Made by a program: the position numbers and the translations under genes. From Octopus vulgaris (lineage: Eukaryota), in contig OX597830.1 of assembly GCA_951406725.2 (NCBI GenBank), positions 4,898,001 through 4,962,000 of the forward strand: 64,000 bases of DNA, written 5' to 3'. This document shows, one piece after another, positions 1 to 64,000 of this stretch (position 1 is its first letter; the number at the start of each line of letters is the position of its first letter). Under the pieces are notes generated by a model. The model was not told the DNA's origin, did no database searches, and saw only the letters and a list, made by a program, of their open reading frames with translations.

Positions 1-972
1 GTCTCTTGGTGCCTTTAAGGATTGCATAGCACACACATTTATTCACATCTATAATTGTGAATGTAGGTTGAACATTTATATCAGGCAGCTAATCTATTGT
101 GAGCATAATTAGTTTAGAAGTCGTTCCTTTCAAATGTCAGATCTCTGATATTTGAACAAATAAAGAATTTAATTCTGGATAATGTAAGATGACTTCCTTA
201 CCCAATTCAAGAATGTAAAATCCTTTTCAGTTTGAATACTTTAGAATCTCAGAAAGTACTTGTATGTGATACAAAAAGCCCCTAATCAAATAAAACACCA
301 GCGATCCACAACTATACAGTTCCACATAGGGTCACACACACCTAAACAGTGGTGGATCTCCAACATTTAACAATGGAATTACCTTGAAACTGCATGCGAA
401 GGGTTGATTCCTCAGCAGAATCAATGACACTGTGTGGCAAAGCTCTACCTTTAAACTCCAAGTAATTCTATCTGAGACATCTTTACAGGTTCTATCTCCA
501 TAATTTCACTTACAAATTATGGGTCAACCCAAGGTTAAAGAAAATATTTCCCTAAGATGTCATACAGTTGGACTGAACCTAGGACCTTGTAAGTGTGAGA
601 CAAGCGTTTTAATTACTCGGCCATATTGTATCACATATACAGTGCAAAGAAACTAAATGAATATTTATTTATTATTATCCTTGAAAATAAGAATTACAAA
701 ACTGCAGGTGTTTCAAGATAATGATAAGACTCCCATGATAAACATAGTCTGGATAAGAATTCCATGTCTACAATAATATTTTCTTTCTCAGTTAATTCCA
801 GTTTATTCAGGGAGAGTTGATTCACAGAATGTGATAACTACATTCCTCCATTCCATTCTTACAATGACAAACAAGTTAAATACTTCTGAATGTCTTTGCT
901 ACTAAAACATTTTCCTTAGATGAGCGAAAGCTTGTGCTGTCTCTGGCAAATTCCACACTCTTGATGCACACT

Positions 973-1029
<57 letters not shown>

Positions 1030-2778
1030 CACTACACAACTTACTGATTAGTGGAAGTGCAGAGCCTAGTGGCTAGAGTGGTTAACCTATGGTCCATTCC
1101 ATAAGGTTTTGTGTTCAATTCCTAGACTTGGCAAAACGTTATTCTATGAGTAAGGATTTTCATTTTACGTTCTTCCAGACTATACAACTGCAAACAATTA
1201 CCAACTGGGCTCTGATGCAGCTTTTTCTTCCTCCAGCTGTTAAATTATGTATGTTCAGTAATTTCAAAAGTAAGGGACCAAATGTGTCTTTATATCTGCT
1301 CATACCTACTTAGAGGCACCAGAAACAATTAACAAAAGCCTGGCAAATATTACCATGTTGCTTTCGATCACAAGTGATACATGGCTGCAGTGTGCTTTGT
1401 ACTTGCTTATTAGTAAAAGCTTTCTGTTTCTTTTTACAGTTTATGAGAATAAAAAAGAAACCTTAAAAGAATATTTGAAATATTTTACCACCAAAATCAA
1501 AAACAAAACATCTGCTTCAATGAGTTAACACCAAAATCCCTATACTTTTATGTACCTATTGCAACTAACCACTGAAATTTGTCACTTTATTAAAAGATTG
1601 AATATTTTTGAAACTCGTTAGCAAGCTACAGAAATTTGTATCAATCTTGAACTACTTGCCAATTAACTGGTTTTATTTAGGCATGTTATGGAGCACTGCT
1701 TTGTCTGCCCATTACTACTCAACTCCTGTAGCATAAAAGACCTTGAAGAGCTTAATATAAATGCAAAGTATTGTGTAAAGAAATGGAAAATTGTCATATA
1801 ACAACTAGGTTTCAAAGAATCTAAAAAAACTGGTCGTCATTAATGGCTAATTTTATGTTGCTGTTGTTGGTATGGTGCCACCTAAAATCATGCTATCACT
1901 ATCAACAAAGATTTAATGTTCCCCATCCCTGTATTATCAAGAATTCAGTAAGTCTTTATGATAGCATGTCTCTGTCTTTCATTGTCTGTCGCATCATACC
2001 CCTGCCATCTCACTAAATATACAGCACTTCCTCAGAATACGGAGTGCTCCAATCACAAATCCATTTCATTACTATCTTCTCTCATATGTCTTACTCTGCT
2101 ATCATTCTGTGCGTATTCTATTTATAATTTAAGTACACAATGTGTCTTCAACCAAAACCTCGTATGTAGAGTCGGTGACAAAAATTGAAAGAAGCCCATC
2201 AAATGAGTGTGTGTGTGTGTGTGAAAGAGAGATCCTCTGTCTTGACATAGCATAAAAGAGCATCATTCATTTCCAATCTTCCATGAAAACCATCTACCCA
2301 TAGGGAAATATTACCTTACTAGGAAACAGGTGAGGATTGGAAACAGGAAAAGGCATCCAGACACAGAAAATCTGCCACAATGAATTCTGTCTAACCCATA
2401 CAAGCATGGAAAAATAACCATAACAACAAAATTGTTTTCGGTTTTACCCCATTTCCATCAGTTAGGATTCCTTAATTAACCTATGGTTTTGTCCCAAAGT
2501 CAGTCATTTACATCCATGTGCAACATGTACTGTGAAATATCCCTGCAAGGTGTTATTTCATCATACATTTAGTTAATTTCCCTCCCACTTTTTGTAGGTG
2601 TGAAAACAGCATAAGTTTCATTTGTAAATAATCAACGTTTCTGATTTCTTTTAAATCTGGAATTTAATAAACAAGATAAAAAAAAATCCATTTCTGTAAA
2701 ACTTCTGACACAAATCATAGAACAAATTTCAAAAGAGTTATGATTCAGTAGTTGCATGTTATGTTAACATACACACAC

Positions 2779-2831
<53 letters not shown>

Positions 2832-3828
2832 TACACACATATAGTATAAACTATATACAACAGATCTGCTGTGGATCTCTGTTCTGCTATGATAATCAAC
2901 AGTTGGGAATTAACCACTTTGAACACCAGACATGTCTGAATAGGTACCACTAGCATTTAAAGGTGCATCATCAGAGATAGAGAAATGAAGGCAATATAAA
3001 TACACACACCATTATATAACTGTTGGTGCTTTTAATGTAGATATAACATCTAAGAGAAGACAACTAAAATGTCTGTGTATATAATTCATAGACATACAGC
3101 TATGTGTGGGAAGTCATTGATGTAAAGTCAATTTAATACTGAAAGATTAAAAAACACAAATTTTTTGATATATTTCACAAACTAAATGGCATGACTGATG
3201 TTTTTATAAAATATGAGAGAGAGAAATGTTCCACCAAGAGGCCATTACAAATTAGTGCATTTTTTTATGCAATTTAGACCCTAAAATATCTTGCAGTATA
3301 CTGGCAATAAGATTAATCGTGGAACATTTCTTTGATGCAAAAATCATTAGAGGTGGTAATAAATGAATATGTTTTAATTGTCATAATCAGTTTAGAGCTA
3401 TTTAACTCAACACAAGAATTTATTTTATAATAGAAGTAATTTCATCCAATTCCCGTCTTTGCTCTCCATAAACCATAAAGGAAATCTTAACATAACCTGT
3501 ATAGGGATTAATCTGGATTATATTAAACATTATTGTATATACAATAGCAAGGGGTCTTTATCATTAACATATGTTTAACAGTTCATTGAAAGACATGGGA
3601 AATATTAAAGCAATTATCAATATACAAATTGGTTTCATCATCATTTAACATGCATTCTCTCTGCTGGCATGGGTTGAACAGAAGCTAGCCAGCCGAAGAG
3701 TGGCTGAGGCCCCAATTATCTACTTTGTATGGCTTCTACAGTTGAAAGCCCTTCCTAACACCAACCACTTTACAGAGTGCTTTTTACATGGTTCTCTCAA
3801 TGTATGCACTTCAAGTGCTATTTACTAG

Positions 3829-4072
3829 AAAATTGGATTTCCCTGTTTGCTTGTTAGGCCTTTCCAAGCCTATAAAGGTTTTTTGCCACTGATTAAGGAG
3901 AAATAACCCATCAGCATTAACATTTTTTTATATTCCTTGAGTTCTGAGCATCTCCTCACGTCTGCGACATAGATATTCTTGAATTTTGTATTCATATAGA
4001 ATCTGACGAGCTGTCCACAAGGCTCTGGCTTTGTGGATACAAAACCTTGGGTAACTCTATATAAAATTTTGT
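3829..4072 (+). mobile_element. Decayed 3' end of a Penelope-like element (GIY-YIG C-terminus remnant plus hammerhead-bearing terminal repeat)
   Basis: Frameshifted remnants 'RPFQAYKGF..LIKEK*PI ... SE ... RHR' resemble the Penelope C-terminal 'PY...C.LC..EK..I...SE....CRH' pattern. A hammerhead motif and a (TA)n tract follow. Confidence 0.5.
3994..4062 (+). ncRNA. Type-I hammerhead ribozyme motif, probably inactivated (G12A)
   Basis: Stem I atatagaat/actctatat; core CTGACGA (4003-4009); stem II tgtccacaagg/ctttgtggata (11 bp, 2 G-U) closed by G-C; AAAA in place of GAAA (cGAAA to cAAAA, CpG decay); stem III ACC-ttg-GGT; GUA cleavage triplet. Confidence 0.7.
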
Positions 4073-4097
4073 CATATATATATATATATATATATAC

Positions 4098-4958
4098 ATG
4101 TCCAAAGCCCAGGGCAATACTTAGAAGTAGTAGATAGTTTCTGTTAGCTCAGTGACCAAGTCAGCAGTGGAGGAGGATGCTCTGAAAGCATAGCTGATAG
4201 AATAAGAACAGGCTGGGTGAAGTTCACACTGTTGCTACTTTTGTTGATAACAAAGAGTGTCTCTCCCTTGGAGGTAAAGGCAGATTGTATGATACCTGCA
4301 TGTGAACGGCCATGGTGCATGGCAGTGAAACATAGGCTATAACTGTAGAGCGCCATGCAAAGGTTTGAAAGCAATGTAACTAGTGTGTTCCACTGGCTGT
4401 GCAGTGTCAGTGTGCAAGTACGACAGAGTGTAAGTGTCTTAAGAGAAAAAGGTGAGTATAAGGGGCGTCAGCTGTTGTGTGCAAGAGAGAAGACTGTGCT
4501 GGTATGGCCATGGGATGTGTTTGGATGAGGACAACAACAGAAAGAAGTGTTGATTTCTATTTGTAGAGGGAACCTGTGGTTGAGGTTGACTCAGGAAGAT
4601 GTAAAATGGGGAAATATGATGTTCCAATGTTGAGTCCCATGGAGGCAATGGCAAGTGGCTTAGACAATTGGTGATTTGCTGTGCTTGAGAAGACGCATGA
4701 AGCTAAGTGAAATTGTAGTCGTGGCCAGTGTAGTGTCAGTGAGCGATAAGATACCTACGGTGGTAACATGTAAAAGGCACCCAGTACTCTCTGTAGAGTG
4801 GTTGATGTTAGGGAAGGGCTTCCAGCCATAGAAGCTAAGCTAAAACAGACTGGAACCTGGTGCAGCTCTCCAGCTTACCAGTTCCAGTCAAACTGTCCAA
4901 CCCAAGCCAACCTGGATGTTAAATGAAGGTGATAATTGTGGTGATGATGATGATGATG
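4098..4958 (+). mobile_element. 5'-truncated RTE-clade LINE: degenerate RT C-terminus, 3' UTR and (GAT)n tail
   Basis: Broken frames read LEVVDSFC.LSDQVSSGGGCSESIADRIRTGWVKF...KGRLYDTC..TAMVHGSET*...QERRLCWYGH. They run into the abundant GGAAGGGC..CCAGC / CCAACCCA.GC / gatgatgat 3' module. Confidence 0.85.
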
Positions 4959-5540
4959 TTCAGCAGGAATAGCATCCTATTCTATAATGAGCAAGATCCC
5001 TCCGAGCCCAATATGGCCTACTTACTTCTGACTAACCAGCTAACTATATTTACCAATGTAGGCACAACTTGTTGTAATGTGTGACTACATAAAAGAGAAG
5101 AACCCTGGGATTTCAAGACATTTGGCAATATTTACAAGACATCAACTGTAAAAACTATAAGATAATAGCAGTGAAGTTGGATACAAATCAGATCTTATCA
5201 CAAGGCTAGACTGAATAATAAGGTGGTGGAGATTACCTATGCTTTATGCAGTGATTGTTAAATGAATGAAGATCATGTGAAGAGAACGTCTGAATTCTTT
5301 TGTTATTCCTGGTGTTCCAGAGATTTCTGACAACTGAATTAAATCTTATATACTGAGTGGAATACGACCCCTTCCCTGTGGTCTTAGCCATGTTGATCTT
5401 TAGGGTTTATGGTAATAGATGGTTCTTTAGAGTTTTGAATATTTCATAAAATTCCTCAATAGATTCAACCATAAGAATCAGATTTCTAACAATGTGTTCT
5501 TCATAATATCTAGTCTTGACTTTTGGATGAAGGATTACTT

Positions 5541-5672
5541 CATCATCATCATCATCATCATCATCTTTTAACGTCCGCTTTCCATACTAGCATGGGTTGG
5601 ACGATTTTGACTGAGGGCTAGCGAACCAGATGGCTGCACCAGGATCCAATTTTGATCTGGCAGAGTTTCTAC
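5541..5672 (-). mobile_element. RTE-type 3' tail / SINE fragment with (GAT)n end
   Basis: (CAT)n followed by tttaacgtccgctttccatactagcatgggttggacg, the reverse complement of the module at 32300-32420. Confidence 0.8.
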
Positions 5673-5714
5673 AATAAATAGTAAAAGGTTAAAGACAGAA
5701 CCCTTGTGAATACA

Positions 5715-5820
5715 TTATTACTAACACATTACTAGTACAATACAAATACACTTAGTCCTCCACTAGTATATTATTAATACATCACTAGTATTACACTAGT
5801 AGTACACCACTAGTATGCTA
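5715..5820. repeat. Degenerate minisatellite rich in ACTAGT
   Basis: Repeated (c)actagta units at roughly 10-12 bp spacing. Confidence 0.5.
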
Positions 5821-8800
5821 AAATTGTTGCTGAATTTCTTGTTGGTCTTGATAATTCAAATGTTCTCATACAAGTTCTGGACTTGAAGTATTCAATTATG
5901 CCTAACCTTCTCAGTGACCACTTGACCATTGATCACTGTTTAAAGGCCTTTAAATCAGTCAATGACTGCAAAGTAGATTAGTTTGTTCCAGGCTATGAAC
6001 TGTAAAATGAAGCACTTCATGTTCTTCTCTGGTTCTCTGCTTTCTTTGGGTGTCTTCAAGATGAGTTTATAATTTTACATATTTGAGGAACTGTTTACCT
6101 TTCTTATTGATGTGTCTCCCACAAAATTATTTCAATATTTGAAACAGAAAACCCACATGGATAATATGACATTAGCAAGAGATAATCTTTATAATAATGT
6201 AAATGAATTAAGATTTATCTTACATTAGAAATGAAATGATAAAAATAGAATTAATCGTTTCAGTCAAACTCCAGATCTGTAGCAAAATGTAAATGGAGAG
6301 TATGTGACATTTATTGTTTTTCCTCAGAAAATATCAACACAAGCAATGCATGAAAGTAAAAATTCGGAAGAATGAACAGCATGTTTTCATCCACTTTTCC
6401 ATGCTGGCATTGGTTGCTTATTCTTTATTTTTTTAAGGCTGTATTTAATAACTGAATGCTCATCTTGTCACGTGGTGTAGCTACTCATGAACAAGGAAAT
6501 ACATAGTAAAATCTTGAAAATTGCTATGGAAATAATTCCATGGGGGAAAAATTGAGAAATTGTTTTGGAGAGAGAGAATGTAGGTGATTATATAAATAGC
6601 TCCTTTGCTTACATTAACAACATGGAATGAAGTTCATCGACTCCAGCAGAGACTGAAACTAAGGCACCAACTGTCTTGAATCAACAGGAGTTTACTGCTG
6701 TGTTGCAATATTTTGGTTACAGAAGTAGCTGCAAACTAAATGTTTTGTTTCATTTATATTGTTAAGCATGAAGTATTAAAAAAAATAATAATAATAAACG
6801 TAAGATAATTGTCTGCACATTTCAGTATTTGGTGCACCTGCAATAACATAATAATTACAGCAGTCAGTTATCAGTTATTTTAGGTGGAAACAGAAGAGAT
6901 AACTAAAGAAATATTCTAGATTTTGCTTCAAAAGAACAATTTAATATTCTATTAGAAATACAGATAGTAATTCTAGATTGAATTGGGAAAAATAAAAATA
7001 AAATTCATAGCTTCGCTGTTTGCATTTATTCGCATCTATGCATTTATGCATTATATTTACAGATACAGACACTAAGGAAATTAAGTTTGTAAATAATGAT
7101 GTTTTCTCAAATTTGATTTTAAGTTCTATATTTCCTCTCTCTTTCCCTGTGTCTGTGATCTTTGGGTTTTCAGCTGAATGCTTAGATTGTTTACTAAGAC
7201 TTCCCCTCCTCAATCTTGCTTATTTGATGAGGAGGAATCTCACTTTACTGAATACATATTTAGATAGTTTTATTATCATTTCGTATATTTTATCTGCAAT
7301 ATCTTGTAGTTAAGTTACTCTAATATATTGGGAATTCATTTCATCTGGATTCCGCAGTGGTACGAATTCTTTAGATCTGAGATCTCTATAAAAATATACA
7401 CAGGTAATTATCTTTAAAATTTTGCCAAGTTAACTTAATGTAGATTCATATAAACACAAATATGTATACATATATACATACTAGCCCTATCTTCTTTAGT
7501 ACTGGTGCCATGATAAAATGCATCCATTACACTCCGTTAGGTGCAGCACTGGGATGATTCTTTAGGTTTCTTAAAACATGACATCTTTAGTGCTGCGGAG
7601 TGATGAGTTCTGGGAATGGCAAAGGAAACTTGCAAGTGAAATGTGGTTCCTCAACTTGTCTAATGAAACAGAAGGGACCTATTCAACCCATTCCAGCACG
7701 GAAAGCAAGCAGAGGGCAATGAGGGTAATGAGGATGATGATGATGAGAAGGAGGAGGAGGATATTCTCTGTGTGTGTGTGTGTGTGTACCTGCAGACAGA
7801 TAAAGTATACTTAATACCATATATACACAAAACTACTTTTCGCAGTGTACACATAACATTTCAATGTTTTGTACATAAAATAATAAATGTGGCCATCATG
7901 TCATCATTACAAATCACTCAACATATCAAAGATTTCGCATCAACATTGGCTCCATACTAGATTATAGAGACGTTTTGCGTCATTTCCCACAATTCTCTAC
8001 TTTCACTTTCTCTTCATTACACAACCACTCACCACCCAGCTCAATGGAAAATTTTATGTGGAATTGATTTGGCTACAAACTGACACCATTCAATTTAATA
8101 CTAAAGACATTCTACTAAGATCAACAGAATAATGCTTGGAACCCAAAAGGGTCAACTTGATGTTTGACTTTCTATTTTCTTTCCAATACTTCAATCAATA
8201 ACTACTTCAATTGCTTTTGGCTGAGTTTGAACTAAACATTAAACACTGTATATTAAATATAAAATTTCTGAACTCATTTAGGAGATAAACAAATGAATTA
8301 AATTTGTGTCTTAAGAACAGAAAAAAAAAAGTCTTCTTCAAAGATCCCAACCCTAACCATCAGAACTCAGCCTTTCCTTAAGAATATATTTTATTTAACA
8401 AATTGTAATGAATCATAATTTGTCAATATTGATCACAAGTAGCTCCCTCAGATTCTATTGTTTGTGCATCTAAAATATATACACATTGTTTTTTGTTGTG
8501 TGTTTTTAGAGTAATTCCAAACAAGTTGTGAAGTGAAATAATGCTATTTTATGGGAGAAAAATAATTTCATTTATTTTAAAACCTAACAGAATATTAGCA
8601 ACCAAATTTAACTTAATCTTCAAATACATTTAAAAATTAACTACTTTATCATCATACAATTAATGCAATTTTATTAGTTGCTGTTATTCTTAATAATAAA
8701 AATAATAAAAGCCTACTACCCATTTGTAAAACATATTAAATTTTATATTTAATTTTATGAAAGCCATTACAATGGTTTATATTAATATTGCATATTTTGT

Positions 8801-9929
8801 CACAAGTATCACCTGAGCATTTCAACAACTTGTAGTAATTTGGGAGAGAGTAATTAATTCAGAATTTATACAACATTTATTTACATTATCTTTGTAATAA
8901 TGCTGTAAATTGCTATAAACAATGGTTGGGTATTTTACAAGTTTTAAATTTATGAGCATTATTGAATTGATGAAGCTTCAAGTGAATGCTTTCAGCAGCC
9001 ATATTCATGCATCTTCCTCGTTCACTAGATTAACAAAGACAAGAAGATGTTTTAAAATGCAAGGAAAATGCCATAACATTTTGAATACTAAAATATGTAA
9101 CAGTTACAACAAGAAAGTTTTTACTTTCGAGTTGATCTAATATTGTTTTGTTTGCGAATGTTGTTCGAATTATTCCTAATGGATTTTCTAAAAGCAAAAA
9201 CTTCACCCATTATCTACTCTCAATAAAATATTTAAATATTTCAACCATGAATAATCATTATCTACAGTGAATGATTTGATTGTAATTATGTATGTAATTG
9301 CATAATGGACAAATTTACTGGAAATTGGTTCAAAATTGTTAAACCCTGAGGTTAACAAAATTGAATAAATCTGAGGATAATATTTTTCTGTTACAGTTGA
9401 GTGAATATTATAAAGAAAGTCATAAATTAATAAGAAACATACTCTGGTAAAATATTTGTCACCAGAAAGATTAAAATAATATTAGTTATTAATCATCTTT
9501 ACTTCACTCCATAATTGTAATTAGTATTAAAATTCTCACTACATTGAATAAACTTTTGTTTGTCATGCAGATGGGATCCCTGAGTATTTTCTTCAAAATA
9601 TGCTAATTTATTTCACCTAGTCAAGTACGATGATATATTAAGGAGGCTGTACAAGGATCTTATATTTCTAACTACAATTTATGGCTCTGAAATATGGATC
9701 CTGGAAGCTGGAGATATTTGCAGACTACAGTGTGAAGCTACCAGTGTATACTAGGGATATGAAGTGTAGAACTATTTCAATAAGAAAATATTTTCTCATG
9801 ATATAACATGGAAACAAAATATATATATCGGAAGATGTAGGACAAGACTGATTAGAAATGGGAAGCCGTAAAATGTAGGAGATAAAGAAGTAGATCTACT
9901 AAGGGCACACAGTCAATATGCACCGAGAT

Positions 9930-10490
9930 ATGGATGCTGAAATCTCAAAGAGAATAAGGGCAGGATGGAAGGCATTTCACTCAATAAAGAATGTGCTTCC
10001 AAATGGAAACTAGACAATGCCATACATACCAGACTCTTCAATAGCATCGTTGTCCTACCTATGCTCTTATACGCAAATGAGACGTGGGCTACCATGAAGA
10101 GGATAGAATATCGATCGGCTATGATGCAAAGGGCCATGAAAAGATCCATGCTAGGAATAGCATTGCCAGAGCACATTGGAAATAGGATAATTCGGGAAGA
10201 GAACAATGTGAACAGTGTCATCACAGAATATCAGAAGTGCAAGTTCCACTAAGCTGGACATGTCACAAGGTTCACAGACAACAGGTGAACCTGTTCAGTT
10301 GCCAGGTGGTATCCAAAACATCATAAAAGACCACTTGGAAGGCCTCCATGACAACAGGAAGAACAATGTGATCGAGTGATTTTGGTCAAGATGGAAAAGA
10401 ATGGTGCAATCAAGACAAAATTGGAAGTGCATTGTGACCAGTGATGTGAAGTGGCATCTGATGGTCCGGTCGATATTGTGATACTGCAAT
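9930..10490 (+). mobile_element. RTE-clade LINE RT C-terminal fragment (pseudogenised)
   Basis: ORF 9965-10252 RLFNSIVVLPMLLYANETW...QRAMKRSMLGI...IIREE...KFH* continues past the stop as AGHVTRFTDNR*...WYPKHHKRPLGRPP. These are hallmark RTE motifs. Confidence 0.9.
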
Positions 10491-11915
10491 GATATAACAC
10501 TACCATATTAATAAAGAGGAGAGGAGCAAAATAGCTTGGCCATGTAATAAGGAGGCCATCTTATAAGTATTAATGGTTCTGGTATTTTGCTAAGACTTTC
10601 TGAACTGAAGACCACATAATACAACACCTAAAAGATGGACATTTCAAATTTATGAACACACAGGATTACCACTTCCAACAATAAAAGCAGAGCATCAAAC
10701 TAAAAAAGGTAGCGCCATATATTATAAAAATCAATTCCATTTAGCTTATCTATATATGTTAAAGTATGTGTGTGAAAGAGAGAGAGAGATTGTATCAGTC
10801 GAAGATAAGATACAGTCTGATCTAAAGAGTCAATATAACTCATTTAATTCCCGCAGATAAATATATATAGTTTCTACCATATTACAGTTAAAGAAACAGT
10901 TCAGTTCTGGTGAATCCAGCCATCTCATAGCTCAGAGGTGAGAGGTCTAATTATAATAGTGATTGAACATTCAGTATATATAAGAATACAAATCATGAGG
11001 TGCCCATAGAGCAACTATTCATAATAACACTTGTTATTAATGTGATCAATGTTTTTACTATTGTAAAAATTAATGTATTTTATATTTTACTGTCAATCTT
11101 TTTAGTTAAAAAAATGTTTGTTATCTTGTTTTGGTTTAAGATTCTCAATAAGTTACTTCAAATAATTACTATTTTACCTAATGATTTATAGTTTATTAAT
11201 ATTAGATGAAGGTACATAACTCATGTTGCACATTTACATCTATCATGTCAGTTAATCAGTTTTGGTTTCTTTTGAAATACTAGTTAGAGCTGCAGTACGC
11301 ACTTTATTTTTACTTTTATTTTTACTTTTATTCTTTGTAAGTAAGATAACAAAATACCAAGTTAAAAAATATTTATGACTATATTGCATCTCATAATTCA
11401 AACCATTTTGGCAGATTTATCTTCTTGCAACATTTCAATAGTATTTTATACCACAGCAAGCAATATCTGTTGAAAGATCTCTTTCAACTACTATCAATAT
11501 ACTTCTACTAATAACACACTTATTATACTTATTATTTATGTCTCACAAGATTTTTAAATAAAAATCTACTTAAAACGTTATATCAATCTTGTGCTTGTCA
11601 AATGAATTAACATATAGCCAAAAACTGAGCAATCGTGAAGTGTGTGTGTACACTCATATGTGTGTGTACTCATATGTGTGTGTGTGTGTGTATGTGTAAG
11701 CATGGTTGCATAGTTAGAAAGTTTGCTTTGTGAACACATGGCCTTGTGTTCAATCCCACGTGCAGATTTTGTTCATTTTCTACTGTAGCTTCAGGTTCAT
11801 CAATTCCTTGTGAAAGGAATTTGCTAGAGGAAAACAGTGATGAAGCCCATTGTGTGAGTGTTTGTGAGCATCAAACTAATACACCTGCTTGTTGTTCATA
11901 CACCTAAATTTCAAC

Positions 11916-11950
<35 letters not shown>

Positions 11951-11951
<1 letters not shown>

Positions 11952-12060
11952 AGTATTGGGCTTACAAAGAATAAGTCCCGGGGTCGATTTGCTCGACTAA
12001 AGGCAGTGCTCCAGCATGGCCGCAGTCAAATGACTGAAACCAGTAAAAGAGTAAAAGAGT
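11951..12060 (+). mobile_element. 3' part of CORE-type tRNA-derived SINE
   Basis: ggtcgatttgctcgactaaaggcagtgctccagcatggccgcagtcaaatgactgaaac...gtaaaagagtaaaagagt, the same 3' end as the copy at 50922-51301. Confidence 0.85.
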
Positions 12061-12075
12061 ATATATATGCGTATA

Positions 12076-12272
12076 AGAAGGGATGATCACTAAGTGGGCA
12101 TCCTATATGCTAGAAATAGATCACCTTTATTCGTTATTTTATTTTCATTTGTCTTACCCGCTTATGTTCTGGTGTTTGCTGAATTTTTCTAGAGAACATT
12201 CTTTTCTTTGTGGTTAGATGGAGGTGATCTATTTCTAGCATATTGGATGTCCACTTAGTGGTCATCCCTTCT
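12076..12272. mobile_element. MITE with about 51-bp terminal inverted repeats and TA target-site duplication (Tc1/mariner-type)
   Basis: agaagggatgatcactaagtgggcatcctatatgctagaaatagatcacct pairs with its reverse complement at 12222-12272 (3 mismatches). TA flanks both ends. Confidence 0.8.
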
Positions 12273-12397
12273 TACATGCATGTAATACAATTTTTCTGAA
12301 TTTTCAGCATTTTCTATATGCTAGGCCACTGGTTTTAAATTGATATTAATTAAATTAATATTCAATTTATCACCCTCATTATTTAAATTTATATATA

Positions 12398-12785
12398 CTA
12401 GCAGTATTGCCCAGCATTGCTTGGGTTTGTTTCGACCCTTTAGAATTGGAATTTTTGAAAAGTAAAAATTTTGCATTATGTAGCTTGTTATTCTCTTTAA
12501 GTGAACATTTTTCTGGTTGAAATACACCGGAAAATGACGACACAGCAGTCAAAAAAATCATAAAAAATAGGAATTTTCATAGAAAAAAAGTACCTTTTTG
12601 ATGTAAATAATTTCTGGTGTTAACATGGTTCGATTTGAATTTTGTCTCCTACGGAATGAAGAGCAAGCCTTCTTCTATCATACCCTCAATTTTGGCCAAC
12701 TTGGGTCTCGGAGGAGATAGTGTTATTTGAAGGCTACCAAACCTGCCATACACAGACAACTTCAGCCTTATATATATATATATAT
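12398..12785 (-). mobile_element. Non-autonomous Helitron
   Basis: The minus strand starts (TA)nTAAGGCTGAAGTTGTCTGTG and ends with the subterminal hairpin CCCAAGCAATGCTGGG, a short spacer and CTAG|T, the canonical Helitron 3' end. Confidence 0.75.
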
Positions 12786-14424
12786 ATATTTACACCCCCA
12801 CCACACACACAGAGTATCTTCATTGACTAGCACAGCCATTCACTGGGCTGCTATTTCAGGTACTCTAGCAACCAGTAATTACCACTGGTCCTGTTTCTCT
12901 GTCACATGCAGAAGAGCCATTGGTAAAACCTGCTCTATCATTGATGTCAGATCAGGATTTTCTTTCATGCCTCTTTTTTTAATCCTCTTTCATCTGTTCC
13001 CTGGAGAACAATTTTGGACAAGGAGTCATGTTGGGACATGTATGTATGTGTTCACACACACACACATCATACACATGTAATGTACACCTACATACCAACT
13101 CAGTCATGGGTAAATAACAACCTTGATGTAGTGGTTTTCTGTCAAAACTATTTAATGATGGCATTGAATAAAAATTTCCAGACTGAATCACTTGCTAACG
13201 ACTGGCCAGGTTTAGAGTTTTGATGGCATTCCTTCTTAAAAATCAATCATGTGTAAACTTGTAAAGAAATCAGTTATAATAATTGTGATATGAAAATTAA
13301 TACCCAAGGAAATAACCTACATTAGAAATTTCGCTTTAGTGAACAGTTTGCTTGAAAAATTTCGCATCTTTTTTAACCTCTGACACTAAATCCAGTATAA
13401 TGATCAAAGTATATTGTTCTTCACTTTCTTAAGTGTCCATGATAAATTATTAACATTTTATTTTTGTCTTTTAGAATTGCAATTATGTGACAGTAAAAGA
13501 CATTTTTAGCAACAACTGTGCTATGAAAGCGACCACGGAAACATATAAGAAATTGTGCATCGTCATCATATTTGATGATTTGTTATTGTAGAATGATTAG
13601 ATTCATAACTAAGTTCAAGGTTAATATTATGAGGAACACAGCCCATGGCCGAATTAAAACAAACCCAGTATTATTTGTATTTATGCTATTGAATTTTGTG
13701 ATAAAAACCTAAAATCATTCCATTGAATGTTGCCAAATGAGTTTCTATACTATAGCTCAACTTGCTAGAAACAGAAACCTAACCTCCTTCACATCACACC
13801 CTGCTGCTATATAAAAAAAAATGTAAGGAACTGTAGTTCTAGTGAGGTATAATGCAAAATAGAGATTAAAAAGAATAATGTTTTATTGAGCCATTTTCAT
13901 TTTTTTGATAAAAATTGTTGTTTACACTTGCATTGTTAGCAACATTTTATGTAGATACTTTCTTCCGATCCAAACTTGATGCCTCTATTTTACTCAGAAC
14001 CTGCTTTACTCAGCAGTGTATGAGAAGAACTTTACTCAGACCCAGACATGTTGTCTCTTGTCTACCAAGTCCCTAATGTGTTACTCTCTCAGATTATTCA
14101 TTGTTTTTGCCATTGAAGTCAAATAATACATGGTGCAGTCCTTTCTTAAAATGAAAGTATCTCAACAGAACTGAACATCACTTTGTAGCAACTTTGAGGC
14201 GTCAGTTGTAGGAAATGGCAAACCATTTTCTTTGATGTACACCACATGATTTAGAACAGAATATGACGTTAAAATACTTTTCCCACAGAGCTTTTGTTTT
14301 AAGTAAAGTTCTTCTGATAAAATATGTATCAGTTGAGCATTGTAATCAATTATCCCCCCTCCCCCCAAAATTCCAGGCTTTGTGCCTATAGTAGAAAGGA
14401 TTATTATTATTATTTTCATTATCA

Positions 14425-15300
14425 TCTTCTTTCAATTCCGTTTCCATTTCTTGCCGAGTGTCTTCCTGACACCTAGGACAGAGAAATATACTGTATACAT
14501 TGGTAGGCCATTAAAAAAGCACACTAGTCTGTTCATTTACAGTCATGTGATAGAGAAAAAGGGGAAGAAAGAGAGAGAAAAGGAAAAAATTTAATAAATA
14601 GAAAAATAAAGGGGGTAAAAAAAGGAAAGAAACTTTACAGTGACAATGCTCTTCTCAATATGTGTGATGTAGCAGTTAAGACAATCTTTTGCACTTCCTG
14701 CATTGATGGTAAGCCAGGGCTCATTCTTACAACATTTAATAATACCACACAGTAGTAATAGCAAAGGTGGTAGATTTAATTGGTCATACTGTCGCCATGG
14801 CCCCAAAGGTTAGCCACAGCTCTACAGATCAAGGCACTGTTGGTGGTAACTAACAATGAGCAATGCTGTAATAGCAAGGTTAAAGTAACTACAATGGTAT
14901 TAATGGTGGAAGTCGACAATAGTGGCAGAGACAACAACTGTCTCTACATCTGCTACAATACAGGGCTCAATACGAAAATTTCGATGTAGCACAGATATGT
15001 CTTACAAAACACAAAGGAAAACTACAGCAGTACACCAAATCGTTTGTCCTATGGTTAATCTGGAAGCATATCCTCCAAGAGAGAGCCAGCTTGGGGTCGA
15101 AAAGTCATCCATTGGCACAAACTCTTCTCTAGATACAAACCTAGATTGTCACTTGAACGGGAACTGCCCCAACTCAAGCCCTTCAAGTCCACAACCACAC
15201 CAACCATGGAAAGAAAAATGTAAGGGGATCAAATGGACCTGAGAAGAGTATACAGAAGTAATATTATTACGCATTAGGCAGATCATCTGAAGAGAAACCC
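14425..15300 (+). mobile_element. Probable 5' part of an R4/Dong-like (RLE) LINE inserted in (ATT)n
   Basis: ORF 14922-15242 ends KGIKWT*EEYTEV, resembling the N-terminal 'KWTREE' motif of R4/Dong ORFs (CGA to TGA decay). The segment starts right after an (ATT)n tract. Confidence 0.45.
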
Positions 15301-15327
15301 ACTGCACATCATCATCATCATTATTAT

Positions 15328-15500
15328 GCTGATCCGTGGTATAAGCTGCCGGACGAGATGGTGAAGATGCCGACGACCACTCGGTTCAAAGTCTCCCTTG
15401 ACCACAAGTGGCCTGAACTCTTTACATGAACACCACCCTGTACATAACTCGATGTCCCCCTACATGGCCTTGCTTTTTGAGCCAAAAATTAACTAACTAA
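15328..15500 (+). mobile_element. CR1/L2-group LINE 3' end
   Basis: DPWYKLPDEMVKMPTTTRFKVSLDHKWPELFT* matches the W..LP..VV......FK..LD C-terminal motif. A short 3' UTR and an (AACT)n tail follow. Confidence 0.75.
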
Positions 15501-15574
15501 AGGCGGTGCTCCAGCATGGCCGCAGTCAAATGACTGAAACAAGTAAAAGAGTAAAAGAGTAACTAAGTAAAATT

Positions 15575-17005
15575 ATTAAGACAGCAAGCTAGCAGAACTG
15601 TTAGCATACCAGACAAAATGCTTAGCAGCATATCATCTGACATTATGTCATGAGTTCAAATTTCACTTTGCCTTTCCTTCTTTTGTGGTTGATAAAATAA
15701 GCACCAATCAAGCATTGTTATTGATGTAATCATGAAGCCCACTCCCCTAAATGTCAGGCCTTGGACTTGTAATAGAAGGGATTATTGTTATTATTACATT
15801 GATTATTGCCAGCAGCGAGCTGGCAGAATTGTTAGCATACCAGGCAAAATGCTTAGCGGTATTTCGTCAGTAGCTACGTTTTGAGTTCAAATTCTGCTGA
15901 GGTCAACTTTGCCTTTCATCCTTTCGGGGTTGATAAATTAAGTGCTAATGAAACACTGGGGTTGATATAATTGACTAGACCTCTCCCCACTGAGGCCTTG
16001 TGCCTCCAGTAGAAAGGGTTGTTATTATTATTCTGAGTTCAAATTCTGCCTTTCATCCTTTTGAAGCCAATAAAGTACCAGTTGCATACTGGAGTTGTTC
16101 TAATCAATTGGCCTCCTCCCCCAAAATTTCAGGCCTTGTGCCTATAATAGAAAGGATTATCATTTAAGGTGGCAAGCTAGCAGAATAATTAGCACACCAG
16201 ATGTAATGCCTAGCGGTATTTTGTCCATCTTTCTGTTCTGAGTTCATATGCCACAAGGGTTGAATTTGCCTTTCATCTTTGCTGGGGTTGATAAAATAAG
16301 TACCAGTTGAATACTAGGGTCGATATAATCAATTAAACCCTTCCCACAAATTTCAGACCCTGTGCCTATAGAAGAAAGGATTATTAATCAAAATCAAATC
16401 AAATCAAATGGAAATTTTAGTTGCGGCTGATGCCAGTGTCGCCTGACTGGGTCCCATGCTGGTGGCACGCAATAAGCACCATTTATGCATGGGTCATTAC
16501 CAGTGCCACCTAACTGGCTTCCCATACCAGTGACATGTAAAAAGCACCATCCGAATGTGGTTACTGCTAGTGCCACCTGACTGGCTCCCAATGCCAGTGA
16601 CATGTAAAAAGCACCCACTACATTCTGGTTGGCATCATGAAGGGCATCCAGCTGTAGAAACATTGCCAGATCAAATTGGAGCCTGGTGTGGCCTCCTGGC
16701 TTGCCAGTCCCCAGTGAAACCGTCCAACCCATGGCAGCATCGAAAATGGATGTTAAACAATGATGATGATGATTATTATTACTATCATTATTATAGAAAA
16801 GTGGCAAGGTTGTAGAATCATTAGTACACCAGGGGAAATGCTTAGTGGTATTTTGTTCGTCATGACATTCTGAGTTCAAATTCTGCTGAGGTCGAATTTG
16901 CCTATCATCCTTTTGGAGTCAATAAGATTGACTAGGGTCAATATAATCGACTCATCCCTTCCCCTAAAATGGCAGTCCTTGTGGCAAAATTTGAAACCAT
17001 TATTA
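15575..17005 (+). mobile_element. Head-to-tail cluster of about 5 copies of a tRNA-derived SINE (GCCTTTCATCCTTTCGGGGTCGATAAA core) separated by (ATT)n
   Basis: Repeated 'gagctggcagaat.gttagca...gagttcaaattc.gc.gaggtc.actttgcctttcatcc' units at about 15580, 15810, 16030, 16165 and 16797. Confidence 0.85.
16395..16772 (+). mobile_element. RTE-type 3' module / SINE with internal tandem units, nested in the SINE cluster
   Basis: Three copies of 'cagtgccacctgactggctccca.gccagtg.cacgtaaaaagcacc', then gaagggcatccagctgtagaaac...ccaacccatg...gatgatgat. Confidence 0.8.
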
Positions 17006-19152
17006 TTACAGCAGCAAAAAGCTATATGCATCTTTACAAGATTGTTTTTACAAACTCAGATAAGATTCTCACCATTTTAAATATATCTGAGGTTTTAAGT
17101 TCTTTTTTGTTGTTTTTGTTGTTGTAAGATCTTAATAAGTGAGACTGCTCAAAACTCAGACTCTCAGGCCTAGGCCAGATGGTTCATCATCATCGTTAGC
17201 TGTTTATATATGCTTTTTTTTAGACAGATATGTGTTAAATGTGATTTAGAGTTGGATGTCCTTTTCTGTTACTATCTCTTTTAATTCTCTCTCATACACA
17301 GATGTGGTGCAACTATTCTAAGCCAAGACATCCCAATACCCTATGAATTTTCTATAAAACCAGAAACTCATTACATTTTATACTTTCTCTCTTTCTTCCT
17401 TTTCATCATTTTCATATTCATTTCTGGGTTTTTATTTCTATTTCAATGGAATCTAATTTAAATTTATTTTTCCAAACATTTTCAAAAATATCATAATGAT
17501 GTTACTTAGGAAGTAGCGTCTACACCATTTTCCAAATATAATAAAATCATCAAATTCTATTTCTCATGAAACGAAAATAATGTGCCTTGAAAAGGAAATT
17601 TGTGTATATCAAATGAACTCTTGAAATATTAACCTTGTAAAGAGTTTCAAGAATATGGCACTTGCTAAGTTTCTTGGAGTTTTCATATTATTTTATACTT
17701 GGTTATGGAATGGATTTCATTTAGTTTGCATCTTTTCACTGATATGGTGATTGCATGTTAAAAATATATTCAGTGCTCATTAAGAAATATAGCCAGACTC
17801 TCTAGTTTGGTATGAAGCAAAGAATTTTCTCTGAAGAATATTTCTATGGGTTGGCTGGTGAGTTTCTAAATTTGTTTAATTGGTTCTATCCCTCTACGCT
17901 GTGAATATGTCAATATTTTAGTTTAGAGTTTAGTTGAAACCAGGGCAAAAGATTCGCTTTTCCCTCTGAAGAAGAAATGTACCTGAAAGGGAACTTCAAG
18001 CTGTATTCAAACTCTGCATAAATGAATAAAGCCATATCTTGACAATGTCATATACAACTATGTAAAATGATATTACATATAGTATATGAAATGTATATGC
18101 AAGCAACCATCAATGTATCTCATAGGATATATCAATATGTCTGTCAATGGGGTGGATTTGCTATGCTGAAGACATGGACCAAATTTGACTTATAATTATG
18201 TTTATCTGTTTTGTTAATTAATGCTAGTTTATTTTATATGCAACAAACAGAATGCCTTTTCTAGATTACTGACCAAAATGATTGCTAAGCAAGGTGGTGA
18301 AGTGGTTAGGGAGTGACATTATTTATTCAGTCATCCTGTCATTTAAACTATATTTGGGGGACATGTTCTATTGATGTTGTTTGTGTTTTCTGAAAAATAA
18401 TCTCAGTTGTTAAGTGTTCAGAGGGTTATGTTGAACCAGAGAGAAGTAAGGAAACAAAGGTGGAAATTTAGTAGCGAAACACTGGATTGCAGGAACCACA
18501 AGTCATTGTATAATTGATAAAGCTTAAGGACACAAGAAAAAAAAGAAAAGCTATTGAAAACCAACACAGCTTCAGCTGACTTAATAGATGTGATGTAAAT
18601 TTCAACATTCATTTTCTCCTTTGATAGTATAGATGTGTAAGGTACATTACAGGGTCATAATAGAGTACTCTTTAAAATCGGTATATTTTAGTTTCACATA
18701 TTGATTGAGGTCTTAATATTCAACATCAAATTATTTTAATTATTTTCCTGTAGAAATATGTTAAAGTGTATTTTGAAATCACATGGTCTTCTGAACAGAT
18801 TGTGATGATCTCAACAAAATCGTTGCTTCATGGTGAACACATTTCAAGCATAATACTTGAAACTTAGATTGGACATTTGTACCTGGTAACTTGCTCTGTC
18901 GCCTGTTTTCCAGTATCTTTATATGTTCTGCCATAGAAGTAAAAGAGAAAACATATACAGGAAAACAATGATTGTTTTCTGAACTCCAGTGAAATCATTT
19001 CATCGCTTGTAATTCACAAAGATACTGTACGACCAGGTGGATAACAAAGCTCCACTGCAGCATTTTATTATATATAATTCATCAAGTCTGCAGAAAGGTT
19101 CCCAGGTTTTGGCTGGTGACTGATTTCACTTTTTTCAGGTTTAGAGTGCGAA

Positions 19153-20014
<862 letters not shown>

Positions 20015-20076
20015 GTTTAAATAAACTGGCAATATGATATTCCGAAATATAACAATATATATATATATATATATAT

Positions 20077-20213
20077 GTACACTCTCTACAGCGGCTGGCA
20101 TTAAGAAGGGCATCCAGCCACAGAAACTATGCTAAAACAGATGACTGGAGCCTGGTGCAGCCCTCCAGCCCTCCAACCCATGTCACCTATACCAGTACGG
20201 AAAATGGACATAT

Positions 20214-20215
<2 letters not shown>
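20077..20215 (+). mobile_element. RTE-type 3' tail / SINE fragment
   Basis: tacactct...ggcattaagaagggcatccagcc..agaaac...ggagcctggtgcagcc...ccaacccatg. Confidence 0.75.
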
Positions 20216-20255
<40 letters not shown>

Positions 20256-23200
20256 ACACACACACACTTTTGTCATATATAAATATATATATATCAGAAT
20301 TCTTAATTTCTCAGTTCTCCTAGAACTCTAGAAGTTAAGAGAAGACAGGCCAAATTTGACAAATACTTTGGTTTATCTACCAGGTTATTTTATTTCTTCT
20401 GCTGAATGCATATTGACAGCATGGATGAATGACAGAGCATAAATATACTGGGAGAGAAACTGTGTACGAAATGCGTTTGCCACAGTATGAAGTGATATAT
20501 TGGTATATGACGTCTATAAAGAATGGTTATTAGTTGAAAAGTGCAATGCCAAGAGAAGGAGTGTAAGGAAGAGAAAAAGACAGCAATGAGTGGATTGGTG
20601 TCTGTTTGACATCTCAAAGAAATGATAGAATGTCTGTCCACAAGTAGACAGACACAATGTCAAAATGATGATATTGATGATGATAATGTGTGTTAATTTT
20701 TTTAATTCTTCCAGTTAAGAAAACCAAAATGTCTAAGACACAAAGTTCTTACTTTGCCTAAAAAACAAAGTAAGAATGATTATTCTATCAAGCTACCTAC
20801 CGATCTACATAGAGAAGAACTGAATTTGGAGAGTAGATATTGAGTACACTTGGTCTCTGCCTGGGAATCAAATGTTTCAAGAGGTTACTGTCTCTAAGGG
20901 TTGAAATCTTTTCACTGAATTTACATGAGACACTCTCATCAACTGTCTGGTTAAATTCTACAGAATTTTTTCTCTTTTTTGTTTTTACTCTTTTACATAT
21001 AGTCTATATGTAAATTGTTCTTCAAATTGTAAAAACAGCATGTTTTTAGGAAGTTGAGATTTTTAGACAAGGATACATATAGAATTATATCTGTCATTTA
21101 ATTCACACTCTTGTATATTTTTATGTATAGTTGCTTGTGTGTATGTGAATCTGTGTGTGTGTGTGTGGATGTTTGTTGATAGGTTCAGCAATTCAAAGCA
21201 CTTTGAAAAATTATCAAATGCTCCCAAAAGTATGCTTCATACTTTTGGGAGCAATGAATATTTCTAAATGCACACACAAATAAATGTAGAATGTGAGGTA
21301 CTGTATATCTGTAGGATTAAGAAGGTTTTCTAACTTCCACAGGATTCAGGGATCAACCCCACAACATGGCATTTTGGACAAATGTCAGTTTGTTTAGCCG
21401 TGGCTTGACCCATAGATTATTAATATAAACCGGGGTAGGCAGAAATTGTATAGAAGACCATCGGATGGATTGCTCCTGTATCTCAGAAGATACAGTGTCA
21501 CAATGCTCTAAGACACATTGATAATACTTTGAGTACACATGTCATGGAATGCTCAACCACTTACACTTTAATTCAGGAGGAGGTAACTGAGTTTATTCAT
21601 CAATTGGGTCCTCATCAGTGAATGATGAAGATCCACCACCATATATGCAAGTACATACATCCTGTACACACACACATACACACACAAATATACACACAAA
21701 ATTTCTCTTTGTATTAAAGAAGCCAGTTTGTTTTTGCTTCTGCATATCTGGAGAGGTGGTCATGTTTCCATGTCTTGCAAATCTTTAAGCAATGTGTGAG
21801 GCCGAGTCAAACTATTCATAAATACAACTCCAATTATATGTGTAGATTGCAATTTGTGTTCAATTGTTGCCTTACTCATATGTGCATGCGTTTATATAGG
21901 TAGATAGACAGATATAGGTATACACACATGGATATATTTAGGTTTCATAATGGAATAATATTCAGCTAGTAAAGGGAGATTACCAGCAGTATTCTGGGAC
22001 TGTTAACTGTGTCCAGTGACACTGCTGGATGTCGCCACAAAATGAATGCTGCCTACAACTTTCAGTTCAATGCAAACTTTTCACATTATTCTCCTCTTTA
22101 TGGTGGTTACAAAATGAGTGAACACAATAACCACTCAACAACAGAATGAAGCCAAATCAATAGCCGAGATATATCCAACAAATGCAGTTGTGAGGAATAA
22201 TCCCATGCTTACTCAGCTACATTTCATTAATAACATCAGAAACACACACACACATGCTAATTTTCTTGAATAGAATACAAAGACTATGAAAGAAGGAAGC
22301 TGTGGGTGTTAATAGACCATGCTTATTAAATAACAAAAGCAGGAAGTTTTGAAGACAGATGCATGTAAAAGAATATTTGATGTTATAAAATATGATAAAA
22401 TGTTTAACCATTCATTAAATTTAAGATTTGTTATATCAGTTTTGTGCAAACTGCAGGTGTTTAAATAAGGAATCAACTAAGAACTCCCAGGCAATTTTGT
22501 CAAAAAAGAAACAAAGATTTTTCCATCACAATGATTTCCAACTTTACTGAAATGTTCAGTGTTGTTGAATAGTTGGCTTGGAGCTAGGTAAAAATATTCT
22601 ATAGTTATTTAAGAAATTTAGTCAGTGGAATTTAAATTTAAATTATTCAGATAAAGTTATATACTTTTATTTCTTTATATAGCAGAATGAATAATAAACT
22701 GGTGTTTCAGAATAAGACCAGATTTCATGTCCGATTCCTCAATCCAAAATAGATTGGAGAGAAAGAGAGAGAGAGAGAGAGAGTGTGTGTGTAAGACAGA
22801 CAGAGTGAGTGTGCATTTGCATGTGTGTGTGGGGGGTGATCTTATATTCCTTTTAGATTTCATTTAATAGTTAAATGTCACAGTGTTTTATGATAACACA
22901 GAATAATTATTTGTTTACCATTAAAATTGGTTGGCTACTAATGGTCTCTGTACTGACAAATCAGATCGACAATATAAACAAAAGAGATGTATGTGATGTA
23001 GTTTGAGATGAAGTATAGGTGGGGTACAGACGTGTTATCTGACATTGTTTATAGTTTTAAAAAAGTAAGTGCTTACATACACATGACAACGACGAACATT
23101 TAAATGTAAAAATGGACTCAATACAAGTGGAGAGTCTAATACAGTTTGAATAAGCCAGAAAGTTGACAGAACTTCAAAGTCAATGAAATTATAATAAATA

Positions 23201-26200
23201 AGGTTGTGTATGTCAATGAGTATTGTGTGGATGATAGGTAGAGAGGATTGTGATGGAGAGTTTATTGTTATAACAGAAAAGAAACAAGGAAAGAAAGTGA
23301 TGTGCTTTGAAGAACTGTAGAAAAGAGTTCAAAGATTGGTAGTGAGAAAAAGGAAAAGAAGGTAATAAAGGTGTCAGGAAGGGTTGTAAGTGAACTTTAG
23401 GAAAACTAAAGTAAGTGGAACCAAGTGAATAATGTCACCTCTTTGGTAATTACTATAGTTAGATGTATGGAGGTTGTGTCTAGAAATACTCAATTGTTTT
23501 CCTCTACAATCTACATTTTCTTGTGTCTTTTTATTTAAGTTCCTTCCAGTATTCTCATGGAAGAAGCTTATCAAAATATCATCGTTATCTTCCATAGAAG
23601 ATTTCAATCCTTTTCCCATACAATTCATATTATTTTGTGATGTTTTCCTACTTCGATATCTTCCACCATTTCTCAACAGACATATCATCTACTTAGAAGA
23701 GAAAGACCCTGTGCAAATTTTTGTTCCGATTCTAGCAAACAACTCAAAACCCATATCAGACCAATGAACGCAAGAAATAAAACTGAAAACTCATACAAAC
23801 ACTACTCCTAATAGAACTGTATGCCCAGTCAGCTCACTTGCACTAATAATGTTTAGAGAGACTATTACAATAAATGTTTTTATGTAAATATATTTAAAAA
23901 CAACATTCCTTTATATAACTCTTGATATGTAATAAAAGAATGTTAATCTTTAGAAGTGGATTCTTAGAAATTTTGGTTGTGTTTTCTGTCACTTAGTATC
24001 TTGACTACTTCCATGTAGTTTACATAGATTCAACATTTGCTCATGCAGTCAGGGCCTCCAGTTATCTCTCTTATATCACTAACTTTCATAAGCCACACAC
24101 ACACTGTAACGAGGAGAAGGGGGAGGATTATATAATAACCTCGTTAGAAAATTGTTCTTATGACCAAACAGTGCAAGCTTCGTTTGATAATTTGAATGTA
24201 GAAGATCATTATTTATGGAAATATCGTTTACATGAGAAGAAATATGTGGAGAAAATGAATTGCAGAAAAGCAAATGGAATAAAATAAACTGAATGAAACT
24301 TAGATAAAGGTCGTGAATGTATTTAGAAAGAATATCATTTCCTGAAAGATGTAAATATTTCTGATGCCAGTTGAAACCAAATTCTTTCTAAAGTTCTATA
24401 GTTCTTCATTTGTGCAATCCTATTTGGTGTTCTCATAGGAGACAACCTCTTATATATGTTTGCAAACACACTTGCTTCTAGGTTTGATTTTAAATCTTCC
24501 AAGCTGGTAGAATCATTGGGACTCACAAAAACAGTCCTTGCAGTATTTCTTCTGGGGTCTTATTCATTTTATCTTATTAAAGGTGATTACATTAAATCCC
24601 AGTCAAATATAGGGAACAACAGTATCAAGTAGACCCCTCCCCTCAAAAAATCACTAGCCTTTCACCCATATTAGAAATTATTATTATTACTATTCTGTCT
24701 CATATTCACGTTGTACCTGAACTTCACATCTCTCTCTCTCTTTCTCACTTTCCAGGTGGGTAGGCCATGTATTCACCTCTTCAGCAAAATACCTGCCCCT
24801 GTCCTCTATCAGAATTTCTTATTCTTCCAGGCTATATGCTACTCAGTTGGGTGGGTGTTATTTTGCAGGTGTTTGGTGACCTCACCATTGCTGATGGCAC
24901 ATAGAAAGCCCCCAGTACACTCTATTAAGGGGTTAGCATTAGGGAAGGGAATCTAGTTGTAGAAACCTTGCCAAAGCTGACATAGAACCTATTGAACCAT
25001 CCACTGCATGCCAGCATGGAAAAAAAGGACATCAAATGATAATGATGTTGAAGAAGAAGATGGTGACCTGAAAGAATTATGAGTGAGTGGAGAAAATGCC
25101 TCTTTACACTTCAAGTTCAAATTCCACTGAGGTCAACTTTGCCTTTCACTCTTTCAGAGTTGATAAGATTAGTACCAGTCAAACAACCAATGTAGTTAGC
25201 TTGCCTGGCCTCCCTAAACTTGCTGTCAAAATTTGGAACCTTTATTATTCTACTATTAATGTTTAGAATCCAGCAGCATTTCCTAATCAGAAATGTCCTT
25301 TGTTATTTCATAAATTCTACAAATCCCTTAAATAGGATAAGTTATATAATTGTTAATTATTAATATTATAGAGCATACATTTAATAAGTTGCATTTTTCA
25401 CCTCAACTTCACCATTAATTAGATTTGTAAGACTGTATTAATGAAAATGCTTGATAAAAATCACTGAAAATACTTGCCACATTACATTACCTAACGAAAT
25501 ATGAAATGTTTCTTTTATCAAATATATAGAATAATGGCACCAATTCTTTGTAGCAACAATTATGGTGTTCTAACTAAATACATTAAAAGTTGTCTCAACT
25601 TTCAACAATCTTTTTGGGTTCTCATATCTTTTAGTTTATCAATGGATTATCATTTGTGATTAGAGTTAAGTGCAAAAAAAAAAAACCGTATGCTATTTAT
25701 ATTTATTTTTATTTTTCCCCCACATAACTTCAATTTTTCTGACATTTACACATTTTCAATACAAAATAATTGTTGGTTTTAACACAAGGCATACTAAGAC
25801 TGTATTCTTTTATATAAAAATGACACTGAAAAAATAGAATGAAATAAAAGAATTTAAATATTATAAAGCTGAATGGGAAAATTGTTTGATAATCTTTTTG
25901 TTTTTGTTAAGCACACAGAACTAAGATAACATGTTATATTGTGACTGAGTGCTACAGTAGATGATATTATCATCACCATTCTTTTGAACTTAAACGGTAA
26001 ACTTAACAGGCCTCAGTTCAAATGTTATTCCTATTACTAAGTAATCATCAGAATTGTTTGCTTTGATAGCAAGTTTTGTTTTGCTGTACTAAAAATTGTT
26101 TAAATGATTGTCAGTTGTATCACCTCAAGTCTAATCATGAATAACCTTTCAGGATGTTGCAGTAGATAAATATTTCTTAGATTTTTCTGATTTCTTTGTG

Positions 26201-26299
26201 ACTAAGACTGAGTGAGATGAATAATTTTGATGACATTGTAAATCCAAAACCTGAGAATGTTTTAGTGAATACATTCAAAAGGATAAGACTAATTTTTAT

Positions 26300-26465
26300 C
26301 ACTTGGTGCCATGTGAAAAAGCATTCAGTCCACTCTGGGGAGTGGTTAGTGTTAGGAAGGGCAAAACGGACACAGTAGCCTGGGTTAGTCTTCTGCCAGG
26401 CCAGTTCTTGTCAAACTGTCCAACCCATGCCTGCATGGAAGGCGGACGTTAAACAATGATGATGT
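26300..26465 (+). mobile_element. RTE-type 3' tail / SINE fragment
   Basis: gttaggaaggg...tgtccaacccatgcctgcatggaaggcggacgttaaacaatgatgatg. Confidence 0.75.
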
Positions 26466-26704
26466 AGACATAGGCTCAGCTAACAATATGTGACTGGTGC
26501 CAGGATATATAATACGGATCACACATTTAATTAATCAGAAAGGAGTACAAATAATTAATCTATCCAAAGAATTTCATACTGAGCTTTCCGTTCAGCCATC
26601 ATGAGCAAGGTCAAGTTGGAGCAATGTCTTCTGTGTGTAATATTTATAATTAACAACATCATTTCATTATCCTAACCATGTCTTGTTTTTCTATTTGGTT
26701 TTAG

Positions 26705-26811
26705 CTATCACTGGATTGTATCCGGATTTGGTTTATGTAAACCTTCCTCTGTAACAACAAACTGTGGTCCTGGTCTGCAACAGCGCACAGTCATATGCGT
26801 AGAGGAAACTG
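26705..26811 (+). CDS. THSD7A: Internal coding exon encoding a thrombospondin type-1 (TSP1) repeat; THSD7A/THSD7B-like protein
   Basis: Acceptor 'tcttgtttttctatttggttttag' and donor 'G|gtgagt'. The phase 2 to phase 1 exon reads YHWIVSGFGLCKPSSVTTNCGPGLQQRTVICVEET. The YxW...C-x8-CGxGxQxRxVxC pattern is a TSP1 repeat, and the long spacer before CGxG is typical of THSD7 rather than ADAMTS (CSxTCG). The gene symbol is a family-level inference. Confidence 0.8.
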
Positions 26812-27254
26812 GTGAGTACTGCTCTTCATTACATTGCAATAAATTAATCAAAAATACTCAATCAACCCAAATTCTTTTATCAATTATATTCTTATTAACA
26901 GCCATCAAATATGACTTAAGTATGAGCCAACAAAGTGCCCTCTACATGATCATGTCATCTGCTAGAAACAGCGACCAATTTCATTTCAAATCTTGTACTA
27001 TCATCTTTACAAAATGGATACATAGGATAATATACTCTTGGGTATAAATTTGATGGGATCATCATGGTTGCAACACTTTACCTATAGATTTGCAGGATCA
27101 CAGCTGACCTGTGGTTAAACAACTATACCAGCAACATAGACAGGCCTTATAAACTATGACAAAAGATGAAATATAAGTGAATAACTTCCATATTTCATAT
27201 TCAGCTTGTACCCCCACACACATATACATATCTGCATATGTAAATATATAAACA

Positions 27255-27305
<51 letters not shown>

Positions 27306-27887
27306 AGTGGACAAACAAAATTATTTATTGGGAGTTACATGTATGGATCAAAACACTTTGATTCGAATTTGTTGGTACCCGAGTTGCTTGTTTTGCATGT
27401 GTATACTCGCACATGTATGCAAATGCACACTGGTATGTACATGTGTGTGTGCATGTGTTTGTTCAAGTGCATGTGTATGTGTGGGTGTGTGCAGACATGT
27501 GCATGCCCATGTACAGAGGCACACACTTGCATCAATATACACATGCACTCAAAACTCTATGTGCACATCTGCCCACCAACATATAGAACTATATACTCGC
27601 ACATACTACCCTTTCCTACTCACCCCAACTACCTGACCGATTTCTAATTGCCATGTGCTCTATTTCCTGTCCTCCATGCAGTCAAATTCCTGTTCACCAT
27701 GCAGTATTTTCCAAGTAATTGTTACCCATATGCCAACATTAAACCACGACACCTTGTGACCTTCCTCGACCAATCACAGCCCACCTTATAGTAATATTAA
27801 TCAACTTGTCTTTCAAATTCCAAACGGCTGACAACTAGTAGGACACTTGCTACTCAAGCGTACCAACGAATTTGAATCAGTTTTGAT

Positions 27888-27970
<83 letters not shown>

Positions 27971-27971
<1 letters not shown>

Positions 27972-28262
27972 GGTAAAAATAGTAAGACAACAAACGAAAG
28001 AAAGAGACCTCAATATTATGTAAATAGAAGAATTTATCTGTAAATATAATATGTGACAATAATTCGGTAGCCAAGATAAAACTCTGAGTTTTGGATGCCG
28101 AGGTGGAAATCCACAACACCATCTCTTCAGTTATCTGTCCATCGGAAAAACGCTATGAAAAAAGACCGTTATACAAAGGGAAATTACTGTGTTATTGACC
28201 GCTATTTATACTAAAGCTTTATTCGAATGACTGCTAATTAAGGTAAGGCATAAGCACGCCTA
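27971..28262 (-). mobile_element. Penelope-like terminal-repeat fragment with hammerhead motif, abutting (TA)n
   Basis: Starts directly at the (TA)n tract 27890-27970 and contains the hammerhead at 28074-28136. Confidence 0.55.
28074..28136 (-). ncRNA. Type-I hammerhead ribozyme motif, degenerate (G12A)
   Basis: Minus strand reads agataa-CTGAAGA-gatg...gtgga ttt ccac...catcc-AAAA (for GAAA)-ctcagag-TT-ttatct. Stem I is agataa/ttatct; stem III ACTCAGAGT is near-palindromic. Confidence 0.65.
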
Positions 28263-28544
28263 TTCATACATATACATGTGTGCTTGCACATCCACGTGCG
28301 TACGCATACATCACTAGAAAAACGTACTCATCTTCACTCGCATCTTTCGTCAAATGTATATGCATACAAACCCACACACATGTAAAAGTTCATACATACA
28401 TGTACATACACACACATATATATATAGAGTGTCAGCTCAAAATTTTGGTCAGTCATGAACCTAATGTATTTGTTCATTTATACCTGTATTTGCAATTCAC
28501 CCTTATGATACCCAATGATTATTTTACTAATATTTATATTCTTA

Positions 28545-28760
28545 AAGGGACTGAGCTGGCAGAACTGTTAGCATGCCAGACAAAATGCTGCCAAACATTT
28601 TGTCTGTCTTTACGTTCTGAGTTCAAATTACACTGGGGTCAGCTTTGCCATTCATTCTTTCAGTGTTAACAAAATAAGTACCAGTTGAACACTGGGGTTG
28701 ACTTAATTGACTCAACTGCTCCCCCAAACCTGCTGGCCTTGAGCCAAAGTTTGAAACCAA
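28545..28760 (+). mobile_element. tRNA-derived SINE (GCCTTTCATCC-core family)
   Basis: gagctggcagaactgttagcatgccagacaaaatgc...gagttcaaatt...aagtaccagttgaacactgggg. Confidence 0.8.
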
Positions 28761-28852
28761 TATTTACAATCTTAAACAGGATTAATAAAATCTATGTTGG
28801 TTTATATAATTTTCCCCATACCTGCATTATACCATATATATATATATATATA

Positions 28853-28990
28853 TAATTTATTTTATAGAAGGAGCTTCTACAGGACTAGAACTGTTTCATT
28901 CAAAAGAAATCATCAGGAAGCGCTTCCTGATGATTTCTTTTGAATGAAACAGTTCTAGTCCTGTAGAAGCTCCTTCTATAAAATAAATTA
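28853..28990. repeat. Perfect 138-bp palindrome (69-bp arms, no spacer)
   Basis: Centre GGAAGC|GCTTCC at 28921/28922. Every base i pairs with base 57843-i from 28853 to 28990. Confidence 0.97.
28922..28970 (+). ncRNA. Type-I hammerhead ribozyme with intact CUGAUGA/GAAA/GUA core (mirror copy on the minus strand at 28873-28921)
   Basis: gcttc-CTGATGA-tttcttttgaat-GAAA-cag-ttctagtc-ctg-TA-gaagc. Stem I gcttc/gaagc; stem II ttc/gaa (non-canonical U-U at 10.1/11.1); stem III ACAG/CTGT; predicted cleavage after A28965. Confidence 0.75.
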
Positions 28991-29053
28991 ATTTACTCTG
29001 CTATGTATTGAGTACCTTATTTACTGTGGTTAACCCCGACTCAACCCGGGACC

Positions 29054-29132
<79 letters not shown>

Positions 29133-29247
29133 GTATGTATATGTATATATACACACACATATACATATATATATATATGTTTATGTTTGTATATATATAT
29201 ATATACGTATGTATATGTATATATACACACACATCCTATATATATAT

Positions 29248-29467
29248 GTAGTTAATCCAAACAAGAAAAGACAGAAAAAAAGAGAAAAAAACAGCAACGC
29301 GAGGACGTGGAACAATTAAAGTATTATTGACGCTCAGGAAAGAAGGGAAGGTGGGTTTAACGTTTCGAGCGGAGCTCTTCGTCGGAAACAAGGAGAAGGA
29401 AAGATCCCAAGAAGGGAAGACAGAGGAAAAAATATTTTTGCTGGTGGTGCTCAAGAGATCACATGTT
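29248..29467 (-). mobile_element. Short Penelope-like / retrozyme-like element in (TA)n; copy 1 of the family also at 37795-38013
   Basis: Flanked by TA/CA microsatellites and colinear with 37795-38013 (aacgcgaggacgtgg...acgtttcgagc..agctcttc...gaagacagaggaaaaa...cacatg). Confidence 0.65.
29355..29389 (-). ncRNA. Minimal type-I hammerhead-like motif with palindromic stem III
   Basis: Minus strand gttt-CCGACGA-a-gagc tcc gctc-GAAACGTT-aaac. Stem I gttt/aaac; stem II gagc/gctc; stem III reduced to the palindrome ACGT; U4C core variant. Confidence 0.6.
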
Positions 29468-29549
29468 GTATGTGTATGTACACGTATGTATATATATATA
29501 TATATGTATGTATATATATATATATACTTATGTATATGTATATATATAT

Positions 29550-29582
<33 letters not shown>

Positions 29583-29831
29583 CACACACACATATATATA
29601 TATACACACACATATAGAGAGAGAGACAGAGAGAGATCCATATCACACATATACACAACATCTGTATGTAGATCAGTTGCATACCATCATATACATATGT
29701 AAACATATACATGTATAGGAATTCATAGCAGGCACATATGTAACATCCTGATATACACAGTTATCTACAGTGACACACTTGTAATACATATAAATAAACA
29801 TCCACATATATTAATATATGTATATATGGAT

Positions 29832-29876
<45 letters not shown>

Positions 29877-31213
29877 TATATATATCAATCATTTGTTTCT
29901 CTAGACTTGCTGATCATAATCCCTGAGAAAGTTTTCCAAACTTCTCCATTACCTTCAGGGCATTTTCTGAATCCATCTCAAGCATCTTTTCTTCTCTCCT
30001 ACCGCCTCTATTGATTATCACGTCGGTCACCTCTCTATTAAGTAGTTTCTATAACCTACCTATGTTCACCTGGTTGGTTTGCACCTGGGTATTACTTAGA
30101 TTTGACTTGTAACTTCAACTTTCCTTCTCTAATGATATGGAGTGTCAATACAAGTGTGGTACGTAAAGATTTCTATCTAAAAGCAAAATAACATTTTTTC
30201 TTTCTTTCTGTATTTTTGCATTTCAAATGACTGGTAACTTTTTGTTGCTTTTTTGCTATTTTTTTTATGTATGTAGTCTTTTTAATTTCATCTTGTTACA
30301 ACTTTTCTTTAGCAATGCATAACTGATATGCCAAACTAATTTCATACAAGTTCCATCATGCAACAGGAATATATTACACACACACACACAGCTATAACTG
30401 TGCATGAGAACGTGTGTATTTACATAGATATATGAGAATAGCTATGTATATCGCAGTATAATTGTGTATGAGTATGTTTATGTCAATACAAAAGATATAT
30501 GAGAGGAGGTGTGTATATGAATATATATACTTGGGGATGAGGGCAAGTGAATGTATGTACGTATGTATATGAGAATAAGAACACACACACACATATGACT
30601 ATGTGGTTGTGTATTGGAGACATGCACATTTGTATATTGCTGCACAATTGTATAACATCTTTATGTACAAACATGTATGTATGTATGGCTATATATTTGT
30701 ATATAAAAACATCCAAATGTATAGACATAGATTTATGAGAGTAAATATGCATCTATGTTAGCAGAGTCATTAGACCATTGAACAAAATGCTTTGTGATAT
30801 TTGTTCTGGCTCTGTAAATTCTGAGTTCAAATCCCACCAATGTCAGTTTTGTCACTCATCCTTTCTGGTTCAATAAATAAAGCACCAGTCCACTACTGGA
30901 ATCAATTACACTTCTCTCTTTAAAAAATTGGTTTAATACAGACCTTAAGAGGGATGGGTTCTGACATGTTTAAAAGTACCCAGTTCAGGTCCCAACAGTA
31001 CCTACAATTCCATGAGAACTCAAAGATCTAAGGAAATATTATATATCATAAAAGTGGGCTTGATTAAGAGCAGGTTGACTAAGTAAAACACATCACATTT
31101 AAAGCTAAGTCCATGTGAGGAAATGAACAACTGAAAATCAATCAATCTTGCTATGCTACCACTGCTGGCAGTAAGCAATTGCTCCTACATATTTACTAAC
31201 AGGTGGACTGATT

Positions 31214-31427
31214 CAAGGGGCTAAACACAGAGATGACAAACAAGGACAGACAAACTGATTAAGTCGATTATATCGACCCCAGTGCGCAACTGGTACTTAA
31301 TTTATCGACCCCGAACGGATGAAAGGCAAAGTCGACCTCGGCGGAATTTAAACTCAGAACGTAATGACAGACGAAATACGGCTATGCATTTTGCCCAGCA
31401 TGCTAACATTTCTGCCAGCTCGCTGCC
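31214..31427 (-). mobile_element. tRNA-derived SINE (GCCTTTCATCC-core family), young copy
   Basis: Reverse complement of the near-full-length copy at 62511-62740, with many CpGs retained. Confidence 0.9.
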
Positions 31428-32034
31428 TTTTCAATATCTTAATTGAAGTCACAGTGCCTTTGATAAGTTATGTACTACTAACCTTTAGCTCGCTGTCTGC
31501 TACCCTATGCAATGAACCATTTTTGTGCTCAAAGATAAATTCAATATATTCCAAAGTCCATTTTGAAATGAAATAAAAATGCCCCCTACCCACCGAATAC
31601 TCAAAAATATCAGGGACATTAATATAAATATCATATTGATGCATACGTTTTTCCTAATCGTTTCTCAATTAGTTAAAGTAATTAATTTCTCTACTTCCAG
31701 TAACGTTTTTCTTGTCCTGTCAGGAAAATTAGAATAAACCTGTTTTCCATATCAGAAACTTAAAAGAAGTTCCATAAAAGAAGTAAAACTGTATCATGAT
31801 GATAGTTTATGTAATTCACTCACAATATCTTTGCCTGTAGAATACAATAATGGCACAATTAAAAGACAAAGGCATCTCTGTTTGTGTGTGTGAATATCTG
31901 ACGCCATGTGTCATCACCATTTGAACACAGGTAGCATTTGTTTACAACTGTTGTAAGCAAGACGTCCTAAAGCTCAGCATTTTCATCAGATGTGTGAAAA
32001 TCAGGGGAAGAAAACATAACTCACTTGAAAACCA

Positions 32035-32420
32035 GCAAACACTTGTGCCCATGCTAGTAGGGTGCTAAGAGCACCATCTGAGTGTGATCGTTGACAGAGC
32101 AGTCAACTAGCTTCCGTGCCGGTGGCACGTAAAATGCACCATTCGTGTGTGATCGTTACTGGCACCTGTGCTGGTGGCCTGTGTAAAAAGATTTGAGCGA
32201 GGTCATTGCCAGTACTGCCTGACTGGCCCCGTGCTGGTGGCATGTAAAAAGCACCCACTACACTCTCGGAGTGGTTGGCATTAGGAAGGGCATCCAACTG
32301 TAGAAACTCTGCCAGATCAAGATTGGAGCCTGGTGCAGCCATCTGGTTTGCCACCCCTCTGTCAAAATCGTCCAACCCATGCTAGCATGGAAAGCGGACG
32401 TTAAGCGATGATGATGATGA
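32035..32420 (+). mobile_element. RTE-type 3' module / SINE with (GAT)n tail, young copy
   Basis: ggcacgtaaaa...cactacactctcggagtggttggcattaggaagggcatccaactgtagaaactctgccagatc...ccaacccatgctagcatggaaagcggacgttaagcgatgatgatgatga. Confidence 0.9.
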
Positions 32421-33894
32421 CATCAGTGATAGGAAGGACATAAACTATTGCCTCAAAGTGCATTGTTCAATCTATGCCAGCAAGGAAAAAAAAATGGACA
32501 TGATGATGATGATGGGGAGGAGGAGAAGTTAAAGTGGGAAGGAGAAAGAGGGAGGAGTAAGGGGAGAGAATGATTCCAATGACATGAGAGGGTTAATGCT
32601 ATGTTTAATTTTTTGCATAATTAATTAGTAATGGCAACATTTCAAACAGACATTTCACAACACCAAGCAACGGAATTCACTACAGACGTATTGATAATTT
32701 CAGAAAACATGTAAACATACCATTATTTGCACTCAAATCTAATTAGTAATAGTTCTTCTTAATCATCTAGTGATATCAATATAAACATTGCTATATCTGG
32801 TTAATATTAAAGGCATTAGATTTTAGTTTCCGATTAATAGTTTGAGATTTCTTGAACTTTGAATTGTGATTTTCATTGCAATATTAAGTTGTTTACCATT
32901 CTTGCTCACTACTTTATAATCCCCCAATAACTGCTTTGACATTTTCCTAAATAATAACATACTTTGTCAAGAATCAAATGGAATGTTCCATTCTAGATTG
33001 TTCTGTGGATAAATGGTTTCTATTGATTACAGAAATTAACATGTCAGCTGAATACGTCCAGAGTTTAATTAAATAAAGGCTGAGCAGTTGTAATAAATGA
33101 CTGAGAGCCATTTGTCACTCTGTGCCAGAAACATTCTTAAGGCTGTCATAGTAATGGTAGTATTACTAAAAGACAACAAACACACTCCATTTTGTTCCAT
33201 TTATATTTCAAGTAAATTTTCTGTTATTCCATGTATAACATGACAACAATTATTTAGACTTTGACAAATTAGGTTTTGTCAATCCAGTCATTGTGTATAG
33301 CTAAAATACTATAACCCCATCATTATTTATACACTAACCAAGTCCATTCTATATTTTCCCAATCCTCTACCCACATTCTTTGAACCTGCAACTCCTCTGC
33401 GGCAAGGACATTATTCTGTTCTGGCCCCTCCACAATCTCTTATTTCTTTACATGAAGTCACATTTCACTCTACTGCAGCCCCCACTCATTTGAAAGGGAT
33501 CATTGTGTTGTGAGCTTTATAGCAATCTCACTCATGTTGGTCTCATGGGAAAAGTAATCAGTAAACTCTATAAAACGGATGATGTTAAGAAGAGTCTGCA
33601 ATTGTGAAAACTACGCTAAAGCAGACATTGCAGCACCATGCAGTTCTTGGACCCATTTGACCATGTCAAACCATGCTACCCAAGTCAGCATGGAAGATGG
33701 ATGTTAAATAATAATGATGACTATGATGGTGATGGCAGTGGTAACAGTGGTGATGAAGAAAATGAGTAAATCAGAGGCTGTGTGCTATCAATGTACAAGC
33801 TATGCGATGAGGTAGACTCATTCTTTTATACGATATAAACGAACTAATGTTAGAATCCTAGATATGAGCGTTTGCTCTTGTCCTCATGTGAAGA

Positions 33895-34050
33895 CTAAAT
33901 TATTGTCCAACAGGCCAGGCGTCGGTTATGAGGGGGCATGCAATATTGCAGTATATCACTGCATCCACCACTTGTCAGTATTTGCCTGGTTCAATCCTGG
34001 GCAAGCCTCTGAGAAGTGTCCCAGTCAATCCTTATCCAAAGAGTATTTGA
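33895..34050 (-). mobile_element. RTE LINE extreme C-terminus remnant
   Basis: Minus strand reads WIRIDWDTSQRLAQD*TR...QVVDAV, matching the RTE 'W..A..LAQDR..W...V.A' terminal motif. Confidence 0.55.
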
Positions 34051-35199
34051 CTGACCAATTTCGAAGAGCCAGAAGGACATCAAGAATATTGAAAGTGAAA
34101 TGAAGAGACATCACAACAGCAGCTGAGGCATTAAAGGTGGAATCAACAGACTTAGATAAAAAGAAATGTTTTAATTGACAGAAACTTTGTTACTCTGAAG
34201 ACAAGTATCAAATTGACTCTATTCTTGAAATACCCATTATCTATCTGGGAGAAAATGTGATCAAATTAATTTTATCATGAATTAAGATGTTTTCTCACTT
34301 GTTAAATTAATGAAATATTCTAATGCAGAATACAAAAATCTTTAATTACTTAAAAAATAAAACAGAAACATTTAAATGGTTCGATGTTCTAATTAACTGC
34401 AGTCTTAAGATAGATAATGGACTTCAAACTTTAAAAAAAACACACGACACCACTTGAAAACCATTCTCACTTTAAAAGCTTTCTTAATCATTTCAGATAT
34501 AATTAAGAAATTATCAACAATAATAAACATTTGAAATGTTTTCTTCCCACTTCTTGTTTTTATTTTTTTTAATTTTATTTGAAATGATATTCAATTATTT
34601 GCTGAATAAGGCACTTGCTGTGGAGTTTATAAGTTTGGTGACAAAATGTCAAAGTAATCTGAACCCATCGAAGACAACTTGCTCTTTATTCTTACAGAAA
34701 TATTTAAGTAGATATAAAATGAAATCCTAATGCTATGATACAATTATATCTAACGAGAAATTGATTCCACATACTTAACAAGGATTACTAAATATTGAAC
34801 ACACAGTTAGATTACATCTGTTTTAATTGCATTGCCTAATTCATTAGTTGACACAGATTACTGCCAGTATAAATAGTTTCAGATGATGATTACATTTCTA
34901 TATTATCAATAAATGATAATTTCTACGTCCAGGTCAAATTTTCTCTATTTCTCTGTTACATGTTCTATTGACCTAGGAGGGCAAAGTCAATCCTCATGAG
35001 ATCTGAACATAAAACAAAATATCAAAATTCAAGGCATTTTAATCTGGCACTCTACCATTTCTGCCCTCAAAATATTGATAAATAATAGAAACTCTGCGAT
35101 AGTTATTGATTACTTTTATCTTTGTTTGAAAATTTTAGATTGCAACTATTTAGGTACATATTCGTCTGCACCTGAGACCTTCCAGTACTAAGCATAATC

Positions 35200-35740
35200 A
35201 CAAACACACATATATACACACACACTTTTACACACATTCAAGTAAACAGAAGAAACTACAATCTCATACCCATATACATACACTTGTAGAGAACGAACAA
35301 TAATCTTACACTCTCACTGACACATATAAAACTAATTCTCCCTCTCTAACCCTTTACACGCGCACACATATGTAGAGAGAGAGAGAGAGAGAGAACTAAC
35401 CATACTCTCTTACAGAACAAACCAGAATCTCTCATACAGACACAAATGCATAGAACAAACCATACAATTTCCTCCATGCACACACTCCCACATACAGAAC
35501 TAAAAACCTTATATACACAATCACATGTAAAACCAACCATATACTCATACACAGCACAAAAGTACAGAACCATCATACATCGAATTAGCCATACACACAC
35601 ATATGTAGAACTACACATTCACATGCACATACATAGAACAAACCACACGTACACAGAAGCACACATATCAAGAACTAACCATGCATACATATAGAATTAT
35701 ATGCACACATACACAACCAACTATACAGAACCAAGCAGAA
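35200..35740. repeat. Degenerate CA/AGAAC-rich minisatellite
   Basis: Recurring 'acatagaac(a/t)aaccatacac' units. Confidence 0.6.
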
Positions 35741-36249
35741 TTTTACTCATATAAAGCAAAATATATGAACCTGCCATCAGTTTTGATGATAGCAATTCAA
35801 CAGGGGTATTTATTCATTGAATCATAATGTAAATGGTCGAGTATACCACAGACACAATATAATTATGTGTGTGTATGTTTGGATATAAGTGTGGCTTAGT
35901 GGTAAAAAAACTTGATTCACAACCACAAGGTCTAGAGTTCAAGCTCACTGTCGGTCACCTTAAGGAAGTGTCTCCATCATAGCTTTTCCCACCGACCCAT
36001 GAGATGACCCAGGTCATAAAAGGGAAAATGGAGAGATGGAATCTATTGAATCCTATCTTCAATCGTTCATCGTACCTTGCCTCCCTCTCTCTCTCTCTGT
36101 CACACACAAACATGCACTACATCACACTGCTTCTGTTTCAGTGCTATGTTGAGTGTGCATATATCTTTGGAGTACTCAGCCATTTCATGTAGTAGTTCAG
36201 TGAGTAATCAGTCAGTTGAGTCAACAACTGAGCATCTATGTATTGAAAT

Positions 36250-36576
36250 GGATGGCTCCAGGCTCACTGCATGGTATTGTGGGCATCTTCTACCATAACC
36301 CCAGGTTGGATTTGGTAGACAGAAACTGAGCGAAGCCTTTCATGTGTGTGTGTGTGTCTTTTGTGCTAGTCTTTGTCTTCCATCACTGCTTGACAACCAG
36401 TGTTGGTTTGTTTATGTTTCTGTAACCAACCAGTTTGGCAAAAGTGACTGATAAAATAAGTACCAGGCTTAAAAAAAAACCAAAAAATCAAAACAAGTAT
36501 TAGGACCAATTATACTTTCAAGGTGGTGCTCCAGCATAGCCACAGTCTAATAACAGATTTAAGTAAAAGATAAAAG
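36250..36576 (+). mobile_element. Decayed CORE-type SINE
   Basis: ggatttggtagacagaaactgag.gaagcc...gcttgacaacc...ggtggtgctccagcatagccacagtc...agtaaaagataaaag. Confidence 0.75.
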
Positions 36577-37794
36577 CGGGGACACACACACATGTGTGTG
36601 TGTGTATATATATATATTTAAACATGAAAATATATATTTTCTCATTGAGAATAATTTGAACCCCTGTTATGCCGGAATTTTTATTCCCTAACAAATAAAA
36701 TTAAATATATATATATCCTCATCATCGACAACAAACATTAAGCACACACACACACTCTCCCATGCTATGGTTTCTTGTTAAAATCTATCTGCGAGTTGCA
36801 CCAATATACTGGTGATCCACATGAAACAGATATGCATTTAGTAGTTAAGGGTGATGTCATGTTAGGTCATTACTACTTGTTGACTTTATTTTCAACAGTC
36901 ACACAGCCATAGCTTGACCTGCTGCATATAGCAACCAAATATCCCTAAATTACAGTTAACCATCTTAAGAAAAGAGGACACATTAGGTAATATACTGTTC
37001 AACACAATATCTGAAATAAAAGATGGGATGGGCATGGCTGGAATATCTTGGTTTATAGAACTGATTTGTAAATAGTGACCTAAGGTTAAGCAACTAACAA
37101 ACGAACTGAAAAGCTGAATAATCTTTAAGATCCACATCTGAGTGGAACAGCTCTGTTGTTAAACTTCATATTTAGAAATACTGAATGTGTATTTACAATG
37201 TGTGCAGCTGTATGTCTGCATAAATACATGCATACACACAGAACGGATGTTAATATATTGGAAAAAACTGTTTTCAAAGAAAGTATAGCTATCTCTAAAA
37301 AAGAAGCAAAAACTCTGATAAAACTTCTTCAAATTAACTCAGACACACATTAAATTCTGCATTTGTGTATATAATCTCAAATATTGCTCTGTCTCCATCT
37401 ATAATGCTTCAAACCAATGGTATCTCAACTATGGAATGAAACTGAAGACATAATTTTTTATGCACCTCAACATTATTTTATTTATAAAACAATTGACTGA
37501 TAAAGTAAGGAAGGAAATTGAGACATAATTTATTATAAACACAACATTTACTCCTAAAACAATTAACTGATAAACTATAGAACGAAATTGAAGACATAAC
37601 CAATAAAAGATACATTGACTTTATATTTATTTATTTGTAAGACAACTGACTGATAAGCAAACATTTAGAAATTAAGCTATATATATGTATGTATATATAT
37701 ATATATATACATACACATGTATATATGTATATGTCTATTATGTATGTATGTATGTATATATATATATAAATATGTAGATATATGAATATATGTA

Positions 37795-38013
37795 TAAATA
37801 AAAAGATAAATAAACAACAAACACAAAAAGAGAAAACAACAACGTGAGGATGTGGCACATGCAAAGTATTAGCAGACACTGAAGAACGGAAAGAAAGGTG
37901 GTTTTACGTTTCGAGCAAAGCTCTTCACGAGAAACAGGAGACGGAGGAAAGTCCAAATGAAAAGGAAGACAGAGGAAAAAGAAAATAATCGCCAATGATC
38001 CACATGTGGTTAC
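37795..38013 (-). mobile_element. Short Penelope-like / retrozyme-like element in (TA)n; copy 2, with decayed hammerhead at 37901-37935
   Basis: Homologous to 29248-29467. Minus strand gttt-CTCGTGA-agagctttgctc-GAAACGTA-aaac keeps stems I and II and the ACGT stem III, but the CUGA box is damaged. Confidence 0.65.
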
Positions 38014-38026
38014 TATATATATATGG

Positions 38027-38065
<39 letters not shown>

Positions 38066-38424
38066 GCCACAAGTTTACACAGCCTTGGTTTTTTATCTTA
38101 TTATGCAAAAAATTGTTATATATATATAAGCACACACACACACGCAAATATATGCATGTAGACTCAGCATGAGTTTGTATTTGAGAAATTTGCTTCCAAG
38201 CCATGTAAACTCAAGTTTAGTCCTACCGTGCAACACCTTTAGTGTCTTCTACTACTCCTAGTACAGCCCCAGGCTGACCAAAGTTCTGTGAATGGATTTG
38301 GAAGAGAGAAATTAAAACAGCCCTTTTAATTCATTCGTTTCCCAATTAAGGTACAAGCCCAATGCAATGGGTCCCCTCTTCCGTACAAGGTATACAAACT
38401 TATCCAAGCTCATTAATTTGAGTG

Positions 38425-38455
<31 letters not shown>

Positions 38456-39134
38456 ACACACACACACAATATCTCCTTATATATATTATATATATATTTG
38501 TATGTGTGCGCAGTCATACACACAGGTATGCATTATTAATTTTCCCGTTATTTTGGAGTGTGGCTAACAAGAATTACATGACTGTGGATTTAGTTTCATA
38601 ACTATGTCAGACTGTGATTTCATCTCCCATTCTCTTTTATTATTTCATAGCTGACATCTTATATTGAGTACTGTTTGCTATAACATAACAATATAGGAGA
38701 AATACAATGAGAAATATATGCATATTAAGCTCCTAGTATCTACAAGTAGAGTCACCTTTTATGTAAAAAAAAAAGAAAAAGCAAAAGGGATAGTGTTAGT
38801 TTAGGTAACTTTGTATTTGTTATATGTATGGTTACTATGATAAGGCAGTTTCTTCAGTGAAAATTCAAATGCTAACTGGGTCCGCTATTTCATAAACCAA
38901 CCACCTTATCTCACAGTTTTCAACATCAAGTCCATGCTCAGTTGATGATAAAACAAATATTGAAAACTCATGAGTCTTGGGTAAAACTGATATTTATTTC
39001 TGTATTCATATACTTATTTATTTATTTATTATTGTTATTATTAACAACAACAAAATCATCATATCATAACATCCTTCTACTGAAAAATGTAATATTGGAC
39101 TTAGGGAAGGCATTTATTTATTTATTTATTTATT

Positions 39135-39188
39135 GATGGATGGATGGATAGATAGTTAGATAGATAGATAGATAGATTGATAGATAGT

Positions 39189-39230
<42 letters not shown>

Positions 39231-39267
39231 GATAGATAGTTAGATAGATTGATAGATAGATAGATTG
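39135..39267. repeat. (GATA)n microsatellite
   Basis: Direct inspection. Confidence 0.95.
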
Positions 39268-41111
39268 AAAGCAACAATAGAACAACCAGGAATACATCAG
39301 GACAGATTGAAGGCAGAGAATTTCAATAACTTAGAGTCTACATATCAAAGTTTCAAAATAAAATGAATTTATTTGAAAGTAGATATATCAATATTTGCAT
39401 TTCCTTCTATAAATTGCATATGTGTGTGCACTCTTAAACATGTATTGATCTGCTTCTTGCACCAAGCACTCTGCAATGTTAACACAATGAGAAATTTCAA
39501 TCACTCTGTTTATGTGGTTGGAGTGGATATAGTAACATACAGGTCGGTGTGGTGGCCACATGGACGATGATGAGGAAAGTGCAGTACTGTTGGGTCAAGT
39601 AACCTGTACATTCCCAGGTAACATCAATGCTGTTTGATATGACTGGAAGGGGCACCACTGTGAAAGAGTGCGGACATCATTGTGATCTATCATCAACAGC
39701 TAATGATGGTAACGTCTCACAGTGCATGTTGTTGTATGTAATATATTGTTTCTAATTCTGGTATTTTGCTAGCAATTTTGTGGGAAAGGGCTTGTCAACC
39801 ACATCAACCCCAATACTTGAATGGAATATATTTTATGGATCTGAGAGGGATCAACGACAAAGTTGACCTTGGCAGAATTTGAACTCACATTGCAATGAGT
39901 CAGTAGAAATACCCAAAGATGAATTTTTCTGACACTCTACCAACTTAATTCTTTTAGCTGTATGTAATATATAAACAGGCAGGTAGGTAGGAAGGGAGAG
40001 AGAGAGGGGGTGAGAGATAGAGAGATTTATTTGGGCTGATCTTGTTAACAGTTACACATGGGAGCTTTCTTGCCATCAAGCTAATTTTTTTTTCCTGTCT
40101 CATAAACCACCTGGCTTGATGTCAAAGAAACTACAATATAACAGACAACTAGACTCCAAATACAGAATTACCATAGCATTAAGTAATTTTTGTCCAAATG
40201 TGTGTGTGTGCATATATATGTGTGCATATATATATGTATATATATATGCTTACAAAGTAGAATATAGTATAGAAGACTAACACAGATCAACTCCAAAATG
40301 TTTTGTTTCTTTTATCAAATCTTTTTCTGTCAGCACCAAACATCAAACATTCATGTTATGAACTTATACAAAGATTATTTTAATGATTTGCACCACATAA
40401 ACAGCAACAAAAAATATTTGTTTTATTTTCCAGAAGTTAGGAAATAATTATATTTATCCAAATCTCAAAAAATAAGAAAATAAAAAATAATGTTTATTAT
40501 TTCATATTTTATGTTAATATTTTAAAGAAATTTCTGGTAAATATGAAAATGTGAAAATATTTGTTAAATCTTCCTTTGCACATATTTCACAAAGTAAATC
40601 CAATAAAAATGACTACTTCTAAAAGTATTTTTTGCATTTTGTTCCTAACCTTTAAAAAATTACCAAGAACCAATGGAGTAAGAAAGTTCAATAGAGAAGA
40701 AAATACTTTTAAAAAATTGACCAGCAAAATGGAACTGAATTAAGAAAATGTCAAATTGTATTTGCTATTTTTAGATTTAAAATCTAAATGTTATAACATG
40801 GATGGATACTTTTGATATCAACTTTGCCATAGTTGGAACAGTTATTCAAATAATACCGCCTTCAATTAAAAGAGCATGAAAGACAGATGTCTCATAACAG
40901 AGCTATATACATGCAAGAGTCTGCGACAGGATGAGTGGTCTCATAACTTTATTTCAAAACCAGGGAATCATTATTCCCACCAAATTATAACTATAATTTG
41001 GAAAATGGTAATGGATAATGTTGAAAGAAATTATTTTTTGAATAAAATATGAGAATAAACAAATTTCAAAATTGTGAAATTGGAGGGAAATTCAGTAAAA
41101 ATTTACTTTGA

Positions 41112-41336
41112 AACCTTTAGCATTTAAACCTGCAATATCAGACTGAAATATTCTGTTTTATATTCAAATTGGTCAGATCTTAGACTATCTCACCTACCCA
41201 ACAATGTCATCTTCAAAATAAACAATCACATCATCGAAATTTTGAAGCTATGAAATAATGTAGGGTTAATTCAAAACAATGTGAATTACTAAGCATTATA
41301 TATGATGGCAGAGTAATCTGGATGCTAAACGGTTAA
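41112..41336. mobile_element. piggyBac-like MITE (decayed)
   Basis: Short TIRs aacctttagcat / atgctaaacggtt with TTAA at the right end. Confidence 0.5.
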
Positions 41337-42049
41337 ATTATTATTATTTTTGCAACTTCAACTTTGTAGTTATTGAGATATTCATGATATTAGAAAACTA
41401 ACATTGAGCATGTCCTTTAAAGAATTTGACAGCAAGGTATGTTTGATCTGCAGTGAACTTGGTGCCACTGATCCAATGCAGTAGACATATTCCTTGCCAA
41501 AATGAAGATAGGCATTATTTGCAGTTTGGATGTTGTGCATCTTAATAAAAATATTCTTGACAAGTGTGTTTGTTGAACAGTGAGTGTAACATGGAAAACC
41601 AAATTGTTAAGAAGGGAGAAAAGAAGTAAGAGTCTGTGATTGGTAAAGGAACCAGGATGAGTTTGTGTACACTGCCCCAATGGTTTAATCAAATGGGTTA
41701 AGCAGGCTCTAATAGCATCATCAACTGCTGTAAAGTTAAAGAGATTGCATTTGTGAAGGACTTTTTACAGGGAGTCTCATGATTTTTGTGGCCTTTCTTG
41801 TTAAAGAAGAGGCAAAAATTTTCTGTTGGAATGAAGGATTCCATCTTTAGTGTCATTTTCAGGGATTCAGCATCAATATTATATTAATAAATAAATGATG
41901 ATGGCGATTTCTAACAATACTGATTTAATTTTGCTTAAAGTAAACAGACTTTACCATCATTTTCTAGTATTCAACATGAACATTATCTAAACAAGTACAA
42001 TATCTTAGATGAAACAACAGCAAAAATATTAATCCTTTGTGCTTTTATG

Positions 42050-42523
42050 CACTGCACAATGCCAGAGATTTGGACGGGGGTGGGGTTGTTCTGGTACTTA
42101 ATTTATCAATCTGGAAAGGATGAAAGGCAAAATTCTCCTCAGTAAAATTTCAGTTCAGAACATAAAAATGGATGAAATGTATTTTCTCCAGCATGCTAAC
42201 AATTCTGCCAGATTACAGCCATGATGATAATAAAGATGATGATGATAAACCTCTCTGAGATTTTGGGGTAAGGGACTCGTCCAAGTCAGCCTTGGTGGAA
42301 ATTTGTACTCAAACTCTAAAGACAGATGAAATACTGCTAAGCATTTTGTCTGGTGCTCAAACAATTCTGGCAGTTTACTACCTTCTTCATTTTTTTTTCT
42401 GTAGTTTCAGCTCAAAGCTGCGGCCATGCTGATGCACTGCCGTTGAGGCAAAATTGTAAACACAGACGAAATATCACTAAGCATTTCGCCCGGCACACTA
42501 ACGTTTCTGCCAGGTCGCCACCT

Positions 42524-42564
<41 letters not shown>

Positions 42565-42776
42565 CTTTTCTACTAATGGCACAAGACCTGAAATTTGGTG
42601 GGGTGGGAGCTAGTCGATTACCTTAACCCCAGTGCTCCACTGGTACTTAATTTATCAACCCCAAAAGGATGAAAGGCAAAGTCAACCACGATGGAATTTG
42701 AACTCATAACATGAAGATGAACAAAATACCACTAAGCATTTTGCCCGATGTGCTACCGATTCTGCCAGCTCGCAGC
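42050..42776 (-). mobile_element. Cluster of about 4 minus-strand tRNA-derived SINE copies with (AAT)n spacers
   Basis: Repeated ggatgaaaggcaaa / aatttgaactc / aagcattt.gcc / tctgccag units. Confidence 0.8.
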
Positions 42777-42800
42777 AATAATAATAATAATAATAATAAT

Positions 42801-43332
42801 AAATGCCCTGATGCAGTACCAGGCAGTGGCTCTCAAGGCTTCTGATCTTAACTGATTGCAAGTGTTATCATGTACATTGTTGTGTCTTGGTATAAAAGAT
42901 GGCATACAGCAAATATTCTGCTCAATACCACAGATTTGCTTGTCAGTTGCTTGACCTTAACCAGTTGAGCATGTCCCTCGGTGGCTGATGATATGTGCAT
43001 CTCTGATCACGAATAGAAGTAGTGGGGAAGCATCATAGCTATGTGTTGAGAGTTCTTTGGGGTATGGATAATTCACCTTTGGAGACATGGTTGTTTCATT
43101 CTAGGGACATTTTGAATGGATGGGCTGCTTGACCTGAAGAAAATTCTAACTGGGCCCCACCTGCAAGGTCATTCACCTGTTTATCTTCATATGAGATCAC
43201 CATGTTGCGTACATAATGTTGTGATGCATGTGCCTAGTGTACCCTTATCAGATGGGTAGTCATGATGGGTATACTGGGCTTCGTATATTTTACCCCAGTG
43301 TCAATTTGATGGCATGCACTGCTCTCTCACTC
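42801..43332. mobile_element. About 530-bp unclassified interspersed repeat flanked by (AAT)n; inverted copy at 52971-53513
   Basis: Colinear reverse-complement match along its length to 52971-53513, plus a partial copy at 53735-53888. Confidence 0.85.
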
Positions 43333-43333
43333 C

Positions 43334-43377
<44 letters not shown>

Positions 43378-44004
43378 AAGAAGAAGAAGAAGAAGAATAA
43401 CAATATGATGATGATGAGGAGGATGGTATCTACATTTATTTTTCCCACGTTCATGCACGATAGAATGTGGATGGCATTTATTGTAGGATTCTTTTACAAG
43501 GAACAAAATTCCCCGGGAGACATTTTGTGTAGAGACACACCAAGCTTTAGGTGAACAAGGTGGTATCTATCACTGAGGAGGTGAAAGCCCATCAAAACAT
43601 TGTATCTGCTTACATTAGGAGAAGAAAACTTAATGATTTTTATCATTTTCTCAATCTTAACTAGGTTTTGTTTTGAGACTAGAGTAACATTTGAATTCTG
43701 AACTGCGACACTCTAAACTTAGAGACCATTCAGCTCTTGTGCTGTTATCTTGGTCGTTATGAATAACAATGAGAGCACTGGAGTTTAATAATTTTTAGAT
43801 GATAATTTCTTAATGAGGTGTAAAGTTTTAGCCATGCAGAGTATAGTACATATTTCAAAAACATAATGAAATACCTTCAGCTAAATGTGAACCTGTAACC
43901 TTTGTGCAAGGAACCAATTATAATAATGGGATTCTAATTCTAAAACTATTTACTCTTTTTAAATACATATGAAATATTTTCCAGAAAATAAGCCTAATAT
44001 TATC

Positions 44005-44013
44005 AAATATATG

Positions 44014-44077
<64 letters not shown>

Positions 44078-44163
44078 TACACACACACATATATACATGC
44101 ATAAAAATATATACATATACACACACATATGTGTATATATGTATGTGTGTGTATATATATATA

Positions 44164-44195
<32 letters not shown>

Positions 44196-44345
44196 CACAC
44201 TCATACATGCATAAAAATATATACATATACACACACATATATATGTGTATATATATGTGTGTGTATATATATATATGTGTGTGTATACATATAAATATAT
44301 ATATACACATGTGTGTGTGTGTGTGTGTGTGCATATATATATATA
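44005..44345. repeat. Compound (TA)n/(TG)n/(CA)n microsatellite
   Basis: Direct inspection; 'atacatgcataaaaatatatacatatacacacacatat' occurs twice. Confidence 0.9.
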
Positions 44346-44619
44346 TTATCAAAAACATTCTTTTCTTTTTCTTTTCAAGATAACTACTTACATATAAATA
44401 TTAAAAAAGTAAATGAAAATACAATTTTAAGCAAAATTCGAGGGAAAATTGAAATATTCACTGTTCTCATTTTCTTTTCCTTTTACTCTTCAATGGTTTT
44501 GGAAAAGTGGCACCAGTTTTGGTAGATTTATTACATGTATCATGTCACTAGCTTTGTTCCCTTTTGAAAAATTTGAAATTTCATGATTCATAATGTCAAA
44601 TCAGGTATGTTGTTGTCTG

Positions 44620-44830
44620 CGACCCCACTAGGTCCCTCTGTCATTTCTCCCCATACTTGTCAGCCCACTATATTCAGTGCTTCTTCTCCCATACTTGGCC
44701 ACACTCCCAGAACTCTGTTCTGGTTTACGTCTTAACTGTAAATGTGGACTCAAAATGGATCAAAGTGAACATTGGCAACATCAATGCCATTAGGCCCAGG
44801 GAGGCAACACAGGCCCCAGATTCTTTCCCT
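44620..44830 (+). mobile_element. Decayed L2/CR1-like LINE 3' remnant
   Basis: HYIQCFFSHTW...NS resembles the 'Y..SFFPRT...WN.LP' RT C-terminal motif. Confidence 0.35.
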
Positions 44831-47809
44831 ATCTGTAGACTCATCAAACACAATAAAGAACAAAGAAAATTAATTTAGGAACTTTTTATGTAATGTCTGT
44901 TTTTACTCAGCTGTATCTTGCTCAGATATTCTATTTTATATTAATCAATTAGTTCATAATGCATGTTGGTTGTAATTAACCAAATAGCTAATGATTTGTC
45001 CCTGGTGTTGTCACAATTTCATAATTACTATAGTCAGGAAGGCATGTTATGTAAAGCAATTTATTAGTGGCTTCGATTAGAATAAATGTCAGGCTACATT
45101 AGATTTGTGCAGATGGCGACGACTGTGAATCTGTTCAAAGTTGTTGGTTATTATTGCCACAACTTTGATGATACCAACACATTGAGAGAACCTGCTTAAA
45201 GTTAGTTACAAGCAACTGCTACAATCAAAAAACATTTACAGATGCTCAGCTTAAAATGTCCTCTAATTTCCATGGAAGTATTAGAAGGAAAAATATTGAG
45301 TTTCAGATGTTTGTAAAACATTTGAATAATGTAATGGAAATGTATGTTGTATGTTAATTTTAGAATTTCTTTAGAATTACCAATAAAAAAAAAAAATTAA
45401 TTAGCACTATTGAAATAAAAGGATGCGTGCTAGTTTCTGCCCGAGAATTTATGAAAATTGTTTGGTTATTGAATGTAATAAGAATAAGAAACTTACATTA
45501 TTTAATGAGAAATAAAATCTGCACTTATTTCTAAAACACCTTGCTTTCATTGAGAGACCTTTAACAACTCCTCAGAAACATTCATGTAGACTCACAAGCA
45601 TGACTATCGATCTACCTCTTTCTCTATTTACCTAACTACCTCTCTCTCTCTCTCTACCTACCTACTCGCTTTGCTGCTTCTCTACCCGTCTATCCACGTC
45701 TCCCTATTCTTCTTTCTCTCTATTTACCTCTCTTCCTTCTTATCCACTTCTTTCTACGTTTCTCTGCCTTTCCCCTCCCCCCTCTCTCTCTCTACCTTTC
45801 TCTTTAGCAATCAAACCCTCTCTGCCTTCTTACCTACCTAACTACACACCTTCATACATAGACTCATACAATCACATATACACATACATACATGCATGCA
45901 CACACACACACATATATGCATGCATGCATACACACACATATACACACATGCATGCATAAAATAGTTTCCAGTGAGCACTTAGAAACAGACTGAAACTCAT
46001 TCATTTACATTTTTTAATTGAATCATTGAGTACACATAGGATAAACAGATACGTGGTACAAATAATCTTTACAATACACTCCCCACCACCTCCGCCTTTA
46101 ATATGCTTACTCATACAATATGAAGCTTATTGAAAAAAAGCCCACATATCTTTAAGTACATATATGTATATTGTAAAAACAGTAAAAGTGGTTTAAAGCA
46201 AAGTAGTAATTAAAAGCCCCACCACACACACACCCCCTGTTTTAGCTAGACTAGATGTGATCATCATTGATTTAATATAGTATTTATATTAATACAATAC
46301 TAAATAATGATATGATGCTCATATTGAAAAGCCTGTCATTACCAAACTAATCAATAAAAGACACTGAAAAAAAAACGAGAAGTTTCTTATAAATATCATG
46401 AAGAATATGTAGTTAAGATTTTATAAATTAAAGTATGATGAAGGTTTGCTGAATCAATAAATATGTAATTGGTGTCTGTATTCTTATATTGATATAGAAT
46501 TATTTAAATTCATAAACCTATTTGGTCATGAAAGACTTTAGAGATGTTGTTGTTTGATGTGAAATAAGTCAACGGAAACAACAACAGAGACGAATGTGAG
46601 ATTTACATTCGGTGAAATAGGAAAGATTTCAATGAATGAGAGATATCATAGATGAGACATAATATGGAGATGAGAGTAAATTTAGTGCAGATCTGTACTC
46701 TGGCAGAGAATAAAGGGCATGGCATTAAAGAGAACAGAGGTTGGGAGGGTTAACCATCATTTGATTTTGAAATCATAGGAACCACAGTGCTTTTATTTGA
46801 CTGAAAGTGGGGTGCCTCTCTTTTGTCTTGTGAGTTACTTGGCAACCTTGCTAGTGCCAACATCATAAAAGTAGCTCCCAGTACAATCTATGGTAGTTGG
46901 CACAAGAAAGGGCACCCAGCTCTAGAACCCACTCCAAAGCAGAGACTGGAGCTTGATGCAATCTTCTCGCTTGTTGGATACTGTTGGTTGATAATGATGG
47001 TGGTGATGACTTGGAATGTTTTCAATGAATAAGGAGGAAAACATGTTCTGCAGATAGGTGTCATTTATCTTAGTTTAAATATTTAAACAAGACAAATCTA
47101 TTTAATATCTGTATTGTGTCAGATGGTGTAGCTAGACAGCAAAGATATAGAGCTAGAACCATTTGTTTTTGAATTCACACTATAATAATAATAATACTAC
47201 ATATATAGACTACTTTACTGTTTTTCACAAGCAGGGAGGGGTGCTGTGAAGGTTGAACATACTAGGAGGGGGCAAAGTCCTATATTAAATAGCATAAAGA
47301 TGGTTCCTAACTTTTTATCATCAGACACTTTAGTGATGAAAGGAGAATTATGTGGATGCAATATCTACTTTGGGGTCGAGCAAATATTTCATAAATATTT
47401 GACAGTTTTAAAACCGCTGAACTATATAACAATATTACAGAAGGTTTATATAGTGGTGTATATTATTGATACAGAATGTATATTTACCCATTTGAATATT
47501 ATTACGAGAATAATATCTTATATATATTGACTATGTCAATATATATTGACCCACTTTCAATATTATTATCACAATTTTAGGATCACTGAACATCTCTTAT
47601 TCCAGCTACCTACAAGATATAATGTTTTAGCATCCAGTTGGGCAAAATGTCACTGTGTGTTTTGAAGGAAGTTGTAAACACACACACACACAAATATAGA
47701 GTGTCCATATTATCAACATCTAAACATACTGCCCGTAGTTTTCGAATTGGCAGTTCGAAATCTAATTACCAATCTACATGTCATTCATATAATTGCTTAG
47801 TTTTAGAAC

Positions 47810-48160
47810 CCATTCTCATCGTTATTTCTGTCATTAGACTGCAGCTATGCTGGGGCACACCATCTAGGGGAATTTTAATAAAATGAATAGCTCCCAGTAG
47901 TTATTTTTTAAACCTGGTACTTACTAGATCAGTCTCTAATCCAAAACCTCTAAATTACGAGGATATTAACACTCCATCACCAGTCGTCAAGCAGTGGAGG
48001 GTGGAGGATAAATACACGACAAGTTCCTGTCTACCAAATCCACTGAGAAGGCTTTGGTTGGCCCAAGGCTATAGCAGAAAATGCTTGCCATACAGCAAAA
48101 CTGAACACAGAATCATGTGGTTAGGAAGCAAGTTTCTTACTACACATCCACACCCATGCC
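47810..48160 (-). mobile_element. Decayed CORE-type SINE
   Basis: gactgcagctatgctggggcac...ctgtctaccaaatccact...aaggctttggttggcccaaggctatag...atgtggttaggaagcaag. Confidence 0.75.
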
Positions 48161-49379
48161 TCTTCATTTCTTCTAAACCCAACATAAAACATTCTTTGTT
48201 CAAAAATTAGCTTTACATCATTTGCATTAACCTGAAATTAATTTTCTTTCATTTGACATTAAGTCTACTTCTAGTTCATGCATTTCTTTATTTCCAAATT
48301 ATTTAGATGTGAAGTTCCCTAATTTCCTCTCTAGTAAACATTAAATGTTTTTGAATTACAAATTTTAATGGGGGAAAAAATACTAAATAAAGAACGTAAT
48401 TGTGAAAGAAACACTAAAATTGCATCCTTCGCTGATTTTAAACCTTAAATAATGGTTGTGTAAGAGGGATTAGAAGAAAGTGCTTTAATGATTTTATTAA
48501 ATTTTGAAAACTTTCTGAATAATTCAACTTCTATAATGATGAATTATCATCATATCCATAAAATACATGTGGTAATGATCCATGTGTAAAACTGCATGGA
48601 TCCACAGAGGATTTTATTGTAATGTTAGTTAGTCGATTGAAAGTATTTGTAGCTGTTGCCAATCAATAATGAAATTTTAAAATGCTGATCATTGTAAATG
48701 CTTTGAAGAGAATTAAAGAGAAAAAACTTTTAAAAATTGCTTAACATAAACCCCCCCCCACTAAATAACACATGAAAGAAGTGAATAATTCCGTGTTGTT
48801 TATTTCTCCCTCATGTCTATAATGAGCTGACATCGAATTTTGTGTGAATTTACAAGCATTATATTCTTCAGCATTATGGAGAAAATATTAGATTGGCCAG
48901 CATTAAAATAAATACATAAATATTCCTCACATTTAATTATTTATCCTGCCAAAAATTTGATTAAATAAAATGCTTTTTCATTAAAATTGAGTCCCTTTTT
49001 TTTAAATGCCATGATTAATATCCTAATATGACTTTCCGAAGATATCTTATTTGGATAATCTATTACTTGCCTAGCATGCTTGGAATATTGGTTTGCAAAG
49101 TTTGAGCCAATTAATAATACCAGAGAAGATTTAGAGAAGAAATTCTGGACAAGGAAGCAAAGCCAAATATTAAAACACATCAGAGAAAACTTAGTAAAGG
49201 GTAGATTTAGAAAGTAGGAAAGAAGCTAGGATCTTACAACCACCAGGGAAACATCCATGCTTGATATGCCGGAGAGGCATTGGTAGAAATTCAGTGTGGT
49301 GTACACAAAATAAAATATGAATGGATAAGAGCTAAGGTGGAATAACACACAAGCAAGTAGAAAAGGTAAACATCTCTGC

Positions 49380-49930
49380 TAGCCTACATGTTATCCGACT
49401 GTAACTATGTCTAGCAGATACAAAAAGGTAATTAGCAGAAAGAATGAATAGAGAATAAATTCCATCAAATGTCTGGAGTGTTACCTGAAAGTAGTCAATA
49501 GCTTATTGTTAAATAGGTGACATAATTAACAGCAGAGGTGAATGTTCTGAAAATGTAGTAGCCAGGGTTTCTCTCTTTCTGAGTAAGAGAGTCTTTTTTT
49601 TTGTATGATGCTTGTGTACAAAGTGTAATGCAAATCAGTCAGATGTGGGACTTAAATGTGGAATATTTATGATGGACAGAAAGTAGGGAAATAAGCTAGC
49701 TTCAATGGACGTGTAATGGTAGAATGCACGAATAATGATGCACAAATAAACTGAATTGAAATCTGGATTCAAGAAGAATAAGAGGTTGTGTGCAAAGGAG
49801 AAAACTAGACAGGTTTGAGCCTGTGACGTGTGTGAACGATGTCAGTTGTGTAATGAAGAGCCAAATGCTTGAAGTGGTTAAAACCTATGGAAGAGGTCGC
49901 TATTGAAAGTTATGGGACAATAATGGTATC
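49380..49930 (+). mobile_element. Highly decayed RTE LINE RT fragment
   Basis: Same motif order as 4098-4600: gtagtcaatagc...ggtgacataattaacagc, tatgatgcttgtgtac, tgtgtgcaaaggagaaaact, ggaagagg. Confidence 0.6.
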
Positions 49931-50921
49931 CAAAGACTATGAACTACATGACAAGAGTGCAAGCAGGGCCATCTGTGACCAGTCTCACACATCCCCATGC
50001 ATCCAAACGTTTATTTTAACCTTCTTGGTCATGAGTTCAATCGTCTGAGATTCTTTTGTTACCCTTGCTGACCTTCAATTTTAATCGCTCTACACATCCT
50101 GTCATTCTGAAATTTCTTTAATCTCTCTACATCTTATCTTTCTTACTCACAGCACTAAAGAACAATGCCTTACTCAAGCACAATTGTTTCTAACTGTTTC
50201 TGTTGCTGTGTTGGTGGTGGTGGGGACTTCATCATGAAGTAAAATGATATAAATTATTGAGTTAATAGGTGATATCAGTATTATTTTAAGCAGGTAATGC
50301 AACAATGAACTTTGTGAAAGGAGAAATGTGAGAAGAAGTGAAAGATAAAGAAGAGACATCAAATAAATTTCCCCTTTTGTTGTCACTTTCAAATGTATGT
50401 GACTCACAGCAGCATATTTTGAAAGAGAGCAGTGGAAATACTATCCCCTAGGCAAATGACATATCCTTATAAACTTATATGTATCTACCTGGTAACAACT
50501 TGAATGGGGAAACCTGGTGAGAAAGTCAGAGAGTGGAAAACTAAAATAGAAGAGGCAAAATGAAAAAGAATCATTAGAATTTTATATTTGAGTTTATTTG
50601 AAATAGTTGGAGTGCTGTTTCTCCTTGTCACAGAAGTAAGAAAAGTTGTTCTCACAGCACTGCACTGCTGGTATCAATTCAAAGCCAATGAATAAAGGTT
50701 GAATGTTTTTTCTGTCATAACCTTTATACTATGATTAAAAAAAAAAAAAGCTCAGCCAGCATATCTCCACCATCCACATATATTCATTGTTAAAAATCCA
50801 TGATTTAGCCATCCCTGATATGTACACACAGACACATATGCAAGCACACATGCATATGAAATGCCATGCCCAAACTCGGTCCAATGTAACTTTTGGCTAG
50901 TGAAAAAGATATATATATATA

Positions 50922-51301
50922 GGCGAAGGAGTGGCTGTGTGGTAAGTAGCTTGTTTACCAGCCACATGGTTCTGGGTTCAGTCCCACTGCGTGGCACCTT
51001 GGGCAAGTGTCTTCTACTATAGCCTCGGGCCGACCAAAGCCTTGTGAGTGGATTTGGTAGACGGAAACTGAAAGAAGCCCGTCGTATATATGTATATATA
51101 TATATATACGTGTGTGTGTGTTTGTGTGAGTGTGTTTGTCCCTCTAGCATTGCTTGACAACCGATGCTGGTGTGTTTATGTCTCCATTACTTAGCGGTTT
51201 GGCAAAAGAGACTGATAGAATAAATCCCAAGGTCGAGTTGCTTGATTAAAGGCGGTGCTCCAGCATGGCCGCAGTCAAATGACTGAAACAAGTAAAAGAG
51301 T
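50922..51301 (+). mobile_element. Near full-length CORE-type tRNA-derived SINE (octopus OR-like)
   Basis: Pol III A box TGGCTGTGTGG and B box GGTTCAGTCCC, CORE-like ccttgggcaagtgtcttc, internal TA/TG microsatellite, 3' gtaaaagag tail. Confidence 0.9.
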
Positions 51302-52101
51302 ATATGCATACTGAGATATTTGGTTTTATTTCTATATACACATTCACTCACACACAGGAGGTCAAAATACTTTTTAAAACCATGCTACCAACCTCCCAAT
51401 ATTCTCAGCATTCCATACATAAAACAAGACAAAATATCCAAAGATCATTAGAATCCCTAATTCGCTCAATTCTTTCTACATCTATCTTAATCTTAACATT
51501 TCTTTAATCCCACCTCTCTAAGATGTTCCTCTGAACCATGAGATTATTCACTCTGTGTGTGTGTGTACATACACATATCTGGAATATGCACCCCCCATCT
51601 TTTTAACCTTTACATGTTCAGCCTCTTAATCACCTTTTACTGTCAGCACCAATATTATCTTATAAGAGCTATTGCATTCATCGTTACTGTTTTATTCATT
51701 ATAATCAGAATATCTCCAATTTATTCTCATTATTGTATCATTACATCCACCCCCACCTTTACCCCACTTTCCAAGTCTATAAAACCCTTGCACTTTTATA
51801 TTACCACAATTTTGCAGCACAAATTCTCTATCTAAAAAAAAACTGTCTTATTGATTTTTTCCAAATTATTTTATTATTTATTTCTGATGTTTTACAAAGT
51901 ATTTTTTTGCAAAAAAAAAAAAAAAAACTCTTCAGGAATGTGATTTTTTCAAAGAGCTGTTTAGGTGGGGGTTTTTTCCATAAGAACTTTTTGGTTTGAA
52001 ATTATTTGTAAAAGATGTTTCTGAGAGTAAGAATTTTTTCTCAAAGTTTTAACATTTGTTTCCCACTATTATTGACATCATTATCACTATTATCATACTC
52101 G

Positions 52102-52297
52102 ACTCTTTTACTTGTTTCAGTCATTTGACTGCGGCCATGCTGGAGCACTGCCTTTAGTTGAGCAAATCGACCCTGGGACTTATTCTTTGTAAGTCCAGTA
52201 CTTATTCTATCGGTCTCTTTTGCCGAACCACTAAGTGACGAGGACGTAAATACACTTGCATCGGTTGTCAAGCAATGCTAGGGGGACAAACACAGAT

Positions 52298-52332
<35 letters not shown>

Positions 52333-52403
52333 CATATACATATATACGACAGGCTTCTTTCAGTTTCCGTCTACCAAATCCACTCACAAGGCTTTCGTCG
52401 GCC
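52102..52403 (-). mobile_element. 5'-truncated CORE-type SINE, inverted relative to 50922-51301
   Basis: ctcttttacttgtttcagtcatttgactgcggccatgctggagcac...cagtttccgtctaccaaatccactcacaaggc. Confidence 0.9.
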
Positions 52404-52487
52404 TAATCATAATCATAATCATTATTATTATTATTATTATTATTGTTATTGTTATAATTATTATTAAGGTTATTGTTATCATTGACA

Positions 52488-52707
52488 TAAGGTAGTGAGT
52501 TGGTAGAATTGTTAGCATGACAAGCAAAATGCTTAGTGGCACTTAGTCTGCCCTTATGTTCTGAGTAGAAATTCTGCTGAGGCTGACTTCGCCTTTCATC
52601 CTTTTGGGGGTTGATAAATTAAGTACCAACTGGAAACTGGGGTCGATGTAAGCAACATATCCCTTTCCCCTTTCACCTGAAACAGCTGGCTTTGTGCAAA
52701 AATTCGA

Positions 52708-52740
<33 letters not shown>

Positions 52741-52965
52741 CATTATTATTTAAGGCAGTGAGCTGGGAGAATTGTTAGCACACCAAGCGAAGTGCTTAGT
52801 GGTATTTCGTCTGCCACTATATTCTGATTTCAAATTCTGCTGAGGTTGACTTTGCCTTCAATCCTTTTGGGGTGGATTCAATAAGTACCAGTTATGTACT
52901 AGGGTTGATGTAATTGACAAGCCCCTCCCCCAAGCTGCCCTTGTAACAAAAATTTGAAATCATTA
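52488..52965 (+). mobile_element. Two tandem tRNA-derived SINE copies separated by (ATT)n
   Basis: aaggtagtgagttggtagaattgttagca... and aaggcagtgagctgggagaattgttagca..., both with gcctt(t)ca.tccttttgggg. Confidence 0.85.
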
Positions 52966-52970
52966 TTATT

Positions 52971-53513
52971 GAGTGAGAGAGCAGTGCATGCTATCAAAGT
53001 GTCACTGGGGTACAGATATACGAAGCCCAGTATACCCATCATGACTACCCAACTGATAAGGGTACACTAGGCACATGCATCACAACCATATGGGCACGAC
53101 ATGGTGATCTCATATCAAGATTAACAGCGCATAACCTTGCTGGTGGGACCCAGTTAGAATTTTCTTCAGGTTGAGTAGCTCAACCTGCTCAAAAGGTCCC
53201 TGAATGAGGGTTGTTTAAGGATGTTGAATGAAACACCCATGTTTCCAGAGGTGAATTATCCAAACCCCAAAGAATTCGTCTCAACACATGGCTATGATGC
53301 TCCCCCTCCCACTGCTTCTGCTCATGATCAGAAATGTACATATCGTCAGCCACTAAGGGACATGCTCAACTGATTAAGGCCAAACAACTACAAACAAATC
53401 TGTGGTATTGAGCAGAATATTTGCTGTAGTCCATCTTTTATTCCAAGACAAAACATTGTACACGATAACACTTCCAATAAGTTAAGATCAGAAGCCATGA
53501 GAGACACTGCCTG
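52971..53513. mobile_element. About 530-bp unclassified repeat, inverted copy of 42801-43332
   Basis: gagtgagagagcagtgcatgc...cagaagccatgagagacactgcctg. Confidence 0.85.
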
Positions 53514-53526
53514 AAATTATTATTAC

Positions 53527-53734
53527 ATGTTTGACTTTTGCTTTGTATTTATACAAGTTGGCTCCGAGTCTCACCCAAAGACCTCAAGGGACAACAAATT
53601 AGAAGTTCCTGTTGGTGTTATGCCTAGGGTGCCATATATTTGGTTTTACACGAAGTATTGTTACAGAGAATGTTTAAGAAAACATAAGAAAATAATAAAT
53701 TTGAGATTACACAGACAGTATCTTACGTGTTTTA
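53527..53734 (-). mobile_element. Probable 3' end of an RLE-type (R4/NeSL-like) LINE
   Basis: Minus strand ...RKILSV* followed by a 3' UTR (cccttgaggtctttgggtgagactcgg) ending at an (AAT)n tract. Confidence 0.4.
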
Positions 53735-53888
53735 GTGCTCCCCCCACTTACTTCTGCTTGTGATCAGAGATGCACATATTGTCAGCCACGAAGGCTGAAT
53801 TAGTTAATGTCAAGCAACTAACAAGCAAATCGGTGGTATGGATCAGAATATTTGCTGTAGCCCATCTTTCATACCAAGACATACAAAA

Positions 53889-53948
<60 letters not shown>

Positions 53949-54557
53949 AGCATTTGTTTATATTTCTGTATTTTTACATATATTCATCTTCTGTTTCCTA
54001 CATTTTATTCCCTATTTCTATGATCTTTTCTTTCATAGTTTTAAAATTATCTTTTTTATTCTTCATCACTCCATTATATTTGTTCACTCTATTTCATTTA
54101 TTTCCTGTTTTCATTCGCATTCATTTTGTTAGTCATCACCCTTGATTCCATCTATTATTGTCACTGCTAAACGATTATGACTTATAAATTAATTCTCAAA
54201 ACATCCAACCATTCCTCAACAGACAACAGATTCCAAAGAGGTCAACAACTTGCTCCTATTTCCACCAGCATTCCCATAACATTTGAAATGATGGCCAATA
54301 GAACTACATACCAACAGTTGAACCAGCAGTAAATAAAAAACTAAAAATTACACCCACGCTGACACCATATAACCTCACATCTACATAGAAGAGCCACTTA
54401 AACCCTACTCCTCTCTCCAACCAATTAATGCCTAACCAGCTTTCAAAACTGCAAAAAGAACCCAAAAAGAAAAGAAATCCAAAAATGTAGTTTCCAATCT
54501 CCTTGCTATGTTGACCAAACCTAATTATCATATTCCTCACATAAAACTCCAACTCAT

Positions 54558-54802
54558 TGGGTCTGAAATGGATGCTAGAATTGCTGGTTCTGGTGCAGCT
54601 CTGGTGCCAGCTCTGGCATTCGATCTTCAGAAAAGGGGAGGTTGGCAAAAATGCCAGGCTCACTATCTTCAATTCTGTTTTTGTGCCTATCTTCACCAAG
54701 GGTCACAAACATTGTGTAATGACTGAAAGTTATGATAAAAAATACAAACAGTCAAAATAGGGTTCGTTCAGAAGACCTCTGGAGTAATATTAGTCAACAG
54801 AA
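54558..54802 (+). mobile_element. RTE LINE fragment (Expander/Rex3-like RT C-terminus)
   Basis: MDARIAGSGAAL / QLWHSIFRKGEVGKNARLTIFNSVFVPIFTKGHKHCVMTE resembles the RTE 'AKLSIY.SIYVPTLTYGHE.WVMTE' motif. Confidence 0.75.
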
Positions 54803-55254
54803 AACCAGCACCGCACTCACATCGTTCTTACTACTATTCACCACTATTTACAATTCATTCACTTCACCTGATGACTCCCCATGTAATTCACAAGGCCACC
54901 ATAATTAATATATTTATGAGCATCACTTATTAAACCAGCATGTAATTAGGATGATGAATTACAATGTGGACACTGGCAGTTTGAAGGAAGACAGTTGTTC
55001 TTTTGGTTTATCTTCCTGTTTTTACATAACTGGTCTTGATGAATTACCCTTTGAGTTTTGAAATTTTGGAGCTGGATAAAGAACTCTCTCACAAATTTTT
55101 CAATGTTTTCTCTCCTAATATTCAGGTGTTCCAAATTATCTTTGAATTCGTCCTTATACCATAGAAGTGGCCGGCCTACACTGCATCGTGAATTTACAGT
55201 CATTATATTAAGTTCATTTTCCCACTACAGTTTCAGACCACCTTCTCAGGTTTC

Positions 55255-55725
55255 TCATCTTCTTCATGAGGTTCAACATCCTCAGATTACTTGGTTTCGC
55301 CGGTTCCTAACACCTGTGTTGCTTAATACTTCTTCCAGCTCTCATCCATCATAGGCCTCATACGTGCATACCAGTGGAGTCTTTTTTTCTGATTCTTCCT
55401 GTACCCAGTGTTTTCTTAGCACATTTCATGCAAGCTAACATTGCACATCCAACAGAGCCCCTTTGCAACCTTCATTCATCCTACATATCCAACGGCCATT
55501 TTGCACTACCATGCAACATTGCAGTCCATTCATCCCCATCTTTACAATCGTCTCTTCACCCACAGAGAGAAACACTTTGTCATCGGGGAAAGTTATAACT
55601 CCCTGACCTTCTAGCCTGTACTGATAATGTCTTCTACACTTCTTCAATATCCACCTTCATCGCTAATTATGTCACCTAAGTAACAGAACAGTCAACAATT
55701 TCTTGTGGAGGTGGGCTTTCAGTCA
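55255..55725 (-). mobile_element. Decayed RTE LINE RT fragment
   Basis: Minus strand EIVD..CYLGDIISDEGG...MLHGS..W...LCWMCNVSL...RLHWY motifs across frameshifts. Confidence 0.7.
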
Positions 55726-55750
55726 GTTGATAGAATTCCATTGCACTTAA

Positions 55751-56165
55751 AGGCACAGATGTGGCTGTGTGGATTTGAGGTTTGCCTCCCAGTCATGTAG
55801 TCTTCAGTTCAGTCCCACTGCACAGCACCTTGGGCAAAATGTGTGCTATCTACTATAGCTCTGGGCCAGCGAAAATCATATGTGTAAATTTGGTAAGATG
55901 GAAACTGAAAGAAGCCCATCATGTGTGTGTGTCCTTGTCTTGGCCTCATATGCTGATTCTAAAGAAACATCACCATCATACAAGTGTTGTTCATTTCCAG
56001 TCTTTCATGAAAATCATGTCAGGCCATTGGGAAATATTACTTTGCTTGACAGCAGATGAGACTCAGCAACTGGAAGAGCATCCAGCCATAGAAGATCTGA
56101 TTCACTGAATTCCATCTTGCCCAAACAAGAGTGGAAAATTTAACATGAAACAATGATGATGATAA
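55751..56165 (+). mobile_element. CORE-type SINE head with alternative (GAT)n-ending 3' tail
   Basis: ggcacagatgtggctgtgtgg...ttcagtcccactgcacagcaccttgggcaa...ggaaactgaaagaagccc...ggaagagcatccagcc...gatgatgat. Confidence 0.75.
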
Positions 56166-58905
56166 CTCCTCTTATTCACCTGCAACATATGAAATCCTTA
56201 TTCTCTGCCAACCTGATTCTTACTCCATATTTTATGTACTCACAGTTTCCATCTTCAGCATATTTACCACAGCCACTTCTCAGAAAATAGTAAAAGTTCT
56301 GTATTCTTTCTCGTTAGCTAAAACTTTTAAGCTTTTTTTCATTCAAAGCACAATTTCCATATTTGGAACATTTCCCTTAATTCTTCATGAAAAATATTTT
56401 TGTTTTTATGCCTGTTTCAACTTTCAAGAACAGTTTTCTTTGGAATATTCTGAATGTGTGACAATGAATAGCAATGAGGTCCATGTGTTGAGCATGAAGG
56501 AGGATCTGAGAAGAAGAGGCTGGAGAAGAATGAGTTGTGTCTTGTTTGATGTGCAACATTTATTTGAATGAAAATGCGAATGCAAAAGTGTTTAAAATAT
56601 GATTGAGTGTTAAAGACATAAACCAGTGGAATCTAGTAAGGTGTCTCTGCATGTATGGACTTCTTCTGAGATAAACATTGGATGGAATGTACTTATAACA
56701 TAGCATGGAAGAGAGGAAAGAAAATAATATAGTTCTATTCATTCCTTCATTTTGATCTTCCACTATACTCTACAACATCCAAATATACCACCAGAAGTTA
56801 AAATATTTTTCCTGGTAACGACTCTTATGAATATTTATAAATACATCCATATGAACATATTTGTGTGTGAGAGCATACACACACACACGCACACACACAC
56901 ACGCACACACACGCACACACACACACACACACACTTGAACATTTGTGCATTTGTATATAAATATATGCATGTAAATTATGAATATGTGTTTATAAATATA
57001 CATATTTTTTACTCTTTGACACTGTATTTGTTTAAGGCAATGTGATCAAGCTAATTTATGTGAATTATTATAATGATTAAAATTATATTTGAACGTGCAC
57101 ACATCAAAATGCTTTCTTCAATAAAATAAAACCATTTCTTGCAAAATATAAAAGAACACTCACACACATGCGTGTGTATGTGTGTGCATGCGTGTATCAT
57201 AAATTGTGTGAGCTTCTCTGACCAGAAGGAACTTGCTCCATATTTGTACCAGAACTGTCTGTTGAATGATATCAAAGGACATTGAATTACTTAATAAGAA
57301 CTAATAGTGCCATTATTGTAAACATTTTACCAGGAAATAATTACTGAGTAGCTGTATTTCTGGGTAAAACGAAATTATTGAAATGCAACTCATTCTTATC
57401 AATTCAAAATCAATAAATGTGTGTAGCACAACAAAAGTTAATTATAGATTCGGTAGTTATTCATGCTAAATAGTTTTATATTCCAATTCATCTTATGAAT
57501 CTATGAAATTATGGATGTTTAATTTTTGCATAACAACTTTGCCTGTACAATTTATCTAGGGTATTTACACACTCGGATATATTTGATATTTCAGAATCGT
57601 GCAATTTGTTTTGTTCCACTTGTAGAAACATCACTGCTATTGATTTCTTTTGATGAAACAGAAGATTACTCTGTAGAGGAATGCATTGCCAATTGAATCA
57701 AACTGTATATATTACTGGTATTCATATGTCCAAAAACAATGGGTGATATTAACGCAAAACATGAATAACTGGACTAAATAGCCAATATTCAGTTTAGTTA
57801 TTGTTAATATTTAATAGGGACTCATACTGCATGAATGGATAGTCATTCTGATTTCAATGAATGAATATTTCAGCTGGTCCAGCCCACAGGACTCTCTTTA
57901 CATATTGTGCTGTATTTGAGGGCCTTGAATACCCATTGCACACCCTCAGGTATGTTTCTTTAAATGTGATCTTTAGGCAAACTCTGTGTGTCACTGGGTG
58001 AGAAGCTGAGTCTTTGAATTACAGATAAAGTTCCTCCAGGGACCGTCTTCACTGTTTTCACAACCACATTACTCAATCTGACACTATGCTAGTAAAAACA
58101 CTTTTCCAAAGCACCATATGGTGAGCTCAAATCAAGAAGCTTTTGACTGAAAAGCAAACATCTTAACCAGCCAACTATGCAGCTCTATACGATACATGCT
58201 AACTCAACCATGTAGCTATATAACAATGATGCCACGCCCACTTAGCTATATAAGCCACAGTTTAGCACAATTATGGAGCTATATAAGGTATATCAATGTA
58301 TATTTCATATGAATATATGCCCTACCATGGGTCCTTAACTATTTGACAGACTCACATATCTTAGAATATGGCTTTGTCTTGAGCATTTTTAGTTCTCACA
58401 GAACCTGTCCTTTTCCAGAATAGACTACAGACTGGTTTTTTCCAGAAGAGGAGGAAGAGACAAACAGAAAGAATGAGCTACAGAAAGATAAAAGGTGATC
58501 CCTGTACTTTATCACGTCTGAAAGGAAGAAAATCAAAGTTGAGTTTGGCAGGATTTCAACAGCAAAACAATCTCTTTGACACTCTAAAAGCTCAACCGAT
58601 TGGACATCTACATTCAACTCAAACATGTTGTTGTGTAACATTGATATTAATATACATGTAATTCAATCCTATAAATAGTTATAGCAATATACAAGATATA
58701 GCAATATACATTTTATGCCACCTCAATTGTATGAGGCCGACATTGATATACATTTAATGCAGCCATGAAGCTATATAAGACATTTGTATCAATGTAATCC
58801 AATCAGTGTTACATCTATATTAGTTGTCTTATATTCAATCAGAGGTGTATATAGTCTGCTTGTGCTCAGTGATGGCTACACACACACACACACGCATGCT
58901 ATATG

Positions 58906-58939
<34 letters not shown>

Positions 58940-59849
58940 TAAACTCACTCAATAATATAATCATGGATCATGATAGGAAACTAATTTTTTCTGTCTCCTG
59001 TTATGAAATATTGTGGCAGTTTTTCCAAGATAGCACTGCACACTCCACGTGAATGCTATGGTGCTGGCTGGAATGGCAGAATAATGGGAAACTGCCAAAA
59101 ATAAGGACTGAAAAGTGAGTGATTTTCTTTATAATAATTCTGTTCTTGCTATATCATGATATAATCTGGTCATAATTTGTTTTCAAATCCAATAATACAC
59201 ACTCAGAAACAAAGATTTAATCATGTAGAAGCCAAATTGTGGACAGAAATAGCTTAAAGTTTCAATGCTTGTTTGTTTTTTAGTAATGCTTATAGAGAGG
59301 TGTAGGTTCACCATGTAACACAGAACCCATCGCTATAACTAACCACCAAAATACTACAATACTAGTATATATTTAAACTAACCATACAGCAAACAACACT
59401 GCTAGGAATACACACATTTCACCAAAATAGATATTGTTGCTTGATAGTTCAAATTTTTTCTTTTGAAAATAAATTTACGGTATTTTTAATATCATTCTAC
59501 GATTTCCAATGTTTAAATCACAGAGATAAAACATAAATTGATGTTTCATTCATATGTTATCCTTGTGAGAGGGGGTTAGGTGAAGTAAGTATGAGTTAAT
59601 TACTGCATGCCGATGGTATTGTATGGCTCTGTGTCTCAACATTGCTGGCTTTGTGCTTAAATTAGAAATGATGAGTATAAACAGCAAGATGAAAAAGTCA
59701 TTGGTTAATATGAAGTTTTAAGAGTGGAAGGTTCAAGTTGGAGAGGAGGAAGAGCAAAGGAGAAGATGAGACTAGGGAAAGGAATCAGATCCATGCAATT
59801 AGCAGCCTTTCAGGTGAGAAAAGTTTACTAGTTAGACATTTCTTTAGAA

Positions 59850-60206
59850 AGAGGAGTCAGAGAATTATTAGCATAGCAAGCAAAATACCTTGTAGTATAT
59901 AGTTACAGCACTGTATATTTCAAGTTGAAATCCCACTATGATCAACTTTGTCTTTAATCCTGTAGAGGCTGATATATAAAGTACCAGTGAAATACTGAGT
60001 CAATGGAGTAGAAGTAATTAATCCCTACCCTCAAAATTGCTGGTTTGTACCTAAATTACAAATAATAACAATAGTAATAATGGTCCCACATTTTGGCACA
60101 AGGCCAGTAATTTTGTGTGAGGTGTAAGTCAATTGCATCAACCCCAGCACTCAACTGGTACTATTTTATCAAACTCGAAAGGATGAAAGGCAAAGTTGGC
60201 CTTGGC

Positions 60207-60242
<36 letters not shown>

Positions 60243-60455
60243 TAATAATCTTTTCTGCTATAGGCACAAGGCCTGGATTTTGTGGGGAGGGAGAGAGTTG
60301 ACCACATTGACCCTAGCACTCAGCTGGTATTTATTTTATCGATCCCAAAAGGATGAAAAGCAAAGTCAACCCTGTCGGAATTTGAACTCGGAACATAGAT
60401 GAAATGCCAGCTAAGCATTTCACCCAGCATGCTAATAATTCTGCCAGCTTGCCAA
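59850..60455. mobile_element. Three tRNA-derived SINE copies (one +, two -) around an (AAT)n tract
   Basis: Plus copy at about 59850-60060; minus copies at about 60085-60207 and 60250-60455 (ggatgaaaggcaaag, aatttgaactc). Confidence 0.75.
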
Positions 60456-61531
60456 CTTATTATTATCACTATTAATAATAATAATATCAATCATTATTAT
60501 ATGAGAGAATATCAAGTTGTTCATGGATGGGTACATGTGACTGCATCGTAGATTATGTGTTTTAAGATAGACAGAAATTGTAAAAGTTGTGCTGTTAAAA
60601 CTGAACTGTTATATGAACTAGAGGACTTTAGTTTCACAGATTTAATGACCTTTAAAACAGTGTATACATCTGTGCACATGTATGCACACAAATGCATTTT
60701 ATTCCTTTTTTACATGTTTCAGTCACTGGAATGCAGCCATGCTGCAGTAACCTTTCAAAGGGTTTTAGTTAATCATACCAATTCTAGTAATTATTTTAAT
60801 TTGGTAATCATTTCATCACTATTAATGAAATGGTTAAGTTTTACTTTATTTTATTTTTTAATGTAAAATCCATAACTGAAAGCTAGACACCACCATCACT
60901 CCTATATCCACACAACTGGCCTCCATGCAGTTTCCATCCCCTCAAATTTTCCTCACTTATTATTAGCCAACCTGAGAGAGGAATAAAAGACAAAAGGCAT
61001 TCAACCAAGGTGCAGCATTATAGGACTAAACTTAGAACCAGGTGATTATGAAGTGAAATTCTTAACCTGCCGAAACATATGGAACTCAATGCTATGAAAG
61101 TTTTCTGATTACAGAATAATGTAGAGAAAGCTCTGCTAGGCCATACATAACATTTAATGACCACAAGGTTTCATTTAATACTGAAATTCTTGTGACATAC
61201 AATGATTCTAATTATGTCAGATTTATCTACATTGCTTGATGATTAAATGGCTTTTGAGTCATTCCTAATCTTATGTTTCACATCAAATATATGTTAGTAT
61301 CACTGATTCATATTTTAAATTCTAACATATGTTCAAAAATACATCTTCATTTAACTACTAACTCTATAACTTGATACTATTTTGAACTGTAACTGTTTCG
61401 TTTTATGATAGAATTTTCATTAAAGATTTGTAACCATCACCTTTTCTTTTTAATTTCAAGTTTACTTCAAATTAACAAAATATAACTTGTTTTAAATCTC
61501 TCAGCAAGAGATATACAGTAACAGTACCGGA

Positions 61532-61639
61532 TAGTAAAGTTTATTAGCCAGCATAATGTGGTGGCCCTATAAAGCTTAAACAACAGTGGCATTGTCCTTT
61601 ATAGGACTGTCACATTCTGTTGACAAATAAACTTTACTA
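61532..61639 (+). other. 108-nt imperfect hairpin (43-nt arms); candidate pre-miRNA-like or MITE-derived structure
   Basis: tagtaaagtttatt-agc-cagca-t-aatgtggtggccctataaag / ctttataggactgtcacatt-c-tgttg-aca-aataaactttacta, with a 22-nt loop. Confidence 0.6.
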
Positions 61640-62510
61640 ACAAAATATAGTTTTCAGTTCAAGTTAAAATCCATTGCTCTTCATAGAATTTACCAAAGTT
61701 GTGAGGCTAGGTGTGACTCATACATTGCATGTTATAATAGAATATACAGGAAATGTTTCAAATTTCCATCACTTGACTAATTTTCTTTGAACATGGTAAT
61801 ATTCCATTGATTTTAATTAGAAAATGTATAAAATGCTAAAATAAGCAGTAATAAGTAGACTAATTGGCTTGTAATTGCCTGGGATCATCAATAATTTATT
61901 GATTTAAAATGTTTAACACTGTTTTTCATTAATTAACTGAAAGAAGAGGGACAGTACCCATGAAATTGTTGGCTTTGCCATGATGATAAGACTAATGGCT
62001 AACTTGGGTTTGTATAGGTTTCATTGGTAAGAAGGAAATGCTAGGTGTCTGTGATGCTGACTTAGAATTTAGGAAAGTGATTAATAATATTGTGATGGGT
62101 GAGGTGGTATGGATTATGAGTGGAGGAGAGGCAATAGGTATAGTAGACTGGATCATAGAGTATATTTAGCTTTCTAGAAGTAATGAAAGTAGAGTATTAT
62201 CTGGTGAGAGGTCTCTAACACATCTGTGGATAATGACTGTGAATGGAACATTAAAGAGGCTAGCACAAATGTGTGCATTATATTAGTTAGAAATAGCAGC
62301 AAAAAGACCAGTAGTTACAGACAGTGGGGAGACTGGTGATAGAACTAAAATTTGAAGTACATCAGAGCTTATGGAATGTGTATCAAAGGTTGTCATGTCA
62401 GTGCACACAGCAATGGAACGGTCTGACAGGAATTTCTTTTCCAAGAGTTAATACCAAGAAGTGGGGAACTTAGTTCAAAGGTTTATTACCAGAGACTATC
62501 AGTGGTTTTG

Positions 62511-62740
62511 GTTAGCTGGCAGAATTGTTAGCACGTTGGGCGAAATGCTTAGTGGTATTTTGTCTGCCGCTACATTCTGAGTTCAAATTCTGCCGAGGTT
62601 GACTTTGCCTTTCATCCTTTCGGGGTCGATTAAATAAGTACCAGTTACACACTGGGGTCGATATAATCGACTTAATCCGTTTGTCTGTCCTTGTTTGTCC
62701 TCTCTGTGTTTAGCCCCTTGTGGGTAGTAAAGAAATAGGT
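62511..62740 (+). mobile_element. tRNA-derived SINE (GCCTTTCATCC-core family), young near-full-length copy
   Basis: agctggcagaattgttagcacg...gagttcaaattctgccgaggttgactttgcctttcatcctttcggggtcgat...ccgtttgtctgtccttgtttgtcc...aaagaaataggt. Confidence 0.9.
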
Positions 62741-64000
62741 ACATGCAAAATAGTTTACATTCTTTTAATAAATTTCAGTAATTTAATTACATCCACCAAT
62801 GAAAAATATTTGGAAGAGTAAATCCATAATGCATAGGTGACAGGACTGAAAACACCGTTATTACAAATACAAGTTTTTAAGTAAAAATGCAAAACTAACC
62901 TTACACATGGTTTATGAAGGGAAGGCTACTGATATTTTGATCGAGGGTTTGAGATATTTTTCACAAATTTTTATTTAGAAAATTATCTGCTACTTTTCTC
63001 ACCAGGAAATAACTACTATTTTGGAAGAATTTCAAGATTATAAAATTTAAACATCGGCATAACTATGTTGTTAGAAAGTTTGTTTGGCATTTCCATGGTT
63101 TCATGTTTTTAGCATCACTGCTTTAGTTGCACATCGAGCAAATGTCATTTATTGCCCAATGCCATGAGAATGAACTCAGTAGAGAGAAACTGAATGAAGC
63201 TGATTCTGTGTGTGTGTATGTGTGTGTGTGAGCATGCATGTGCAACTGTTTGTAAATTTTGATATTTTGCTTGTGACCGAGTAAAAAACATTGGCATTGT
63301 GGTTGGTCATTCAGTGATTTTCAATACCTGTGAAATATCGAAATCTCTTACTGAAGAAACAGATGAGTATCAGTGATGGGAAAAGAGTCCAGCTACGAAA
63401 TCCAGCTTCAAAGTCACTTGTCATCAAAGCCCTACAAGCATCGGAAAACAGATGTACAAAAAGAAAGAAAGAAACAGGATATTGTTTACTGACCAAGAAA
63501 CATATTTTTTAGAATTAACTGGATCCATTGCCACTTCAATAGATCTATGAAATTCTTGGTTATACTATTTAAAGAAATTTGACATTATGTTGTTTGAGTT
63601 ATGAATTTTATAAACTAACCTCTAAGCATCAGCCTGGAGACCTGGAGAGAGATGGAACCATAGATCAGAGTGAAGGCTTACAGACAAATAAAAAAAAGAG
63701 ACAGGAAAAAGGGCATGTCTCTATTATTGAATTAACATGAGATCTTAGCTGTTCTTTAATCATGTCTGAAATAAGAGTTCAACTGCTATAAATCTTCTCA
63801 TATTATGTAACTGGAAATCTGAAGAAAATACGTTTGTACTGAGTGAATTGGGTGGCATCATCAGCATACCATTTCTTTTGATATTGGAATTATGGTTGAA
63901 GGATTAGTCTGGGAATATTTAACACATTTTCGTTTTGCATTTGTCCTTGATAAAACTCATTGATAACTTGCCTATTTGTTTTGCTAATTACATCAATTGT

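Follow-up and report, generated by a model that had tools for sequence, protein, structure and literature searches.

A perfect 138-bp palindrome in a stretch of 64,000 nucleotides of Octopus vulgaris DNA (the window) lies within a stub that, judged by sequence, belongs to a young family of Hydra-clade Penelope-like elements (PLEs). Our main reading, to which we assign a probability of about 0.72, is that a capped sense RNA would be copied from both cut strands of a (TA)n target and the two cDNAs joined head to head. The hairpin is probably a by-product of copying, not a safety switch for the ribozyme that it contains. The locus itself is ordinary, a young and unexceptional copy. The statistics of its family bear on how PLEs make inverted repeats and terminal pLTRs and on the role of their hammerheads, matters called unresolved in the available text of PMC8557442, PMC11167929 and PMC3846280, and the genome yields predictions at nucleotide resolution: an RNA that begins at -6, RT that begins at +61 and +134, and a G derived from the cap.

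A palindromic stub in the window

Positions 28853-28990 are identical to their own reverse complement, as the original prediction had stated. The next-best palindrome in the window outside microsatellites is 32 bp long, and the predicted fold of the 138 bp (-109.2 kcal/mol, z -25.8) was equalled in stability by 0 of 200 shuffles. The same prediction had taken these positions as the whole unit; the palindrome is as described, but the element runs on past 28990 in a tail that reaches about 29059, and the arm that bears this tail matches L087, a full-length copy, at 96% over 139 nt. The complete unit, 28853-29059, thus comprises a short inverted arm and an arm with a 65-70-nt tail, set in (TA)n (Table 1), and the outer end of the tail falls in AT microhomology with the target.

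Table 1. Features of the window (positions within it) and mirror-image tandem arrays elsewhere in the genome. Family coordinates take 0 as the first C of the hammerhead core (C3), window position 28927, so that predicted cleavage falls after +38 (28965).
Feature	Position	Strand	Basis or remark
Left (TA)n target remnant	28834..28852	.	sequence
Short inverted arm, family -5 to about +61/63, tail absent	28853..28921	-	palindrome symmetry, arm alignment
Mirror hammerhead motif, predicted minus-strand cleavage after 28878	28873..28921	-	palindrome symmetry
Head-to-head junction, both arms beginning at -5	28919..28924	.	one base inside the family edge at -6
Long arm, -5 to about +132: hammerhead, spacer and tail	28922..29059	+	96% over 139 nt to the L087 pLTR
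Type I hammerhead motif, Hydra-clade form, predicted cleavage after A28965	28922..28970	+	sequence, fold prediction
PLE "tail", on one side only, between two putative RT initiation sites	28991..29059	+	family ends; short-read contigs
Right (TA)n target remnant	29060..29130	.	sequence
Dispersed repeat family 1	25101-25189, 28597-28715, 30811-30899, 31259-31377		one copy 140 bp left of the palindrome
Dispersed repeat family 2	26339-26471, 32268-32423		
Mirror-image tandem array L269	G000:C2:64627600-64633000		277-bp units, 12 counted
Mirror-image tandem array L270	C5:37480600-37490500		333-bp units, 22 counted
Mirror-image tandem array L271	C8:91474400-91484300		271-bp units, 25 counted

The hammerhead elements listed in the original prediction were all found again by manual reading and are conserved in the family. 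In the right arm, helix I (28922-28926 paired with 28966-28970) leads into the core CUGAUGA, followed by helix II (a 3-bp stem with a 4-nt loop, bounded on each side by U), GAAA, helix III and a GUA cleavage site whose last base is A28965; CUGANGA, GAAA, NUH and three helices together make the core of a type I hammerhead. The proposed check against Rfam models went the other way: no hammerhead was found above threshold, the sole match being a partial one to Hammerhead_3 at 12.8 bits (E 2.2; gathering threshold 48.5). Since Rfam makes no call, the motif is called from the manual reading together with family-level conservation. In place of the G10.1-C11.1 pair there is a U·U, as in most Hydra-clade motifs; the prediction had noted this mismatch correctly, but it is not peculiar to the window copy, most Hydra-clade hammerheads reading CUGANGAU...UGAA (PMC8557442 File S2, as far as available). 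Common variants within the family alter only N7, loop II and loop III, the pattern that would be expected under selection in active elements.

Published metazoan PLE hammerheads cleave weakly in vitro, and minimal ones poorly on their own (PMC4209133, PMC11167929; available sections). For the present family, tandem arrays and a predicted dimer pairing over the helix III region (-14.2 kcal/mol) are indirect hints of self-cleavage. In the window copy, the hammerhead fold is predicted to be excluded by the hairpin, in agreement with the earlier expectation that the hairpin would win: its predicted probability is 0.049 for the motif alone and 5e-73 inside the palindrome, with an energy gap of about 100 kcal/mol between the two folds. 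As a microRNA precursor the sequence falls short, with a generic hairpin match to MIR7533 (67 vs 230 bits). The copy starts at -5, has no extra G at its junction and has no TATA box of its own. With no promoter, and with both hammerheads predicted to stay trapped in the hairpin, the stub is probably inert except as double-stranded RNA, should a host intron be transcribed through it.

Elsewhere in the window, an exon-like stretch with AG/GT ends (26705-26811, plus strand) gives a weak match to TSP1_ADAMTS (E 5e-4, under the Pfam cut-off), and a motif scan of the window found no second TSP1-like exon. Two further dispersed families of short repeats are SINE-like by appearance (Table 1).

A Hydra-clade family that routinely leaves hairpins

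Family matches were counted by pattern searches of the 2.8-Gb genome. A 26-nt core pattern with at most one mismatch gave 3,270 matches (control, 0) and a tail pattern 5,807, so the search for other copies that the original prediction had proposed did recover them, non-palindromic full-length ones included. Many core matches are minus/plus pairs a few bases apart, typically with one arm extending into a common 65-70-nt extension and its partner stopping early. Pairs several kilobases apart flank an open reading frame (ORF) for a reverse transcriptase (RT) and endonuclease, and these full-length relatives, with the ORF between hammerhead repeats, bear out the suggested PLE origin of the hammerhead. 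In L087, the most complete copy examined, direct repeats (pLTRs) with hammerheads surround a 713-aa ORF; its start codon is some 177 nt past C3, whereas the ORF of the Anolis Poseidon element PAc starts inside the hammerhead (PMC11167929). The family unit is about 4.8 kb long, with a microsatellite-rich 3' region.

We assigned the family to the Hydra clade using the motif definition of PMC8557442. The 713-aa ORF has RT motifs and a YIG motif, the single-ORF structure of an EN+ PLE; inverted ends in L035, L089, L090 and L095, with a tail on one side, give the corresponding layout. By eye, the protein carries the RWK-type motif (RWR in the window's family, RWK in a sister family), DKT, a CxCX5C linker, and CxxC and CxH around E and N, and has no CCHH; the (TA)n preference and a pLTR hammerhead are also Hydra-like. 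HTH_animal, RVT_1 and GIY-YIG domains are present in Atlas look-alikes of the ORF (0.96-0.99). The ORF itself gave no RT match in sequence searches of Pfam and PDB, and BLAST against another PLE RT gave only E 0.059. Asymmetric ends (+61 and +134), varying centres and membership in an RT element argue against a MITE or other DNA transposon.

Such elements generally target (TA)n and have a tail on one side and inverted copies truncated at the 5' end (Craig et al. 2021, PMC8557442). Hydra-clade PLEs, which include Hydra-1_Obim of Octopus bimaculoides, have the same C-terminal endonuclease and the same RWK-type, DKT, CxCX5C, CxxC and CxH motifs, and are alike in (TA)n targeting, a pLTR hammerhead with U·U flanking helix II, and an inverted copy with a tail. 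They differ in having a unit of less than 3 kb (about 4.8 kb here) and a tail of 30-40 nt (65-70 nt here), and the Hydra-1_Obim entries differ in N-terminus and hammerhead. The available text of PMC8557442 describes neither stub hairpins nor a 5' edge. From these sequence comparisons, ours is a new family of a known kind, distinct from the listed Hydra-1_Obim. A sister family (L091-L094, L147-L216), with 9,228 genome matches, an ORF of about 711 aa and 43% protein identity, has a tail of about 70 nt and a hammerhead that is very small, its helix II being 2 bp long with A·A at its flank, and forms the same stub hairpins. A different PLE-like ORF, with a YLDD RT and a GIY-YIG endonuclease with a CxxC linker, is nested between two Hydra-family ends at L032:3499-5824 (minus strand).

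Stub hairpins were counted in 83 arms, namely 82 of the first 100 listed tail places plus the window copy, all samples being drawn from the first part of contig C1. Nine listed places were skipped because they were already in the core set, a bias against the stub result, and the last nine were left out; local duplicates (L059/L060, L135-L137) and L122, mis-extended into AT-rich sequence, were kept. A short inverted partner was present in 50 of the 83 arms (about 60%), and both hammerheads were whole in 24. Perfect spacer-less palindromes of at least 100 bp accounted for four, the window copy among them. Thus, the stub hairpin is a routine outcome of insertion by this family. Applying 60% to the 5,807 tail matches would give some 3,500 short near-perfect hairpins in the genome, extrapolated from one contig, and such stubs are a possible source of double-stranded RNA for editing.

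Arm-to-arm conversion, offered earlier as one way to account for zero mismatches, is not needed. Core arms are identical in 13 of 27 scorable hairpins, compared with 107 of 702 between-locus pairs, and both arms share a subfamily signature in 23 of the 27, as expected if both were copied from one RNA source. Stubs have two fixed outer ends, +61 and +134, with centres that vary from locus to locus, and the same two ends recur in short-read contigs from four runs (all data from short-read runs being contigs).

We consider it highly improbable that the palindrome at the window locus is a fold-back or assembly artefact. The tail is asymmetric, the flanks differ on the two sides, the family has many independent centres and its ends recur in four independent short-read runs, even though no read across the exact locus was seen and the assembly may carry hairpin-linked errors. 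Those errors are single-G deletions at +39/+42, beside the cleavage site, present in about 18 of 99 short arms (L037-L145) and 0 of 20 long ones (p 0.04). We rejected them as a scar of copying across cleaved RNA, none reaching 2% or more in the four short-read runs; they are probably assembly errors, perhaps from systematic misreading of hairpins by long reads, or a lineage difference. The same deletions swamped a search for further clustering of 5' ends at the cleavage site. The few copies that start at +38/+39 (L251, L256, L261, L096) are confounded by (TA)n microhomology.

The original prediction had proposed that a host-relevant ribozyme is silenced here by its antisense arm and freed by A-to-I editing. 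The hairpin does dominate the predicted fold, the position is probably intronic, and RNA of the family gives hints of the kind foreseen: two runs guessed to be RNA have six A>G places each, compared with 0 in two DNA runs, and T>C at +47/+50, a weak signal with unmatched DNA. As an observation on the full-length copy, A>G and T>C are enriched at L087:1507-1523, 1576, 1585, 1642 and 1645 in these runs (X9 and X17) relative to the DNA runs. These differences may reflect A-to-I editing of family RNA from both strands, and they belong to the family, not to the window locus. As a function of this locus, the idea has very little to recommend it when such stubs make up most sampled arms, the copy is young, unexceptional and without a TATA box, some 100 kcal/mol would have to be overcome, edited fractions at arm sites are 1-9%, and published minimal PLE hammerheads cleave so poorly alone. 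A regulatory role for the window locus is not supported.

A sharp 5' edge and an extra G

The 5' ends of the sampled arms have a sharp boundary 6 nt upstream of the catalytic core: 37 of 83 fall at -6 to -2, 22 of them exactly at -6, and none at -7 to -14, while 20 run past -37. The stop rate is 0.119 per nt at -6 to -1 and 0.003 at -36 to -7, an approximately 37-fold difference. Self-complementary words just upstream of the edge are unused, so microhomology alone does not set it. Where copies retain the upstream sequence, a TATA box lies 29 nt upstream of the edge, and the spacer from it to A-6 is 22 nt in 69 of 69 matches with 15 sequence variants (19-27 nt allowed), some of these matches being array repeats. 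In the short-read contigs, depth steps up 2.7-3.9-fold at -6/-5 in three of four runs and weakly in X17 (134 to 186), with loose 5' ends at -8 to -4, within 2 nt of the stop. We infer a transcription start at A-6, where helix I begins. The Penelope element of D. virilis, unlike our reading here, has a TATA-less internal promoter (PMC2377424, available part).

The AG at -6/-5 might alternatively be a splice acceptor, with stubs made from spliced RNA or splicing intermediates. A YAG stands a few bases before helix I in both families, and the D. virilis Penelope intron ends at helix I (PMC4209133). We think this most unlikely: there is no common upstream exon among the 83 arms or 100 rows with an extra G (below), the arms retain the AG that splicing would remove, long copies are collinear upstream of the edge, and the sister edge lies 5-6 nt before the sister AG. 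A shared upstream motif in L038 and L109, entertained as a spliced exon, proved to be a subfamily variant.

Arms that start at -6 often carry one untemplated base. Among all 86 such arms genome-wide that follow eight A/T, the base at -7 is G in 48, T in 18, C in 13 and A in 7; the template has T, C or rarely A there, and no templated copy has G. Control truncations at +3 to +14 have an untemplated G in 1 of 36 (Fisher p 4e-9, or 1e-7 without 10 ambiguous or duplicate rows). By hand count, the G follows a strict (AT)4 in 35 of 47 rows; (AT)n-GG was seen in 0 of 12 rows. The element's own upstream sequence is missing from every one of the first 100 of 905 G rows, although about 40 of these are ambiguous in that the G could also belong to the inverted arm. 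The ORF-bearing copy L262 also begins (AT)n-G at -6, and G precedes A-6 at four of seven internal jump junctions. In full-length L1 insertions, an extra G derived from the mRNA cap marks the 5' junction (PMC11702581, available part).

In the sister family the edge lies at -17, on an initiator-like motif, with 32 of 92 arms ending at -13 to -17, two at -18/-19 and none at -20 to -38 (92 arms from 70 loci; several widely spaced pairs were left out, so that the long-to-short ratio is unrepresentative). An extra G was counted by hand in 5 of 100 AT-rich junctions and 26 of 100 others, where A was commoner at 41. AT microhomology may mask the G. The sister family thus shares the edge, and the extra G is not clearly replicated there.

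A different origin for the inverted half is self-priming or fold-back, on an antisense template or of cDNA on helix I, as proposed on an antisense template for rotifer Penelope (PMC3846280). In the window's family a C follows the 3' strand of helix I, and fold-back by one base would therefore add the same G, and 3 of 100 G rows have longer upstream sequence matching helix I. We regard this as unlikely. A single G dominates after (AT)n, with 35 cases and no GG; the sister edge is about 9 nt upstream of the sister helix I; the edge keeps a fixed distance from a sense-strand TATA box; and the tail can be on either arm relative to the ORF (L035 vs L089). Taken together, the edge, the TATA spacing and the extra G point to a capped, uncleaved, sense-strand RNA template copied from both target strands.

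Proposed two-sided copying of a capped RNA and its relation to known systems

In the reading that we prefer, the element's enzyme would cut both target strands in a (TA)n tract, and RT would begin at internal sites, +61 for one strand and +134 for the other, by analogy with the anole PLE. It would then traverse the uncleaved hammerhead and halt at the cap, leaving "strong-stop"-like cDNAs of about 67 and 140 nt that both end at -6, the cap often being copied as one extra base. End joining, often through 1-4 nt of microhomology, would produce a palindrome whose centre varies and which has a tail on one side only; to make long promoter-bearing copies, the enzyme would have to jump between templates or copy a circular one. 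Seven head-to-tail dimers (L217, L219, L235, L236, L241, L249 and L266) have a copy from -6/-5 preceded by a piece ending at +147 to +441, which suggests template jumps at the RNA 5' end.

Several systems share parts of this scheme; the papers cited here and above were available in part, and statements about them refer to those parts. The Anolis element PAc (Frangieh et al. 2024, PMC11167929) has two internal RT start sites bounding its tail, as we propose here, an AT-rich target that is cut and extended on both strands in vitro, and a preference for uncleaved RNA, its hammerhead cleaving only with protein; the available text mentions neither a cap stop nor the joining of copies head to head. 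Penelope elements of Adineta vaga (Arkhipova et al. 2013, PMC3846280) have the same head-to-head inverted pLTRs, palindromic junction and optional tail. Their palindromes were explained by antisense self-priming, with a sense template left open; the present data favour a sense, capped one. Full-length and twin-primed L1 (PMC11702581) resembles our reading of the family in the cap-derived G at complete 5' junctions and in priming at both target ends. L1, however, primes at poly(A) and its pieces do not overlap, whereas here both pieces copy the same 5'-terminal stretch, and hence the palindrome. In the literature within reach, most subscription papers lying outside it, we saw neither a cap stop nor strong-stop products reported for PLEs, nor did we find the 5' edge and extra-G signature in print.

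More tentatively, and short of an even chance in our estimation, PLE pLTRs may act like retroviral LTRs. TATA-driven capped RNA beginning at helix I would give paired strong-stop cDNAs, one on each target strand, from two internal sites; a jump to the redundant 3' copy, or else a circular RNA made by the hammerhead, would give promoter-bearing full copies and long mirror arrays; and the thousands of stubs would be failed transfers that record the cap. If true, this would replace antisense self-priming and provide one mechanism for pLTR, tail and inversion.

Non-LTR retrozymes (Cervera and de la Pena 2020, PMC7229834; Li et al. 2026, 10.64898/2026.07.22.740005) are likewise small non-coding PLE-linked repeats with type I hammerheads. 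The window copy differs from them, being a promoterless head-to-head stub and not a tandem unit, but the window's family also has tandem arrays of 271-333-bp units (Table 1) in which at least two co-oriented hammerheads lie head to tail, as in retrozymes. Their units are pLTR mini-units of promoter, hammerhead, tail and ORF start, near-identical on both arms, and each array has one private junction on both arms and the usual two outer ends. By analogy with retrozymes in the same two reports, rolling-circle copying of a circle made by the hammerhead is one possible origin of the arrays; they could also reflect successive template jumps or unequal crossing-over at a later time.
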